Source: a virus
Lineage: Duplodnaviria; Caudoviricetes
Virus record (IMG/VR): IMGVR_UViG_3300050151_000071
Location: 11,923-75,922 of that record
Length of the DNA: 64,000 bases
Reading direction: 5' to 3' (one strand)
Shown one piece after another: positions 1-64,000 of the stretch. The notes beneath the pieces were generated by a model. It saw nothing but the letters and a program-made list of their open reading frames with translations, did not search any database and was not told the origin of the DNA. The position numbers and the translations under genes are program-made. Position 1 is the first letter of the stretch. The number at the start of each line of letters is the position of its first letter.

Positions 1-343
1 AGCTGCTCGAAGATCTAAACGAAGAAGATGAACTCGGCTTGTAAGTCGAGGGCTTGTAGCTGGACGTAGAAGGCTTCGACAGATTGAACGAAGACGTCTG
101 ACGAGGAGCTGGTTTCGGTGCAGCCTGAACGATCACCGTACGCTTGTGAATCACAGTCGTCGGTTGAACCTGGGGTTGCACATAGTTCGGACTACCATAA
201 CCATATGGAGAGTACGGATAGGGAGGACCAAGACCAACTGGACGAGGCGCCGGAGCGGTATAAACCACCGTCTGAGGCCTGGGTTGTTCGCAGCCGGCGA
301 GCATCACTGCAACAGCAACGGCTCCTAGAGCAATATACTTCAT
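1..343 (-). CDS. Lipoprotein, Pro/Ser-rich (runs off the window start)
   Basis: Manual translation MKYIALGAVAVAVMLAGCEQPRPQ... has a lipobox (LAGC) and an AGGAA RBS; open frame to position 1; not in the ORF track. Confidence 0.75.
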   Translation of the reverse strand, partial: MKYIALGAVAVAVMLAGCEQPRPQTVVYTAPAPRPVGLGPPYPYSPYGYGSPNYVQPQVQPTTVIHKRTVIVQAAPKPAPRQTSSFNLSKPSTSSYKPSTYKPSSSSSFRSSSS

Positions 344-366
344 GGTATTTCCTTTGTAAACCATTT

Positions 367-483
367 TGGTGCCTCCAGTAGGACTTTCACCTACATCTCC
401 CTCTGTCGCTAGGGCAGTACTACTTCCCATGTGTCCGAGGTTTTTATATTAACCCCGCTAAGGGCTTTTTAAACTACAGAGGC
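367..483 (-). ncRNA. tRNA-like RNA with expanded D-region
   Basis: Acceptor GCCTCTG/TGGAGGC + A + CCA; T-arm GTAGG-TGAAAGT-CCTAC; ~50-nt insert in the D-loop position; promoter directly upstream. Confidence 0.7.
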
Positions 484-489
484 AAACAT

Positions 490-518
490 ATATTAGATCA
501 AGTCGAAGAAAAGATCAA
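490..518 (-). promoter_or_regulatory. Sigma70-like promoter
   Basis: TTGATC-17 nt-TAATAT; predicted start site falls at about 483, the 5' end of the tRNA-like RNA. Confidence 0.6.
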
Positions 519-902
519 CGATCTTTTTTGTGGAATGTTGAACTTAAAGGCAGGATGGTTGTACATTCCACCGTATCCTCGGCTACCCTGAAGGTCATTC
601 ATGTTACTCCACACTCGACTATAAGCACTCTTCCGGTCCCTCTCGGACACTTCATCCTTAAAGTTACCGTATTGAATGCTCTCAGCTTGTCCAGCAATTG
701 CTTTGACAACAACGTTGCGAGGAATCAGCGCCCTGAAAGCGTAATCTCTTTGGGGCGTAAAGGAGACTGAGGCATCCGGAAACACCTTCTCAATATCTCC
801 TTTTACACGGCCCCGGACCATCAACAGGTCATCTTTAGCGGCCGATGTATTGGGAGTTGGTGCTACAATACTCAGGAACGAGTTGGGTAGAAAGATCCAC
901 AT
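498..902 (-). CDS. Conserved hypothetical phage protein
   Basis: 134-aa ORF; the MWIFLPNSFLSIV N-terminus resembles a common phage family. Confidence 0.7.
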   Translation of the reverse strand: MWIFLPNSFLSIVAPTPNTSAAKDDLLMVRGRVKGDIEKVFPDASVSFTPQRDYAFRALIPRNVVVKAIAGQAESIQYGNFKDEVSERDRKSAYSRVWSNMNDLQGSRGYGGMYNHPAFKFNIPQKRSLIFSST

Positions 903-1163
903 TTACTCTATAAGCCTCTCTACTTCTTTACGTCGTTCTTGGTCTTGTATGAACAACTCTCCGACTGCTGTAGCAGCCTTCTTTGTTGGGTGGTTGCTTC
1001 GTGCTGTGAAACCCTGAACTCGCCAGGGCTTCTTATCATTGAAGGGATCTTTCCACACTTCTCCCAGCTTTCTGGGAGTTGCGTCATCTTCCTCTCGCCA
1101 ACGACGTTCGAAGCTATTCAACGTCGTTGATTGATATCTTGGTAGCGATACCACTCCATCCAC
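903..1163 (-). CDS. Hypothetical protein
   Basis: ORF abutting its neighbours in the minus-strand operon; start uncertain. Confidence 0.5.
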   Translation of the reverse strand: MDGVVSLPRYQSTTLNSFERRWREEDDATPRKLGEVWKDPFNDKKPWRVQGFTARSNHPTKKAATAVGELFIQDQERRKEVERLIE

Positions 1164-1359
1164 CTGGATTGGATTCGCATTGGCTAGCCAAATCAGGATC
1201 CCAGAGATTTACGTAAGCAATATAGTTGTTGCCAAACGCAACAATTCTGGCCCGGAGCATACCCTTGTATGTTACAGTTTCGCCAATCGAATAGCCATAA
1301 GCTGATTCGACGCCATCGTAGTCTTGGGACTCATCGTCATCGTCAATTTGACTCATCAT
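1114..1359 (-). CDS. Hypothetical protein
   Basis: 81-aa ORF with upstream GGAG RBS. Confidence 0.6.
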   Translation of the reverse strand: MMSQIDDDDESQDYDGVESAYGYSIGETVTYKGMLRARIVAFGNNYIAYVNLWDPDLASQCESNPGGWSGIATKISINDVE

Positions 1360-1419
1360 ACTCTTACTCCATTCACAAAGTGTATAATAGAAGAATTTTA
1401 GATGGAAATCAACAGTTTT

Positions 1420-2295
1420 TTACGAGACGAACATTCCACACGAGGCTTTAACATCGAAGCCTACTCGGGGTACAATTCGGCTATTTGGGTTCTGAAAGGC
1501 TTTGTTCAAGTAGTCAAACGCTTCTTGAAGTACTTCTTCAGATGGTTCACAACCTTGAGCTGGAGAATATGGATTATACCGTACTAGATTGAACTTAACG
1601 TTAAGTCCTCGACTAGTAACAGCATCCACGATTTCATCGAGTGTACCAAAATCATCATTCTGGTCTTCTATGAACGACCAGTGTAGTGCAATCTCATTAC
1701 CAGTTATTACTTGATATTCAGCTAGCTTATCCAAAGCTTTTGCAGGATCCATTGCCTTAGGTAGCCAACGCTTTCTGAACTCTGGATCCAGACTGTACAA
1801 GCTGTAATACAGTTGTGTGTCTTTTTCGTGCCCAATGATTTTATGAAGCTTTCTGTGCTCCATCTCGTGTGGCATAATAGTGCTGATATTGAACTTCTGC
1901 TCATGCACACCATATATTATGGCTATGTTACGGAGATAACTCTTTAGAGAGAACCAAGGGCGAGTCTTGTATATCACTTCGTTCGCTAGCGGTTCGCCGC
2001 GAGCCATGAAGTTAAAGTTAACTCGTTTAGCAGGGTTACCCAGCTGATGGTAATGTTTAAACACCAGATTAGCTTGTTCAGCGTATTCATCGATGGATGC
2101 TGGCTTCATGGTTGTTTGCTTGGTCTGTGTTAAGTGACAGAATCTACAAGCCTTATTACAACCGGTGTGACTACTCAGATAGCAAATGAAGTAGTCTTCT
2201 TCCCTGCGAACGTATCTCGATTCAAATGCACCACCATCTGGTGTACGTTTGACAAAGTTTACGCTCGCGTCTTCTTTAGAATATAATGTTTCCAT
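1420..2295 (-). CDS. RlmN/Cfr-like radical SAM (class A) methyltransferase
   Basis: ICYLSSHTGCNKACRFC (CxxxCxxC plus upstream Cys), MARGEP (equivalent to MGMGEP), C-terminal DVKASCGMF (equivalent to DIxAACGQL). Confidence 0.85.
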   Translation of the reverse strand: METLYSKEDASVNFVKRTPDGGAFESRYVRREEDYFICYLSSHTGCNKACRFCHLTQTKQTTMKPASIDEYAEQANLVFKHYHQLGNPAKRVNFNFMARGEPLANEVIYKTRPWFSLKSYLRNIAIIYGVHEQKFNISTIMPHEMEHRKLHKIIGHEKDTQLYYSLYSLDPEFRKRWLPKAMDPAKALDKLAEYQVITGNEIALHWSFIEDQNDDFGTLDEIVDAVTSRGLNVKFNLVRYNPYSPAQGCEPSEEVLQEAFDYLNKAFQNPNSRIVPRVGFDVKASCGMFVS

Positions 2296-2305
2296 AACGA
2301 AACCT

Positions 2306-2343
2306 AAAAAGAAAAAGAGGGTTAGGTAAACCTAAACCCTCTT
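2306..2343 (-). terminator. Rho-independent terminator
   Basis: AAGAGGGTT/AACCCTCTT stem followed by a T-run on the minus strand. Confidence 0.7.
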
Positions 2344-2345
2344 AA

Positions 2346-2414
2346 TTAAGCACGCTGCGGAATTAGCGTGCAGAACAAAGCTGCGAAATACGCAACCACT
2401 GCTGCAATAAGCAT
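2346..2414 (-). CDS. 22-aa hydrophobic peptide
   Basis: GGAGG RBS, MLIAAVVAYFAALFCTLIPQRA*, flanked by a promoter and a terminator. Confidence 0.6.
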   Translation of the reverse strand: MLIAAVVAYFAALFCTLIPQRA

Positions 2415-2448
2415 TAATAGCCTCCTTTGCTTGATTAACAATGACGCT

Positions 2449-2477
2449 ATTATCTATCTTAATGGGCGTTAGATCAA
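2449..2477 (-). promoter_or_regulatory. Sigma70-like promoter
   Basis: TTGATC-17 nt-GATAAT. Confidence 0.6.
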
Positions 2478-2522
2478 CGCCCCTACGGCAGAAAAATGCC
2501 GTGGCACGGCAGAAATTTCTTA

Positions 2523-2882
2523 TTACTTACTTGTAAACTTCTTCAAACCTTCATACAGAGCAGAGAGATTGAGTTGTCTCTTCTGGTACTCTGTATAGTT
2601 CCCGTAATATTCCCAACAACTATCGGTGCTGTAGCTGTACAAACCTTCACGTTGAAGTTTACGATATTCCATAAAGGTACAATCAGGGTGTACAATTTCT
2701 AGGATTTGATCTAACGAGTCGTCTTCAGGTTCAGGTTCCGCTGAAACAGGTTGGTCAGCATTATTGCCCCAGCAATCTCCGCCTTCCATTCCACCTATAC
2801 GCCAAGTGCGCTCAAGGTACACATCAAGCTTATTCACTAAATCTTCAAACTCTTCGTATGTATCAGGCAACTTCATTTGCAA
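2523..2882 (-). CDS. Hypothetical protein
   Basis: 119-aa ORF in operon context. Confidence 0.65.
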   Translation of the reverse strand: MQMKLPDTYEEFEDLVNKLDVYLERTWRIGGMEGGDCWGNNADQPVSAEPEPEDDSLDQILEIVHPDCTFMEYRKLQREGLYSYSTDSCWEYYGNYTEYQKRQLNLSALYEGLKKFTSK

Positions 2883-3099
2883 TATCCTGCAATAGTGCTG
2901 GGTTTAAATCATTGACTATAATGAGACGACTTGGGTATACTAATGGGACTTTAGATGTGCCCAAGTATACAGCACCATTCTTAATTTCCCGTACCGCAAT
3001 TAACTCAACAAAGCAAGACATGCCTGACTTGTAAGCTCTTGCTACAACTTGGCCAGGTTCAAGCTCACGCTGGTATTTGTCTACGGGAATCGTCGTCAT
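2863..3099 (-). CDS. Hypothetical protein
   Basis: Start placed at MTTIPVDKYQ, just after the stop of the upstream membrane ORF. Confidence 0.65.
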   Translation of the reverse strand: MTTIPVDKYQRELEPGQVVARAYKSGMSCFVELIAVREIKNGAVYLGTSKVPLVYPSRLIIVNDLNPALLQDIANEVA

Positions 3100-3100
3100 G

Positions 3101-3259
3101 TTAGCTAATGTATTGTGTAAAGATATATGCTGCAGCAACTACGATAGCTAGTACTTGGATCAAACGCTTTGGTACTTCAGGGAATGGTAGTAGATCACAA
3201 GCCCAGACGATCAGGGCGAGAACTACAAGGATTAAAACGACGGCAAAAATGGTAGTCAT
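3101..3259 (-). CDS. Small two-helix membrane protein (52 aa)
   Basis: AGGAG RBS; MTTIFAVVLILVVLALIVWACDLLPFPEVPKRLIQVLAIVVAAAYIFTQYIS; not in the ORF track. Confidence 0.75.
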   Translation of the reverse strand: MTTIFAVVLILVVLALIVWACDLLPFPEVPKRLIQVLAIVVAAAYIFTQYIS

Positions 3260-3292
3260 TGACTACTCCTTAAAAATTGCATTTTATAATAA

Positions 3293-3433
3293 TGGTATTC
3301 ATCGCCAGGGTGCCCCGTTCCTGGATCTCTTCGATGGGCCCCACAGGGCCTGTACAAGCCCCGAGAAGGTTACCACCTACTTTACCATCCAATAAAGGTG
3401 GTGTATGAGGAGGCCGTTCTCACCTCGATGAAT
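3293..3433 (-). ncRNA. 141-nt structured RNA ending in ACCA (tRNA mimic)
   Basis: Terminal stem ATTCATCG/CGATGAAT + ACCA; T-arm-position hairpin CCAGG/CCTGG; internal ACCACCT/AGGTGGT arm. Confidence 0.6.
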
Positions 3434-3516
3434 TATGATAGCTCTGACACCCTTCTAAGCGTTGTCAGACTTCCGGAAGAGGTTACAACCACAGGGACCT
3501 CTACACTGATTAGTAC

Positions 3517-3667
3517 TCTACAGGACTGGGCGCCAATCCAGCTCGCTCCGTTTCAACTACTGCTTGCGCATCTGACGGGAACCCCATCAGAATCTTGTTG
3601 CTCGCCCCCTCCTACCGGCCCTGGACGAGTTAGGTTTGTTGACCCAAGCTAAGGGGTCCTCTGTAGA
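3517..3667 (-). ncRNA. ~150-nt structured RNA
   Basis: Terminal TCTACAG/CTGTAGA stem; CTGATGGG/CCCGTCAG hairpin; CTGG/CCAG hairpin next to the 3' strand. Confidence 0.5.
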
Positions 3668-3674
3668 ATTAGAT

Positions 3675-3760
3675 TAACGATCAAGGCTTATCACACGCCT
3701 AACATTTAACTCTACGGCCTTCTGTCATTAGGTGACAAATGTAGAGCACCACGATCGTTA
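3675..3760 (-). ncRNA. 86-nt multibranch RNA directly downstream of tRNA(CAT)
   Basis: TAACGATC/GATCGTTA closing stem; CTCTAC/GTAGAG; TGTCA/TGACA; AGGC/GCCT. Confidence 0.5.
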
Positions 3761-3761
3761 T

Positions 3762-3838
3762 TGGGTGCGAGAGACCGGATTCGAACCGATGACCTTTTGC
3801 TTATGAGGCAAACGAGCTGTCCACTGCTCCACTCCGCA
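3762..3838 (-). tRNA. tRNA with CAT anticodon (Met or Ile2)
   Basis: Cloverleaf; anticodon arm TTTGC-CTCATAA-GCAAA; T-loop TTCGAAT; CCA encoded; one extra nt in the 3' acceptor strand. Confidence 0.85.
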
Positions 3839-3872
3839 ACTTGTATGCCTATTCAGGCAAAATTTCGTATTG

Positions 3873-4439
3873 CTATTTAGCATCCTTCCACTGATGGGAA
3901 CGATACTTTTTCCAACTTTTATCACCCCAAGGCTTGGGCTTATCGTCCCAAGCAGTAGGGAGGTTAGAGCGCTTTCGAGCTCCTCGAACCTTGATGCCAT
4001 AATCATTCATATCATCGTCGTAGTTATCAGCGAAATCGTTTTCGGTGATTTCAGCCTTAGTGCTGATGCGCTGACAATAACGACGAGAAGCCTTGTAGCA
4101 GTGAATGCCTTCAACAGGACCTTGGCGAAACTTGAAGTACTTACGACGACGATAACTTTTAACAGGAAGTTGTTGGCGAACTTCTTCGATCTTCCAGTTG
4201 GGAATCAGCATTCCGAATTCGTCGACAAATGCGACGCGACGCGGAGGGTAATAGCGACCAGTAGGAACAGGATCGAAACTGTAAAGTTGGTTCAGTTGTT
4301 CGACGACTTTGATACCATCAGCGTAGTAAGTGCCACTGTAAGCATAACGAACAGCGTCTTCGATGTTATCATAGTGCGTGACAACACTACCGTAGTGCAC
4401 GCTCACGGAACGAATCTCGCTCCAGTCTTTCTTTTTCAT
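3873..4439 (-). CDS. Conserved hypothetical phage protein
   Basis: 188 aa; C-terminal LPTAWDD...SWKKYRSHQWK motif seen in many phage proteins. Confidence 0.75.
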   Translation of the reverse strand: MKKKDWSEIRSVSVHYGSVVTHYDNIEDAVRYAYSGTYYADGIKVVEQLNQLYSFDPVPTGRYYPPRRVAFVDEFGMLIPNWKIEEVRQQLPVKSYRRRKYFKFRQGPVEGIHCYKASRRYCQRISTKAEITENDFADNYDDDMNDYGIKVRGARKRSNLPTAWDDKPKPWGDKSWKKYRSHQWKDAK

Positions 4440-4523
4440 TTTGCTTTCTCATTAAGGTGAATACCTTAACGATAAGCATCATCTACGATCGTAGCCATTA
4501 CTTGTTTCTCCAATTACTCCACC

Positions 4524-4552
4524 AATATATACAGTCTGAAATAAAAGATCAA
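4524..4552 (-). promoter_or_regulatory. Sigma70-like promoter
   Basis: TTGATC-17 nt-TATATT. Confidence 0.55.
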
Positions 4553-4560
4553 CAGCTTTT

Positions 4561-5727
4561 TTAGCTTCTTTTCAAAAACGTCAGACTCTTAGATGCTCTG
4601 GTTGCTGCCGTATAACGCCAGCGTTGTGAATCTTGTTTGAACACTCCACCATCATCTAAAACAGTAACATCGTCCCATTCGGAACCTTGCGATTTATGGC
4701 AAGTTAGAACATATCCCCAATCGAACTCTTGCGCTTTACCCATCTTATAGGGCTTGGCAACAGTTGAGTCAAAATGTTGTTCAAACAGGTATGGATTAAC
4801 GTTGAGATTCTTGATATGATTTACTAGGTCGTCCATCTTCAAGTCAAGCAAGATATTCGTTGCCTTGCCACGACGAGGGTTTTTTGGTTCTCCTAAGAGT
4901 GTACCAAACGAACCATTAAAGATGCCAAGTTGCTTATCATTCTTACAACAGATAAGTCGTTCACCTTTTTGAGGCAGATATGAATCAAAGCCACGCCTCT
5001 TTCTTATCCGTTGTGTGTGACCCCAACGATTAACATGTGTACCACAAATAGCTTGAGTTTCTTCACGATACATCCAACGAGCTGTTAGCTCTGGAGTAGT
5101 ACGTAGGACTCGAGTTACGTTGCCTTCCGAATCGGTAGCTTCACCAACTGGAACATCCTTACCTTTACGAAGCAAGGTAGCGATACGAATGATCGGACTA
5201 TCAAGAGCTTGACGGTGGACTTCAGTTAGGAATACATCAGGCTTACGTGCTGTCCAATATCCTAAGCCACTTACAGGAGGAAGCTGTCCCGGATCGCCCA
5301 TAACAAGAATCTTCTTACCGTATGATTCTGCATCCATACCAAGCTCTTCATTGATCATGGAGCACTCGTCTCCAAGTATCAAATCAGCATCAGCAAATGG
5401 TGCATCTTTTTGCAAAGCGAATTCTACATTACCGTATTCGTCTTGCATTGGAATGTACATGCCTGAGTGGAATGTACAAGAGTTGGGATTGCCCTTCTGT
5501 CTAAGCACGTTAGCAGCTTTACCAGTGAAAGCTGCTGTAATAACGTTGAATCCACTTTCACGAGCCAGTTCATCGACTACGAACTTCGCAATCGTTGATT
5601 TACCAGTTCCCGCAAATCCAGCCAGATAAAACGTCTGTTTTGTCTTACGACCCCCTTTATACCACTGCACTACTTCTTTAATAGCTTGAGCTTGAGCATC
5701 AGAGGGGGTTACCTCTTTATGTGCCAA
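4561..5727 (-). CDS. dda: Dda/RecD-like SF1B DNA helicase
   Basis: Walker A GFAGTGKST, DECSM, GDPGQLPPV, LTEVHRQ, CHKSQGSEW, YTAATRA. Confidence 0.88.
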   Translation of the reverse strand: MAHKEVTPSDAQAQAIKEVVQWYKGGRKTKQTFYLAGFAGTGKSTIAKFVVDELARESGFNVITAAFTGKAANVLRQKGNPNSCTFHSGMYIPMQDEYGNVEFALQKDAPFADADLILGDECSMINEELGMDAESYGKKILVMGDPGQLPPVSGLGYWTARKPDVFLTEVHRQALDSPIIRIATLLRKGKDVPVGEATDSEGNVTRVLRTTPELTARWMYREETQAICGTHVNRWGHTQRIRKRRGFDSYLPQKGERLICCKNDKQLGIFNGSFGTLLGEPKNPRRGKATNILLDLKMDDLVNHIKNLNVNPYLFEQHFDSTVAKPYKMGKAQEFDWGYVLTCHKSQGSEWDDVTVLDDGGVFKQDSQRWRYTAATRASKSLTFLKRS

Positions 5728-5732
5728 AACTA

Positions 5733-6005
5733 TTACTTGTAGTACGAGCCGTAACGGTTTGTGCTATCGTTGAATAGCGTGATGGTAGTTCCACGTTCAG
5801 CTAAACAAGCTCTAATGCTTTCAGCCTTATCAGACCATCCGTTATCGTCTGGATAATCACCATCTCGAACGACGCCCTCGTCCAACATGACCCTCATGCC
5901 TGCTGCACGAAGAGCGTCTTCGATGATTTTGGTAACTGCTGTTTTACCTGAGTGTGCTGATCCTTGGATTCTAATTTCTAGAGTTTTTGCCCAATCAAGC
6001 GACAT
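5733..6005 (-). CDS. Hypothetical protein
   Basis: 90-aa ORF in operon context. Confidence 0.6.
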   Translation of the reverse strand: MSLDWAKTLEIRIQGSAHSGKTAVTKIIEDALRAAGMRVMLDEGVVRDGDYPDDNGWSDKAESIRACLAERGTTITLFNDSTNRYGSYYK

Positions 6006-6039
6006 ATAGCTTTTCCATTTTTATCTAAGTATAACGATT

Positions 6040-6738
6040 GTGCCTTTCAAGGAGAAAAGCTTGTTTAATTGTAAAGTTTGTAGTGTTGAAGTCAAAACTA
6101 GTAAAGAGATGTGTAAAAGCTGTTCGCTTAAACTAGCATATTCTGAGGGAAGAGTTAAGGATAAACGTGGAGCAAACAACCCAGCTTTTGGTACTACCAT
6201 CACATCTAGATTGATTAACAAATATGGAGAAGTTGAAGGTGTTCAAAAACTCGACACATGGAAAAATAAACAATCAATAGCTAAGACAGGAGAGTTGAAC
6301 CCCAGTTATGGTAAATTATACGAGAACGGAGGAAGATCCATTAAAGGGTGGTATAAGGGTTTATTTTTCCGTAGTACGTATGAGTTAGCTTTTGTGATCG
6401 ATTTTGAAACAAAACATAAGAAGCTCCCACACAGTGCTGAAAACAAAATTGTGATACCCTTGAATAACGGTAGAACATATACTCCAGATTATTTCTATGA
6501 AAATGTGATATATGAAATAAAACCAAAACGATTATTAATCACACTAAGTGTACAAGACAAAACAACTGCTGCTAATATCTTTTGCAGAGAGCACAATCAA
6601 GTGTATATGGTTATAACAGAATCAGATCTGAGTTCTCTTCCAGTTGAATGGAAGCGTGCTAGCTGGATAAAAGCGCTACTGGAAGAGAACTTAATTACGT
6701 TAACCAACTACTCCATGAGTAAACTTGGAATTAGCTAG
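6040..6738 (+). mobile_element. Free-standing endonuclease: NUMOD3-like repeats plus TnsA-like PD-(D/E)XK domain
   Basis: RGANNPAFG and KTGELNPSYGK repeats; FRSTYE, YTPDYF, YEIKP motifs; opposite strand to its neighbours. Confidence 0.7.
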
Positions 6739-7263
6739 AATACGTTTTCCCCTTGCATTCAGATGCTTCCACTTCGACTTAAATGAAATCGAAGCTATCC
6801 CTCCAAACATAGAGGCATTTGCATGTATTTCAGCTAGACCCGTTAGTAGCAACGTTGCAGCTTGTCCTCGTTCAGCAAAACGAACACATTCTTCTGCTGA
6901 CAACAGATGAACATCCATGTCCATTCTTATTAGCTCAGCTATTTCAAAGTCATCCGAATGCTCTAACCATGTTTCATAGGATACTTTAGCGTGATTTGGA
7001 AAACGTCGTTTTCCATCTTCTCCGACCACTAAGCATCTTGGTTTTCCCGCGTCGTGGTACAAATGATATAGAGCAATCTTCTCGCGATCCATCAGATTGG
7101 TGAGCAGGAGCTCTTTGTACTCCTCCAGCCATTCAGGCATACGCCATTCGAATTGCAGAGGAGTGTCATGCTCGAGATGATTCACAAGATCATTGAAGTA
7201 ATCTCGGACCATCTCACCGTGCTGATAAATCGACATCCCTTGAGTTTGTAAGCACTCATGCAT
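6700..7263 (-). CDS. HD-domain phosphohydrolase
   Basis: QHG...YHDAGKP...PNHA...DMDVH pattern. Confidence 0.8.
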   Translation of the reverse strand: MHECLQTQGMSIYQHGEMVRDYFNDLVNHLEHDTPLQFEWRMPEWLEEYKELLLTNLMDREKIALYHLYHDAGKPRCLVVGEDGKRRFPNHAKVSYETWLEHSDDFEIAELIRMDMDVHLLSAEECVRFAERGQAATLLLTGLAEIHANASMFGGIASISFKSKWKHLNARGKRILANSKFTHGVVG

Positions 7264-7353
7264 GGGACCATCGAGTTGTTCTTGATTGCGGATCTACGTC
7301 ATTTGTTTAGTCTCCTGATTGAAATTGTAGTATATCGTCATTTAAGACGATAG

Positions 7354-7911
7354 TCAACGGGCTAACACTTCTTTAAAGATAGGAAGCATCATATCTTCTG
7401 GTAAGGATGTTCTCTTCACGAAGAAGTCAATGTTCTTCAAATAAGAACACATAGTTCCATCCTCTAAATGAGAATTCCTATACACCAAATCCTCAACATC
7501 AACCAAGTCTTGGTGAGCTTTAATTCTCAAAGGTACCGAATGTCTATCGGTTTGCAAAATGCGTTGAGCAATGGCAACAGCGTGACCCTCAACGATATCA
7601 GTGTCTAGCACCACTACATTTGGAGCTAGCAAAGGTACATCGGGCGAGATGTTGATTCGCCGAGATACAACGTCTCCTCGAGTGTTGAATACTCTGGAAA
7701 CTTGCATATACGGGATGTTAAACTTTTCAGCAAGGTGTTTATCAATGCTAACAGGGACTCCACCAACATAGTTGAAGTCTTTAAGAGTTAGATTGGTGTG
7801 ATCAACTTCTACAGCTACCAGTTCGGTTAGCATATTGATCAGGTTGACTATTCGCTTTTGTAGCGGTACGAGTTCAGGGGTATAACACCGAACGAGGATT
7901 TCTGTTTTCAT
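7354..7911 (-). CDS. Phosphoribosyltransferase-like protein (tentative)
   Basis: VVVLDTDIVEGHAV resembles the type I PRTase PRPP-binding loop; overlaps the upstream adenylyltransferase. Confidence 0.45.
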   Translation of the reverse strand: MKTEILVRCYTPELVPLQKRIVNLINMLTELVAVEVDHTNLTLKDFNYVGGVPVSIDKHLAEKFNIPYMQVSRVFNTRGDVVSRRINISPDVPLLAPNVVVLDTDIVEGHAVAIAQRILQTDRHSVPLRIKAHQDLVDVEDLVYRNSHLEDGTMCSYLKNIDFFVKRTSLPEDMMLPIFKEVLAR

Positions 7912-8554
7912 TTCGTATTTCCGTAGAAGAAATATTAACATTCCCAGGTAGGAATATTATATTTGGGTTGCTGCTCAAGAAATGATACCGATTATAGGTG
8001 GGCGTTTGATCCCTACCTGATACGATACACTTCCCGTGGTCTCGGAAACTCAAAGCAAAGTTTGCTCGGTCCCCGCCACACACAAAGTACGGAGTGTGGC
8101 CTCTGTTACTTAGCTCTGCGTATAGCCTGGTGAAGTTTCGAGAACATCCATCAGGCATTTTATTTTCATCCACAACCATATATTCCAGGTTGGGGATTTC
8201 TTTCAGTTGTTTTTGGAGCTGTGAACCTTGGTATAAAGTCAGAGCATCACAAACTCCCTTACTTTCTCTGTAAGAGTTATGATCAGCATGAATTATAACA
8301 AGAATTTCATCTGAAGTCAACAGTCGAATATATTTCGCTGCATTCATGATTGCTGCTAGATGACCTTCATGAAACGGATAGAAAGCTCCAGAATACTGAA
8401 GAACAATCAAGTTGGGATGATAGTAGGGTAGAGGGAAATGCTCAGTATATGTGCTGATGAATGGCTTATCTTCATCGAAGTATCCAGCAATACGAGCGTA
8501 TTCTTCTCCATAACGATCAACAATGCGCTTATACCATGGATCAGTTATAGCCAT
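7874..8554 (-). CDS. HxGH nucleotidyltransferase (NadD/NMNAT-like adenylyltransferase)
   Basis: SGAFYPFHEGH, FVCGGD and ISSTEIR motifs. Confidence 0.8.
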   Translation of the reverse strand: MAITDPWYKRIVDRYGEEYARIAGYFDEDKPFISTYTEHFPLPYYHPNLIVLQYSGAFYPFHEGHLAAIMNAAKYIRLLTSDEILVIIHADHNSYRESKGVCDALTLYQGSQLQKQLKEIPNLEYMVVDENKMPDGCSRNFTRLYAELSNRGHTPYFVCGGDRANFALSFRDHGKCIVSGRDQTPTYNRYHFLSSNPNIIFLPGNVNISSTEIRNENRNPRSVLYP

Positions 8555-9365
8555 AAGCTATATCTCCTCTGATAATATAACGGTGTTGTTTACCAAAATA
8601 TTCTTCAACCTGGTGACATTTCCAATGAGGAAAGATCAACAGAGCTCCACCATATGGTTGAACACGACTAGCAATTTCATCTCTACGGGCCATATAAGTC
8701 CAATCCTTCAGGTGACCTTCTGGTCTATCCTGAGGGTGAACATATCCCGTTTGAGTGCGATATTCACCTTTCCAGCCAGACCACTCATCATGAACGAATT
8801 GGAACGATCCACCATCATATGGGCGTATGGTGTTGAGAAACAGCACCCAAGAATATAAGGTAATGTATCGTTCTTTTTCGTTGTGGAAAGGAGCATCATA
8901 ATGTGGTGTATGTTGACCGCCTCTGGAATAGCGCATAAAGCGCATCCACGGAGTAGATCCTATCAGGTGATAATTCCGGTTGCAGTCGAATGGGGTATCG
9001 ATGTGAATTCCACCACGACCAGTGCCCCAATGTAGAGTTCGGCCATCACCACGAAGAACGCCAGGAACGAGACCGTCAAACGCTGGGTTTAGTTTTCTCG
9101 CTAACTCAGGTGCCCAAGCGTTAGTTCTGAAAGAACCAGGCTTGGATGCAGCATCAGCGTAACCATCAACACCAACAGCATGTTTTTCTTGTTTTTCGAA
9201 CTCGGTGATGAGGTGTTTGCAGTCTTCATCACGAAGAATAACAGATGGACTCCATGCACCTATCATACCTTTTTCAACTTCAAGGACATTTTGGCTAGGT
9301 ATGTTGGGATTCCACAGAGGCTGCTTGGATCCTTCAGGACCTGCATAGATATCAACGTTATACAT
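8541..9365 (-). CDS. 2OG-Fe(II) oxygenase (prolyl-hydroxylase-like)
   Basis: RFMRY...HYD (HxD), VLFLN, GGSF, CHQV, RYIIR; start overlaps the nadE stop (ATGTATAA). Confidence 0.88.
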   Translation of the reverse strand: MYNVDIYAGPEGSKQPLWNPNIPSQNVLEVEKGMIGAWSPSVILRDEDCKHLITEFEKQEKHAVGVDGYADAASKPGSFRTNAWAPELARKLNPAFDGLVPGVLRGDGRTLHWGTGRGGIHIDTPFDCNRNYHLIGSTPWMRFMRYSRGGQHTPHYDAPFHNEKERYITLYSWVLFLNTIRPYDGGSFQFVHDEWSGWKGEYRTQTGYVHPQDRPEGHLKDWTYMARRDEIASRVQPYGGALLIFPHWKCHQVEEYFGKQHRYIIRGDIAYGYN

Positions 9366-10155
9366 TGGCGGCCTCAAGAATCTTATCGTAGGATTTCTGA
9401 CGGAATTGTTCCAGCTTATCACTGATGTGGAAACCAGGAAACGGGAGCTTATACTTGAAAGCGTTCCGACGAATGTTGTCTTTCACCTTTTCAGGGTTGT
9501 CGCAAGCTCTGAAAGCCATTTCAACTGCACCAACTGTGCTACCATATTCAGCATGACGACCAACTTGTTCGATCTGAGCGTAGGTGGCTCCAATCATTTC
9601 ATAGTCGTTCGTATGAACTGTGACTAGATCACCAGACGGTACAGCATCGATGATGCTCTGTGGAATGTTGAGATCTTTAGCTAAGCTGTACACTTCAGAT
9701 TTGTACAGATGGCTGATGGGATAGAAGTCTTGAGCACCATCCGAGGCTTTACCCCAGAATCCCAAGAACGCAGCTTCACTGAAGTTAGCTGTTCCGACTA
9801 CTATCGGTCGTTGATTGTTACAGTTGAGTTCAGCTGACACACCATAAAACGCTGCATTTCTTAGTATCGGTAGTGCAGCTTCATAGCCTGGACCAGGAGG
9901 AAATGGGTTATCGATGTTGACGTGAATATGGCCAATATCGAACGCTTTAGCAAATGTGAAGGCTCCTTCATCTCCACCATAAGGAGAAGAGAATGTTTGA
10001 CCACCCTGATCAACACTTACAATCATTACAGGAATCTCGGCGGTACGTAGTAAGGCTGCTGTAACAGCAGAATCAATTCCACCAGAGAATCCAACTACAG
10101 CCACGTTGAGATTGCGGTCTTGAAACCACTTCGCACATTCTTCAACAAGATCCAT
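9358..10155 (-). CDS. nadE: NH3-dependent NAD+ synthetase
   Basis: PP-loop SGGIDSAV, GTANFSE, GFWGKASDG, PISHLYKSEV, AVPSGDL; no glutaminase domain. Confidence 0.9.
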   Translation of the reverse strand: MDLVEECAKWFQDRNLNVAVVGFSGGIDSAVTAALLRTAEIPVMIVSVDQGGQTFSSPYGGDEGAFTFAKAFDIGHIHVNIDNPFPPGPGYEAALPILRNAAFYGVSAELNCNNQRPIVVGTANFSEAAFLGFWGKASDGAQDFYPISHLYKSEVYSLAKDLNIPQSIIDAVPSGDLVTVHTNDYEMIGATYAQIEQVGRHAEYGSTVGAVEMAFRACDNPEKVKDNIRRNAFKYKLPFPGFHISDKLEQFRQKSYDKILEAANV

Positions 10156-10216
10156 CGGAGTTCTCCTTTGATTGAATCTTAGCTCAAAAACTCGCAATCG
10201 ACAAGGGTTCTTTTAT

Positions 10217-10223
10217 CTAAATA
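10217..10223 (+). promoter_or_regulatory. T4-type late promoter variant CTAAATA
   Basis: Same heptamer lies upstream of many virion and lysis genes in this window; resembles T4 TATAAATA. Confidence 0.6.
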
Positions 10224-10254
10224 AATGTAAAACACAACAGGAGTCTTTTACCAC

Positions 10255-12222
10255 ATGCCTTTATGGTCTAAGTCGCAAAAGCCAAAATATCTAACAACGT
10301 CACAACTTACAAACGTTAATGCTACTACTGCAGGGTGGGTATACAATCACCCAAACGGTTTTCAAGAACTATTGGTAGCAATGAGTGGAGTAACGCCAAC
10401 AATTGATACAGTAACACCTACTTCAGTATTCTTGAAAGAAGGTGGTGCGCCTGGACGTATTATTGCTACTTTAAGTACAAGTGGTGGTGTGGGACCTTAT
10501 ACCTACACGTTAGTTGATGGCTTAACAAACAGATATGATGTTGTTAGTGATAAGTTAGTTTCCGGCACAGCTGTTGCTAGTGCTGGTACTCATGCTCCAA
10601 TTATACGCGTCACGGATGCTATTGGAGCAACAAAGGATGTAACTCTGAGCATAGTACGAACAGCAGACACTGCTCGTAGATTTTCGTGTTTGGGTATGCG
10701 TGCTCCTAACAAAATCGGTACCGCTGCTGCTGGTCGTATTAAGTGGGGAGTTCGTACATATTTTAAAACGCCACCTTATTGGACTAAAGCATGGAAGTTT
10801 GCGTTCACAGATTACTACGTCCTAGAATCAGGATCAACGAACGAAACTGCTATACCCAACAACTTCACAATTGAAGCTGTTGCTATGAAAGTTGGCTCAA
10901 CCGTTTATAATGCTGCAACCGCTATTGGTGGCGGTATCACTGTAATTCCAGCTAACGCTACTGGCGGCGTCGTTGTGGCTCTTGATGACACAACTAGTTG
11001 GATTGCACCGAACACAGACTTCTTCGTCGATTATGCTTTCGCTATTCCAGATGGGGGTCAATATGTTGGTTTTTATGAACCAAAAAATACATCTTCGCCT
11101 ATCCCCAAAGGGGAGTTTATGCGATATGATACAGCAACTTCATTCGCTGCAGCTGTTAATGCAGGAACATTTGTGTCAGGATCACCGTCAGGCGCATTTA
11201 ACTCTGTTTATTCAGGTCCAGCGTGGGCATCTGCTATCGGAGGAGACGGTCGTCCGGTTTTCCTAGGTATTGGTCCATCAGGTCAACACGGTACACCAGG
11301 CGTCACTCGAACGTTTGATACTCAAGGAGTTATGGGTAACGTTGAACCAGCTCTACAACAAATGGGTATGATGTGGGCTTGTACTGCTGTTCGTGGATCT
11401 AAAGCGCAGAATATTATAACAACACCAACCGATTTTAATCGTCGCGGTGCGTTAATAGATCAAGACGAAAACGTTGATGGTACACCACTGTTTGATTGGA
11501 TTATTGCAGATAACCCAAGTGGTAACGATATTGGTGCAATCTCGCCAAACACTTTAGCTGGTTGGCGAGCCGCAGCTAGTACATTTTTCGGTATTATTAC
11601 TGGACGACGGTCGGGCGGCTGGAATAAACCAATTCTTCTATTCGACATGATCGCACGGACGACAACAACCGACAGTTACGGTACACTGGGTAACCAAACC
11701 TACTACGACAGCAATAGCACATACCCAACTGGGATTCGGCACTTAGTTAACGCTGATCTCGCGGCAACCAAACTGAATAGCCTTGCAACAAAGGTAGCGC
11801 TGACTAATGGTGCATTCAGTGATGGTACTGATCCAGGTAAAGTAACAGTTAGTAATAATACATACATTTTAGCTAACAACGTGTTAGCTGCAGCTAACAC
11901 GTTGTATTTGTCGTCGGCTCCTGAAGTAGGTATGGCTTTAGCCGTAGGCAGTAGTACGTCAGCGCGAATCCGTTTAGTGTCCAAAGTCACAACGATTGGG
12001 GCTAACAATTATCAAGTTGATACTTTGAACTTGGATAGTAGCGGTATTTATCCTGCAGCTAATACCGGCGACGTCGTTAGAGAAACATATTCAGCTGATG
12101 GTAACCCAAGCACAACTGGATCACTACATACCAGTCACTACACCAACGTAAACCGAATAGCTCCTGTTGTAAACGTTGAACTTAGTTCAATCTGGGCAGC
12201 TAACAGCTACTACGCAAGCTAA
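10255..12222 (+). CDS. Putative virion protein: MPLW-type N-terminal module, cadherin/Ig-like domain, SGNH-like C-terminal domain
   Basis: N-terminus matches 44450..44992; TLSTSGG...YTYTLV...IRVTD; GPS, GNDIG and DG...LH motifs; late promoter. Confidence 0.6.
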   Translation: MPLWSKSQKPKYLTTSQLTNVNATTAGWVYNHPNGFQELLVAMSGVTPTIDTVTPTSVFLKEGGAPGRIIATLSTSGGVGPYTYTLVDGLTNRYDVVSDKLVSGTAVASAGTHAPIIRVTDAIGATKDVTLSIVRTADTARRFSCLGMRAPNKIGTAAAGRIKWGVRTYFKTPPYWTKAWKFAFTDYYVLESGSTNETAIPNNFTIEAVAMKVGSTVYNAATAIGGGITVIPANATGGVVVALDDTTSWIAPNTDFFVDYAFAIPDGGQYVGFYEPKNTSSPIPKGEFMRYDTATSFAAAVNAGTFVSGSPSGAFNSVYSGPAWASAIGGDGRPVFLGIGPSGQHGTPGVTRTFDTQGVMGNVEPALQQMGMMWACTAVRGSKAQNIITTPTDFNRRGALIDQDENVDGTPLFDWIIADNPSGNDIGAISPNTLAGWRAAASTFFGIITGRRSGGWNKPILLFDMIARTTTTDSYGTLGNQTYYDSNSTYPTGIRHLVNADLAATKLNSLATKVALTNGAFSDGTDPGKVTVSNNTYILANNVLAAANTLYLSSAPEVGMALAVGSSTSARIRLVSKVTTIGANNYQVDTLNLDSSGIYPAANTGDVVRETYSADGNPSTTGSLHTSHYTNVNRIAPVVNVELSSIWAANSYYAS

Positions 12223-12614
12223 GAATTAAACAAATCATCAAGAGAGGGGGAAGTAGTAGCTTCCCCCTTTTCTAATTCCCGAACTTCCACTAACCCCGAC
12301 TCATTGAGCCATTGAGCTACCAACTGTCTGTGACAGAAATCTGTTGGCTTCTCATAGCACAACAAAACATCTCCATCTTTTAGATCAGCTACAACTTTAG
12401 CAGAATCCAACGTAGATAGATGCTCTTTGAAGATCTTCGTATATCCTTGAACATCCACATCTCCAGCTTTATAAGCCTTAACTAAATCCCACGTGGGAGC
12501 TAGTGGAGGATAATGACCAATGTTGGGATAGAATCTGGGACGTTGGACACTAATAGAAACGGCTTGCACATGCTTGCCGTTTCTTCCGTAGTATGATGTG
12601 TAGAGCTTCTTCAT
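12219..12614 (-). CDS. DUF488-family protein
   Basis: LYTSYY, LAPTW, LLCYEKP..FCHR. Confidence 0.8.
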   Translation of the reverse strand: MKKLYTSYYGRNGKHVQAVSISVQRPRFYPNIGHYPPLAPTWDLVKAYKAGDVDVQGYTKIFKEHLSTLDSAKVVADLKDGDVLLCYEKPTDFCHRQLVAQWLNESGLVEVRELEKGEATTSPSLDDLFNS

Positions 12615-12775
12615 TTGAGCTCCTCAGCCAACTCTTCCAGGATACTCAATTCGTGCTTCAACTTGGAAATCCGTTGCTTTATGTCTCTGCGAGCTGAAAA
12701 CTTGTATTCTTCTGGGCGTTTAGCGTAGTGAAAGGCCAAAGAATCCCAATATCGGGCTCGTACCTCATTCTTCAT
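12611..12775 (-). CDS. Hypothetical protein (54 aa)
   Basis: MKNEVRARYWDSLAF...ELK*, overlapping both neighbours; not in the ORF track. Confidence 0.55.
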   Translation of the reverse strand: MKNEVRARYWDSLAFHYAKRPEEYKFSARRDIKQRISKLKHELSILEELAEELK

Positions 12776-12977
12776 CGCTATAAAGTTCTTCCACGTCTAA
12801 AACCTCAAAAGAGGCCCCAATAGCTTTAGCTGTTCTTTCGAAGACTGAAGCTGCAGCTTCCATTCCGGAGGAAGCATGTTCGTCGTAGTTGGTCGAACCA
12901 ACATCTACGCCATTAACAAAATAGCGTTCGCCATTTTCACGGTCGAACGCTCGTTTAATTAGAAATACGTGTGTCAT
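12765..12977 (-). CDS. Hypothetical protein
   Basis: 70-aa ORF with AAGGA RBS. Confidence 0.65.
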   Translation of the reverse strand: MTHVFLIKRAFDRENGERYFVNGVDVGSTNYDEHASSGMEAAASVFERTAKAIGASFEVLDVEELYSDEE

Positions 12978-12993
12978 TGTATTATCCTTTAAT

Positions 12994-13102
12994 TAACCTC
13001 AGCAGTGAGACTTACACTCACATCGCGTCTTCGTAGGAACGCATCTTAAATCTACTCGCGTTTGCAATCATGAAGCAGATCTAATTAGAAGATACTGAGT
13101 TA
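12994..13102 (-). ncRNA. tRNA-mimic RNA, copy A
   Basis: Closing stem CTCAGTA/TGCTGAG; 3' hairpin GTGAG-TGTAAGT-CTCAC; homologous to 13251..13353. Confidence 0.6.
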
Positions 13103-13133
13103 AAACAGAGCCTAGGAACCTCTGCTTCGAAAT

Positions 13134-13249
13134 TGGAGCCGGCTCTGGGACTCGAACCCAGATCTGTTCCACCAAAGGAACCGTTTTGCGTTCATCCGAA
13201 GTGGTGCACCACTTTAATGGACTAGGCTTTCGTCTTAAACTAAACCGAC
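13134..13249 (-). ncRNA. tRNA-like RNA with ~50-nt D-loop and 6-nt anticodon loop
   Basis: Acceptor GTCGGTT/AGCCGGC + T + CCA; T-arm CTGGG-TTCGAGT-CCCAG; D-stem GTTT/AAAC; anticodon arm GTTCC-TTTGGT-GGAAC. Confidence 0.75.
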
Positions 13250-13250
13250 A

Positions 13251-13353
13251 TAGTACCAGCGGTGAGACTTTACTCACATTCCCGATCAAGGATCTTATCT
13301 AACACTTGAGGGGTTGCGAAACCAAAGCATCAGATTATTAGAAGACACTAGTA
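13251..13353 (-). ncRNA. tRNA-mimic RNA, copy B
   Basis: Closing stem TACTAGTG/CGCTGGTA; 3' hairpin GTGAG-TAAAGT-CTCAC; shares TCTTCTAAT and ATGTGAG with copy A. Confidence 0.6.
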
Positions 13354-13356
13354 GAT

Positions 13357-13432
13357 TGGAGTCAAGGGTAGGATTTGAACCTACGTTTCCCGATGGGGGC
13401 AAAGGGTGTCCTAAACACTAGACGACCTCGAC
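13357..13432 (-). tRNA. tRNA with degenerate anticodon arm (possibly Gly-CCC; pseudo-tRNA)
   Basis: Good acceptor (GTCGAGG/CCTTGAC, T73, CCA), D-arm and T-arm; the 18-nt anticodon arm pairs only CCC/GGG. Confidence 0.7.
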
Positions 13433-13481
13433 AAACTGTTGATTCTTTATCCTATGTTCAGGATTTTTAATCAACAAGAAT

Positions 13482-15731
13482 TTACGGGTGGAATCCGATT
13501 TTATTTCGCTCAATCCCAGCAAGCTTATCTGTAGCTTCATCTTCGAGTTGTTGGAGCCATTCATCTGGGGTCAACTTCTTGTCTAAGATGTTGGCTTGAC
13601 GCTTGACTGTAGCAAAGTCCCCAGGAGCGAGATACTTAATTTTTTCCAGTTTGTTCCGGATACGATCAAGTTCTTCTTGAGGAAGACCTTCACCCTCAAG
13701 CATTTGGCTTTCGTTGCACAGCATTTCCCAGCGTTGATCATCTTTGAGAGCTAGGAATTCAAGCTTGAAGGTGAACCGCCGAAGGGCAGCAGCATCAATA
13801 TCTCTGAACAAGTTGGTTGCGCAGATAAAGATACCGTTGAACGATTCGATCTGTTGAAGCAACTCGTTAACTTGAGTCACGTTCCATTCAGCTCGAGCCA
13901 TCTGACGATCTCGTAGGAATGAATCAGCTTCATCGAGGAACAGAATAGCTCCCTCAGCTTTGGCTTCTTGGAACATCGCAGCGATGTTCTTTTCATTCTC
14001 ACCAACGTACTTACCAAGAATATCCGATGCACGCTTCTTTAGCAGAGGCATGTCCAGTTCTTTGGCCATGTATTCGACGAGCTGGGTTTTACCAGCTCCC
14101 GGAATACCATACAAGCACATTGTACCAGCTGGGCGCTTCTTGAGAGCTTTGATGATCTCGTCAGGCGTTAGAGCTCCACGAACGTTAACGTAATCCAGAG
14201 AATACTTTGTGACACTATCACGAAGTTCTTCCATCGCTTCACGACCAAGGACACGTTGACTTTGAAGAACGACGTGTTTGAGGACATCCTGGGATTCAAC
14301 TCGATCGTCTGTGATCAATGCTGTAATCGCTACACCCGACTTAACCTGACGTTCAGTTAACAGATGATACTTAGAGAGATGCTCTTCTACGTCAGGATCC
14401 AAGTCGAGAGTAGACAAGACGTTCTTGACTTGCTCCAAGCGAGTCGCTCTCGATGCTGGCTTTACTTCCGCATGAAAGAGGAACCGACCAACGGTATCTT
14501 CTTTGATATATCTCGGATTGTTGGTGATCCAGAATGTTGGAACACCGTTCTCAGACAGCAGAATTTCATCTGCCTCAATATCATCGCCAGTATTTTCATT
14601 TGCCTCAGCAAATCCGAACATGCTGGCAAACGATCTAGCCACACTAGAAAGCACATCGTCAGCCTGCTCAACAATCAGAATTGGAGACTTGGTATCTGTC
14701 TGATTGTACACTTCTTGAAGGAACCGTTGAGCAAGGAATGCTCGAGGGCCGAGATCACTGCGATTGACGCGCTTCGTCCTCAAGACGAAGATGTTCGCTT
14801 CATCTTTGAACGAAGAATAAATCGTACCCTTCTTGTCAACCGCTGAGTCGCCGTAGAACAGAACATTGACACCTGTTATAGTGTCTTCGTCTTCTTGATT
14901 TTTGACATCAACAGCTGCCATAAGCCGCTTAATGATCGACAAATCTGTGGTAGCAATTGTACCAATTGAACCAGAACCACTCATCTTCGGCTTCATTGGC
15001 TTTACGATCTGTGGGAACATAGACTGTTCGCCTTGAGGTACAGCAAAGAACAACGATGCAATATCCCTTGACATCGGTGGGAAAATACCGTGGTTGTAGT
15101 TGATCTTGACTAGACCAGACTTAACCAGAACCGAATCACTCGAAAGCTCGTCACCGTTGAAGAGAATGGTGAGAATACGTTTCGTGGTTTCTTTCCACAT
15201 CGCTACTCGAGCGAACAAACGATCATAGAAGATTTGGAAATCGGGACAGGCTGAGCGAAGGACTTGGAACTCAAGAACGTCGATTTCAACTTCCGTCAGT
15301 CCTAGTAGAGCTGATACACTATCGATGTTATATTCGATAGTGTTCATACCCTTAGTATATTCATCCAGGGCATCTTTTTCTACTGTGCTCAGGAACTTCT
15401 TCCATTCATCCCAACCTTTTGCAGCATAATCAGCGTGCATTGAAGTTCCGGTATGGATGTTCATGATCAGTTGGGCAGTGACTTTGTCTTCGCCGTACAA
15501 TCTCGTTAAGTTCTTTTGAACCTCACGGAGCTCTGTGCGCAACTCATGACTAGATGGAATATCCTTAGTTGGGATTTGCTCCCGGAAGAAAGGAGCTAAC
15601 GCTGCGTAAGCCATCCCAAACAAGACTTCATCAGTTGTAACGACTGATCCGATTACATTATCTTGAAGAAGCCTTATAGTGTGCTTCGCAAGCTTCGCTC
15701 CTGGGTTTACTTGTTCCAGTGCCGGGTTCAT
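13482..15731 (-). CDS. AAA+ ATPase (one intact C-terminal module, one degenerate module)
   Basis: GIPGAGKT, LFLDEADS, ICATN, ALRRF; degenerate first P-loop FYGDSAVDKK. Confidence 0.85.
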   Translation of the reverse strand: MNPALEQVNPGAKLAKHTIRLLQDNVIGSVVTTDEVLFGMAYAALAPFFREQIPTKDIPSSHELRTELREVQKNLTRLYGEDKVTAQLIMNIHTGTSMHADYAAKGWDEWKKFLSTVEKDALDEYTKGMNTIEYNIDSVSALLGLTEVEIDVLEFQVLRSACPDFQIFYDRLFARVAMWKETTKRILTILFNGDELSSDSVLVKSGLVKINYNHGIFPPMSRDIASLFFAVPQGEQSMFPQIVKPMKPKMSGSGSIGTIATTDLSIIKRLMAAVDVKNQEDEDTITGVNVLFYGDSAVDKKGTIYSSFKDEANIFVLRTKRVNRSDLGPRAFLAQRFLQEVYNQTDTKSPILIVEQADDVLSSVARSFASMFGFAEANENTGDDIEADEILLSENGVPTFWITNNPRYIKEDTVGRFLFHAEVKPASRATRLEQVKNVLSTLDLDPDVEEHLSKYHLLTERQVKSGVAITALITDDRVESQDVLKHVVLQSQRVLGREAMEELRDSVTKYSLDYVNVRGALTPDEIIKALKKRPAGTMCLYGIPGAGKTQLVEYMAKELDMPLLKKRASDILGKYVGENEKNIAAMFQEAKAEGAILFLDEADSFLRDRQMARAEWNVTQVNELLQQIESFNGIFICATNLFRDIDAAALRRFTFKLEFLALKDDQRWEMLCNESQMLEGEGLPQEELDRIRNKLEKIKYLAPGDFATVKRQANILDKKLTPDEWLQQLEDEATDKLAGIERNKIGFHP

Positions 15732-15754
15732 GAAGGTCCTATCATAATGAAAAT

Positions 15755-15832
15755 TGGAAGTGGGAGAGGGAGTCGAACCCGTCAGTCTCGCAGTTATGAG
15801 CCGCGCGCTTTCACCAATTAAGCTATCCCACC
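15755..15832 (-). tRNA. tRNA with CAT anticodon (Met or Ile2)
   Basis: Cloverleaf; CGCGG-CTCATAA-CTGCG; TTCGACT; CCA. Confidence 0.88.
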
Positions 15833-15881
15833 ACTAAGTGTGCTGATTTTGTATTTAGCCACATCTGGCCGCAACAAACGA

Positions 15882-15910
15882 ATTATCCGCATTAATGGAA
15901 AAGAAAGCAA
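15882..15910 (-). promoter_or_regulatory. Sigma70-like promoter
   Basis: TTGCTT-17 nt-GATAAT, with the same CGGATAATTCGT context as 42712. Confidence 0.5.
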
Positions 15911-15913
15911 CAG

Positions 15914-16360
15914 TTAAAAATGGTGAAGATCAACTTTTCCATCAGGCCAAAACGTGTAAATCTTTTTGTGCTTCTTTCTCGCATAACGAGTAGCAGCCCA
16001 GGTTCCGCTTCTTAGTTCTTCGTGCATCTCTTTAGGACACGAGAACAAAATTGGAGCAGCGTCGACTAAATGACGGTTTCTTGTTAGATAGTCGTATTCG
16101 GCGTGAATTATGTCTGCATCTTTACATAACGCCCTGTATTTATTGAGGATTGGAGGATGAATTTCGACATGCCATCCAAGCTCTTTTGCGATATCATGCA
16201 TCTCTGCATCGGCTCCAATACAATCACCGTGGTGTAAAGACATCCGACTGTTGGGACAGAGCTTGGTGATAGCTACGGAAGCGCGGAAAAGGCTGCCTCT
16301 CTGAGGAGAGGTCAGCCCTTCTTTAGTTCCGGTTACTGCTATTGGTTGCAAAAGTAACAT
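15914..16360 (-). CDS. SLOG-superfamily (DprA/Smf-like) protein
   Basis: IAVTGT, HHGDCIGAD, LTRNRHLVD, RSGTWAATRYARK. Confidence 0.75.
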   Translation of the reverse strand: MLLLQPIAVTGTKEGLTSPQRGSLFRASVAITKLCPNSRMSLHHGDCIGADAEMHDIAKELGWHVEIHPPILNKYRALCKDADIIHAEYDYLTRNRHLVDAAPILFSCPKEMHEELRSGTWAATRYARKKHKKIYTFWPDGKVDLHHF

Positions 16361-16365
16361 GTATT

Positions 16366-16441
16366 TGGTCCTAATTCTTGGACTCGAACCAAGCCTAGCT
16401 GCTCCACAAACAGCCGTGCTAACCGCTAACACTAAATTAGG
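16366..16441 (-). tRNA. tRNA-His(GTG), A73, no G-1
   Basis: CCTAATT/AATTAGG acceptor; GCTGT-TTGTGGA-GCAGC; TTCGAGT; A + CCA. Confidence 0.92.
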
Positions 16442-16497
16442 TTATAGGGGCCGTATTGCCCCTTAATTCGCGACCCTACATTAGACTAGTATATAGG

Positions 16498-16743
16498 TCA
16501 ACCATTATTTATTTGACGCAAGATTGTGTCCATTGGAGTCGTTGTTCTAATCCTTTCAATGAAGGGGTTGTATCCGTCACTACCTTCTAAAGTAACTTCA
16601 GATATCCTGGCTTTGAAGCTGGTACCATCAGCAGCAGTTACAACAGCAAAGTCTTCCGTCTCTGCAATGTTACGGAGGCTATAAGCTGGAACAGCAGTGC
16701 GTGTTCCATTTTCTTTTAGTAGTGATATAAATCGTTCAGCCAT
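16498..16743 (-). CDS. Hypothetical protein
   Basis: ORF in tightly packed operon. Confidence 0.65.
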   Translation of the reverse strand: MAERFISLLKENGTRTAVPAYSLRNIAETEDFAVVTAADGTSFKARISEVTLEGSDGYNPFIERIRTTTPMDTILRQINNG

Positions 16744-16744
16744 A

Positions 16745-17047
16745 TTAGGTTCCTTGAAATTGTTCGTTAGTATAATCTACGCTGTCTGCTAAAATAATCC
16801 AGTCAGCTAACGTGGTTTTAAATTTATCGTCCCACGATAAAATAAGGGGACCGGTTTGATATACAGAGGATACGTAGTCTAGTTGATATAAGTCGTCTGT
16901 TGGTGTGTGGTGGAACAACCAATATGTTCCACCTTCTTCGTAAGAAGACCACCCTTGAACATCAACTAAATCCCAATCGGTAAAATCCACTTCTGGTAAC
17001 TCCTTTCGGAGTTCTTCCATCTCGCGGAACTTGGTTAGTGAGTTCAT
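16745..17047 (-). CDS. Hypothetical protein
   Basis: ORF in tightly packed operon. Confidence 0.65.
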   Translation of the reverse strand: MNSLTKFREMEELRKELPEVDFTDWDLVDVQGWSSYEEGGTYWLFHHTPTDDLYQLDYVSSVYQTGPLILSWDDKFKTTLADWIILADSVDYTNEQFQGT

Positions 17048-17244
17048 TATGAGGGATATACTTTGACAGCATATTCAACACCATCGTCATGATGAATCAT
17101 TCCCTTTGCTACGTCTGCGTTTATTGTAGCTTCACAGAAGATTTCAATACCTTCACATTGTTCACCTTGACCCTCAAACCAATCCAAGAAATTTTCAGCC
17201 ATTTCTTTGGTAGGAAAACCTGATAGAATTGCTTTATACGTCAT
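17047..17244 (-). CDS. Hypothetical protein
   Basis: ORF with stop/start overlap. Confidence 0.65.
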   Translation of the reverse strand: MTYKAILSGFPTKEMAENFLDWFEGQGEQCEGIEIFCEATINADVAKGMIHHDDGVEYAVKVYPS

Positions 17245-17265
17245 TTTGTTCCAGTGGGTTAAAAC

Positions 17266-17685
17266 TTAATATAAACTAGTATTGGTGGGTAAAGACTTCT
17301 GGACAGCATCTTGAAGCTCTTTTAGATATACAAGCTGCTCTTGTTGATCTGCTGACGGATGGCCGCCCAAACCTTCAATATTTTTGATTCGATTTTCTAG
17401 GTTTACGATATCCTCACACGCTCTTGTAAGGGCAGCTCGCTTATCGTTTTCACGATGCGTCACATACTCATGAAGAGCCCACAAAATATCTTTTTTATCA
17501 ACATCTTGCTTGTTGTGAAGCTTGAAGATGATACTACCCATACGACACTTATCAGCAGCTAACTGGTTAGCTCGCTCTTTAAAGTTTACAGGTCTAGCAA
17601 TGGGCGACTCAGTGGGTGATGGAAAACGACCGTATTGACGGCCATCATCATCGTAATCTCGACAAGGCATGGTGGGCTCTTCCAA
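17266..17685 (-). CDS. Hypothetical protein (MPCRDY-type; true start may be 17670)
   Basis: ORF in operon context. Confidence 0.65.
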   Translation of the reverse strand: MEEPTMPCRDYDDDGRQYGRFPSPTESPIARPVNFKERANQLAADKCRMGSIIFKLHNKQDVDKKDILWALHEYVTHRENDKRAALTRACEDIVNLENRIKNIEGLGGHPSADQQEQLVYLKELQDAVQKSLPTNTSLY

Positions 17686-18829
17686 TCAAATCAATTTTAG
17701 TTAAAGTGTAACGGCTTTCTTTCCACTGCTGGCGCAGATCAGCCAAAGCTTGGCCCACAATAGGACCAGCCATAATTTTATATTCATCCATGATGTCCTG
17801 ACCCCGAATAGGGAAGACAGGAACATAATAGCCTTCTACAAACACCGCGATGTCGGGACGCAGAGTCATAGCGCACAGACTGATGATATATTCAGTTGAA
17901 ACACCATCAACCAACCAATCCATAACTCGATCCAGAGTCAGGTTGACGTAGTACTTGTCGGCCAGCCAAACGATTTTGTTCGTTTCAGCTCGAGACATCT
18001 TCCAGCTGTTACAGAACTCGCGAGCTTCTACAGGACGGCCAGTGAAGAACTGAGCGACCACTGAACAAGCATCATCACTCCGATTCAACTCTTTGGCTAA
18101 GCCATCCAGCGGTAGGCCAATAGCTTTAGCCACGCCGTAATTATCCATCAAATGATACACGGATGCACGATCAGGATAAATAAAGAGCTTTTGCATCTCT
18201 AGCCAAACACGCTCACGGCTGATTTGTTTCAGTCCTTCAAGTGAGGCGTGTTGAGATATGATGTCACAATCGTTCCAATCCATATCAGCGGAGAAACGTG
18301 CAGCAAAACGGAAGTAGCGCAGAATCCGCAGATAGTCTTCTTGGATTCGAGTTTTGGTGTCACCCACGAACCGAACGATGTTATTCTTCAGATCATCGAT
18401 GCCACCAAAGTAGTCATAGACTGTACCATCAAAGTCCATGCTCATTGCGTTCATTGTCAGATCCCGACGTGCAGCATCTTGTTCAAACGACGTGGTGTAT
18501 TCGACTTCTGCGTGCCGACCATCAGTATCATTATCGATACGCAGGGTGGTGATTTCGAACGGCTCGTGATCTACAACGAACGTCACAGTGCCATGCTGCA
18601 GACCAGTCGGAACTACTGTGAAACCAGCTTCCTTACCGATCTCAACCAGTTTCTCGGGCAGAGCATCCGTACACATATCGCAATCTTTAGGCTTCTCGCC
18701 TAAGATCAAATCTCGGACAAAGCCACCGACAGGGCGTAGTGAAAATCCACGAGACGTAATAGCGTCGTGGATTTTCAGCATCTGAGGATTTGTGATCGGA
18801 TCTAGTTTCATAGATCCTTTATAGAGCAT
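17648..18829 (-). CDS. cca: tRNA nucleotidyltransferase (CCA-adding enzyme / poly(A) polymerase family)
   Basis: VGGFVRD, KDCD, DAARRDLTMNAM, EDYLRILRYFRF. Confidence 0.92.
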   Translation of the reverse strand: MLYKGSMKLDPITNPQMLKIHDAITSRGFSLRPVGGFVRDLILGEKPKDCDMCTDALPEKLVEIGKEAGFTVVPTGLQHGTVTFVVDHEPFEITTLRIDNDTDGRHAEVEYTTSFEQDAARRDLTMNAMSMDFDGTVYDYFGGIDDLKNNIVRFVGDTKTRIQEDYLRILRYFRFAARFSADMDWNDCDIISQHASLEGLKQISRERVWLEMQKLFIYPDRASVYHLMDNYGVAKAIGLPLDGLAKELNRSDDACSVVAQFFTGRPVEAREFCNSWKMSRAETNKIVWLADKYYVNLTLDRVMDWLVDGVSTEYIISLCAMTLRPDIAVFVEGYYVPVFPIRGQDIMDEYKIMAGPIVGQALADLRQQWKESRYTLTKIDLIGRAHHALSRLR

Positions 18830-18847
18830 TCGATCTTAAATGTCAAC

Positions 18848-19114
18848 TCAAAATCCCATCTTTTGTCTGCCACGAGGCGGTGCCCCAATCTTAGCTTGTT
18901 GCCAGATGGTCAAACAAGAACCATAATCGAGAGGTGGAAAGAACACTCTACCTTGACAAGACATCGCTACTCTTGGCGACATCTCATTTTCTGATTCTCT
19001 ATCGTGATAAATCGCTCCTACTTCCAAAAGGTCAACGACGTAAACCGAATCATCATCTTCTTTCCAAGACAAGAACGAATCTTCAATCTTGTACGAATCG
19101 ATGGTCAATCCCAT
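18848..19114 (-). CDS. Hypothetical protein
   Basis: 88-aa ORF. Confidence 0.6.
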   Translation of the reverse strand: MGLTIDSYKIEDSFLSWKEDDDSVYVVDLLEVGAIYHDRESENEMSPRVAMSCQGRVFFPPLDYGSCLTIWQQAKIGAPPRGRQKMGF

Positions 19115-19217
19115 TTGAATACCCTTATTCTCGAGGTTGTTTCTTATGAGATAAGATTAGTCAAAATTGAATTTGAGATCAACAGAAAATTTTCACGAAA
19201 GGGTCTACTCGGGCACT

Positions 19218-19685
19218 TTAGTCCTTTAGATCGGTTACGAACTCATCTGCCAGGACTATAGGGAAAGTAGGGAGTGGATACTTCGACACATCAGGAGCCT
19301 CGGGTAGAATTCCCGTTAAGGTGATGTGCGGAAGATAGTCATCAAAGTCGTACGTTGCACCCAGCTTTTGGGATTCTGCAAAGCGTTTATGGAGCTCAGG
19401 GCTTTCAACGCGCAGTACCAGGAGGCAACTTTTGCTTTTTTGTGTGTTGAACACTTGATATGAAACAGGCTCAACAACGATGTTACGACCCACGTCCGGC
19501 GTATAATCAACCGGTGCTCTTGAATACATTGTAGTAATGTGGTAGTCGTTCGGCAGAACTGGATTAGGAATACCAAGTTCTTTAACAAAAGTCATTAGTT
19601 GTTGTGCACTATGGTCTGTTAAATGGTATGCTGAATACGTGCCATTTGTATTAGCTTCTTCTATGAATGTTTTAAACGGTGTCAT
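19218..19685 (-). CDS. acb1: 2H phosphoesterase, anti-CBASS Acb1 / T4 gp57B-like
   Basis: PNPV...HITTMYSR and LGATYDFDDYLPHITL match T4 57B (HSTICYSR; LGATHDFDDYTPHITL). Confidence 0.85.
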   Translation of the reverse strand: MTPFKTFIEEANTNGTYSAYHLTDHSAQQLMTFVKELGIPNPVLPNDYHITTMYSRAPVDYTPDVGRNIVVEPVSYQVFNTQKSKSCLLVLRVESPELHKRFAESQKLGATYDFDDYLPHITLTGILPEAPDVSKYPLPTFPIVLADEFVTDLKD

Positions 19686-20217
19686 CTTCCGGCTTTTGTT
19701 CTTCCTCCGGTTGTAGTTCTTGTTGTAAAAACTCACCGATTAAATTGGCTAATTGAATTCGTTGCATTCCGGTAAGAGGGAGACATTCTTGAAGTGCATC
19801 AACCAGCTCATCTTCTTCTGGAACGTCTTCGAAATATCCACACATATCCATAATAAGTTCGAACATCTGTTCGTCGTCAATCGTGTTCCATTGTAAGATA
19901 TCTTTTACATCGAACCGACCCTGGTGTTCACCCATATCAGGATGCGTACCCACGATCACATCAAGTTCTTCGTTTTCGGGTTGATACACCAAGAACATAT
20001 CAGAAATTTCAGGATGCTGAAATGCTAGGTCGTGCGGTAGAGTGTTATTGTCCACAATGTATTGAACAGCCTCTTCAGCATCACCTCGAATGATGAAGTT
20101 CTTGTTGGCTAAAATTCCAACAATAGCTGCTTGGTTATGGAGCTTTAAGCTAAACTCTTCAGCATTTATAAGTCCAATCGGTTCCAGCAAACATGCTGGA
20201 TCGTACGCATATATCAC
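19672..20217 (-). CDS. Hypothetical acidic protein
   Basis: 181-aa ORF. Confidence 0.6.
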   Translation of the reverse strand: MIYAYDPACLLEPIGLINAEEFSLKLHNQAAIVGILANKNFIIRGDAEEAVQYIVDNNTLPHDLAFQHPEISDMFLVYQPENEELDVIVGTHPDMGEHQGRFDVKDILQWNTIDDEQMFELIMDMCGYFEDVPEEDELVDALQECLPLTGMQRIQLANLIGEFLQQELQPEEEQKPEDDTV

Positions 20218-20236
20218 TAATTACTCTTTTCAACTC

Positions 20237-20449
20237 TTACTTGTTTAGATGACTATCATACCAGTCGTGAATCGTATCTTGTGTATCGATAAGCAACAAC
20301 GCAAACATCACGACTAGAAAAATGAAATTGAATATGTTGTGAGGTCCAATCATAGCGACCACAAATAACATTGGGCCTACTATGATTGGACTCAGCAGAA
20401 ATAACAGCGTGGTTCCTAAACTGGGGCGCTTAAGTCTACAATTTTCCAT
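20237..20449 (-). CDS. Small membrane protein
   Basis: Two hydrophobic segments; start moved to MENCRL to limit overlap. Confidence 0.5.
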   Translation of the reverse strand: MENCRLKRPSLGTTLLFLLSPIIVGPMLFVVAMIGPHNIFNFIFLVVMFALLLIDTQDTIHDWYDSHLNK

Positions 20450-21210
20450 GATACGTCTCTGTTCTCGCCGGGATAGCCCATTGGATTGCAAAACAACTTT
20501 GTTCCACAAGGATGAGGTTTGTTGTACTGTGAATGGGTGTGTCCAAAGAACCACGCTTCAACGTTATAATCCATCATCAGATCATCCATATCAACCGTGA
20601 AGTAGGGGTTGAGGGGACTGTTATGATAAATTGGATCAATCGCAAGTTGTGTAGGAACGAAGTGAGTCATCACAACGCACCGGCGATCAGCGTGAGCTTC
20701 AAGTTGCTTCTGAATAAAAGTGCGTTCGAGAAGGTGCATTTTGATATGATCTTGAACTGACCAATATCCCTCTAAACCGTTATCGAAATTGACTCGAATC
20801 ACCCCAAAGTCGGCAATACTACCTGCAAAGTATGCATCAGTGATGCGGGGATCCGTATAGCCACGAAGAGTCAAGGAGGACCATAAGGTAGCTCCTATCA
20901 AAACAAACTCACCCAGATCCACTGATCCTGGGTTCAGGATCGTTAGACGGTCAGCGTGGTCTTCTGCGAATTGCTCAAAGTCTGTTTGCAGAAGTGAGTA
21001 ATTTTGCCTGTAATACTCGTGGTTGCCTGGCAACGTATAGACGTGCTTATCTTCAGGGAAGGTCTTGAGTATCCATTCGAGGCCAGCCATGCCGAGACCA
21101 ATGTCTCCAGGCAGGAAAACAACATCGTACGTATCAGGGTTCGGAAGCGCAGGAATACGTTCCAATCGCTTGAACTCTGTGTGAATATCACTTGCGTACA
21201 AGATTCTCAT
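20416..21210 (-). CDS. Calcineurin-like metallophosphoesterase
   Basis: SDIH, PGDI, GNHE, THF and GHTH motifs. Confidence 0.9.
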   Translation of the reverse strand: MRILYASDIHTEFKRLERIPALPNPDTYDVVFLPGDIGLGMAGLEWILKTFPEDKHVYTLPGNHEYYRQNYSLLQTDFEQFAEDHADRLTILNPGSVDLGEFVLIGATLWSSLTLRGYTDPRITDAYFAGSIADFGVIRVNFDNGLEGYWSVQDHIKMHLLERTFIQKQLEAHADRRCVVMTHFVPTQLAIDPIYHNSPLNPYFTVDMDDLMMDYNVEAWFFGHTHSQYNKPHPCGTKLFCNPMGYPGENRDVSWKIVDLSAPV

Positions 21211-21351
21211 AATGACCTCATGTGGTTTGAATATTGCCCCCGCCTCGGCAATAGACGCTCTGGTCTCGCACAACCAGCTTCCCTATTCATCACGACTTAT
21301 CGGGAACACCGCGCGCAATTGACCTTATTATAGATTATCTTTGAGAAAAGA

Positions 21352-21624
21352 TCAACTTTTCTTTTTCTCGGGTCTAAGTTGGTCGTCAACTTTACCCTTT
21401 ATCGCGTCCAACATTCTTTCATCTTCTTTGACAAAATTGTTGTAACGTTCTAGTATCTTCGTTTGAGCACGCTTGACATCTTTTTCTTCATGGACACCCT
21501 GAATGAAATCTTTCAACTCAGTCAGCATGTCCAATCTTCGGACTGCCAGGACAATCATAGGACTAGTCACCTCTATCGTTGTTAAACGGAGATTGTGAAA
21601 GTATTCGTCCCAAGTCATATCCAT
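21352..21624 (-). CDS. Hypothetical protein
   Basis: 90-aa ORF. Confidence 0.6.
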   Translation of the reverse strand: MDMTWDEYFHNLRLTTIEVTSPMIVLAVRRLDMLTELKDFIQGVHEEKDVKRAQTKILERYNNFVKEDERMLDAIKGKVDDQLRPEKKKS

Positions 21625-21644
21625 ATGCGTACTCTTACTTAAAA

Positions 21645-21736
21645 TGGCGGCTAGACAGGGATTCGAACCCTGGGGACCCCTTTCGGGGTCCGGGCGTTTA
21701 GCAAACGCCTGCCATAGACCTCTCGGCCACCTAGCC
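21645..21736 (-). tRNA. tRNA-Ser(GCT)
   Basis: Cloverleaf with long variable arm; GGCGT-TTGCTAA-ACGCC; G73; CCA. Confidence 0.95.
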
Positions 21737-22312
21737 TTATTGTACTTCCGGCATGAACGAGTATTTCAACACAAGGAACTTGTCCTCGCCTTGCTCTACT
21801 AGCTCACCAATATATAGCGGACGCTCTGTTGCATAACGTCCAAACTCTGCAGCTTCATCTAAATCAGAGAAGCTCTTTAACACGTCATTTAATTTTCTGC
21901 CGTGTTCGGTTAGCTGAGAATCTAAATCAGATTGACGGACAGCAACAAACTTCCCGGTGAATCTGATTGGCTCAACTTGTTCTTCGATTGAAGAGATATC
22001 TTCATCTAAAATTAGATCAGAATCAATGGTTGTTTCTTCAGAAACTTCAGTTTCTTCTGGGTAGCTATCGCCTTGATGTCCTATTTCAAATTCATGATTA
22101 GGAACATTTGAGTGGCTCAACATTCCAACAAGTTCGAGAGTGCGTAGAAGCACGTGGCTCCCATCTTCACCCTCGATCAAGTTGTTTAGATACTTCTTAG
22201 CTAGTTGAAGTAGCTCCGCCGCATAAACCATTGTTTCTTGCGGAGTCAATGGTTCATGTGTTTTGATTTCGTCTAAGATTCCATCAACAGAAGTTGACAT
22301 AACATACTCCAA
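21737..22312 (-). CDS. Hypothetical acidic protein
   Basis: 191-aa ORF; CTAAATA motif upstream (22326-22332). Confidence 0.65.
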   Translation of the reverse strand: MEYVMSTSVDGILDEIKTHEPLTPQETMVYAAELLQLAKKYLNNLIEGEDGSHVLLRTLELVGMLSHSNVPNHEFEIGHQGDSYPEETEVSEETTIDSDLILDEDISSIEEQVEPIRFTGKFVAVRQSDLDSQLTEHGRKLNDVLKSFSDLDEAAEFGRYATERPLYIGELVEQGEDKFLVLKYSFMPEVQ

Positions 22313-22328
22313 GTGTCTTTTGAAGTAT

Positions 22329-22565
22329 TTAGGACTTCGACATGTATTCTTGGGCTAGATTTTGCATTTCTAATCCAACATCCACTTTAGTGGTAGAAGT
22401 TTTCATTAATCTAACAGGCTCTGAAAGAACCATATTGGTCGGAACACTTGGACCCAATGTACGACCGTTAATCGAAACGGTAATATATTGCCGGCCAGCA
22501 ACGTAGTTGATTTGTTCCGGCGACATGTTGAAATTAGTTTTCTTGGTGTAATCCATCTCAATCAT
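22329..22565 (-). CDS. Hypothetical protein
   Basis: Start moved to overlap the upstream stop. Confidence 0.5.
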   Translation of the reverse strand: MIEMDYTKKTNFNMSPEQINYVAGRQYITVSINGRTLGPSVPTNMVLSEPVRLMKTSTTKVDVGLEMQNLAQEYMSKS

Positions 22566-22884
22566 ACTTTGCTGCGTCATACGTCTTGGAACAATGCTCA
22601 TTAACGATGTCGTTAGTTGCAGCAGGACAACCTTGAACACCATAGGTACTAAGTGTTCTAATAGCTGTAGCAGCAACTTGAACGATTTCGGATAAAGCTG
22701 ACTGTCTACCAACCCGAGGGCCTTTAGTCCAACCTTCTTCAGCTTCCGCTAGCTCGTTCTTCATTACGAGAATCATACCTGGGAGAGACTGTTCTTTGTC
22801 TACTCCCCACTTACGATTTTGATATTCCATTTCAGTTTCAATCGCATCGATTACAAACTGCGGAATAATGCTTATTGTGTTCAT
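22558..22884 (-). CDS. MazG-like all-alpha NTP pyrophosphatase (tentative)
   Basis: AIETEMEYQNRKWG...ELAE...EIVQVAA pattern. Confidence 0.55.
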   Translation of the reverse strand: MNTISIIPQFVIDAIETEMEYQNRKWGVDKEQSLPGMILVMKNELAEAEEGWTKGPRVGRQSALSEIVQVAATAIRTLSTYGVQGCPAATNDIVNEHCSKTYDAAKYD

Positions 22885-23132
22885 GGAATATCCCCAATAG
22901 CTGCAAGATACAGATCAACAATAGCTTGCTCTTGTTCGATCTCTGCCTTGTTCTTCTTGCGTAGTTTGATGATCTTACGCACGGCCTTGGAATCGAAGCC
23001 TTCACCCTTTAGTTCTGAGTAGATTTCTTTCTTGTCGGTGCGTAGATCTTCTTCGTCTTGTTCAACCTTTTCGATGCGCTCAATGAAACCTTTTAGGCGT
23101 TCACGTGTTGCTTTGTTAATCGAATCGGGCAC
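22881..23132 (-). CDS. gapR: GapR/DUF2312 nucleoid-associated DNA-binding protein
   Basis: LKGFIERIE...KEIYSELKGEGFDSKAVRKIIKLRK...DLYLAAIG. Confidence 0.9.
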   Translation of the reverse strand: MPDSINKATRERLKGFIERIEKVEQDEEDLRTDKKEIYSELKGEGFDSKAVRKIIKLRKKNKAEIEQEQAIVDLYLAAIGDIP

Positions 23133-23136
23133 TTCG

Positions 23137-23484
23137 TCAGTCTTTGGTATTCCTATAAATGTAATCGTTTAAATTTGGTGCCCACGTTATAAGGATTTGC
23201 TTATCGAGGAAAAAACGACCCTCGAACAAGTAATAGCCATATCCGTGATCTAATAGAACTTCTAAAACGTGATGGAGTTGAGAGTTAGCTCTTTGATCAA
23301 AGAAGTCACAAACGGCCACTTCTCCAACTATAGATTTTAAACCTATTTGTTTAGAATTATAATGTTCTGATACTTCTGCTGTACAAGCGTCTGTTATTAG
23401 CTTAACTGTATCAGGAACACTAAGTCTTTTAAGATCTTCTGCAAGAACACATAAATCCTTAGCTGTTATCACTCGCGGTTCCAT
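23137..23484 (-). CDS. Hypothetical protein
   Basis: Start moved to MEPRVI. Confidence 0.5.
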   Translation of the reverse strand: MEPRVITAKDLCVLAEDLKRLSVPDTVKLITDACTAEVSEHYNSKQIGLKSIVGEVAVCDFFDQRANSQLHHVLEVLLDHGYGYYLFEGRFFLDKQILITWAPNLNDYIYRNTKD

Positions 23485-24703
23485 CCCAAATGTTCCATAC
23501 TGGTAAGCTGTCATTGAAGATGCCTTTACGGCACAGCTTGTCAAAATCTGTGTCTGACTTATCGCACATCTTCAAGATGATCTCTTTGAAAGAGTCAGCA
23601 ATCATTAGGTGCGGATGGAACGGATAATCGTTCCGTCTGTCAAACAGTTTAAAGCCAATTGTCCGAGTAATGTGATCAGAATCAATTGTGCTGATCGCGA
23701 AGTCCTTCTTCGTCTCAAAAGTACGAAGAGCCTCGTATAGAGACAACGCAATACCTTCTAAACGTTCTTCATACTGCATAACGAATTGCTTAGCGTAAGC
23801 CTCAAGCTTCGGACGTACGTGGTCTGGAACCAGACCCAAAGCATCATCGATCCGTTCGTTGAGGATAAGACCCACAACGTACTTCTCTTTGGCGATAGCT
23901 TCACGGTTCTTGTGGAGGTCCATGTACCAAAGGCTTTTTACCTTCAGACGATCTCCGTTACGCAGTTCTACAACTACACCTTCGGTTCCCTCAAGCTCTC
24001 GTACTTGATCGACCAATGAAGCATTATCCGATACTTCCCAGCGTTTTACAACAGGGATATTGAAGCAAGATGCGAGGCTAGCCATCTTATCATACGACAT
24101 GTATTCACCAGTATTGATGTCACGAACCGCAAGAAGAGACATTGTTTCTTCAGGGTGGTTTACAACGATCCGATGCTTCGGCGCCATGTATTCAAAGATG
24201 GGAGTCATGTTCCGCTGAGAGATGAGAATACCAGCAAAGTCGTGATATTTCTTCATCATTTTACCGGAGGTCAGGGTGCTTTCCATAGTGGAACGCTGAA
24301 CGAAGGATCGCAAGTCGTCAGTCATATGGGTGAGGCCCATCTTGGTACCCCAAACCAGATCACCGTTCAGAAAGAACGGAGCAACCATAGACCCATCAAG
24401 CTTGTCATACACAGCCACGATCTCGTTGAGATCGATGTCGCGAGACTCCATGCGCTCTCCGAAGTTGAAGAACTTATGCAGGGGACGTCGTAGAATCTTA
24501 CCAGTCTTCGCACAGAAAATCATACCGCGACATTCACGAAGAATGGCAGCTTCATGTCCCACTGATAGGTCCGGGAACACTGACATGATCGATCGATAGT
24601 TGACTACAAGATAGTCACCTTTATCAGCAATGTAGAATGCTTCATCAGGTTGCGCCTCAACATAGAGACGCACATCATCGATGTGTTCAATTTTAGGAAA
24701 CAT
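23459..24703 (-). CDS. rnlA: RNA ligase 1 (T4 Rnl1-like)
   Basis: RECRG, LHKFFNFGE, KLDGSM, FEY, EGVV, LKVK motifs. Confidence 0.9.
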   Translation of the reverse strand: MFPKIEHIDDVRLYVEAQPDEAFYIADKGDYLVVNYRSIMSVFPDLSVGHEAAILRECRGMIFCAKTGKILRRPLHKFFNFGERMESRDIDLNEIVAVYDKLDGSMVAPFFLNGDLVWGTKMGLTHMTDDLRSFVQRSTMESTLTSGKMMKKYHDFAGILISQRNMTPIFEYMAPKHRIVVNHPEETMSLLAVRDINTGEYMSYDKMASLASCFNIPVVKRWEVSDNASLVDQVRELEGTEGVVVELRNGDRLKVKSLWYMDLHKNREAIAKEKYVVGLILNERIDDALGLVPDHVRPKLEAYAKQFVMQYEERLEGIALSLYEALRTFETKKDFAISTIDSDHITRTIGFKLFDRRNDYPFHPHLMIADSFKEIILKMCDKSDTDFDKLCRKGIFNDSLPVWNIWDGTASDNS

Positions 24704-24760
24704 AGATCACCTCTTTTGCATCTTTATGCTAAGATACAAGATCTTGCATAAAATGTCAAG

Positions 24761-24925
24761 CTAATTCCAGTGGTGAATTGCGTTTGCGATAATAAAACCG
24801 CAAGTGATTAAGTTTATGATTATCCACAAACTTCTAAAGATCGCAGCACAATCTGCCTCACAATCACTATCAGATATTTTATATCCTATAGTCTTGGCCC
24901 ATATACGCCAATACTTTTTAATCAT
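24761..24925 (-). CDS. Small conserved membrane protein of T4-like phages (54 aa)
   Basis: MIKKYWRIWAKTIG...EAD...IIANAIHHWN; not in the ORF track. Confidence 0.7.
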   Translation of the reverse strand: MIKKYWRIWAKTIGYKISDSDCEADCAAIFRSLWIIINLITCGFIIANAIHHWN

Positions 24926-24928
24926 TGA

Positions 24929-25216
24929 TTACATATTACGTTCGTAATTATCCCAATCAAAGTCATCTCTTTGATCGTCGTCTTCATCTTCCTCATCATC
25001 TTCACCAATAGCTTCTGCTATAGCGTCATCCGTTGGTGGAGTCCAGTTAAGGATTTGTCCAGTGTCGAGATCGATTTCCATCTCGATGTCATCGCCCCCA
25101 CCAATGCCTAAACCGCAAGGAGGATAGCCTTCAATTTCGTATTGTTTGCCATCAATGTTTAACGTGGCACTGAACAAGTCAGAGCACTTCGCATAGAACG
25201 AAATAGTTCTTATCAT
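24929..25216 (-). CDS. Hypothetical protein with acidic tail
   Basis: ORF in operon context. Confidence 0.65.
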   Translation of the reverse strand: MIRTISFYAKCSDLFSATLNIDGKQYEIEGYPPCGLGIGGGDDIEMEIDLDTGQILNWTPPTDDAIAEAIGEDDEEDEDDDQRDDFDWDNYERNM

Positions 25217-25278
25217 AATATATCTCAAAGTGGAAGAGAGAAGGTTTGTTTAAAGGTTGCGTGTACCTAAATAGATGT

Positions 25279-25743
25279 ATGAAACATAGATACACAGAAG
25301 AACAACTGAGAGCTGTAATTGAAACGTCGTATTCTGTACGACATGTGTTACAACAACTAGGAATTGCTGCTCAAGGCGGCAACTATAAAGTGATCTACAA
25401 ATTTGCTAAAGAATACAACATAAGTTTGGATCACTTCACTGGTAAAGTGTGGAGTAAAGGAAAAACTCTTACTCCACGTAGAGACATTCAAGATTACCTC
25501 TCGAACAAATTTCCATGCAACTCCGGTAGACTCAAAAAACGATTAATATCTGAAGGGTTCTTTACTGATCAATGTAGTAGCTGTCAGTTGAGTAAATGGC
25601 TCGGGAATCCAATTCCATTAGAGTTGGATCATGTTGATGGGAACAGTGATGATAACAGTTTGAGTAACCTGAGATTACTATGTCCCAATTGTCACGCTCT
25701 AACTCCAACCTATAGAGGTAAGAATCAGAAGCGTTGTAAATAA
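25279..25743 (+). mobile_element. Free-standing HNH homing endonuclease
   Basis: CSSC...LELDHVDG...NLRLLCPNCH; plus strand; CTAAATA at 25267. Confidence 0.88.
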
Positions 25744-26033
25744 TGGTATCCCCGGCCGGAATCGAACCGGCACCCTTTCGGAACGGATTTTCGTACCACT
25801 ACAACTTTCGTTGCCGCTCGTCGAGCGTTTGTAGTCTGGACTATACCTTGACCATTGCCGAAGCTTTAGGCCCTGCCCGTCTAGTCTCTACACCTTCCTC
25901 TTTTCGAGGCTTGGTTCGGGATTGCCATGTGAAAGGTTTCCCCGAATTTGAGCAGTTCTACTCCAAGAGTTTCCTCAAGGGCACTCAGTTTCCTATCAAA
26001 GTCCGTCGCGTCTACCAATTCCGCCACGGGGAC
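25744..26033 (-). tRNA. tRNA-Leu(TAA) interrupted by a group I intron
   Basis: 5' exon 26033-25999 (GTCCCCG...ACGGACTT) and 3' exon 25791-25744 (AAAATCCGT...A CCA) join into the loop CT-TAA-AA. Confidence 0.9.
25792..25998 (-). mobile_element. Group I intron (trnL/IC3-like), 207 nt, no ORF
   Basis: P CTGCTCAAATTCGGGGAAACC, Q GGCAATCCCGAACCAAG, R GGTGTAGAGACTAGACGG, S AAGGTATAGTCC; terminal G; U.G pair in P1. Confidence 0.9.
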
Positions 26034-26102
26034 ACATAATTCAAATCTTTCGATCTGATTTGTCTAATATATATTCTATTGATCAATAATTCAACAGAGA
26101 AA

Positions 26103-26765
26103 TCAAAGGTTCTTATAAAACTCCGCCACTACATCTTTCAGAGGTTGAACCCAAGGTTTAACGTTCTCAACGAAAACTGTAGCACCTTCGTTCTCAACTG
26201 TCATTAGAATGACTATTTGTCGTGGACACGTTTCTTCATCTTGTGTACGTTCGTACCACATGTATGCATAACCAGCACACTGCATGAAGTAGTTTGAAAT
26301 CATGTCTTTAGTTCTAGGACGTCTAGCGTTCTTAAAGTCAATGATTGCTGGACGGCCTTTGTATTCAGCAATCAAGTCAGCTCGTCCAGCTAACTTCAAA
26401 GTATCTGAATATAACGCAGTTTCTAATCCGAAGACTCTTCCAACATCTTTATCGATGATTGGTTTCAAATCATTAAATCGATCGAGCGCAAGGTAACCGG
26501 TCTTTGGATAAGGGATACCTCTAATGTGTGCTTCTGCAATTTCGTGCATCTCTGTTCCGAGAGCAGCAGAGCGGTCACGAATCTTTTCAGCTTCCTTCTC
26601 GCCTACTTTAGCGATCCATTTGAGAAGCTGCTCGGGTTTCTCTTGAGCACTTAGTACAGTAGTCATTGAGGGATAAGTTGCCCCCTCGGGAGTCACGTAA
26701 TGTCGTTTACCGTTTACCTCTGTAGTGTTGAGTTGGACGTCGTATCGTAGGTCTAGTATTGCCAC
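26103..26765 (-). CDS. PD-(D/E)XK exonuclease of T4-like phages
   Basis: YPSMTTVL, GTEMH, AGRADL, IIDFK, YFMQCAGY. Confidence 0.85.
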   Translation of the reverse strand: MAILDLRYDVQLNTTEVNGKRHYVTPEGATYPSMTTVLSAQEKPEQLLKWIAKVGEKEAEKIRDRSAALGTEMHEIAEAHIRGIPYPKTGYLALDRFNDLKPIIDKDVGRVFGLETALYSDTLKLAGRADLIAEYKGRPAIIDFKNARRPRTKDMISNYFMQCAGYAYMWYERTQDEETCPRQIVILMTVENEGATVFVENVKPWVQPLKDVVAEFYKNL

Positions 26766-27059
26766 TGTTGCATGGTTGTGCGCATCTTCTTACGGATTGA
26801 TCGCACAGTCCCTTCTTGTTCTAAATGCGATAGTATGTTTAGCGTACGTTGTGTTTCTATATTTGGACCGCCATCGACGTCATAATCACCGGACGATGAA
26901 AGAGGGAGTTCGCTGTAGTGCCAAATTTCACTATTGTCTTCCAAGATTATTAGAGTTTCAAACTCAACAAAATAATCTACGTTCGGATTTGGTGGTAGGG
27001 GAAGATCGAACCCGGGCTTTTCATACCCGGGTTCATTGAGTGGAGATCTTCCCTCCGTA

Positions 27060-27845
27060 TCATTTTCTCTTAGCAGTGGTCGTGGGTTTCGCATTCCGCA
27101 GCTCATATTCATAGGTTACAAATTCTTTCACGAAGCCACTACGAACAATATCTGCAGGTAGAAACTCAACGAATTCAACACGATCTTCCATCTTGCGAAG
27201 GATTTCCAAGGTCTTCCATAGACCTTCCTTATCCTCGGCGTCCGACAAATCTGACTGGTCGTAGTCACCGGATAAGATTACTTGGCAGTTTTCACCAAAG
27301 CGAGTTAGGATACTCTTCTGTTCGTGGTACGACATGTTCTGTACTTCATCTAGGATAACAATGCTGTTATCCAGAGTGATACCACGAACATATGATGTCG
27401 ATACAAACTTAACAATCTCTAGACCCTTTAGGATCTTATATGCGTCATTACGACCGAACAACTCAGCACAAATCAGTTGATATGGCTCCTCATAAACAGC
27501 CATCTTATCTTCTAACTTACCAGGCAAGTGTCCAACTTCTCTTGAAGGAACAGCTGAACGATAGATGATAATTTGTTTGTACTTTTTGTGATACAACACG
27601 GCTTCTAAAGCCATATACATCGCAACGAATGTTTTACCTGTACCAGGGCAGCCGTGCAGCACTACACTCTTATTAGCACGGAAAGCTTTAAGAGTCTTTC
27701 CTTGTGCGTGTGTTTTTGCTTTTACAGATCCAAGTGATAGTTGCTGTGAAGGAGCTGGTCTACTACTTCGTCCCTCATACCGATTATCACCTCGAGATTG
27801 CGCCGTATCTCGTTCACGTTGTTCTTGGCGCTTGTTTTTACGCAT
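27060..27845 (-). CDS. phoH: PhoH-family ATPase
   Basis: GCPGTGKT, GHLPG, RGITL, DEVQN, GDYDQSD, DIVRS. Confidence 0.93.
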   Translation of the reverse strand: MRKNKRQEQRERDTAQSRGDNRYEGRSSRPAPSQQLSLGSVKAKTHAQGKTLKAFRANKSVVLHGCPGTGKTFVAMYMALEAVLYHKKYKQIIIYRSAVPSREVGHLPGKLEDKMAVYEEPYQLICAELFGRNDAYKILKGLEIVKFVSTSYVRGITLDNSIVILDEVQNMSYHEQKSILTRFGENCQVILSGDYDQSDLSDAEDKEGLWKTLEILRKMEDRVEFVEFLPADIVRSGFVKEFVTYEYELRNAKPTTTAKRK

Positions 27846-27876
27846 ATGTACTCCTTGTGGTTAGCCCACAATTATA

Positions 27877-28134
27877 TTATCGGATATTCATATTGTTCCG
27901 TGGTGATCCTTTTGCAACTTTGTTGAGGACATCACGGAAGCCGTTATCAATTTTACCCATACCTAACATTGTTACAAGCGCAGGCGCTTGACCATTTGTG
28001 GTAGGCAGAGAGGTGCATATTAAAGTAGGGTTGTCTTTTAGATAAGCTTCCAATGCATCTGTTGATAATAGTTGCTTAGTTACTTCTTTGGTTTCTTCGT
28101 TCAAGAACTCGAAGAACTTATAGGTGGTCTTCAT
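27877..28134 (-). CDS. Conserved T4-like hypothetical protein
   Basis: YL..NP and K.D.GF..VL motifs typical next to phoH. Confidence 0.7.
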   Translation of the reverse strand: MKTTYKFFEFLNEETKEVTKQLLSTDALEAYLKDNPTLICTSLPTTNGQAPALVTMLGMGKIDNGFRDVLNKVAKGSPRNNMNIR

Positions 28135-28293
28135 TAGTGTCTCGGTTTGTTGGGACGTGGTGTAGAATCGTTGTCGTCCTTACCTTCGAAGGAAGAGGAG
28201 CGGCCTTTTTCTTTCTTACGACGAGCATTACGTTCACGCTGTAGTCGTTGAGCCTTGTAGTATTCCGCGTCGTCACTATTGTTGCGGAAAGTC

Positions 28294-28743
28294 TTACCCA
28301 TGGATTCTGTTTCCGTTAGGAAGAACCTTCATGTTAAGCAGACCAGGGAAAACCTTCTCAACAAACTCAGCGCTGATGTTATCATAAGGCCACTTGCGGT
28401 CTTTCATCAGTAACACAATCTCAGCATCTTTTGGGTGAATAAATTCAAGAACCATGATGAATTGTGTTTGCATTTTTGCGTCGTTCAGATTTGGACCACC
28501 CTCTACAAAGAGATACATTCGACGTACTTCACCCCAGAAAAATCCATGGGTAGTTACATCTTCCGCTGCCTTGTAAGGAGGATTACCGGGTGGTAATCTA
28601 AACGTAACGTTGGGTGATATTCCATAATACAGAACATCAAACACTCGTTGATTTTGAGCAGCTTGTCCTAAAGCGTGTGCTCTTTGTTCTTCGTCCTCGA
28701 TGGCGTTGATACGGTCGAGGAATTCGAATACAGACTCTTTCAT
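28294..28743 (-). CDS. Conserved T4-like hypothetical protein
   Basis: F.LP.G.PPY...LEFIHP.DAE motifs; follows rnh. Confidence 0.75.
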   Translation of the reverse strand: MKESVFEFLDRINAIEDEEQRAHALGQAAQNQRVFDVLYYGISPNVTFRLPPGNPPYKAAEDVTTHGFFWGEVRRMYLFVEGGPNLNDAKMQTQFIMVLEFIHPKDAEIVLLMKDRKWPYDNISAEFVEKVFPGLLNMKVLPNGNRIHG

Positions 28744-28744
28744 G

Positions 28745-29596
28745 TTAGAATTGGTCTACTACGTCTAGGAGCGTTGATAGTCTGTACTTCACAAAGTAGT
28801 CAAACAATCGATGTCCTTTACGGCCTTTCTGATCTTCATATTGGGTTAAAATTTGAGTAGTGATTTCTTCTGGTATCGAGCGCAGGTCAATCATAGTCCT
28901 GTTCCTAAACCAGTTCCTTCTATGTATTTCATTCGGCCATGTTTCAACAGAGGTTGAGAGGAAAGCTTTTAGTCTTTCTTCAGTCATTTTTGACTGACGC
29001 TTTTCCTTAACCGTCAACACATCATCGTCTGAAAGTATGTTTGGAACACCATCATTACGGTCGCCCCTGATGATATGTTCCTCCAAATAAGCTACAGGAT
29101 CTGAAGGAGTTAGCATACGCTCTTCGATGTGATCGTACTGAACTACGTCCCCATATGCTTGAAGCTGTTGGAAGTCTCTATCTCGGCTAACAATAGCATG
29201 AGGGCCTTCAGTATTCAATACCATCGTTGCAATGATGTCATCACCTTCAGCTCCCTTAATTTCAAGAACTGGGTAGTGAGTATATTCAACCAACTCTTTT
29301 TTGATGGAGTCGAACAGGTCATATACCTTTGGCCACTCAATGTGAGTCAGCTTTTCTCTATCGGTCTTTCGATGAGACTTATAGTATTCAAAAGCGTCCT
29401 TACGCCACGTTCTCGGGGAGTCGGCACAGATAATAACTCGACCATACCTAGACCCAAACTTAACGTTGATCATCCTAATGTAGTTGATAACGAGAAGACG
29501 AACCTTATTTGGGTTGAAGTCATCTACCTTTGGTTTCTTCGGGAAGGAAGCATGTAGGCTCGTCATCAATATGTTATTGAAGTCTATAAGTATCAT
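28745..29596 (-). CDS. rnh: RNase H / 5'-3' exonuclease (T4 rnh)
   Basis: ILIDF, EGDDIIA, SRDRDFQQL, GDRNDGVPN. Confidence 0.92.
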   Translation of the reverse strand: MILIDFNNILMTSLHASFPKKPKVDDFNPNKVRLLVINYIRMINVKFGSRYGRVIICADSPRTWRKDAFEYYKSHRKTDREKLTHIEWPKVYDLFDSIKKELVEYTHYPVLEIKGAEGDDIIATMVLNTEGPHAIVSRDRDFQQLQAYGDVVQYDHIEERMLTPSDPVAYLEEHIIRGDRNDGVPNILSDDDVLTVKEKRQSKMTEERLKAFLSTSVETWPNEIHRRNWFRNRTMIDLRSIPEEITTQILTQYEDQKGRKGHRLFDYFVKYRLSTLLDVVDQF

Positions 29597-29619
29597 AATA
29601 TCTCAAATGGTTTAGAGAA

Positions 29620-30033
29620 CTATTCAAAGTCCTCAGAGCTCTCTAGTAGCTCATCAATATCAATTAGTTGTAATTGGGAAGCAAGTATCTTATCAATCTC
29701 TTCACCGTTCTCATGCACAAAACTCACGAGAGGGTGTTGTAGTCCTAAGTTTCTATACATTGCAGCTCTAACGCTAGCAACAATCAAAAAACTCAATCGA
29801 TCAGAGGGAATCTTAAACCCTGCTGTGTACAAATCTCTGAAGAAGGTATCCATCACAAAAGCCAATGCTTGTTCAGCAGAAGCTACCTTCATTTCTAATA
29901 GGTTCGATACAATCTCAACTGGATCAGCTTCAGGCTCATCGTGAGGTTTGTACTCTTTTGGAAACTGAATTATTTGCGCCGAATATTGTTCTTTTGGGTG
30001 GTCTTCTTGTTGAGGCGCAGTGTTTGCTGTCAT
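29620..30033 (-). CDS. Hypothetical protein
   Basis: 137-aa ORF. Confidence 0.65.
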   Translation of the reverse strand: MTANTAPQQEDHPKEQYSAQIIQFPKEYKPHDEPEADPVEIVSNLLEMKVASAEQALAFVMDTFFRDLYTAGFKIPSDRLSFLIVASVRAAMYRNLGLQHPLVSFVHENGEEIDKILASQLQLIDIDELLESSEDFE

Positions 30034-31139
30034 TTAATAACTCTTACTATGACCACATCGTCCGAAGTTCTTGTACGCACGTCGATGGGGGTACTCTTGA
30101 TGGATTGGAAAAGTTTGGTAATCTTAGTCTTCGGTGCAGATACCATTTCTTTAATGATGCTGAGGTGACGTCCGGCCCGCTTGGCTTCAGACGTTTCTTC
30201 ATCAACGTTGAGAATGGTAGTGCCTTTCACTGATAGGCCCTCTGGTTTGGAGGCTCGAAGAATCGCCAACTGACTATATTTAGCGTTGTACAGTACAACA
30301 ATTTGCGCTCCCAAGATATGTTTTGGGTCCACAGATGTCAGTTTTGTTTCTTCGTCAGTCTTCTTGTACTTGAGGCTTCGTGCAGTTGCTGCAGGGCGAG
30401 CCACCTTAGGCTTGCGACCCCTCTTAACAGCTCCTTTGACCTTTACTTTCTCGTCAGCAACAGTACCGCTCCAAGCAACGAGCGATTCAACTAAGCTCTT
30501 AACGAAAGCAAGAAGACGTTGGTGCACAGCACGCTTTCCATGATCGATCGTCTTGTCGTTCATGTCATCAAGTTGCATCTTGTAGTGATTGGTAATGATT
30601 CCAGCCTGCGAAGGCTTCATACCTAAAGTCTTGAAGAACTCAAAGAACTTCACGTCTTCTAGCTTAGTTTGGTTCAACCAAACTTGGTCCATCAACTCAT
30701 CGATATCTCCGATGAAGTTCAACGCCTTGCGTCTGTTGTGGACAGCTGGCGACGCTCGATCAGGACTCGAAACGATTTCCTCGCGGCGAATCTTACCGAT
30801 GATCAGATATTCTTTGATGCGAGCTTCCCAACGCTTAACGGTACGCTCAGGAAGCGTACAATCTCTGCTAAGCATACGCGCGATGTAGAAGTCCGAAGGC
30901 ATCAACCTCCCGCATCTCATAACGGCGGAAATATCCTTGGGGGAATACTTGCGGTTCTTCAGTTCATCGGCGAGCCAATCAGAGTGGCTCCGTTGGTCGA
31001 AGAACACATTGTACCAGTTGAAGGCTGCATGCAACCTCCAATCTTCTGGAACGTATGATGTTTCAATGTCCGGCTCAGCGCCATAGAAGCGCAGCTCGAG
31101 TAATTCTTGGACACCAGTTTTTTGAGCTTTGTAAGCCAT
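30030..31139 (-). CDS. Conserved T4-like hypothetical protein
   Basis: FNWYN N-terminal and ILGA...GLSVKGTTI C-terminal motifs. Confidence 0.75.
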   Translation of the reverse strand: MAYKAQKTGVQELLELRFYGAEPDIETSYVPEDWRLHAAFNWYNVFFDQRSHSDWLADELKNRKYSPKDISAVMRCGRLMPSDFYIARMLSRDCTLPERTVKRWEARIKEYLIIGKIRREEIVSSPDRASPAVHNRRKALNFIGDIDELMDQVWLNQTKLEDVKFFEFFKTLGMKPSQAGIITNHYKMQLDDMNDKTIDHGKRAVHQRLLAFVKSLVESLVAWSGTVADEKVKVKGAVKRGRKPKVARPAATARSLKYKKTDEETKLTSVDPKHILGAQIVVLYNAKYSQLAILRASKPEGLSVKGTTILNVDEETSEAKRAGRHLSIIKEMVSAPKTKITKLFQSIKSTPIDVRTRTSDDVVIVRVIK

Positions 31140-31183
31140 GAGTGCTCCTACTTAATAATAGGATAATCGCATATTATGCCAAG

Positions 31184-32179
31184 TTAATCAACAGTGTTTT
31201 TGATCGAATCTAATAATTTAATCCATTGATTTATAAAGGATTCTTCACTGTGTATTTCATTAGTGCGATCAAGATTTAGTGCAATGCGCGTAGGATCAAA
31301 ACGATCGTTTGCAATCTGTTCTGTAACTTCTTTCAGCTTGTAGTAAAACAGTGTGGCGTGTTCATCTTTATAAGCTATCGTAGAATAGGAATCAGTTAAC
31401 CCACCTGAAGTCTCAGGCAAGGCTCCATAGTTGGAGTGAACCACTCGACAACCAGCAGACATTGCTTCTATCATTGCAATGCATGATGTCTCGGGCCAAA
31501 TAGAAGGATAAGCAAACACGTGAGCGTTGATCAGCGCTTCTCTAACTGTATCGTTATCTACAGCACCGTGATAGTTAATACCTGGATGTTCTCTGCATTG
31601 TTCAAACAAGGCCTCATAAGGAGCATCTCGTTCGCTCCACCCGTAGATACTGAAACTACTGTACACGTCAAGGATGATATGTACACCCTCTTCTTTCATA
31701 TCGTTATACAATTCAATGAAAGCAGGGACAAGTATTTCTAGTCCCCGATGTGGTGTAGTATGATAAATGAATCGAATTGGTTCTGATTGATCACCACTTC
31801 CTATCTTGTACCACTTTATGAATGCTTCATTTCTTGGTAGTGGTTCAATGGCGTTAGCGATAACGATTGAATTCTCGCCCGTCAACCCATAGTGAGCGTT
31901 GTATTGCTGCTGTTGCCAATTAGAAACAAACACAAGATGGTCAAAGCGAACTCCCTTATCATCCATAAGATGATTTGAGGCTGGATCGCCTGGCAAGTCG
32001 TGAAGGTAATAAATGCTTTGACGGTTAGGATCAAACCCTTGAACGCGCGACGGATAAATGTCGAAGTGTTCTAATAAGTCTTCTCGGCCGCGCTCTGTTA
32101 GCCCTCTAACAAGTCGCTCACACATCATCTCGGTTCCGCCCTTAGCTTTAGAGGCGAAGTCCACATTCTTAATTGGCAT
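31184..32179 (-). CDS. GT-B glycosyltransferase
   Basis: GGTE, STPHRGL-like TTPHRGL, AYPSIWPETSCIAMIEAM. Confidence 0.88.
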   Translation of the reverse strand: MPIKNVDFASKAKGGTEMMCERLVRGLTERGREDLLEHFDIYPSRVQGFDPNRQSIYYLHDLPGDPASNHLMDDKGVRFDHLVFVSNWQQQQYNAHYGLTGENSIVIANAIEPLPRNEAFIKWYKIGSGDQSEPIRFIYHTTPHRGLEILVPAFIELYNDMKEEGVHIILDVYSSFSIYGWSERDAPYEALFEQCREHPGINYHGAVDNDTVREALINAHVFAYPSIWPETSCIAMIEAMSAGCRVVHSNYGALPETSGGLTDSYSTIAYKDEHATLFYYKLKEVTEQIANDRFDPTRIALNLDRTNEIHSEESFINQWIKLLDSIKNTVD

Positions 32180-32188
32180 TACTGTTCT

Positions 32189-32410
32189 TTACGAAAGACG
32201 GTCGATGAGTTGGTCGGCGCCACCAATGTGTACGCCATCAATTACAACTACTGGGAATGTTCTAGCTGTTGGAAATTGTTCTATTAGTTCTTCACGCGTG
32301 AAGTTTACGTTCAGTTTTAATGCTGTGTAATCAATCTTCTTGGCAGTGAGGAAGTTTGCTGCCCGAACACAATGTGAGCATTCGGGCTTAGAATATACTA
32401 TAATGTTCAT
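32189..32410 (-). CDS. nrdC: Glutaredoxin
   Basis: CSHC, TFPVV, IGG. Confidence 0.9.
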   Translation of the reverse strand: MNIIVYSKPECSHCVRAANFLTAKKIDYTALKLNVNFTREELIEQFPTARTFPVVVIDGVHIGGADQLIDRLS

Positions 32411-32799
32411 GAATACTTAATGTTGCCGTGTTCAATAATCTTGTGAACTCGCCCAGTACGATCAATGACTGTAAACGATACTTCACTTGGTGAAAATTCT
32501 TTGACCATCTCAAGGAAGTCTTCCACTTGGAAGTCCTTGCAAGAGTATAGGTCAAATTTTGCGTATGGTTCTGGTACTTCGCTCCAGACGTGAACTGAAG
32601 CATGTGATGTAGTGATTACAACTGTACCTGTGACTCCTGCATTGAGAGGATCATCACAGTACTTTGCTTGTGGCTCCATGAAGATTTCCATGTCCACATT
32701 CTTTACCAAGCGACGGAGCCAGTCTTCAACTACAGCAGCGTCGCGCGGTGGGTTCTTCAATATAGCATCAACCAGAAGATGCTTGTGCAAGTCGGGCAT
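32407..32799 (-). CDS. speD: S-adenosylmethionine decarboxylase proenzyme
   Basis: GVTG...TSHASVHVW, DLYSCKDF. Confidence 0.82.
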   Translation of the reverse strand: MPDLHKHLLVDAILKNPPRDAAVVEDWLRRLVKNVDMEIFMEPQAKYCDDPLNAGVTGTVVITTSHASVHVWSEVPEPYAKFDLYSCKDFQVEDFLEMVKEFSPSEVSFTVIDRTGRVHKIIEHGNIKYS

Positions 32800-32884
32800 T
32801 GTAGCTCCTAACGTATCATTAAAGGTGGGTCTTGTCTCGCCCTTAATGTTGATTAGGGACCCGGTTACAAAAAGATGTTTTGAT

Positions 32885-33118
32885 TTAGTCCTTTAGATGC
32901 GCGTTTGCATCTTTGTTTAGTTGCTCAATGTCTTCTGGATCAAACCCATTCGGACGTCTATCCGATTTGTGGTGGATCGTTGCAAAAAGAGCAGGAAGTT
33001 GTGCAACGTCTGTATCGGTTGCAGGGATTTCTGGATTACCAGCATCAACGTCTGTGGCGTTACCTGGATCGCCTTCTTCTTCTTTAACGAAGGCGGTAAA
33101 AGGTTTGATCTTGGTCAT
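32885..33118 (-). CDS. Small acidic late protein, possible internal head protein
   Basis: CTAAATA upstream; N-terminus KIKPFTAFVKEE resembles a capsid-targeting sequence. Confidence 0.55.
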   Translation of the reverse strand: MTKIKPFTAFVKEEEGDPGNATDVDAGNPEIPATDTDVAQLPALFATIHHKSDRRPNGFDPEDIEQLNKDANAHLKD

Positions 33119-33197
33119 GTGTTAATCCTTATTCTAATACTTTATTTAGTCGTATCAGATTCTTAATGATATCTGATCTCGGGCCAAAATGCAACAG

Positions 33198-33599
33198 TTA
33201 TTTTAGATGCTTTTTGTTTATTCGAACCTGAATGATACCATTTAGATACGAATCATCTAATAGAACACCTAAGTCAAATTGCATTTTAGCTTCCATGTAA
33301 GAAAGCATACCTTTGGAATAACAAATTTCAAGGATTTCTCGTTTGAACTTATCGACACCCTTATCAGCAATTTGTTTCTTTACTTCTTCAGAAGAAGAAA
33401 CATACGCCTGCCAATCAGATTGGACCTTCTCTCTGCGTTTACGCTTCTGTCCTTTGAGTGGTGGACGAACGATAACACGATAGAAGTTTTTCTTACCGAT
33501 GTATTTCTTACCCTCGGGGTTAGTTATACAATACACAAATCCAATAGCATCTTCTGGAACATTATCAGAGGTGAACTCGTCACCCTTATACAGCCACAT
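33198..33599 (-). CDS. GIY-YIG-domain protein conserved in T4-like phages
   Basis: GFVYCITN...KYIGKK, ILEIC, YLNG. Confidence 0.8.
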   Translation of the reverse strand: MWLYKGDEFTSDNVPEDAIGFVYCITNPEGKKYIGKKNFYRVIVRPPLKGQKRKRREKVQSDWQAYVSSSEEVKKQIADKGVDKFKREILEICYSKGMLSYMEAKMQFDLGVLLDDSYLNGIIQVRINKKHLK

Positions 33600-33763
33600 T
33601 ATTCTTCAAACAACCCCAACGTTTCTTCATCACTATCGTTCTGAAGATTATCAGAACCACAGTACGGACAGAACTTAGCTTCGTTAACAGTTGTGTCAAT
33701 ACCAGTTAGGTAAAAACTTGAACTACAGTCATCACATTCGTGTAGTTGTCTAAGTTGAGCCAT
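33599..33763 (-). CDS. Zinc-ribbon protein (54 aa)
   Basis: CDDC...CPYCG; not in the ORF track. Confidence 0.7.
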   Translation of the reverse strand: MAQLRQLHECDDCSSSFYLTGIDTTVNEAKFCPYCGSDNLQNDSDEETLGLFEE

Positions 33764-33807
33764 ATGAAAATACTCCTTTGTTACTAGGAGTATTTAGAGA
33801 TATCCAT

Positions 33808-36735
33808 CTAGATCGTGTCGTCTGAGTGTTTTAGTTTTTCAAGAGCATTTGTGTGGTTTGCTTTTCTTACTAAAGTATCTGAGTGTGCTCTTAACTTATC
33901 TCGGTTAGATGGTACGTGTGGCTCTACGCTCCAGATATGAACTTTACTTTTAATGTTGTTTGTTCTAATACTACCATCTTCATCGCGCAAAACGTGATGG
34001 TCACTTCTAGTTACAACCTTATGTCCAGTCATCTTCCAATGTTGACCTTTATCCATTAGGTATTCGTGTTCACCATCACACTTAGAGATGTTGTCAACGT
34101 ATGTGCCCTTATCGTATCCCTTTGGTAGATGGAAATGCAACACATGATGTTCTGTAATATGTTGTGGACGGCCAGCAGTTGTTGCAGTTCTTTGTTCTTT
34201 TTCTTCTCTAGCGAATACCGCACCTTGTCTTGGGTTTAAACTAGTAGACGTAAAGGCTGGCATGTGAATAACGCCACCGTTCTTTTTAAAATGTTCTCCT
34301 GGGTGGAAGCCACCAATACCACTATACACGTGTGCTTCGTGGTCTAACGGTTTTGCAAAATGAGCTATGGCTTCAGATAATGCGTTAACCTTTTCATGAT
34401 CAAATTTGTTGGGCGAACCATGAATTAAAGCGGTGTTTATTCTACCAGACATCTCTCCAGTATATTGTTTTAATGCATGGGCGTGATCGTGTGTTTTAGG
34501 AGATGTGGGATCAACCCACAAGTGTTCTTTAGATGGTCCAAACGCAGACATCTTTTGATGATGATCATTTGAGTGGTCAACATTAAACTCATTTTTAGTA
34601 GCGTTTAGATGTTCAACTTTACTACTTCTAGCGTGTGGTAGGTCTACAGTTCTAAGACTTGTATCATTAAACCCACGGACCTTATAGCTTGAATCTCTAA
34701 ACATCTTTGGATCGTGGAAGTACGCTTCGGTTAGTTTTTGATACGGTCGCATAGACCATATGTGTCTATTTCCAATTTTCTGATGTCCAACGTGTTCAAA
34801 TGTTTGGTTCTTATCAATAACCATTTCATGCTCGTGCTCAATGTGCGAAGCTGGAGCGATGTATCTACATTTGTTGTATCCCTTAGGTAGTTCAAAGTGT
34901 AGGATATGAGTCTCTTTGTGAGCGTTGCTTGCACCAGGGTTAGCGTGCATACCAGCAACTTCAGGATTAAGAGATGCACAGATATACGTTGCTGTTTTGA
35001 AATGATTCTTGTGGTGTATTAACGACCCAGGACTTACTTCTCCGAAGCTCGAATAAACGTGGTGCGTATGCTCAAGTGGCTTTGCTGTACTCATCAAATG
35101 ATCCATATGATTTGTTACAGCTTGAAAGTCAGGATGCATTGGAAGGTTGTTAATCAAATGGTGAGTTATTGTTGCGCTTGATTCACTCCATGTTCCAATG
35201 TGAGTATGATGATCCGGATGATCACAGTGATGCAAAGCTGCCAAATGGTTATGCTCAGCTTCATGGTGCTCGGATGAATCAGGGGCATCCCAATCTAGAC
35301 CTAACGGATCTTTCTCTGTATTAAAGTGGGGGTTATTAGGATCGTGAGAGTGTGCCATTTCTTTTAATGTATCTTCATGAGGTACTACAGACCAAATATG
35401 CACATGGTGCTCAACGTTTGTACCATCAGTTTTCTTTTGATTCTCTTTAACAACTGTATGTTGCTTCAACTTCCAAGATTGTCCTCTGTCGAGCAAATAT
35501 TCTTTCTCATATCCAACATGACTTGCTCCATGCACATACGCTCCCTTGTTGAAACCTTCTGGGAGATGAAAATGAAGTACATGTCGATGAGTTTGCTTGT
35601 TATCACCAGGAGTAAAGTGGTGTTGTGAAAACCCTTTAGCTATACTAGGATCTATAGAAGTGGATGTAAAAGCTGGTAAATGAATTTTACCACCTTCTCG
35701 TTTGAAGTGATCCGTAGGATCAAAGTGTCCTAAGCCACTGTAAACATGCGCCTCATGATCAAGTGGTTTTGAGTAATGTTGAATCGCTCTGGAAATTCTA
35801 TCAGTTTGTTTAGTAACGAATGATGAATCATGGCTTCCGTTATGGCCACTAATCAAAACCATATTAATAGGGTACGATTCGTCTGTATATTCATTTAAAG
35901 TTTTAGCATGATGGTGGTGTTGTGAGTTTATATTTCTGAAATCATTACCAACTTCTTTAAACGCTGCATGCATACGGTCGTGGTGTGATTCTGCTCGTAT
36001 AGCTGTTGATGCAGCAGATACGGATGTCAAGTCCTCTACATCATGGTTGAATAACTCGTTCAACTTAGCATCGTGTGGCTTAACATGCCATATCGTACGC
36101 TTAGTTGTAGGAGTCATTTGGTGTTCTGTTTTACCAGTCACCTTCCACTTACTGTTTGGACGCAATAAGAACTCACGTTCTTCAGGGAACTTTGAGGTTC
36201 CTCCGATGTACAAACCGTGTTGTGATCCTGCTGGAAGCTCAAAGTGGATTATGTGGTGGTCGTGTTTAGCAGAATCAGACGTAGCGTTTGCGTGCATAGC
36301 AGCGATACCTGGATGTAAGCTAGCACTTGTGTGAGCTGGAGTATGGAACACACCATGCTCACCAACTGCAGAACTAGGATCAAAATGACCTGTTGATGAA
36401 TAAACATGGTGAGTCTTTTGTAAAGGTGCAGCCGAATCATACATCGTATGCAGATTCTTATGCAAGGACTGTTGCATAATCGTAGGAGATTCACCTCTAA
36501 CTAGACGACTGTTTAAATCTCCCGACTCAACTCCAGTGTATCTTAGAATTGATAGTGGATGCTTTCCAACAGCATCTTTGTGTAGCTGTCTTAGTTCTCC
36601 ATGCTCTTGAGCAATTTCGTGAGGTTGTTTCACGTGTTGAAAGAATGCAGTCTCTGTATCTTGCAGATGATCCTTCATAGCGGCATTATGCTGATAAGCT
36701 TCGTGCAAATGGTCTAAGAAGGGTTTGATTGGCAT
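33808..36735 (-). CDS. His-rich protein with four tandem VIP2/C3-type ADP-ribosyltransferase-like domains (Alt-like)
   Basis: Four repeats of Y/W-T/S...N/T..L, VYS, TSxS, HF.LP.G and ExE (EERE, YEKE, HEHE, GEHE). Confidence 0.8.
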   Translation of the reverse strand: MPIKPFLDHLHEAYQHNAAMKDHLQDTETAFFQHVKQPHEIAQEHGELRQLHKDAVGKHPLSILRYTGVESGDLNSRLVRGESPTIMQQSLHKNLHTMYDSAAPLQKTHHVYSSTGHFDPSSAVGEHGVFHTPAHTSASLHPGIAAMHANATSDSAKHDHHIIHFELPAGSQHGLYIGGTSKFPEEREFLLRPNSKWKVTGKTEHQMTPTTKRTIWHVKPHDAKLNELFNHDVEDLTSVSAASTAIRAESHHDRMHAAFKEVGNDFRNINSQHHHHAKTLNEYTDESYPINMVLISGHNGSHDSSFVTKQTDRISRAIQHYSKPLDHEAHVYSGLGHFDPTDHFKREGGKIHLPAFTSTSIDPSIAKGFSQHHFTPGDNKQTHRHVLHFHLPEGFNKGAYVHGASHVGYEKEYLLDRGQSWKLKQHTVVKENQKKTDGTNVEHHVHIWSVVPHEDTLKEMAHSHDPNNPHFNTEKDPLGLDWDAPDSSEHHEAEHNHLAALHHCDHPDHHTHIGTWSESSATITHHLINNLPMHPDFQAVTNHMDHLMSTAKPLEHTHHVYSSFGEVSPGSLIHHKNHFKTATYICASLNPEVAGMHANPGASNAHKETHILHFELPKGYNKCRYIAPASHIEHEHEMVIDKNQTFEHVGHQKIGNRHIWSMRPYQKLTEAYFHDPKMFRDSSYKVRGFNDTSLRTVDLPHARSSKVEHLNATKNEFNVDHSNDHHQKMSAFGPSKEHLWVDPTSPKTHDHAHALKQYTGEMSGRINTALIHGSPNKFDHEKVNALSEAIAHFAKPLDHEAHVYSGIGGFHPGEHFKKNGGVIHMPAFTSTSLNPRQGAVFAREEKEQRTATTAGRPQHITEHHVLHFHLPKGYDKGTYVDNISKCDGEHEYLMDKGQHWKMTGHKVVTRSDHHVLRDEDGSIRTNNIKSKVHIWSVEPHVPSNRDKLRAHSDTLVRKANHTNALEKLKHSDDTI

Positions 36736-36761
36736 GATACACTCACAGTTTTGTTATCAGG

Positions 36762-36768
36762 TATTTAG
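36762..36768 (-). promoter_or_regulatory. Late promoter CTAAATA
   Basis: About 27 nt upstream of the ART gene. Confidence 0.6.
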
Positions 36769-36773
36769 ATATG

Positions 36774-36814
36774 AAAACAGGCCCGTACACTCTTTACGAG
36801 TGCAGAGGGGCCTG
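36774..36814 (-). terminator. Rho-independent terminator after nrdB
   Basis: CAGGCCC/GGGCCTG stem followed by TTTT. Confidence 0.55.
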
Positions 36815-36835
36815 CCGTGTTGATTTTATTTAGAC

Positions 36836-37945
36836 CTAGAGAGATAAACCCCTCATGGAGTCCATACTCAAGTCTCTCTTAATATCCTGTGAGGTATACA
36901 TCGTTAGCTCTTGCTCTTGAGGAGCCACTTGAACATCACCACCAGCAATCCACTTCTCTGTCCATGGTAATGGATTTGAAGCCACCTTATACGGACTTTC
37001 ATACTTTAGAGTACTCATACGTTTTGAAGTAATCCAATGGACGTATTGCGTGAGTAGATGTTCATTGAGTCCAAGCATCGATCCATCTTTGAACAAATAC
37101 TTGGCCCAAGATACTTCTTGCTCCGCAGCTTCGATGAAGATTTGTCGTGTTTCTTCAAGGCATTCTTCTCTAATAGAGATGTAGTCTGGATCATCCTTAG
37201 GCAACATCTTAATCGTTTGTTGAACAAAGCCTAAGTGCAAGTTCTCATCACGACAGATCAACTTAATGATCTTAGCATTGCCCTTCATTCGTTCAGTTTC
37301 CGCGAACGCCCATGAGCATGCAAATGAAACATAGAAGCGAATACCTTCAAGAGCATTCAAAGCATGTAAGGCCAGCCACAAAGCCTTTTTATGTTCGTAA
37401 GCATCGTAGCTTAGATCATACGTCTCGTGTACAGCCTTTAGGTTATTCAGATGAATAAGCTTATCGTAGTATGAACTAATAGACTTAGCACAATCCACAA
37501 TTGGCTCAATTTCTAACAGCGTATCGAAGATCTTTGATGGATCAGGAACACCATTACGAACTATGTGTGTATAGCTTTCGTTGTGAATTTGTTCAATAGC
37601 ACCTTGCCAAATCCACCATGCTTCAAGTTCTGGTAGAGTTGTAATAGCTCCGAACGCTAGCATTGGAGCTCGGCCTTGTACAGAGTCCAGTAACGACTGT
37701 CTAAGCAAGTTAGACACAAAAATATGTTGCTCGTGCTTGTTTAGTTCTTTGTACTCTTTGGAGTCTACAGTTAGATCAATCTCTTCAGGAGCCCACATGA
37801 AGCCTTTTTGCTTCTTGAGGAATCCTGTTAAGGCTGGATACTTTACCTTTTCATAGCGGGCGACGTTCACGCCACCCGCTTCGTCCAAGAACATCTTTGC
37901 TTTTAAATGGTTCTGCTCATGCAGAGGGAATACTGAATAACTCAT
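36836..37945 (-). CDS. nrdB: Ribonucleotide reductase class Ia beta subunit
   Basis: WAPEEID, LDSVQGR, EQIHNESY, LEGIRFY, RDENLH. Confidence 0.96.
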   Translation of the reverse strand: MSYSVFPLHEQNHLKAKMFLDEAGGVNVARYEKVKYPALTGFLKKQKGFMWAPEEIDLTVDSKEYKELNKHEQHIFVSNLLRQSLLDSVQGRAPMLAFGAITTLPELEAWWIWQGAIEQIHNESYTHIVRNGVPDPSKIFDTLLEIEPIVDCAKSISSYYDKLIHLNNLKAVHETYDLSYDAYEHKKALWLALHALNALEGIRFYVSFACSWAFAETERMKGNAKIIKLICRDENLHLGFVQQTIKMLPKDDPDYISIREECLEETRQIFIEAAEQEVSWAKYLFKDGSMLGLNEHLLTQYVHWITSKRMSTLKYESPYKVASNPLPWTEKWIAGGDVQVAPQEQELTMYTSQDIKRDLSMDSMRGLSL

Positions 37946-40236
37946 TAAATCTTACAGGTATCGCAATCTGCGTCTTCAAACTCACCTTCTGGTAACTCAA
38001 CATCTTCATGTTTAGTTTCACCAGCACCATCATATGTATTGAAATAATACAGAGTAGGCAGACCATACTTGTAACAGAAGATGAGATGGGTAATCAATTC
38101 CGACATTGGAATCTGGTGACGACCTTCTTCATCCTTAGGATAGTTTTCTGGATTGTAAGATGTGTTTGTACTGATTGCTTGGTCAATAAATTTGGTGATG
38201 ACAGCCATGATCTTCAAGTAGCCGATAGGCGACTTTTGGTTCCATAGCAAATCGTACTTGTTCTTTAGACGACGGATCTCTGGAACAACTTGTCTGGAAA
38301 CGCCCTTGATTGTTACGAGAGCACGAACAGGCTCAATGCCATTCGTTGAGTTAGAGATTTGTGAACTCGTTTCTGATGGCATTAGAGCCATCAGAGTCGA
38401 GTGCCGGATACCATCTCTCCTTAGATCGACCCGCAATTCATCCCAAGGCATATAATAGATCGGAGGCGTAAGTTGGTCAACATCTTTCTTATAGGTGTCG
38501 ATTGGCAAGATGCCCTTACTATACTTCGTATCTTCGACAGCACTACAAGGACCACGCTCTCTAGCCAGATCACAAGAAGCTCTGATCAACCAATATGACC
38601 ATGCTTCTGTCCAACGGTGAATCTCAGCTAGAGCTTCTGGTGTAACGTCATCGTATGTGAAACCATGCTTTGCCATCCAGTATGCGAAGTTGATAACACC
38701 AACACCCAACTGTCTACGCTTCTTCGTTGTAAGCTCGGCAGCAAGCACCGGATAGTCTTGATACGTTAGAAGATTGTCTAACGCTCTTGTAATAACGTAT
38801 GCCGGCTTCTTGAACTCATCTGTACTTTTCAACTCACCCCAGTTGTTGGCAGCAAGTGTACAAGTTCCAATTTCACCATCTTCATCGAACAGATGCTTCA
38901 TTGGCTTTGTGGGGTGTAGAATTTCTGTACAGAGGTTGCTCATATAGATCGTTGCACGATCCTTAATATAAGCTCCGTGATCGTTTGCGTGGTCCACATT
39001 CATGATGTAGACTCGACCAGTGTCCTTACGTTCCTGCATCAAGCTAGAGAACAGCTCGTTAGCAGAGATTCTCTTTTGCTGAAGCATAGGGTTCTTTTCA
39101 GCAGCTTCATATAGCTCACGGAACTTGTCCACGTCACTGAAGTAGGCTTCATACAAACCAGGAACAGCGTTAGGAGAGAACAATGAAATGTCTCCACCCT
39201 GTAGTAGGCGTTCGTACATCACTTTGTTGAGCTGGACACAATAGTCTACTTGACGAGCACGAGTTTCTTCAGTTCCCTTATTGTTCTTTAGAACAAGTAG
39301 GTTTTCAATTTCGTGGTGCCAGAATATGTAATAAAGTGTAGCGGATCCTTTTCGGATGCCTCCCTGCGAACATGTAGCATTATCAGCTTGGAAGCCTTTG
39401 ATGTAGGGAATGAGGCCGGTGTGACGAGTGCGTCCTCCACGAACAGGTCTATCTAGACCTCTATTGCGACCAACGTTTAGTCCAATACCAGCACGATTAC
39501 TAACGTAGAGTTTAATAGCACCTGATGCTGCAATGATTGAATGGAGGTCATCTTCAGCGTCAATTAGAACGCATGAAGAAAATTGCTTATCAGGAGAACG
39601 GACGCCCGCCATAATAGGCGTTGGTAAAGAGATTACAAACTTGGACGATAGGTCATAGAAGTCTTTGATCCACTTAAAGCGATCAACTTCTTTATGGAAT
39701 AGCACTGCACCAATTAGTGCAAAGGCTACTTGAGGAGTTTCTTGGAATGCTCCAGTCACTCGATTCTTGATGAGATACTTTTCACGCCACTGCTGCATTG
39801 CAGCATATGTAAAGTCATCATCTCGACCGTAATCGATTAGCGACTCAATACGGTCGATTTCTTCTTCCGTGTACCAATCGAGAAGCTCTGGTGTATACCA
39901 ACCTTGCTCAACGTTGGTCTTGATTAGATTATAAAGTCTAACGGGTTCGTACTGATTATAGACTTGCTTACGTAAATGATAGTTAATAAACCTACCAGCA
40001 ACATACTGGTACCCAGGATTTTCTTCACTGATTAAGTCCGCTGTTGCTTTGATGAGGGTTTCTTGAATATCACTCGTCTTCATTCCATCTTGGAATTGAA
40101 TTTGTGACTTTAGTTCGATTTCAGAAGGTGATACGCCAGCGATATCTTCACATGCCCACTGAACTACTTTGTGAATTTTGTCGAGGTCTAATTCCTCTTT
40201 ACGTCCGTCTCGCTTAGTTACGTAGATCTTCTGCAT
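37945..40236 (-). CDS. nrdA: Ribonucleotide reductase class Ia alpha subunit with ATP cone
   Basis: VTKRDG ATP cone, FSSC, SNLCTEI, PTLYY, CDTCKI; no intein. Confidence 0.96.
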   Translation of the reverse strand: MQKIYVTKRDGRKEELDLDKIHKVVQWACEDIAGVSPSEIELKSQIQFQDGMKTSDIQETLIKATADLISEENPGYQYVAGRFINYHLRKQVYNQYEPVRLYNLIKTNVEQGWYTPELLDWYTEEEIDRIESLIDYGRDDDFTYAAMQQWREKYLIKNRVTGAFQETPQVAFALIGAVLFHKEVDRFKWIKDFYDLSSKFVISLPTPIMAGVRSPDKQFSSCVLIDAEDDLHSIIAASGAIKLYVSNRAGIGLNVGRNRGLDRPVRGGRTRHTGLIPYIKGFQADNATCSQGGIRKGSATLYYIFWHHEIENLLVLKNNKGTEETRARQVDYCVQLNKVMYERLLQGGDISLFSPNAVPGLYEAYFSDVDKFRELYEAAEKNPMLQQKRISANELFSSLMQERKDTGRVYIMNVDHANDHGAYIKDRATIYMSNLCTEILHPTKPMKHLFDEDGEIGTCTLAANNWGELKSTDEFKKPAYVITRALDNLLTYQDYPVLAAELTTKKRRQLGVGVINFAYWMAKHGFTYDDVTPEALAEIHRWTEAWSYWLIRASCDLARERGPCSAVEDTKYSKGILPIDTYKKDVDQLTPPIYYMPWDELRVDLRRDGIRHSTLMALMPSETSSQISNSTNGIEPVRALVTIKGVSRQVVPEIRRLKNKYDLLWNQKSPIGYLKIMAVITKFIDQAISTNTSYNPENYPKDEEGRHQIPMSELITHLIFCYKYGLPTLYYFNTYDGAGETKHEDVELPEGEFEDADCDTCKI

Positions 40237-40762
40237 TAATGTTCTTTTTCTTATAGTGTTTAATGGTAACACGATTAGGATCAAATAGAACTTCTGTATC
40301 CCAGGTGGTTATCAGAGTCTCTATGTCCCAATCTTGTTCGTTGAATGTAGGAAAGTATGTATCACCGTCAAATGTGGCATGGATGTCAGTCAAGTACATT
40401 TCATCAGCAATATCTATTAGCATATCATAGATCTGTCCACCGCCGATTACAAATACAGTTTTGCTGTTTGTTTCTTCAGCAGTGTTGAATGCATCATCTA
40501 GAACATCACCCATTGATGAATATCCTACACCACCTTCATAACCCACCGTCTTGGGGTCAGAAGTTAATACAATGCATTTGCGTTTGGGTAGTGGCTTACG
40601 CGGTAAACTATCCCACGTCTTTCTTCCCATGATCACTACTGATTCTTTTGTAGTCATTCGGAAGTGTTGCATGTCTGCTTCAATATGATCCCACGGCATC
40701 TTACCGTCAAGACCTATTACGTTGTTAGCAGACATTGCTGCTATTAGACACAGTGAAACCAT
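40214..40762 (-). CDS. frd: Dihydrofolate reductase
   Basis: IAAM..N.VIG, MPW, MGRKTW.SL, VIGGG.IY, GDTYFP. Confidence 0.94.
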   Translation of the reverse strand: MVSLCLIAAMSANNVIGLDGKMPWDHIEADMQHFRMTTKESVVIMGRKTWDSLPRKPLPKRKCIVLTSDPKTVGYEGGVGYSSMGDVLDDAFNTAEETNSKTVFVIGGGQIYDMLIDIADEMYLTDIHATFDGDTYFPTFNEQDWDIETLITTWDTEVLFDPNRVTIKHYKKKNINAEDLRN

Positions 40763-41610
40763 TATACAGCAACAGCCATCGGAATATGTGGATGAGATTG
40801 ATAACCTTCAATCTTCATATCAACAATTTTAAAATCTTCTAGGTTCTTAATATCGGGGTTTAGTATAAGCTTAGGTGGATCAAAAGATTGTCTCATGATC
40901 TGCATAGCAATCGCATCTCTATGATTATCATAGACGTGAGCGTCACCAGATGTGTGGATAAATTCACCGACTTCATATCCGCATACTTGTGCGATCAAAT
41001 GAGTCAAGAGAGCATAACTGGCTATATTAAACGGCAATCCAAGTCCAATGTCAACAGACCTCTGGTATAGTTGACAAGATAATTTCTTGTCACTAGACAC
41101 AAACATTTGGAACATCATATGACACGGTGGTAGAGCCATCTCATCAATTTCTCCTGGGTTCCAAGCTGTAACAATATGTCGACGGCTATATGGATTGTTC
41201 TTTAACCCATCAATTAACTTTGCAATCTGATCGATTGGACGATTAACAAAACCTCTGTCATTGGAATAAGCATCTTCCCACCAGTCCATCTTTTCCCAAC
41301 GGCGCCACTGCTTACCATAGACGGGACCAAGTTCTCCCTTATCATCAGCCCATTCGTCCCAAATGGTGACCCCACGATCTTGCAGCCACTTAACGTTTGT
41401 ACTACCAGCTAGGAACCACAAAAGCTCAATGAAGATAGACTTAGTATGAAGCTTCTTTGTTGTTAGGAGAGGAAAACCTTCTTGTAGATTGAATCTCATC
41501 TGGTGTCCAAATATAGCACTGGCCCCCGTACCAGTCCTTTCCATCCTATGGTCACCACAATCAAGAACTAATCCAGCAAGCTTAGCATATTCATTATCAA
41601 AGGTATTCAT
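40762..41610 (-). CDS. td: Thymidylate synthase
   Basis: ERTGTG, GPVYGKQWR, LPPCH, YQRSVD, GLPFN; uninterrupted. Confidence 0.96.
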   Translation of the reverse strand: MNTFDNEYAKLAGLVLDCGDHRMERTGTGASAIFGHQMRFNLQEGFPLLTTKKLHTKSIFIELLWFLAGSTNVKWLQDRGVTIWDEWADDKGELGPVYGKQWRRWEKMDWWEDAYSNDRGFVNRPIDQIAKLIDGLKNNPYSRRHIVTAWNPGEIDEMALPPCHMMFQMFVSSDKKLSCQLYQRSVDIGLGLPFNIASYALLTHLIAQVCGYEVGEFIHTSGDAHVYDNHRDAIAMQIMRQSFDPPKLILNPDIKNLEDFKIVDMKIEGYQSHPHIPMAVAV

Positions 41611-42647
41611 TACGATGTGTGTATCCAACTGGCTAATTGTAACTGGCCTGCTATGCCTGTAAATGTATTGTTATCGATGGTGAGTGCAATGTCAGCAGCA
41701 GAAGCCCCATTAAGGACCATCTGGTTAACATCTTTACCGTCTGTCTTCTTTGGCCATATACAAACGTTATAGCCATCTTTCATCAGACGCTCCATTCGAT
41801 CAGTGATATGCTTACCTCTTCGTTCATTATCGAAGACGTACACTAACCGATCTTTTGTTGTGCCTGTGTATTCTAAAATCAGATCTGGTGAACAATCCGC
41901 TCCAGCTAGAGCAATTGCATTGGGTATGAATAAAGAATCGATCGGACCCTCCAGGATATAAATCTTCCTGTTCGGGTCTACTTTATCTAGTCCAAAGAGC
42001 TTGGGAGTTGAATCGGATTCATCGAACCGAATCGTAATATATCTTTGGGTTTGCTTTGATGTTAGAGCTCGACCTTGAACGCCGAATAAACGTCCCTTTC
42101 GATCGATTAATGGAATGACGAGCCTTGGATCGATTTCAGGAGTAAACTCTATTTTATCAGGGATTAACTCATTGATCCACTTGATGAAATTTAGATGGAA
42201 GTATAATCTCGAATGGACATTTGGCGGAATTAAACGAGACTCAACGTACGTCTTAGCTTTATGTGTGTGGGGTAGTTGGGAGATACGTTTGACGTTCTTC
42301 AGTATTCCTGATGTTTCATACTTGGGTTTTGTGTACTCCAAGATAGGATCTGATTGGCGCTCAAGTTTCTTTTCACCAAACTCATCCATGCAGTAGTCAT
42401 TGTATAGATCGGGGTGATGGTCTTTAAGAAAGAAGAAAAGCTTCCCTCCCTTGCCACACTTATGACACTTGTACTTTAACGACCCTTTATCTTCGTAGAT
42501 GTAGAACCTAGTCTTGCGTTTGTTAGTTGCAGAGTCACCACACAGAGGACATCTACTTTTGAAGAGGTTTCTTTTAACCGTCTTGAATCTCTCCAGACGG
42601 AACGCCAGCATGTTAGCATATTTGATATCGAGCTGTAAATTACTCAT
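41610..42647 (-). CDS. 61: DNA primase (gp61)
   Basis: RCPLCGDS...CHKC zinc finger, QGR, EGPIDS, VFDNE, KDVN. Confidence 0.94.
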   Translation of the reverse strand: MSNLQLDIKYANMLAFRLERFKTVKRNLFKSRCPLCGDSATNKRKTRFYIYEDKGSLKYKCHKCGKGGKLFFFLKDHHPDLYNDYCMDEFGEKKLERQSDPILEYTKPKYETSGILKNVKRISQLPHTHKAKTYVESRLIPPNVHSRLYFHLNFIKWINELIPDKIEFTPEIDPRLVIPLIDRKGRLFGVQGRALTSKQTQRYITIRFDESDSTPKLFGLDKVDPNRKIYILEGPIDSLFIPNAIALAGADCSPDLILEYTGTTKDRLVYVFDNERRGKHITDRMERLMKDGYNVCIWPKKTDGKDVNQMVLNGASAADIALTIDNNTFTGIAGQLQLASWIHTS

Positions 42648-42711
42648 TATTAATCAATGGCGCGGGTGAAGCGCCTCACTTAAGTTACAATGTCATGGAA
42701 TCAACAGACGA

Positions 42712-42740
42712 ATTATCCGACAAAGCGAATAAAAGGTCAA
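42712..42740 (-). promoter_or_regulatory. Sigma70-like promoter upstream of primase
   Basis: TTGACC-17 nt-GATAAT. Confidence 0.6.
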
Positions 42741-42746
42741 CAAATT

Positions 42747-43109
42747 TTAGAAAATCTTTTCTAAACCAACACTTAGCAGAATTGATGCAATAGCCCAAAT
42801 GCCACCGATGATCCAAGTAGCGCCCTGACGGAAGCCTTTTTGCTCTCCCAACTCTACTTTTAGATCTTCTAAGTTATCAGATAGCTCTTCGACATCTGTT
42901 TCTACAGATTCAATTTTCTTCTCAACACGACTGATCTCTTTGTCAACGTCGATAGTTTCGAGTGCAGTGACTCGACCCATTAAGTCGAAGAACTTTTGGT
43001 ATATTTCCATCGTGCGGTCGTCTAATCTCTTTAGAGTATCGACGACGAGTTTGCGGTATGAACTCCAATCTTCTGAGTAAGAAGAGGCGTCAACTGGTGT
43101 GTTGGTCAT
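42747..43109 (-). CDS. Coiled-coil protein with C-terminal TM helix (possibly holin-like)
   Basis: Heptad-rich segment followed by WIIGGIWAIASILLSVGL. Confidence 0.6.
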   Translation of the reverse strand: MTNTPVDASSYSEDWSSYRKLVVDTLKRLDDRTMEIYQKFFDLMGRVTALETIDVDKEISRVEKKIESVETDVEELSDNLEDLKVELGEQKGFRQGATWIIGGIWAIASILLSVGLEKIF

Positions 43110-43275
43110 CTGTTAGCGTCTTTCGTTTCTGGAGTCTATCTTCAATCGGACTTTGAACTTTCCAAAACACAAAACATTCACTAACAGTCGGAGCATCCAA
43201 ATCATTTGGTATATTTAGCGATTTGGAGAGTTGCTCAATCTCTGATATAGCGCGGGATATAGATGGTGAGCGCAT

Positions 43276-43440
43276 TTATTTCACCATCTTCTTACGAGTT
43301 AAGACGTCAGCCATAACAACAGCTAACTTATTCTTTTTGTTTACGCCGGGTTCGCCGTTAGGACCAACGCCAATTCCTGCAACAGCGCCGGAGCCAGCCG
43401 TGCACATGTCTTCTTTTAGATCTTGTTTTTTCTCAGCCAT
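43276..43440 (-). CDS. Small conserved protein (54 aa)
   Basis: MAEKKQDLKEDMCTAGSGAVAGIGVGPNGEPGV...; not in the ORF track. Confidence 0.6.
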   Translation of the reverse strand: MAEKKQDLKEDMCTAGSGAVAGIGVGPNGEPGVNKKNKLAVVMADVLTRKKMVK

Positions 43441-43787
43441 AGCACAACATCCGAGTCCAAAGTTATTGTTGAAGTGAACACAGTGTTCACTCTTTCAGGT
43501 AATCTATTCAACGCAATTAAGAAAGGGGCCAACTGAGGCAAGTACTCTCTCAACTCATGGAACAACAACGCGGGAGCCACGGAACCAAACATGTTGTATA
43601 TTACTATGATGTGGTTGAAGATTAAACGCTCTTTCAACTCACCGGTACGCAAATAAGAATTAAAGAGTCTCTTTATCAGTGAGAACCGACGAAGATCATC
43701 TTGGAACTCTTGGTCGGTAGCAGCAATATCATCATAATACTTTGCTGCTACCAACGTAAAATTTTCACTCGTTACAATACTAACCAT
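43416..43787 (-). CDS. Conserved T4-like hypothetical protein
   Basis: ENF...A.KYY, EF..DL.RF..IKRL, GEL.ERLI.NH. Confidence 0.8.
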   Translation of the reverse strand: MVSIVTSENFTLVAAKYYDDIAATDQEFQDDLRRFSLIKRLFNSYLRTGELKERLIFNHIIVIYNMFGSVAPALLFHELREYLPQLAPFLIALNRLPERVNTVFTSTITLDSDVVLWLRKNKI

Positions 43788-43808
43788 TATATAAAGCTTA
43801 TTTTAACC

Positions 43809-44435
43809 TTACTGTTTTGTATGTAGATTAGCATTGGTCAAATGTGTTGTAGCTTCTCCCAATGTCTTAGAAACTTCACATAAGGCTCCATGAGCTTTTG
43901 CAATGTGTGCTTTATAAACTGGGTCATCCGATGAACTGTGTAGGTGCTCTAAAACTGAACGAGCATGTTCTACACTGTCGTGGGAATGTTGAATTGATTT
44001 ATTTGCAAACGTATGATGCAATTCAACAGAAGGTGTTATTAAACCTTTAACAAAAGCACCGATTGTAGATTCTTCCGTAATCGGTGCTAATTCATCAACT
44101 ACAACCGGCGCCGTAGGAACTGGTGCAACTGGAACCGGACTTGCGCTCTCAAGAACGGACACGACTTTGGCCCCATTCTCTGCAGCAATTCGCTGTAGCA
44201 TAGAACCAAACCCGTTTGTCTTAACTGGGCCAGCCGTACTAGCTGGGATTCGAGTTGAGATTGCTGCGTTTGTTCTTGATTCGTTAATAGCATTAGTAAC
44301 CTGTACAGGATCGCTAGATTGTGCTGAAGCTATAGCACTTAGAAATCCTGGGGCCATAGACGCACCGGAAGGTGCAGCTTGTGTTGGCTGCACCTTCGCT
44401 AAGATATCTTTAAAAGATGAGACTGTGTTTGACAT
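43809..44435 (-). CDS. Ala/Pro-rich putative prohead/internal protein
   Basis: Several (I/L)-X-E-S sites (INES, VLES, ITEES); His-rich C-terminus. Confidence 0.55.
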   Translation of the reverse strand: MSNTVSSFKDILAKVQPTQAAPSGASMAPGFLSAIASAQSSDPVQVTNAINESRTNAAISTRIPASTAGPVKTNGFGSMLQRIAAENGAKVVSVLESASPVPVAPVPTAPVVVDELAPITEESTIGAFVKGLITPSVELHHTFANKSIQHSHDSVEHARSVLEHLHSSSDDPVYKAHIAKAHGALCEVSKTLGEATTHLTNANLHTKQ

Positions 44436-44449
44436 TATGAAACTATCGC

Positions 44450-44992
44450 TTAGGCTACAGCAACGTTAGCTGATGCACCTGGTGCATCTCGTACGCCCGT
44501 CACCACAGCTGTCGTAAAGCTTAGAGTTGCTGCAACGGTTTCAGCATCAACGATACTACCACCAGCTAATGCAACTGATTGGTTACCAATTGAAAGCGTT
44601 TGTGTTACGGAAGGAACAGTGAACTTGAAGTTCAACTTGTTGGTACCTGAACCAGAGTTGTACGTTGCAACAGCGTTACCGCTAGCACCGTTACCTGTTA
44701 CAGCAAGAGTAGGACTTCCTGTTACGGTAACCTTTTCGTTAAATGCTACTGTAACGAAAGCGTTCGCATTTGCTTGCACATAAGATGCAGCTGTGTTAGC
44801 AAAGAAGACAGCTGTAATATTTGAGTTTGCAAGAGCAGCAGCTAAACCACCAATTGATACAAGCAATTCTTCTGTACCATCGTCTCTCTTTTGAACCCAA
44901 CCTAAAGATGTAGCAAACGTATTGGTCTTTTCAGGCCCGCTTAGATACTTTGGCTTAGATTCATCTGAAGTAGTTGTACCCCAAAGTGGCAT
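44450..44992 (-). CDS. Putative virion structural protein (MPLWG family) with Ig-like fold
   Basis: MPLWG...KPKYL...GWV...ELLV; VTVTGSPTL...YNSGSGTNKLNF; CTAAATA at 45029. Confidence 0.7.
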   Translation of the reverse strand: MPLWGTTTSDESKPKYLSGPEKTNTFATSLGWVQKRDDGTEELLVSIGGLAAALANSNITAVFFANTAASYVQANANAFVTVAFNEKVTVTGSPTLAVTGNGASGNAVATYNSGSGTNKLNFKFTVPSVTQTLSIGNQSVALAGGSIVDAETVAATLSFTTAVVTGVRDAPGASANVAVA

Positions 44993-45052
44993 ATATTGAT
45001 CTCCCAGATAGGATTGTTTTTCTAATCCTATTTAGTGTCAAAGTGATTGCCA

Positions 45053-45469
45053 TTACGTCTCAGTATGATTTTTATATGCTTGAACAGCGTCAGCATGTCT
45101 TTTAGAGATTTGAAGCAACCCATGTTGAGAGGTATGATCGTTCATTCGAGGATCTTTAGCTGCTTGCTGTATAGCGTGAGTTACCGCTTGTAGTGCCGCG
45201 CCAACTCCATGCATCGGATGAGGGGGTGGAGTGTCCTTATGTCGCTCGTGAGTTTCAATTGAATGATGAGCGGCAGCCTTGACTGTTTTAAACGGCTCAG
45301 GACTAACTCCAACTTGATTTTTCACATGGTAGTCGGTTCTGTACTTAACACCAAGCAAACTTCGAATTGGTTTAGAGATTGGTTCAATTACAGCTACAAC
45401 AACTTTTGTAGGCTTGTGAATAACATGAAAGTTATCGAACTGAGTTTTTTCTACTCTATAATTAGACAT
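45053..45469 (-). CDS. His-rich hypothetical protein
   Basis: 138-aa ORF in late operon. Confidence 0.6.
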   Translation of the reverse strand: MSNYRVEKTQFDNFHVIHKPTKVVVAVIEPISKPIRSLLGVKYRTDYHVKNQVGVSPEPFKTVKAAAHHSIETHERHKDTPPPHPMHGVGAALQAVTHAIQQAAKDPRMNDHTSQHGLLQISKRHADAVQAYKNHTET

Positions 45470-46328
45470 TACGGTTACGATACTCTACAATACTTTGTAA
45501 TACTTTGGTTTCGATAGTAGTTGATTCTGATACAAGAAGATTTTGCAAGGTCATGCTGTAGCGCAATTGCTCAAACACTTCTTGTGCTGGTAGGTTAGCT
45601 GGTAAGCCTTCTTTGAATGATTCAAAATTACCGTCTTGTGCATACTCACGCATCTTGGTAGCTGAGATGTTTTCAGATAGAACTTCCGATTTAGCGTTGC
45701 GTTCTAAGACTACAACCTCTGCATCTTCAAATACAAACTCTGAACCATTATACACTGAAAGCATTCTCAGGTAATCAGCTTCGTGCTCTTCACCTGTTAC
45801 GACAACAATGTTATCATAGTGTTCTGCAATGTGAGCAAACAGACTGATCGGATCTTTGATTGAAGCTTCATCGATCGTGTAGATCTTATCACCAAAAGCT
45901 TCTTCAACTAAAACCATACGTTCAGAAAGAGTTAATGGATTCTTTGCGTTCACCGTGTTTGATAAGCATAGTAGAGGTACGCCACCAACTTCTTCGGCAA
46001 TTGATGCTACTGCATCAACAAGAGCTTCGTGTCCAACTGTAGGGGGATTCATACGTCCCCATGCGACAACAGCCGTCTTAAGCTCTTCGTGTATGCCCTT
46101 CAAGCGTGGACGTACAACAATAAGAGCTGCCTTCTGTCCAGAGTGCGTCTTGCCCTTCTTTGGGCGTACAGCTTCTGGTGGAGTATTCAGAGTACTAGCG
46201 GGAGCCTTCGACTTCCGTTTAATGGGAGGCTTAGTGCCTGGCTTCTTAGGAGCAGCGTTTGTGGTACGCTGCTTAAGCGGATCCTTTTTCTTAGGCGCTT
46301 TGTTGACGATAGACTTTGCTGCAGGCAT
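45462..46328 (-). CDS. Cytidyltransferase-like (HxGH) protein with basic N-terminal tail
   Basis: WGRMNPPTVGH, VVTG, ISATKMR; CTAAATA at 46349. Confidence 0.8.
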   Translation of the reverse strand: MPAAKSIVNKAPKKKDPLKQRTTNAAPKKPGTKPPIKRKSKAPASTLNTPPEAVRPKKGKTHSGQKAALIVVRPRLKGIHEELKTAVVAWGRMNPPTVGHEALVDAVASIAEEVGGVPLLCLSNTVNAKNPLTLSERMVLVEEAFGDKIYTIDEASIKDPISLFAHIAEHYDNIVVVTGEEHEADYLRMLSVYNGSEFVFEDAEVVVLERNAKSEVLSENISATKMREYAQDGNFESFKEGLPANLPAQEVFEQLRYSMTLQNLLVSESTTIETKVLQSIVEYRNRNV

Positions 46329-46347
46329 GAGTGTTTCCCTTTTACAC

Positions 46348-47142
46348 TTATTTAGGAATTGTCCAGCCGCGTTTTACGTTTGGATCTTTATTTGCTTTGG
46401 TGAAGTGGTCTTTATCTACTAGTTTGACAAACAGAGGTCCACTCTGGATTACAAATCCTTCGTGCCCCGGAACCACCGTTCTGCTAGTGAACTCTGTTGC
46501 CTCGTAAGTGATAAAAGCTGAAACCCGATCCATTGCGATCTCGTTAAGAGCTTTGATCATATCAGCTTTCCACGCCATTACATCGTCCAATGATGCATTG
46601 TGTGTACCTCGAAGAAGGGGTAGAACTTTCTCTTCAATGTCCACGTTAGGTTGCCAAATCATAGAACAGGTATATGGAGCCGTTCCTTGAAGTTGCGTGT
46701 GGACAGCTAAGCCCATTACGAATGGAGTGTTGTGTCTTCTGTAGAAGTCCTTCAAGATATAAGATACGATGTTTGGTTGGAACGGTTTTGTTGCTGCCAT
46801 CACCCCATCGAACATAACATCTGCAAAATAGATGTTTCCGTGCTCAGGTGGGAAATATGAGATGACATTAAACAGCTTAACCATAATGTCAATCAATTGT
46901 TGATTGCGACCAGCTAAGGTTGTTTGGATATCTTCAACGCTGTAGAACAACTGAGGAGTCTTGTTGAAGTATCCCTTAGTAGCAACAAAGATACCATTAT
47001 CGTTATGGCCGAAGACAACAGCAGGGGATCCATCATATTTGATAGAGATCTTTGCTGTCCCTGACAGAATGTCTTCCATCAAAATTTGAATAGGTCGAAT
47101 GCCATGTTTGTGGTACAGGTCTTCTATGTGAACAATGCCCAT
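46348..47142 (-). CDS. DUF6267-like protein with ligase-type KxDG motif
   Basis: SIKYDGSPAVVFG, FVATK..FNK.P, HEGFV, VKLVD. Confidence 0.7.
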   Translation of the reverse strand: MGIVHIEDLYHKHGIRPIQILMEDILSGTAKISIKYDGSPAVVFGHNDNGIFVATKGYFNKTPQLFYSVEDIQTTLAGRNQQLIDIMVKLFNVISYFPPEHGNIYFADVMFDGVMAATKPFQPNIVSYILKDFYRRHNTPFVMGLAVHTQLQGTAPYTCSMIWQPNVDIEEKVLPLLRGTHNASLDDVMAWKADMIKALNEIAMDRVSAFITYEATEFTSRTVVPGHEGFVIQSGPLFVKLVDKDHFTKANKDPNVKRGWTIPK

Positions 47143-47795
47143 TAGATTTTCACCTTCATTCTAGGATTGGCTCTAGCGTCCGCTACCATTTCAGACTTAT
47201 GTGGATCGTTGTGTAAGTAGTCCAGAATAGCTGGAACCGTTTTAATGTCCATAGGACGAGCATCAGGACCTAATAGAGCTTTAGCCACACCAGCGGTATC
47301 AATAGCAACGACTGACAAATCTTCCCTGTCGATGAGCTTACCAGCAAATGGATCAAACTTCAACCCCTTATACTTCGCAATGGATGCGTACAGTATAAAG
47401 AGATCGGAACTAGAAAAAGAAGGATCGTTGTATGCATTCCCATGTTGATGAAACTGCGCCACCCTGTTAGCATCTTCTAATACAAAGATGTCGACTTGGA
47501 CCCACTCAGAACCATTAGGCATTAGTGCGTGGACTATCCGTCCGCTCTGTTTGCATTCTATTAGCTGATGTTCCAAAAGCTTTCTGATATATTGTCTTGC
47601 TAACTGTTCGTTATCGAACCGGTTAGCGTTTACAAAAACATCGATATCGTTTGCTGTAGCTTTATAATGGGAACTTCCAATTCCTGTTATAAGACGTATC
47701 CCCTCACTCGCTAAGATCTCTGCAAGTCGTTTCTCAACATCCATAACGTCCCTTATTTTAATGGGAGACGCTTGAGGAAACATATTACCGCTCAT
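47142..47795 (-). CDS. Pol-beta-like nucleotidyltransferase
   Basis: GIGSS...NDIDVFV, VQVDIF. Confidence 0.7.
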   Translation of the reverse strand: MSGNMFPQASPIKIRDVMDVEKRLAEILASEGIRLITGIGSSHYKATANDIDVFVNANRFDNEQLARQYIRKLLEHQLIECKQSGRIVHALMPNGSEWVQVDIFVLEDANRVAQFHQHGNAYNDPSFSSSDLFILYASIAKYKGLKFDPFAGKLIDREDLSVVAIDTAGVAKALLGPDARPMDIKTVPAILDYLHNDPHKSEMVADARANPRMKVKI

Positions 47796-47806
47796 AGCAG
47801 CACCTT

Positions 47807-47844
47807 AAAAAATCACCCGGATGCCCGTTAAGACATCCGGGTGA
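47807..47844 (-). terminator. Rho-independent terminator
   Basis: 11-bp TCACCCGGATG/CATCCGGGTGA stem followed by TTTTTT. Confidence 0.8.
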
Positions 47845-47878
47845 GGGCATAGCCTAAGTTTAATGGAGACAGCTGAAA

Positions 47879-48130
47879 TCAGCCGACTTTAATAGTATCT
47901 TCGATATCGTCCCTAAAATCAACAAGTTTCTTAAAGTGGTCAAGATTAGAAACAAAGAAGGACGGCATAAGGGTATTGAAGCCTCGTCCGTTATTAAGTC
48001 CATGCGCAATTGATTGAGCTCGGACGAATTCACTATAGCTCTTAACTATAGTATTGCTGGGTTCTTCTACTATGTTATACACAAGTTTATTGCCAGAGTC
48101 ATAATCGCGTTTAACATTATACTTGACCAT
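47879..48130 (-). CDS. Conserved T4-like small protein
   Basis: LNNGRGF...P.FF motif; downstream of gene 41. Confidence 0.65.
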   Translation of the reverse strand: MVKYNVKRDYDSGNKLVYNIVEEPSNTIVKSYSEFVRAQSIAHGLNNGRGFNTLMPSFFVSNLDHFKKLVDFRDDIEDTIKVG

Positions 48131-48132
48131 TA

Positions 48133-49512
48133 CTAACTAAAATCTCCAAACATATCAGCTTTTGCTGAGGTACTAGACACATTACGCTTACCAGGAACAG
48201 TTACCTCTTCCTTCGACTGTTGCGGTGGCTGGGCAGAGTCTTCCAGATCATACCAACGCATCTTTGGTTTATCGCAACCAATTAAGAAGCTCTTTCTATA
48301 GTTTAAGTCTCTATAGCGATTCTTCTGTTGCTTTACCTTCAGTTGACCCATCCGATCCAAGTCATCCGATCCAATGATTATGATGGCCAAGTCAGCAGTC
48401 ATGGGAACACCAAAACTGTCTGACACGTCACCCATATCAGGATCAGAGTCTTTGAAACCTTCACGGTTAAGTTGTGTTGCAGTCCATAGACCTGCGTCAG
48501 TTTCTTTTGCGAAACCACGCAGCTCTTCTGCAATCGCTTTGTTATATGTGTATAAGCTGTCAGCGTTCTTGAATCGATCGCTGGCGCAGATGTTCAAGTA
48601 ATCGACGAAGATTATATCTGGAACAAAATTCTCCTTGATCTTTAATTCATTGACAAGGAACCTAAAGTTTGCAACACTTGCACCCGAAGTTGGATATTCC
48701 TTAATGCGGAGTTTACCAACTGTTCGAGAACGAATATGTTCTACTTTGTTCAGATAAGCAGTTTTGGACATCTTTGGAATTTGATCCAAAGACTGTCCCA
48801 TCAAGTTGCCGTCGATACGGAGGCGGATTTTCTCTTCCGCTTCTTCCATCGTGATGTAGAGTACGTTATACCCCATTGTCATATAGCCAGCAGCTAAGTG
48901 ACACATACCCAAAGTCTTACCGGAGTGTGTACCTCCGATGATTAGGTTTAGAGTCTTTCTAGTGATACCACCACTTGTGATGTCATTTAGTACATCAATA
49001 TCGAATGGTATCTTGGTTTGAGGACTTGTGTAGTAGTCGTACTGATGTTCAGCATCCATGAAGTAGTCGTGACCCAATCGAGTGTCAAAACTAACTGATA
49101 GAGCCTCACGCATTATTTCAGGAATCGATGTCTTGGTTAGGTGTTTTTCATTACCTTTCATGATCTCGATCGACTTCATCATACTGTTGTGCAATGCACG
49201 TTCTTGACAGAACTGTTCAGTTTGATCTACAAGCCATTGGAGGTCCCCTCCAACTTCTACGTTGGAGAGGCCTTTTACTTCTTCGACAATCGATTCGTAT
49301 AGTTTCTCATTAATGTTCTGGAGTTTAGAAGATTCTATCTCCAGAACATCTAACGTGGCACACTTATTGTATTTTCTAAAGTATTCGTCTGCAATCAGAT
49401 AGATGGCTTGCTGAGCCTTATCTGCAAAATATTCCTTCCTTAGAAACGGTACTACTTTACGAGCGTATTCTTCGTTGCTCGTAATACTTTTCAATACTAG
49501 ATTGTCTAACAT
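48133..49512 (-). CDS. 41: Replicative DNA helicase (gp41)
   Basis: GGTHSGKT, YITMEE, IKEYPT, VDYLNIC, TATQLNR, SDSFG. Confidence 0.95.
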   Translation of the reverse strand: MLDNLVLKSITSNEEYARKVVPFLRKEYFADKAQQAIYLIADEYFRKYNKCATLDVLEIESSKLQNINEKLYESIVEEVKGLSNVEVGGDLQWLVDQTEQFCQERALHNSMMKSIEIMKGNEKHLTKTSIPEIMREALSVSFDTRLGHDYFMDAEHQYDYYTSPQTKIPFDIDVLNDITSGGITRKTLNLIIGGTHSGKTLGMCHLAAGYMTMGYNVLYITMEEAEEKIRLRIDGNLMGQSLDQIPKMSKTAYLNKVEHIRSRTVGKLRIKEYPTSGASVANFRFLVNELKIKENFVPDIIFVDYLNICASDRFKNADSLYTYNKAIAEELRGFAKETDAGLWTATQLNREGFKDSDPDMGDVSDSFGVPMTADLAIIIIGSDDLDRMGQLKVKQQKNRYRDLNYRKSFLIGCDKPKMRWYDLEDSAQPPQQSKEEVTVPGKRNVSSTSAKADMFGDFS

Positions 49513-49518
49513 CTATTA

Positions 49519-50589
49519 CTATTCGTCGTCTTCAACCTCTGTATCAAGTGACAGAGATGTGGGTGATAACTTAAACTTCTTCTCAACGAATGCTTTGAAT
49601 CCTGGGCGCTTCAAAATTACTCCCAAGAAGTCTTCGTTTTCCGTTCCTGATTCCTTCACTGGCTTATCGATTAGAATCTCACCGGTATCTGGATCTACTA
49701 GATCGTAGTAACCCTTCTTTGGATTCGTTGCATCTCCTGATTCGAGGGCAAGATCTAAGATTGATGACCACTTGTTCACGCCCGTCTCGAACGATACGTT
49801 GAAGGACAACTTTTCCTTTTCACGGACGAAGCGAGACTTCTCGATGTTGATCGTGAAGTTGAATCCGTGTAGGACCTTTGTAGCACCTTGTCCAGTCGCA
49901 TCCTGAGCCTTCGTGATAATGAAGATCTGGTTTGCAAAGTACACAGGAGCACTACCACCACCAACAACATTCTTAGAGAACATTTCCATGGTCTTGTAGA
50001 TGTGGTTGATTGCAATACACGGAATATTCTTCGTGGTTAATTGTGGAGTTATAATACGCAAGAAGCTACGAAGAGCTTTTGCGCGAGTCATATCAGCAAC
50101 AGACTTTTCGTCTAGTGCATCTTCCACTTCCTTCTTGGAACCAAGGCCCAATGAGTCAATCATGATGAATACTTTGTCACCACGCTCGATATCATTCAAA
50201 CGTTGGACCATATCAAACTTCAATTGTTCAATGTGTTCGATTGGAATGTGCAGTACACGTGAAGTATCAATATTGTAAGCCATTAGATACTCAGGAGTGA
50301 TACCAAACTCCGAGTCATATACGATAGCAATAGCTTCTGGATATTTGTTGAGATAAGCTCTCATACAATAAAGACCAAGCAATGTCTTGAACGACTTCGA
50401 TTCCCCAGCAAATAGTGTTAGTCCAGGGACTAAACCACCATCTAGTGATCCGGAGAATGCGAGGTTAAGAATTGGAAGGTCTGTTTGAATTACGTCTTTG
50501 TTATTAAAGAATGCTGATTCGGACAGCACAGACGCGAAGGCCGAAGATGCTCCACTCTTGAGCATCTTAGCCATTAGGCTACTAGTCAT
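49519..50589 (-). CDS. uvsX: RecA-like recombinase UvsX
   Basis: LNLAFSGSLDGG, GESKSFKT, YDSEFG, IDSLG, ADMTRAK. Confidence 0.95.
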   Translation of the reverse strand: MTSSLMAKMLKSGASSAFASVLSESAFFNNKDVIQTDLPILNLAFSGSLDGGLVPGLTLFAGESKSFKTLLGLYCMRAYLNKYPEAIAIVYDSEFGITPEYLMAYNIDTSRVLHIPIEHIEQLKFDMVQRLNDIERGDKVFIMIDSLGLGSKKEVEDALDEKSVADMTRAKALRSFLRIITPQLTTKNIPCIAINHIYKTMEMFSKNVVGGGSAPVYFANQIFIITKAQDATGQGATKVLHGFNFTINIEKSRFVREKEKLSFNVSFETGVNKWSSILDLALESGDATNPKKGYYDLVDPDTGEILIDKPVKESGTENEDFLGVILKRPGFKAFVEKKFKLSPTSLSLDTEVEDDE

Positions 50590-50651
50590 ATGTTTTCTTT
50601 CTATATCTGGATTGATTGTTTTAAAGTGGGGAATTACCCCACTGCACATAT

Positions 50652-51596
50652 TTATTCGTCAGAGGTGCTTGCTAACTCAATCAAGCTGACATTATTTGCA
50701 TCAGGTTGAGCTTTACGAATAGCTCTTACGTTAGAGAGCCATTGTGCTTCTGTCTCCTCTGGAATTACTTCCTCCGGAACGTCAGCCACTTCTTCCGCTA
50801 TGTTTTCTTCTAAAATAGGTTCTGGTATAATAGGTTGAATATCTGGTAAAGGAGCCAGCTTAGCTGGTCTCTTTCGTTCTATTTCAAATCCCGATTGTGC
50901 TGCAATTAGCAGCGAGATTGCTAGTGGATCAAATACAACCACTAGCAAAATTATCATCCAGCGAACAGCTTTATCATACGATGCAGCGTCAGCTTGGGTT
51001 CCATATATTAGTTCTGCAACATACTTGATAGGCCCGATTTCAGCTTCAGCGCCTGCCACGTTTGTTCGTAGTTTGTCTCGGGCAGCCGCTGCTGTATCAC
51101 GCTCACTATACAGTCCAGCTCGACGCTCACTGATCTGAGCTCTTTCATTGCGCTGTCTGTTTCTGACAGCGGAAGCTCGTTCCGGATCTGCTCCAGTAAC
51201 GAGAACATCAAGAGAAGTTGTTTGTGCATCGAGTCTGCTAAGTTCTGATTCGATGCGTTTAATAGTTTCATCATACTGCTTTACTTGTTGAATGGCAACA
51301 GTTGTTCCGCTTGTGTTTTGCAAATGAGCTTTGGATAAGAAACCAAACGTTCCCATTGAGGTAATTGCCATTAACAAAACTACCGCTGTACACAGGTACA
51401 CTTTAAGTGCTTTGTTAGCAAGATGCCAATATTTGTGTAACCAAGCTGCTGCTGCAACCTTACCAGCTTCTAACACAGCTCCCATAATAATGACAGCTAT
51501 TGTGGCTCCAGTAAAAATAGCAGCAAGACCAGTTACCGAATAGAATGCAGCAACAACCGATATCAAAAGCGCTACAGCCAGAATTACCCTGTTCAT
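50652..51596 (-). CDS. Membrane protein with periplasmic coiled coil
   Basis: Three N-terminal TM segments, EIGPIKY, VFDPLA TM; conserved in T4-like phages. Confidence 0.75.
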   Translation of the reverse strand: MNRVILAVALLISVVAAFYSVTGLAAIFTGATIAVIIMGAVLEAGKVAAAAWLHKYWHLANKALKVYLCTAVVLLMAITSMGTFGFLSKAHLQNTSGTTVAIQQVKQYDETIKRIESELSRLDAQTTSLDVLVTGADPERASAVRNRQRNERAQISERRAGLYSERDTAAAARDKLRTNVAGAEAEIGPIKYVAELIYGTQADAASYDKAVRWMIILLVVVFDPLAISLLIAAQSGFEIERKRPAKLAPLPDIQPIIPEPILEENIAEEVADVPEEVIPEETEAQWLSNVRAIRKAQPDANNVSLIELASTSDE

Positions 51597-51877
51597 TACA
51601 CTAAATCATCTTCTGATGGTGTCAGGTCAATCACTTCAAACATTTTCGTTATGAACTTGTTAATTGCTTCGCCGCGATTTGGCCACTTAATATATTCGCG
51701 CTCCGGATCCTTTGCTAGATTATGCAACAACGGAAGGATCATGTCCTTTAGTTTCATTGCACGTTCTAACCACTCAACAGTGTTTTGGTCACCAATTAAA
51801 GCAATCTCTTTAGTGATATCATCTTCCGAATGGAAGCTGAACCCAAAGTCTCCGTATTCTGTTTGTACTTTAGTCAA
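51596..51877 (-). CDS. Conserved T4-like hypothetical protein
   Basis: DFGF...PLL.NL...YIKWPNR. Confidence 0.75.
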   Translation of the reverse strand: MTKVQTEYGDFGFSFHSEDDITKEIALIGDQNTVEWLERAMKLKDMILPLLHNLAKDPEREYIKWPNRGEAINKFITKMFEVIDLTPSEDDLV

Positions 51878-54470
51878 AGAACAAGTCCTCCAAGGTTGGT
51901 ACTTTCTCTACAGCCCATCCGATAGCAGTTGCAATTGCCTTAATAGGTTCAACTACTGCCTTGTCAAATTGCAAGCGATAGTTGATGAATCGTTGTAGAT
52001 CCAACTCCTTAGGAATCTCTCCTGTAGTTGAGACTATGTTTTCGTGTACAGGATTAGGCACAATCAAGTGACAGAACTTAATCTTATCACCGTCTTCGAT
52101 AAGTTTGATTTCGTTCTGTAGTCCCTTCGACTTAACCAAATGGTTAAACACTAAGGATCCACGCACGTGGATTGGACAACCCTTCTGATAGATCGAAGCG
52201 TGGTCGGTATATTTAACCAGATTGTTGCAGCTCCGTGGAAATGCAATCTCTTCAAATGGTAGTGTTGCAAACTCTTTGCGCTTTGTTTCCATAAACTCAA
52301 TGAAGTCACCTTCATTCTTGTTCATGATTACTTTAAGTGCTTCTTTAATGTACTCACGAGCAGCACGAGGAGTTGAAGACTTTACAGCTTCAATACCTTG
52401 CATCTTTAGCTTTGGTTCAGAATATCTGAAGCCTTCCAAGTCCCACACATTAAGGATGTAGCGTTTCTTTGCTGTCCAGATACCTTTCTCAGCAATGCTT
52501 TCACGCTTCATCTCAAGTACAGAAGCTCTGTGGTTGAACTTCTCTTTGAGTTCATCAAACGCTTTGTTGATTACTGGCTGGATCTTCTCTTCACAGAATC
52601 TATCAAGTAGTCCGACAATCTCTTGTGGAGTTTTATCGATCCAGTATTTGTTGACGATCTTTTCCAAGGAGATGTACGCAGAGTCTGTGTCACAATAGAT
52701 AACGAACTTGTCGTCTTCAGATCCGAGGACTTTGTTGAGATAGATGTTGAGGGCTCGTTCTACCCAACGAATAGTTAGCTGTCCAGTCTTGGTTACAGAT
52801 TCAGACAGCTTCGGATCAAACCAACGATAGTGTTCATTTGACAACGCTCCATACGCTGAGTTGAGCATGATCTTAAAGGAGTATTGGAACATATCATATG
52901 TGGAAATGTCCCGCTCTAGTTGTTGGCCTTCTTCTGAAGTCTTATCAGCCAGAGCCTCAAGTTGCTTCTTCGCCTTCTTCAAAAGACCCTTATACTTGGT
53001 GCGCTCGTTGTAGTAATAGCTCATCAAGTATGGATAGAAGCCTTCAAGGTCATTATCGAAGATACAACCTGTAGCACAGAGGCCAGCATTGTTGTCAACC
53101 AGCTTCTTAAAGAAATCACTATTGAAGTGGGGTGTGCCGTTAGGTAATGGCACATCTTTAGAATATGGATGAGCTCCGTTGTACAACATACTGTCGACTG
53201 TAACACTTGGTACAGTTGTTACAAACGTTTCAGGACTAATGTTACACTGGCGAATCAATGATGGATACAGTGAGTTAACGTCGAATGATACTACCCACTT
53301 GCTAAGTCCAACAACTGGATCCTTAACATAAGCACCCTCAATACCACCGTATGCTCCTCCCGATCGTTTAGCTTGAGGAATTACAATCCCTTGCTTCATG
53401 AGATAACCGTGAATTGTAACGTCCCACAATCGCACAGTCGTTAGTGTGTCTGCGTAGTTGATTCCTGAGTTGTAAGCCATCGTGATCACTAGAGCGATTA
53501 GCTTTAGCTTACCTTCTAGCTTTTCAACAACACCAGTATCGTCAACGTTGTAGTGGATGTATAGGGAATAGTTTCGAACATAAAGGTCGTGTAGATTCTT
53601 GTACCCTAACGAATGATAGTCGAACTTTTGTATTTCGACTTCTTCGAACTTAGAGATGTAATCTAGAGTGAACGACTCTCGTGAGCCAGGTGAGAACTTC
53701 TTATACAGTTCCATATAGTCGAGGATCGTAACCCCAACTAGTGTTGCAAAGTTTTGCTTGCGCTTGAAGATCTCAATCTCGCGCCACAGAATCTTTCCCC
53801 AAGGAGACATACGCAATGCGTCTTTGTCACTTAAGAGGAATGTGATGCGGTTGATGAGGTACGGAATATCGAATCCGTTTACGTTCCAACCAGTAATAAC
53901 GTCGAAGTCAAATGCTTGCCATGCAGTCAAGAATCTCTTAAGGAGATCAATCTCATCTCGACACTTAACGTACTTGACGTTATCATTGGGTTTAACGCCT
54001 AGCTTAATGAGTTCTCTGGGATCGTATTCTTTACATCCCCAAACATATGGAATATCTTTAAAGCGAACGGTAATAGCCGTAACTTCTTGAGAGGCTTCAT
54101 CGGGGCGAGGGAAGCCGGAGTCAGACCGGACTTCGATATCGAGGTTGCCAACTCGGATCAGCGATGGATCGTGTTTGATGTTGAAGCCATACGTATCATA
54201 GATGTACGGATATATCCAGTTAGTCATACCGTAGTACGCAAACTCTGGAACATCTTCGTATTGCGCAACCCAATCACGAGCGTCTTTGATTGAGCCGAAG
54301 TCAATCTTGCTGACTGGTTCTTTCTTGAGAGTTTTATAAGGGGAAGGTTTGTCGCTCTTAATAAACAGATAGGGTTTATAAGGGATCTTATTGCTTACGC
54401 GCTTACCATTTTCATAGCCACGTAGCAGGATATTGTTGCCCTGTGTGGCAACGTTCGAATAAAAAAACAT
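51870..54470 (-). CDS. 43: DNA polymerase family B (gp43)
   Basis: DIEV exonuclease motif, FDVNSLYPS, KIMLNSAYG, YCDTDS, KKRY; uninterrupted. Confidence 0.97.
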   Translation of the reverse strand: MFFYSNVATQGNNILLRGYENGKRVSNKIPYKPYLFIKSDKPSPYKTLKKEPVSKIDFGSIKDARDWVAQYEDVPEFAYYGMTNWIYPYIYDTYGFNIKHDPSLIRVGNLDIEVRSDSGFPRPDEASQEVTAITVRFKDIPYVWGCKEYDPRELIKLGVKPNDNVKYVKCRDEIDLLKRFLTAWQAFDFDVITGWNVNGFDIPYLINRITFLLSDKDALRMSPWGKILWREIEIFKRKQNFATLVGVTILDYMELYKKFSPGSRESFTLDYISKFEEVEIQKFDYHSLGYKNLHDLYVRNYSLYIHYNVDDTGVVEKLEGKLKLIALVITMAYNSGINYADTLTTVRLWDVTIHGYLMKQGIVIPQAKRSGGAYGGIEGAYVKDPVVGLSKWVVSFDVNSLYPSLIRQCNISPETFVTTVPSVTVDSMLYNGAHPYSKDVPLPNGTPHFNSDFFKKLVDNNAGLCATGCIFDNDLEGFYPYLMSYYYNERTKYKGLLKKAKKQLEALADKTSEEGQQLERDISTYDMFQYSFKIMLNSAYGALSNEHYRWFDPKLSESVTKTGQLTIRWVERALNIYLNKVLGSEDDKFVIYCDTDSAYISLEKIVNKYWIDKTPQEIVGLLDRFCEEKIQPVINKAFDELKEKFNHRASVLEMKRESIAEKGIWTAKKRYILNVWDLEGFRYSEPKLKMQGIEAVKSSTPRAAREYIKEALKVIMNKNEGDFIEFMETKRKEFATLPFEEIAFPRSCNNLVKYTDHASIYQKGCPIHVRGSLVFNHLVKSKGLQNEIKLIEDGDKIKFCHLIVPNPVHENIVSTTGEIPKELDLQRFINYRLQFDKAVVEPIKAIATAIGWAVEKVPTLEDLFFD

Positions 54471-54571
54471 ATTGTCCTTGAAATGTTTGTGGCATCTTAC
54501 GGGAAGCCACTGCCCTAAAATATGACGGCAGAGAATAGTATCTCATATTCTCTGCCGAAAGTCAACTATCC

Positions 54572-55198
54572 TTACAGAACAGCTAAAGCTCTTTTGTAAA
54601 GTGTAAGTCTATGTGGTGCACCATTTTGGCCACCATTAATACGTTGTGTGATCTTGGTGAAATTAGCTTCACCACCATCTGCTATTTCGTTCAGACCGTT
54701 CTTGGTCCAAAACCAAGCTGCTGATTCAACGGCTCCACCTACTGTTTCCAGATAAGCAATAGTATCGTCTAAGTTCTTACCAATTGATCCAGCAAACGCA
54801 GCATAGTTGCTGCGACCGGTTAGTTGGATTAAACCGCGGCCCTTAAACTTCCAGCCGTCGCCGGAAGCAGCATCACCATTACCCATTCTATTTGCATAGA
54901 CGCGGTTAGCGATAGCTTGAGGGTTGCGTTCGTATTGAGCTGCTAGAGCCGCATTAGGGAAATACTTCTTGAAAGTTCTCAAGAGAGCATCCTTTGAATA
55001 GTTTAAGTTTTCTTTAGTGAAAACAAACTCACCAGATTCATGGCCGACTTGGGCAATGAAAGCTGCTGCTCTATTCTTGGTGTTGATATTGTACTTCGCA
55101 AATGCTGCATTAAGTGCAGGTACAAATGGAGTTACTGTTGAGAGTCCAACAGAACTGCAGATGTCGTCTAATTGCTTTGCGGTGATTGTGTAGCTCAT
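54572..55198 (-). CDS. Glycoside hydrolase family 19 endolysin
   Basis: AAFIAQVGHES, ENLNYS, FKGRGLIQLTG..NY, SAAWFW, RINGG; CTAAATA at 55227. Confidence 0.9.
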   Translation of the reverse strand: MSYTITAKQLDDICSSVGLSTVTPFVPALNAAFAKYNINTKNRAAAFIAQVGHESGEFVFTKENLNYSKDALLRTFKKYFPNAALAAQYERNPQAIANRVYANRMGNGDAASGDGWKFKGRGLIQLTGRSNYAAFAGSIGKNLDDTIAYLETVGGAVESAAWFWTKNGLNEIADGGEANFTKITQRINGGQNGAPHRLTLYKRALAVL

Positions 55199-55241
55199 AA
55201 TCTATCTCCATACACGTTGTTTTGTGTATTTAGGGAGATAG

Positions 55242-55389
55242 GCGGGAAGTTTGTTGACTTCCCGCACTCTGATGCATCGAAAATCGAGCCTGTCGTTATC
55301 CCAGAGTCCTTGTCTCTAAGCCAACGTTACAGGCAACAGCGAACAACGGCTATCCTCGTGATCCTTGTTCACAAAGCTAGTCGTTGTTC
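55242..55389 (-). ncRNA. Structured intergenic RNA with ACAAGGA hairpin loops
   Basis: GTGA-ACAAGGA-TCAC and GAG-ACAAGGA-CTC hairpins nested in GAACAACG/CGTTGTTC and GCCTGT/ACAGGC stems. Confidence 0.45.
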
Positions 55390-55416
55390 TAATGTAGTAT
55401 ATAGCAAATGTTCTTC

Positions 55417-56016
55417 TTAGAACTTCTTGCCATCTTCTTTTAATCTGTTCTCGATCTTATGATCGGAACGATTGGCGTTGAAGTTACGCTTTTGGTCCAT
55501 CACATCAAACAAGTCGATCTGGTGAACTCTTGCAACTGCTATGGTCATTGCAAGACCCTTTGCAAGTTCTTCTCTGTATTGGGCAGTTCTACCCTTACGG
55601 AGATGTTCCATAGCAGCCGAAGTTCTATTAACAATTTCCATCAACCGACTACGGACGTTGGAAATCAATAGGAGATTCTTAACGTAAGAGCCTAACAGAT
55701 TATCAAAGTTATCAATTACGATTGGTTCTCCACCGTGTAATGAAGCTTCCGCTCCAAGTACATCTAGTTGTCGAATACCAACATCCGCTAGTTCAACGTC
55801 GAACATAGGGAGCTCGGGGAGCTTGTCGTCATTCAAGTTGTTTGTGAAGCCATCATCGGCTTCAGATACTTCACTCACAACCAACATTAAAATTTCGGGA
55901 CGGCTACGCGTAGCCAGAGCTGATGTCTTTGTATTGATATCGCTCCACCATCCGGCGTCAACGTTACCTTGGTGTACTTGTTTTGCTAAGTCGTTTACTT
56001 GTTGTACTAAGCTCAT
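55417..56016 (-). CDS. MazG-like NTP pyrophosphatase, internally duplicated
   Basis: SEVSEA...ELAD, second degenerate EELA repeat, K..FN..R. Confidence 0.75.
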   Translation of the reverse strand: MSLVQQVNDLAKQVHQGNVDAGWWSDINTKTSALATRSRPEILMLVVSEVSEADDGFTNNLNDDKLPELPMFDVELADVGIRQLDVLGAEASLHGGEPIVIDNFDNLLGSYVKNLLLISNVRSRLMEIVNRTSAAMEHLRKGRTAQYREELAKGLAMTIAVARVHQIDLFDVMDQKRNFNANRSDHKIENRLKEDGKKF

Positions 56017-56017
56017 A

Positions 56018-56635
56018 TTATATCTTTCGGTATGACGCCTTACGGACGCCCTTCTCAACTAAAATAAAACCCTGCGGCAATAGCCAGTCTTCAAATGCTT
56101 GGTGATCATAGTTACCAATGTCATCAAAAACAAACATTCCACCTTGCAGGGTCCGTGGAATGAAAAACTCAGCTTCTGCAATCAATGGCAGGTGAGCGTG
56201 AGGACCATCAAAATGAATTACAGCATACTTGTCTGCAATTCTCTTAACGTGGGAATATAGTGGTACACCATTTTCAAAACGAGTAAAGAATTCGGTGTCT
56301 TCAAGAATAAACACTAACACATTAATACGATCGTTTACTTCATCTGAAAGATACTGATATAAATCTTTCATACAACGGTTGCGCATCTCGTTGGTATAAT
56401 CGTGCCGGGTAGCAATTCCTTCGGCCGTTTCATATTCAATGTTGCCATATGGATCGATAGCAATGTGTGTACGATCAAACTGATCGGTAATTGCTAACGC
56501 TTCAATCATCCACTTTGATCCACCACCTTCACGCAAACCAATTTCACATGAAAGTGCATTACGATCAAGTTGTGCAACACCACCAACTGCTCTGAATAGT
56601 ATTTCATATTCAGCGCTATCTGTAGTTAATGCCAT
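56018..56635 (-). CDS. Class I SAM-dependent methyltransferase
   Basis: CEIGLREGG, AIDPY, IHFDGPH, FVFDD. Confidence 0.78.
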   Translation of the reverse strand: MALTTDSAEYEILFRAVGGVAQLDRNALSCEIGLREGGGSKWMIEALAITDQFDRTHIAIDPYGNIEYETAEGIATRHDYTNEMRNRCMKDLYQYLSDEVNDRINVLVFILEDTEFFTRFENGVPLYSHVKRIADKYAVIHFDGPHAHLPLIAEAEFFIPRTLQGGMFVFDDIGNYDHQAFEDWLLPQGFILVEKGVRKASYRKI

Positions 56636-56641
56636 ACTATA

Positions 56642-57052
56642 TTATTTCCTTTTCCCAATAGTATACTTGGGTACTAACACCCAATTCTTTTTATCTTTAA
56701 AAGGTATGACTTTGACTTTGCTGATCTCTGCTATTGGTTCTAAAGTCGTTTGGATCACTTTTACAAGCTTCCATTGTTCCAATAGTTGCACTATCTTATT
56801 CCGTCGTGCTTCATCTTCTAAATTATACGTTGTATCGTTACCATCTATAGCTAGCATTTCTTTAAAATGCATGATTGCATAACGATTACGTTTATGGAGA
56901 ATATGACAAGTCTGAAACAGTTTGTTTTCGTTACGAGCTGGTACCCCTAATCGTGTTAGTGTCTCAGCTACCTTAAGGAAATCGTCAGGACTTAGGAGTT
57001 CAACTTCTATTCCATACCCATTGAATATATCATTACTTTCGACTACCGCCAC
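56642..57052 (-). CDS. regA: RegA translational repressor
   Basis: DDFLKV.ETLTR.G, L.Q.CHILHK, Y.I.HFKE, W.LVPKY.IG. Confidence 0.95.
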   Translation of the reverse strand: MAVVESNDIFNGYGIEVELLSPDDFLKVAETLTRLGVPARNENKLFQTCHILHKRNRYAIMHFKEMLAIDGNDTTYNLEDEARRNKIVQLLEQWKLVKVIQTTLEPIAEISKVKVIPFKDKKNWVLVPKYTIGKRK

Positions 57053-57461
57053 TTACTCCACCCTCATCGTGTTTTGTTCTTATTGTGTTGAGCTGCTCTT
57101 TTGAGAGCAATGAGAGGGTTTCAGTTGCTAGGCGAATGTTGTAGCCGTACGCTTGTTGCACTAATTTCAAATCATCACTATCAATAGGCTTAGACCATTT
57201 CGAAAAACGTTTCCGAGGTCTAACACTATTTAGGTGGTAACGATATTGCAGCTTTTTGTCTAGTGCTGGATACATGTTCATGTCGTTGGCGAACAATACA
57301 GTATCGATGTGATATGACATTGCACGGTTTACGATGAACGGCACATATTGCTTCTCTGCTGTACCATCATGATCATCTTCCATGAGATCTCTCTTACCTG
57401 AGTTGATCTCATTCAGGAAGTCGAATGGAGAAAGCTTCTTTTGTTTGACGTCATTACTCAC
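57033..57461 (-). CDS. 62: Clamp loader small subunit (gp62)
   Basis: PFDFLN, Y.PFIVNR, MN.Y, RFSKW. Confidence 0.9.
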   Translation of the reverse strand: MSNDVKQKKLSPFDFLNEINSGKRDLMEDDHDGTAEKQYVPFIVNRAMSYHIDTVLFANDMNMYPALDKKLQYRYHLNSVRPRKRFSKWSKPIDSDDLKLVQQAYGYNIRLATETLSLLSKEQLNTIRTKHDEGGVSGGSRK

Positions 57462-57723
57462 GATACAACAACTTTATTTGACGTTCAGCTTCTTCTTGTT
57501 GGTGACTAGGAAAGCCAGCTCTAAACTCAGCTTTGGAAGCCTCAAGTTGCTTCTTACCATACCATCTGTTTTTGAAAACCCAATCCCCAAACTTCTTACG
57601 ATACCGAACTCTGAAGTTAAAGGCCCAAAGTCGGAGTCTAAAGCCAGCTGAATGTTCATCTTCAAGTGGATAGAAGTTAAAGCCGAACTTTGTTGCATCT
57701 CCCTCTCTAACAAATCTAAGCAT
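57454..57723 (-). CDS. Hypothetical protein
   Basis: ORF fills the gap between 44 and 62 with overlaps at both ends. Confidence 0.55.
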   Translation of the reverse strand: MLRFVREGDATKFGFNFYPLEDEHSAGFRLRLWAFNFRVRYRKKFGDWVFKNRWYGKKQLEASKAEFRAGFPSHQQEEAERQIKLLYRE

Positions 57724-58679
57724 TACTTAAACCTACAGTTAGCCATAACCTCAACGAAGAAGGCTACAAGGTTCACTTCTTGGTCTGCAACCCATGCGGC
57801 CTTAAACTGATAGTCAGCAATATGAAGAATGAGTACAGGGACAGTGTCATCAGAAAGCTTAGGAGCTAGATCGTCGTAGAACTTACGGAACACAGTTGAC
57901 GCATCAACATCGCTATGCTCGCCTGCCCACTTGCGAATCTCTGTGAAGTTCTTAGCCTTCAATAGGTCGTAGAGCTTGTTCCAATCACCATCAGAAAGGT
58001 TCGCTAGAATACCATCATCGATCGTGCCGGTTGACGAGTATGCTTGCATCTCATTAATCACTTTACGCCAGTTCGGCATATACTTTGTAATTAATTGTGC
58101 AACTGCATTTTTGTCGTAGTTAATCCCTTCTTTTTCCAGGATTTCTTTGGCCCGCTTAAAGAATTCAAGGGCCATAGTCTTCTTCTCAGTCGCGGTGACT
58201 TTGAAGTCGATTTGTGCTAGTCTACCAACGAGGGGATCGATGATCTTCTGTGGATAGTTGCACGTGAAGATAAACCCACAGTTAGCAGAATACTCTTCAA
58301 TGAATCGACGAAGAGCTGGTTGAGTTGCGTGGGATAGATAGTCAGCTTCATCTAGGATAACCATCTTGCGTTCTCCGTCCATAGAGACGGTCGCAGCAAA
58401 CTGCTCAATTCGGTTACGTAGGACGTCAATAGTACCGTCCTTGGATCCGTTGATAATTAGGTATTCGATTCCAAGCTCTTCACACATTGCTACCGCAACT
58501 GTGGTCTTCCCTACTCCCGACGATCCTGAAAGAAGCAGGTTGGGAATATCTTTGTTGTCCACATACTTCTGGAACTTGTCCTTCATGTCTTGTGGTAGAA
58601 TACATTGCTGTACAGTCTTCGGGCGATACTTCTCAGCCCAAACCATATTACGAATGTCGTTGTCCAAATTTATACTCAC
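57723..58679 (-). CDS. 44: Clamp loader large subunit (gp44)
   Basis: WAEKYRP, G.GKTT, DEADY, CGFIFTCN. Confidence 0.95.
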   Translation of the reverse strand: MSINLDNDIRNMVWAEKYRPKTVQQCILPQDMKDKFQKYVDNKDIPNLLLSGSSGVGKTTVAVAMCEELGIEYLIINGSKDGTIDVLRNRIEQFAATVSMDGERKMVILDEADYLSHATQPALRRFIEEYSANCGFIFTCNYPQKIIDPLVGRLAQIDFKVTATEKKTMALEFFKRAKEILEKEGINYDKNAVAQLITKYMPNWRKVINEMQAYSSTGTIDDGILANLSDGDWNKLYDLLKAKNFTEIRKWAGEHSDVDASTVFRKFYDDLAPKLSDDTVPVLILHIADYQFKAAWVADQEVNLVAFFVEVMANCRFK

Positions 58680-58690
58680 TTATTACATTA

Positions 58691-58921
58691 TTAATTCCAC
58701 CGGACAATGCCGATGATGTTCACGATAGTGTATACGACGTACATGGAAAAAATCCCATAGGCTTTCTTTCGAACTGCCCATCCTATTAGGAATACGTTTG
58801 AAACAATATAGAGGACGAAGCCCCATTTTGAATATGGTAAGTTTACAGCAATTAGCAGGCTTCCGGCAACGCCTAAAATGGCTCCGATAGCTTCAATTGC
58901 TCTGTTGAATGTGATCTTCAT
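58691..58921 (-). CDS. Three-TM membrane protein resembling half of a PnuC/SWEET transporter
   Basis: Three hydrophobic helices ending VNIIGIVRW. Confidence 0.6.
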   Translation of the reverse strand: MKITFNRAIEAIGAILGVAGSLLIAVNLPYSKWGFVLYIVSNVFLIGWAVRKKAYGIFSMYVVYTIVNIIGIVRWN

Positions 58922-58929
58922 CGCTTACC

Positions 58930-58970
58930 AAAAAAGAAAGAGCTTAGAGCTATCCGCCCTAAGCTCTTTC
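58930..58970 (-). terminator. Rho-independent terminator closing the ncRNA array
   Basis: 12-bp GAAAGAGCTTAG/CTAAGCTCTTTC stem followed by TTTTTT. Confidence 0.8.
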
Positions 58971-58994
58971 AGGATAAAGTATAACTAAAATAAC

Positions 58995-59122
58995 AGGTTG
59001 TACATTTCTACGTGCTCTACCATCTGAGCTACTTCCCCATAAGTAATATGGCGGGGAAGGTTGGATTCGAACCAACGACACCGTCCTTAACATGGAATGA
59101 AAATTGTTGCTGTAGACAACCT
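58995..59122 (-). ncRNA. Y-RNA-like element 1 (circularly permuted tRNA module)
   Basis: AGGTTGT/ACAACCT stem, ACAGCA; order T-arm, acceptor 3' strand CTTCCCC, loop, acceptor 5' strand GGGGAAG, D-arm. Confidence 0.8.
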
Positions 59123-59147
59123 ACTTTAAAATGATTACTAACTATAC

Positions 59148-59284
59148 GGGTTGTGTTTTGTGTTTCAGATGCGTCTACCGTTCCGCCACTCCCCCTCAAA
59201 AAATTGTGGTGGGGGATCCAGGATTTGAACCTGTAATGCCCGAAGGCGTCTGTTTTCATAAACGAGTGTTGCTGAAAACAACCC
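59148..59284 (-). ncRNA. Y-RNA-like element 2 (permuted Leu-type tRNA module)
   Basis: GGGTTGT/ACAACCC stem, TCAGCA; variable arm, T-arm TTCAAAT, TCCCCC/GGGGGA acceptor closed by a loop, Leu-type D-arm. Confidence 0.8.
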
Positions 59285-59310
59285 AATCTTTATGCTACTA
59301 AAATAATACC

Positions 59311-59391
59311 AGGATGGATTTGAACCAGCTAAGTTTGCGTTGAAAGCAAAGTGTGAACCAATCACATTGTTAGTGGTGCTGGAACCATCCT
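59311..59391 (-). ncRNA. Y-RNA-like element 3
   Basis: AGGATGG/CCATCCT stem, CCAGCA; hairpins TGTGA/TCACA and TTTGC-TTTCAAC-GCAAA; T-loop TTCAAAT. Confidence 0.7.
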
Positions 59392-59404
59392 ATTTGAATT
59401 GTGC

Positions 59405-59461
59405 GGGCTTGCTCTTGTTTTTTCTCAAATGAAAATTAAGGGTAAGTGCTGTATGAAGCCC
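59405..59461 (-). ncRNA. Y-RNA-like element 4 (minimal)
   Basis: GGGCTT/AAGCCC stem and ACAGCA motif; no tRNA module. Confidence 0.6.
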
Positions 59462-59475
59462 AATTGTCTTTGATC

Positions 59476-59482
59476 TATTTAG
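59476..59482 (-). promoter_or_regulatory. Late promoter CTAAATA upstream of the ncRNA array
   Basis: 15 nt upstream of element 4. Confidence 0.5.
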
Positions 59483-59522
59483 CAGTCTACCTCAATCTTG
59501 GATCAAAGTAAACTGCTAATTT

Positions 59523-60989
59523 TTAGATTTTTGTATCAACTCCGAAGACGTCATAGCGATCGTTACCAATCGTATCCATCATCGTTTCGAAAGGCGTTAC
59601 CGACTTGTTCGAAAGAGCTGTTTTCATGATCGAAGGAGAGAATCCTGAGATCATTGCGGTTCCTGTTTCTGTCATCGTGACTGGGCTATTGCCCACACGA
59701 GCATTCAGGTTCCAGAAGATGATGCTCGGACGAGTATAACCAGCCCGTGCATACTTGTTGTCGATAGTTGAGAAGTTCTCAGAAGTCCGTTGCTCAGAGC
59801 GGCTGTAGTAACCACCTTGTCCAGTTGCACTATTGAACTCCATGTCAGACATGATGATCAAGTGCGTTGGCATATCTTTAGCATCAACGTTATGCTTTAC
59901 AGCAGTGTCGAGGATAAGATCAAATGCCGACTGTAGATTTGTTGAACCACCCCAGTTAGAAGTTTGCATATCACGGAGACGCTTGTCAAGACGATCCTTT
60001 GGATTTGTCTTGATCCACTCCGACTTAGTGTTGAAGTTGATCGCACGGTCCTTGAAAGGACCTGTGTTGCGTTCAGCGATATACAAGCCCAACGAAACCG
60101 CCACTTGCATACAAGATACTTGTCCTGACGCAGGTGACGACATTGATCCTGAGGTATCTACCAACGGTAGGAGACGAATTCCTTCCGGGATAAAGTTTGG
60201 AAGACGGGCCCAAGCTTCGTTAGCGTATTCAGCTTGACCACCTTGTAGGGCCGTACGATATAGATCGTGAGGGTACAGAGTACCAACGTTGATCTTCTTC
60301 GAAGGATCCTTCTTCAAGGAATCCAAGAACTCTTGGTATCGAGTACCATCTTGCTTCTTGAAAGCACGCGCATAACGCGCAGCAGCAACAGAAGGAGTAT
60401 GTTCGTACTTGATCTCAGCCCAGTTCTTGGCACACATCTGTGATTCAACCACTTCAGTATTGCGTGCAAGAACCTTACGATATTGACGTGGAGTCAAACC
60501 AAGGAACTGACGAAGATGTAGAGCAGTCAGATCCTTAGGAGTTGCCTTACGAGGCATCCACTTTGCACAGAGACGATCACCAGCAGCCAAAGCTCGGCCA
60601 ATCATTCCGTATGCAACTTCACGTCCTGCTGGAGTATCAACTACTAGCAAGTCGTCCCAACGACCAAGTTCCGGTACCTTTGCCGCTACACGTTCAAAGA
60701 CATCAAAGTCATTGCGTTCAAGCCACTTTAGGACTGCTCGGAAAGTGTCCCGGCGACCTGAGCCACCACGAACGTCCCGTCCCCAAAGTGCTACACGTGT
60801 AGCAATCTCTTTGTGTTCCTTATATGCCTGAGCAAACAAATCCAAGAACTGATCTAGATTCTTAGGCGAACCTACTGTTCCAAAGAGATCCACACACTTC
60901 GAACCAGAGGTGCTTAGTGTGCGAGCTCCGTTAGCTGTAAGTGCTAAATCAGAAGTCGAGTTTTCAAATGCTGCAACGAGTGCGTTCAT
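59523..60989 (-). CDS. DUF2828-type helical + vWA protein (Ro60/TROVE-like architecture)
   Basis: RDVRGG.G.R, GRWDDLL, AKWMPR, YRK; vWA MIDAS DTSGS, GGST, SDMEF. Confidence 0.8.
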   Translation of the reverse strand: MNALVAAFENSTSDLALTANGARTLSTSGSKCVDLFGTVGSPKNLDQFLDLFAQAYKEHKEIATRVALWGRDVRGGSGRRDTFRAVLKWLERNDFDVFERVAAKVPELGRWDDLLVVDTPAGREVAYGMIGRALAAGDRLCAKWMPRKATPKDLTALHLRQFLGLTPRQYRKVLARNTEVVESQMCAKNWAEIKYEHTPSVAAARYARAFKKQDGTRYQEFLDSLKKDPSKKINVGTLYPHDLYRTALQGGQAEYANEAWARLPNFIPEGIRLLPLVDTSGSMSSPASGQVSCMQVAVSLGLYIAERNTGPFKDRAINFNTKSEWIKTNPKDRLDKRLRDMQTSNWGGSTNLQSAFDLILDTAVKHNVDAKDMPTHLIIMSDMEFNSATGQGGYYSRSEQRTSENFSTIDNKYARAGYTRPSIIFWNLNARVGNSPVTMTETGTAMISGFSPSIMKTALSNKSVTPFETMMDTIGNDRYDVFGVDTKI

Positions 60990-61017
60990 AATATCACCTA
61001 TTATCAGGATTAAGGAA

Positions 61018-61101
61018 TGGCGCGACTGGAGGGATTCGAACCCCCATTTTCAACATCCATTACGGTTTTCTGCGTTCGAAGCGCAGGCCGAGTACAGTCG
61101 C
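61018..61101 (-). tRNA. D-armless tRNA-like RNA, anticodon TCG
   Basis: GCGACTG/CAGTCGC + G + CCA; CTGCG-CTTCGAA-CGCAG; 8-nt D-replacement; 24-nt variable region; canonical T-arm. Confidence 0.75.
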
Positions 61102-61112
61102 TTATTTTAAGT

Positions 61113-61192
61113 TGGTCGATCCCGAGACGCGTTCGCATCGTCCATCTCCGCCCTGTACGGGTGGTGTGATTACTCTTATCACTACGAGTCGA
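61113..61192 (-). ncRNA. Degenerate tRNA-like RNA
   Basis: TCGA/TCGA end pairing + CCA; GTGAT/ATCAC D-like arm; CCACC/GGCGG arm; atypical T-loop. Confidence 0.45.
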
Positions 61193-61231
61193 TAAATGGT
61201 AAACTCTACATAGTAGAAAGGAGTTTACCAA

Positions 61232-61660
61232 ATGAGAAACATCTCAACAGAAGCAATATTGAACGCAATAGCGAACACTAGCTCAATGAGAGAAGCTGCT
61301 CTCTATTTACAAATACCAAACGGTACTTTTAGAGAAAAAGCAAAGAAACTTGGCGTATATGTTCCTAATCAAGGAAGAAAAGGTGGCCTACGAACCGCAT
61401 ACCAAATTGCAGCTAACGAAAATCGAAGAAAATCAACATATGAAGTTTCTAGGAACACTATTAAAGCTAAGTTTCTTAGAGAGACTAACCCCAAATATGA
61501 ATGCGATGACTGTGGCATATATGAGTGGAAAAATAAACCACTATCCTTACAGTTAGACCATATTGATGGAAATCCAACTAATAACGATTTCAGTAATCTC
61601 AGATTACTGTGCCCGAACTGTCACACCCAAACACCTACTTGGGGTAGAAAGAAAAGATAG
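61232..61660 (+). mobile_element. Free-standing HNH homing endonuclease
   Basis: CDDC...LQLDHIDG...NLRLLCPNCH; same family as 25279..25743. Confidence 0.88.
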
Positions 61661-61666
61661 GTTAGG

Positions 61667-62089
61667 TTAGCTCTTTAGAATTTGAGCTACCTGAGCAGAG
61701 TTGACTTGTCCTGGAAATTCCGCATTTAGAATTTCCATGAGTGGCTTCATGCTCTTAATACTAAATTCTAAACTGTTTTGAGCCATGAATCGATTTATGG
61801 CTACAAAAAGCTCAAGTTCTGTTAACTGTGTTGGAAGGTATGATTCAAGAATCAATCTTTCCTTCTCCAGTTCTTCAGTATTTGCAATCTTAGCTGCATC
61901 TTGATTTTGAGTCAACAGCTTTTTTAGATTACTGATCATTTCTGCGTCAGTTTTTTCTTCCGCACGAAGACCATCCTTGCCCACGATCGAAATCTGAGCT
62001 ACCACGTGTCCTAGGAACGAAGACTTATGACTATCACGTGCCTTCATAGCAGCGATACGGTCAGCTTTGATTTGCAATAGAACGGACAT
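61667..62089 (-). CDS. GatB/YqeY-domain protein
   Basis: IKADRIAAMKA...LKK...E..ILESYLP.QL. Confidence 0.8.
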   Translation of the reverse strand: MSVLLQIKADRIAAMKARDSHKSSFLGHVVAQISIVGKDGLRAEEKTDAEMISNLKKLLTQNQDAAKIANTEELEKERLILESYLPTQLTELELFVAINRFMAQNSLEFSIKSMKPLMEILNAEFPGQVNSAQVAQILKS

Positions 62090-62125
62090 GATAACCTCTA
62101 AATAATTCTCGAATGGAGATGACAA

Positions 62126-62326
62126 ATGAAAGTACTAATTCCAATTGCCGTGATCTTACTTTTTACATCTTGTGCCGAGAAAGATCAACAGTTAATTCAA
62201 AAACCTATTCCAAAATCAATAGTTTTTAAACAGGATATCCAAATGTGTGGAGAACAACCGTTTCTCGTTGTTTGTCAAAGCACATGCAAAACGGATCCGA
62301 CATATGAGTGGTGCCATGCAAAGTAG
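62126..62326 (+). CDS. Lipoprotein-like ORF; probably the 5' part of a split BTLCP gene
   Basis: Signal peptide with lipobox FTSC; C...P...C motif. Confidence 0.55.
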   Translation: MKVLIPIAVILLFTSCAEKDQQLIQKPIPKSIVFKQDIQMCGEQPFLVVCQSTCKTDPTYEWCHAK

Positions 62327-62735
62327 CCTAATAACATCTACAGACGCTAAAGTTCGTCAAAAGTTCACCTACAAAAACGACGAAGTAGATCGTTGGAGAT
62401 CTTTCTCCGAAGAAGTCAACAAAGGATCTAGGTGGGAAGGGGATTGTGACGACTTAGCAATGACTACCATCGATCTACTATCTAAAGCAGGAGCTGATCC
62501 AAAACACTTAGGTAGAGGATTAGTATCATCTGAAGGTGGCAAAAGAATTGACCACATGATAGCATTTGCTAAAGATGATAAAGGCCAATTGTGGGTTGTT
62601 GGAGATACGTTTGGTTCTGCTTATCACGTCGACGCAATGCAACATAAATGCATCTATGCCAACGTGATAAGTGAGGGTATTACAAAGTGGTATGAAATTA
62701 ACTCAATAGCCGAACTTAAAGCTCTGTTTAATTAA
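62247..62735 (+). CDS. Transglutaminase-like cysteine protease (BTLCP/LapG-like) catalytic part
   Basis: Y..D...D.W, GDCDD, DHM, GD triad-like motifs. Confidence 0.7.
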   Translation: MENNRFSLFVKAHAKRIRHMSGAMQSSLITSTDAKVRQKFTYKNDEVDRWRSFSEEVNKGSRWEGDCDDLAMTTIDLLSKAGADPKHLGRGLVSSEGGKRIDHMIAFAKDDKGQLWVVGDTFGSAYHVDAMQHKCIYANVISEGITKWYEINSIAELKALFN

Positions 62736-63961
62736 GCGCCTATAGCCGTTTTGAACGTTGTCAATCTTGTGTGCAAATTTGCTATCTCAGGATCCGTTAA
62801 ATCGCCAGCGGTCATATAGTGTGCAAAGAAACCTGCAGGTGCATACGTTGGTCCAGTACCCGATTGACCAAGCAAAGTTTCAACAGTGTTCATACTACTC
62901 GAGGTTGACGTTAACAACGCAGGGTTCTTTTTAACTCCATTGTTGTAATAGTTAATAGCATTTGCACCGTATCGTTGACCGTAGTGGTGTGCAATCAATG
63001 GTGAAGTGCTACCATCAACAGAACTTAGAGCTGTTGTAGCAGCTGTATGAATACCCATTGTGACGCCACCTGAACCTGCTTTAGAGAAAGTCAGACGGTG
63101 TGCTGATGATCCTGCGATACCAGCTAATGAATTTGTTGTTGTACCTGAGCGCACAATAAGGCCGAAGCCTGCTGCGTTAAGACTCACGCCAGATAAAGTA
63201 TTTTCAACGACTCCAGTTCGAATTGACTGACTCGTACCATCAAGCGTCCAACCACGATCAACTGTATATGGCGGTGCACCATTTAGTTGAACAATCTGCG
63301 TAGCTGTTTTCCATTCGAGTTTAGCTGCCTGTTCATCGTGCATTGAGAAGATTTGTAATGCTTTCAACTTAGTCCACAATCCATCTGTTTTAAGACCAGC
63401 AATTAAAGTATCAATTGCTGTGGCTCTGGTGCCATTAGGTTGTGATGACATTGCTGCCAACAGAGCTGTTGTTTCACTCTGATATGATGGAGCCGCAGCA
63501 ACAGCTACTGTTGCTGCGCTTGTTGAATAAGTTGTTCCAGCTTTACTAGTAGCTGAATCTCGAGCGGTGATTAATTTACCTTGTTCACTCGCAGTTAGTA
63601 AATAAGTAGAATTTGTAGCACCTAAGATTGCTACACCGTTAGCAAACCACCGGATAGCTGTACTAATTGGTATATAATCCCAAGTCGCAGCGGAACGCGT
63701 CAGAGTTTGACCAACTTGAGCTGTACCAGATATAGTCGGTACAGCTGTGGCTCGTGGAGCCTTTATTACGGATAGACAACGTGCTCCATGAGGCTCAATA
63801 CCAACCTTAGTGGTGTGTAAACCGTCATTAGGAATATCATCAATGTCAACCCAGAATCGCTTACCTGAATTATCTTCAAATGCAACCTGTGCGGTCCGGA
63901 CAGGTTCCTTATAAGGAATATTACCAATAGAAGGGGCAATACGACTAACGATTGTAATCAT
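62732..63961 (-). CDS. Putative virion/tail-associated protein with Ig-like and beta-sandwich domains
   Basis: PTISGTAQVGQTL...W..NGVAI.GAT..TY.L; Thr/Ala/Gly-rich. Confidence 0.65.
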   Translation of the reverse strand: MITIVSRIAPSIGNIPYKEPVRTAQVAFEDNSGKRFWVDIDDIPNDGLHTTKVGIEPHGARCLSVIKAPRATAVPTISGTAQVGQTLTRSAATWDYIPISTAIRWFANGVAILGATNSTYLLTASEQGKLITARDSATSKAGTTYSTSAATVAVAAAPSYQSETTALLAAMSSQPNGTRATAIDTLIAGLKTDGLWTKLKALQIFSMHDEQAAKLEWKTATQIVQLNGAPPYTVDRGWTLDGTSQSIRTGVVENTLSGVSLNAAGFGLIVRSGTTTNSLAGIAGSSAHRLTFSKAGSGGVTMGIHTAATTALSSVDGSTSPLIAHHYGQRYGANAINYYNNGVKKNPALLTSTSSSMNTVETLLGQSGTGPTYAPAGFFAHYMTAGDLTDPEIANLHTRLTTFKTAIGA

Positions 63962-64000
63962 GTTTGCATCACCCCATTGGGCACGGGCCGCTGCGTCAAC

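Follow-up and report, generated by a model that had tools for sequence, protein, structure and literature searches.

Organisation of the locus

The window analysed here, a 64,000-nucleotide stretch of phage DNA, comes from a 76-kb (75.9-kb) record that represents about 42% of the phage genome, and other NAD genes could lie beyond the record. Its minus strand carries an overlapping set of four genes encoding NadE, a 2OG-Fe(II) oxygenase, an HxGH/ISST nucleotidyltransferase (NT) and a 185 amino acid ORF product. A preliminary description of this DNA had listed overlapping nadE, 2OG-Fe(II) dioxygenase, HxGH adenylyltransferase and PRTase-like ORFs, with which our gene calls and domain matches agree. 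The features of the region are as follows:

9358..10155, minus strand: NadE-like protein, NH3-type NAD synthetase (PP-loop amidoligase), 265 aa, without a glutaminase domain
8541..9365, minus strand: 2OG-Fe(II) oxygenase, prolyl-hydroxylase-like clade, 274 aa
7874..8554, minus strand: HxGH/ISST nucleotidyltransferase of NMNAT/NadD type, 226 aa
7354..7911, minus strand: divergent type I phosphoribosyltransferase-like (PRT-like) protein ('g4'), 185 aa, without a Pfam or PHROG model
6700..7263, minus strand: HD-domain protein, adjacent gene (HD 8.5e-4; phrog_14850 7.7e-57)
10176..10204, minus strand: possible weak sigma-70-like operon promoter, TTGTCG-N17-TAAGAT, in the divergent intergenic region, read by eye

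The overlaps span 8 nt (NadE/oxygenase, ATGTATAA), 14 nt (oxygenase/NT) and 38 nt (NT/PRT-like). For NadE, a TTG start at 10197 was dropped in favour of the ATG at 10155, which has a ribosome-binding site (AAAGGAGAA) ahead of it, whilst for the PRT-like gene the ATG at 7911 was chosen over a start at 7941 because the homologues all begin M-K/I-T-E-I-L. The candidate promoter at 10176..10204 is proposed only weakly because it matches 8 of 12 consensus positions and falls under the threshold of the scanning tool.

The HD hydrolase gene, which the preliminary description had counted as part of the operon, is a neighbour and a separate unit outside the conserved module. A 90-nt gap separates it from the PRT-like gene and it has a promoter-like site of its own (TTGACT-N17-TATACT, 7357-7329). 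Nor is it co-conserved: in L003, the closest relative, an unrelated gene follows the PRT-like gene, and jumbo phages have their HD homologues a long way from the NadE module (in ME3 at 166 kb, against 218-221 kb for the module).

The encoded proteins

The NadE-like protein matches Pfam NAD_synthase (PF02540; 88.8 bits, 3.9e-25, cut-off 21) and TIGR00552 (87.5 bits, cut-off 63.65), matches that place it in the NH3-dependent NAD synthetase family. It falls under the cut-offs of the NadE equivalog models NF010587 (101 versus 255 bits) and NF001979 (55 versus 250). The motifs SGGIDS, GTANFSE..GKASDGAQD and PSGDL can all be read from the sequence, and by this reading the catalytic motifs are canonical. 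Searched against solved structures, the family profile scores best on the Francisella NMN synthetase 3fiu (87 bits), with a lead over 1xng, 3p52 and 2e18 too small to show whether NaAD or NaMN is preferred.

The oxygenase matches 2OG-FeII_Oxy_3 (PF13640; 7.6e-8, 33.7 versus a cut-off of 27). Across 26 close and five distant homologues the iron triad H155-x-D157...H251 and a basic residue (R/K262) are invariant, as are R80, R142 and R266, arginines that could bind an anionic substrate. The AF2 model (pLDDT 87) gives a VIA-align Z of 14.6, tied between OGFOD1, PHD2, a Pseudomonas P4H and PolD. With the triad, the basic residue and the double-stranded beta-helix fold all present, the protein is a member of the 2OG-Fe(II) superfamily, of the P4H/PHD-like clade.

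NT is matched by CTP_transf_like (1.4e-4, 22.5 bits versus a cut-off of 21), by phrog_3462 (NMNAT, 2e-6) and, over its full length, by TIGR00482 (NadD, 1.3e-5), although at 25.3 against a cut-off of 112; a NadR-domain model scores 15.3 against 341. The sequence reads PFHEGH and ISSTEIR at the signature positions, with H62, G64, H65 and S209 invariant in 10 homologues and S210 and R214 kept in at least 90%. In profile searches of the PDB the best matches, at E 0.006-0.013 only for NadR, are the NMNAT domains of NadR (1lw7, E 0.006; 8x7f) and archaeal NMNAT, and in the profile alignments GAFYPFHEGH is akin to the NadR/archaeal G[KR]F[YQ]P[LF]HxGH. Judged by these matches and by its (H/T)xGH and ISSTxxR motifs, NT is nearest to the NMNAT/NadD families.

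No Pfam or PHROG family matches the 185 amino acid PRT-like protein. Its AF2 model (pLDDT 97) retrieves almost exclusively type I PRTs or PRPP synthetases in Foldseek (E 3e-3 to 4e-2), with OPRT at the top, and most of the best 20 chains in VIA-align are of the same two kinds (Z 5.2-6.9). As scores these are only moderate, with Z under 8 and Foldseek E over 1e-3, but their consistency in class is persuasive. A PRPP loop was defined as a hydrophobic run and two acidic residues followed by (S/T)G.T; the loop-like VVVLDTDIVEGHA of the phage protein aligns with that of APRT and is atypical, IIDTDxVxGxT being the consensus of the family and LLDDDIASGST the canonical form seen in fused homologues. 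The Pribosyltran model matches a single distant family member (E 0.0011). The weak PRTase call of the preliminary description is upheld by the fold matches and by the loop motif of the fused homologues, which support a divergent type I phosphoribosyltransferase-like protein and candidate PRTase. To our knowledge, the nicotinate, nicotinamide and quinolinate PRTases are all of type II fold and a type I nicotinate enzyme would be unprecedented.

Conservation, gene order and fusions

The four families are found together in phage loci L003/6, L005/12, L007/15, L008, L009/13 and L014, with identities of 37-56% and varying gene order; their co-occurrence extends over six or more independent phage lineages, and ME3 and BUDD carry more distant copies of the module. 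It is not confined to phages, since all four families are also present in bacterial MAGs assigned to Ca. Uhrbacteria, a Gammaproteobacterium and Ca. Obscuribacter. Given this carriage on bacterial chromosomes, the module is to be seen primarily as a metabolic pathway and only by inference as a means of counter-defence.

The preliminary description had made its proposal depend on co-conservation and had called for a search for synteny and fusions. The four families do recur, in shuffled order, in every related locus examined, and three kinds of pairwise fusion exist: PRT-like::NadE (465-495 aa; in L019 a 2OG gene lies directly upstream), NT::PRT-like (a 372-aa BUDD protein and others of 629-642 aa) and, in some bacteria, NadE::2OG (581-620 aa, oxygenase C-terminal). 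In three bacterial lineages an Asp/Glu-racemase gene sits between the fused genes. The oxygenase accompanies the other three families in every one of the loci examined and is shown to be an obligatory partner of the set.

Recurrence, differing order and pairwise fusions mean that the association is more than chance. Gene overlap is common in phages, and the region has no more promoter-like sites than chance would give (8 seen, 8.8 expected); both would fit unrelated neighbours packed together by genome compaction. That explanation can virtually be dismissed: the set recurs at no fewer than 10 independent loci with its order rearranged, and the three types of domain fusion effectively refute it.

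Links to NAD metabolism

The link to NAD metabolism made in the preliminary description is backed by the surroundings of the module in both bacteria and phages. In the gammaproteobacterial MAG (L030) co-directional genes run NrtR - NAMPT - NT - PRT-like - Asp/Glu-racemase - NadE::2OG, an arrangement that, as annotated from sequence, ties the four-gene set to NAD metabolism. In phages, NADAR, NadM-Nudix, NAMPT and SIR2 genes adjoin the module in islands, and a PF04095 gene is present in all three complete module-bearing phages checked. A complete phage, G002, encodes a canonical PncB, a PncA-like protein and NadM-Nudix besides the module, and other module phages also have NAMPT and NadM. No match to PF04095 (type II PncB; NAMPT fold) was found in the 75.9-kb record, about 42% of the phage.

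Two further claims concerned genes elsewhere in the window. The NAD-consuming ART is borne out by a 975-aa ORF (33808-36735) with three to four ADPrib_exo_Tox stretches (best E 1.6e-12). The 'half-PnuC' is only a fragment, a frame of 77 aa whose PnuC match is broken by four stop codons and scores 26.4 bits against a cut-off of 27.3; it lies about 50 kb away.

Comparison with known systems

The module shares with the Preiss-Handler pathway (PncB, NadD, NadE) the logic of a PRTase followed by an adenylyltransferase and an ATP-dependent amidation by an NH3-type NadE, and is likewise associated with regulators and salvage genes of NAD metabolism. It differs in that PncB is a type II protein of roughly 400 aa, whereas the PRTase candidate is a 185-aa type I fold, in that its adenylyltransferase and NadE are divergent paralogues and in that the oxygenase is an extra, obligatory member. 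Clusters of pncB-nadD-nadE have been reported from annotation in jumbo phages (PMC11662467), and the novelty that the preliminary description saw in a phage NadE route by itself falls away. We found no paper describing this conserved four-gene set, a probable pyridine-nucleotide module.

In Francisella, NaMN is converted to NMN by the NadE 'NMN synthetase' (PDB 3FIU) before NadM acts (PMC12143786). The module resembles this route in that its NadE profile is best on 3fiu and its NT is like NMN-type adenylyltransferases, and PRT::NadE fusions would suit amidation at the mononucleotide level. The Francisella route, however, lacks an oxygenase partner and its PRTases are of type II, where the module has an oxygenase and a type I protein.

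Like NARP1 (Adps and Namat) and NARP2 (Nampt and Nmnat; KVP40 NadV/NatV type), the module would be a phage-borne means of rebuilding NAD. Neither system uses NadE, as the preliminary description had said, and nor does NARP3; both also lack a type I PRT-like protein and an oxygenase. Whilst the 76-kb partial record contains no Nampt, in module-bearing relatives Nampt and NadM-Nudix directly adjoin the module. NARP3 comprises a PnuC-like transporter and a bifunctional NadR-like kinase/adenylyltransferase (PMC13464706). NT shares the NadR-type G-x-F-x-P-x-H-x-G-H and its profile's best solved match is NadR, but at 226 aa it has no ribosylnicotinamide-kinase domain; membership of NARP3 was rejected on this ground and on the sub-threshold, stop-interrupted PnuC match. 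All three NARP systems lack the four-enzyme set.

Membership of NARP1 itself was rejected, the PRT-like protein being a single 185-aa domain rather than a two-domain PRPS-like Adps, and there being no PF04095 Namat in the record. A looser kinship would have the PRT-like protein activate ADPR, or use ADPR-pyrophosphate instead of PRPP, to yield NaAD with nicotinate for amidation by NadE. Several observations fit such recycling: the best matches of the PRT-like protein, in fold and in sequence, include PRPP synthetases, the Adps of NARP1 is a PRPS-like enzyme (PMC13586617), and Macro, NADAR and Nudix genes lie close by in relatives. We nevertheless consider it improbable, since a PRPP synthetase is a two-domain protein of about 300 aa, the 76-kb record holds no NAMPT-like Namat, and NT and the oxygenase are left unexplained.

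Proposed function

Our leaning, a slight one, is that the four genes would form a self-contained, deamidated-type route to NAD with an oxygenase step coupled to NadE. The type I PRT-like protein would join PRPP to a carboxylated pyridine base, in the simplest case nicotinate; the NMNAT/NadD-like enzyme would add AMP; and the NH3-type NadE would convert the carboxylate to the carboxamide, giving NAD. NadE might act on the dinucleotide (the classical order) or on the mononucleotide (the Francisella order). The oxygenase would supply an oxidative step coupled to amidation, most likely providing the amide nitrogen through oxidation of an amino compound or, alternatively, forming or tailoring the base. 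For the phage, this would mean an enlarged or restored NAD pool, on which its own multi-domain ART, DNA replication and NAD-depleting host defences all make demands; a counter-defence role would be plausible.

The Preiss-Handler reading of the preliminary description stands only in part. The enzyme families and the NAD linkage favour it; the oxygenase, which the standard route does not need, is unexplained by it, NT and NadE are both under the NCBIfam equivalog cut-offs, and a plain nicotinate route would be redundant in G002 because canonical PncB, PncA-like and NadM-Nudix proteins are also encoded there.

One specific form of the NAD route, which we put forward tentatively and think unlikely in its entirety, makes the oxygenase a third kind of nitrogen-delivery partner of NAD synthetase, within a self-contained NAD route that includes a new type I nicotinate PRTase. 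The oxygenase would oxidise an amino acid or a NadE-made N-acyl-amino-acid intermediate, releasing ammonia or an imine, or unmasking a primary amide, at the NadE active site. Four features would be accounted for in this way: the strict pairing and fusion of NadE with an oxidase and the absent glutaminase domain, as well as the Asp/Glu-racemase of the three bacterial lineages and the invariant oxygenase arginines. By analogy, glutamine-dependent NAD synthetase (NadE plus a nitrilase-type glutaminase) also has a second enzyme fused or paired with it, and the module's partner could likewise deliver amide nitrogen; there the partner is a glutaminase, here a 2OG-Fe(II) oxygenase, C-terminal in fusions.

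It is also possible, though doubtful, that the module makes an NAD analogue or a modified pyridine (or pyridine-like) dinucleotide, with the oxygenase hydroxylating, desaturating or creating the base or tailoring the nucleotide, and with the type I PRT, NT and NadE then acting on this non-standard base. The coexistence of full standard salvage (NAMPT and NadM, or PncB, PncA-like and NadM) suggests that the PRT probably uses a different base, and the constant presence of the oxygenase, a type I fold unlike all known pyridine PRTases, the divergence of NadE and NT below equivalog cut-offs and the occurrence of PolD and PasI, with nucleotide-type substrates, among the tied best oxygenase fold matches point the same way. 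Against this, the NrtR-NAMPT linkage and NAD islands suggest NAD homeostasis of the ordinary kind, NadE has canonical catalytic motifs, a candidate base is not evident and salvage redundancy is frequent in large phages (PMC11662467). Such a product, were it made, might work as a special cofactor, cap RNA, be used by an ART as substrate, or inhibit NAD-cleaving defence enzymes or act as a decoy for them.

Slightly less credible even than ADPR recycling is a role in base modification of nucleotides or nucleic acid rather than in NAD synthesis, in which, for example, the oxygenase would oxidise a methyl group to a carboxyl and the NadE-like protein would amidate the resulting pyrimidine-5-carboxylate. 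Oxidation of methyl to carboxyl is the chemistry of thymine-7-hydroxylase or TET, pyrimidine-5-carboxylate would be chemically like nicotinate, and OPRT is the top Foldseek match of the PRT-like protein. The oxygenase is P4H/PHD-like, however, with no TET/JBP or thymine-7-hydroxylase chain among its best 50 VIA-align rows (a weak negative), NT is nearest to NMNAT/NadD, and the module is linked with NrtR, NAMPT, NadM and PncB.

Structure of the operon

Gene calling bears out the preliminary description of overlapping nadE, oxygenase, adenylyltransferase and PRTase-like genes: successive members overlap by 8, 14 and 38 nt, making it probable that the four are translated as one unit.

Genes of the operon region (window positions)
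10155-9358, minus: NadE-like gene, its ATG start lying behind AAAGGAGAA (the TTG at 10197 is not the start)
9365-8541, minus: 2OG-Fe(II) oxygenase (2OG) gene
8554-7874, minus: HxGH/ISST nucleotidyltransferase (NT) gene
7911-7354, minus: g4, encoding a PRT-like protein of 185 aa; start at 7911 set by homologues, all beginning M-K/I-T-E-I-L
7263-6700, minus: HD protein gene, separated from g4 by a 90-nt gap

Promoter-like sites occur across this region at chance level (8 found against 8.8 expected). The promoter-like sequence TTGACT-N17-TATACT at 7357-7329 is the HD gene's own, whilst direct reading upstream of NadE reveals a weak TTGTCG-N17-TAAGAT, a candidate operon promoter that is only a suggestion. 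A DNA similarity search of the operon against isolated phages gave no match.

The HD hydrolase had been counted as part of the operon but does not share the conservation of the other four genes. The HD protein was ruled out as a pathway member by its own promoter-like site and by this lack of co-conservation: the gene following g4 in the related locus L003 is unrelated to it, and jumbo-phage HD homologues sit elsewhere in the genome, away from the module. At 7263-7302 (minus), a good AGGAG ribosome-binding site is followed by ATG-ACG-TAG, which continues in the reading frame of the HD gene. No clear ribosome-binding site precedes the HD gene's own ATG at 7263; a mini-ORF, reinitiation or read-through of the stop codon may explain the arrangement. 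Convergent with the HD gene and overlapping its 3' end by 39 nt is an endonuclease-like ORF (6040-6738, plus) with a TnsA-like N-terminal domain, NUMOD3 and phrog_15427, which may be a homing endonuclease. Antisense to the oxygenase gene and within it is a 111-aa ORF (8523-8858, plus) that groups with antisense ORFs from three relatives; it most likely mirrors conservation of the coding strand and is not a gene. Near the operon's divergent neighbour lies a protein of the active N3a subclade of DUF488 (12219-12614, minus; 3.7e-11).

Identity of the four proteins

The NadE-like protein scores above the Pfam and TIGR00552 thresholds and far under the NCBIfam equivalog cut-offs, carries the motifs SGGIDS, GTANFSE..GKASDGAQD and PSGDL, and has no glutaminase domain. 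The best match to a profile of the module NadE proteins is the Francisella NMN synthetase 3fiu, by a small margin (87 bits against 79 for 1xng). The nucleotidyltransferase has the motifs PFHEGH and ISSTEIR, and its best matches, although weak, are all NMN/NaMN adenylyltransferases (phrog_3462, TIGR00482 and, at E 0.006-0.013, NadR 1lw7/8x7f).

The PRTase call for g4 had been a weak one. The protein has no Pfam or PHROG family match, and searches of the PDB with the single sequence or an eight-sequence profile gave nothing usable. Its predicted model (pLDDT 97), when compared using Foldseek and VIA-align, matches type I PRTases and PRPP synthetases almost exclusively, at a middling level (E 3e-3 or weaker, Z 5.2-6.9). 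With a 40-sequence g4 profile alone, the motif VVVLDTDIVEGHA aligned to the APRT PRPP loop in the PDB (E 0.2), and in fused g4 homologues the loop is canonical (LLDDDIASGST). Fold matches and loop motif together uphold the call at the level of fold and motif; PRTase catalysis by g4 is predicted from these comparisons.

The oxygenase is modelled (pLDDT 87) as a P4H/PHD-like double-stranded beta-helix, with an H155-x-D157...H251 triad and R/K262, R80, R142 and R266 all invariant among homologues. Searched by sequence against the PDB, it matched only P4H (E about 0.3). Fold comparison (Z 14.6) gave a many-way tie of OGFOD1, PHD2, Pseudomonas P4H, PolD and others, so the modelled fold places the protein in the P4H/PHD-like clade and no substrate can be inferred from it.

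Conservation and gene fusion

g4 belongs to a small family: a word-indexed search yielded two relatives and a full HMM search 53 representatives (40 with E no higher than 1e-10), and tblastn of g4 against phages gave no match. Some distant g4 hits lay on short contigs that provided no gene context. For the oxygenase subfamily, at least 26 close members were identified, most of them on contigs of 80-517 kb. When other genomes were checked for co-conservation, homologues of NadE, 2OG, NT and g4 (37-56% identity) were all present on every long contig examined (L003/L006, L005/L012, L007/L015, L008, L009/L013 and L014). Their order varies: the window has NadE-2OG-NT-g4, and the arrangements elsewhere include g4-NadE-x-2OG-NT, NadE-..-2OG-NT-x-g4 and one in which g4 lies 4 kb from the remaining genes. 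More distant copies are seen in two isolated phages, in Acinetobacter phage ME3 (2OG ... ME3_299 - NadE - ... - macro, where ME3_299 is a g4-family protein, E 8e-30) and in Xanthomonas phage BUDD, in which an NT::g4 fusion (a 372-aa 'hypothetical') is followed by 2OG and NadE, with NMNAT and NAMPT nearby.

In NadE proteins of 465-495 aa, the N-terminal domain is a distant g4 homologue, and at one such g4::NadE locus (L019) the oxygenase gene is directly upstream. An oxygenase-profile search for longer proteins identified NadE::2OG fusions of 581-583 aa, each with an Asp/Glu-racemase gene and an NT::g4 fusion of 629 aa as neighbours. Among the module proteins, the fusion searches yielded pairwise fusions only. 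Since these join all four proteins, they are strong evidence for a single pathway or complex.

The module is not phage-specific: when species-representative genomes were scanned, its fused form turned up in three MAGs (Ca. Uhrbacteria, a gammaproteobacterium and Ca. Obscuribacter), and extra metagenome loci show the same architectures, all carrying the 2OG fusion. An Asp/Glu-family racemase gene is inserted in the module of three bacterial lineages; none was found in phages G000-G003, ruling the racemase out as a universal member.

Links to NAD metabolism

In the gammaproteobacterial MAG (L030:603-7738), the genes NrtR - NAMPT - NT - g4 - Asp/Glu racemase - NadE::2OG are co-directional, NrtR being a Nudix-related regulator of NAD (1.5e-21). 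Here the NT ORF and the PRT-like ORF share 157 nt, read in different frames, and may represent a frameshifted fusion. Neighbours of the phage modules include NADAR, NadM-Nudix, NAMPT and SIR2, and a PF04095 gene is present in all three complete module-bearing phages checked. In one complete phage of 517 kb (G002), an operon (L028:4323-7331) 13 kb from the module encodes NadM-Nudix (372 bits), the nicotinate PRTase PncB (372 bits) and a weak PncA-like isochorismatase; with NadE, this makes up a Francisella-type gene set. The NrtR-NAMPT run, the phage NAD genes and the PF04095 genes tie the module to NAD metabolism, and the phage gene complements show it to be an addition to known type II PRTase routes rather than a replacement. 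The NAD-pathway reading of the operon is partly supported: its NAD link and PRTase call stand and the HD gene falls away, with the module occurring outside phages too.

Close to the NAD islands in BUDD and in two jumbo phages (L002:7422-9197, L005:17390-19100 and L008:17223-18955), two more proteins are conserved, of about 380 and about 190 aa, both lacking a Pfam match.

A possible pathway

The module is most likely a variant of NAD biosynthesis or salvage, with the oxygenase as its obligatory but puzzling member. On the simplest reading it would be a self-contained deamidated route: g4 would join a base to PRPP, the nucleotidyltransferase would adenylate the product and NadE would amidate, though the last two steps might run in either order. 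We favour, by inference only, an oxygenase step coupled to amidation, given the NadE::2OG fusion, the NadE without a glutaminase domain, the bacterial racemase insertion and the invariant oxygenase arginines. The enzyme might free either ammonia or an imine from an amino acid; alternatively, it might unmask an N-acyl-amino-acid oxidatively to give a primary amide. The leading alternative to this reading has the oxygenase create or modify a non-standard base, with an NAD analogue as the product; it would account for the coexistence of the module with full sets of nicotinamide or nicotinate salvage genes.

Phages contend with defences that deplete NAD, among them Thoeris, DSR and SIR2-HerA, and the supply of NAD is central to this contest; for the module, a counter-defence role is plausible. 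NAD biosynthesis itself is, to our knowledge, regarded as a closed chapter. The four-enzyme set is found in numerous large phages and in bacteria of several phyla. Its unrecognised PRTase family and the oxygen-dependent enzyme wedded to NadE suggest either that NAD is made in a new way, using a novel base-activating enzyme and a novel nitrogen or oxidation step, or that the product is a new molecule resembling NAD. In both cases, phage NAD reconstitution pathways would extend beyond NARP1-3, annotation would be gained for hundreds of phage and bacterial proteins now called 'hypothetical', and new enzymes would become available for NMN/NAD bioproduction.

The paper describing NARP1 and NARP2 mentions neither NadE nor an oxygenase (bioRxiv 10.1101/2024.02.11.579819), in agreement with the earlier statement that these pathways do not use NadE, and NARP3 consists of PnuC and NadR (PMC13464706), whereas the present module combines NadE, oxygenase, g4 and NT. 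Jumbo-phage pncB-nadD-nadE clusters have been reported from annotation only (PMC11662467). A full-text literature search did not find the NadE/oxygenase/PRTase combination.

Other features of the window

The half-PnuC-like protein attributed to the phage comes down to a PnuC/NMN_transporter-like fragment (~58634-58900, minus) matching profile positions 2-86 with a score (26.4 bits) slightly below the cut-off; four stop codons fall within the match, the open frame is 77 aa, and the fragment is probably a remnant. A second HxGH-type nucleotidyltransferase of 288 aa (45462-47142, minus; phrog_3041 'cytidyltransferase', 2e-40) adjoins a DUF6267/phrog_455 protein and is not obviously NAD-related. 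The claim of a phage-encoded ADP-ribosyltransferase was confirmed: a 975-aa ORF (33808-36735, minus), without a tblastn match in the phage collection, contains three to four tandem ADPrib_exo_Tox stretches (best E 1.6e-12).
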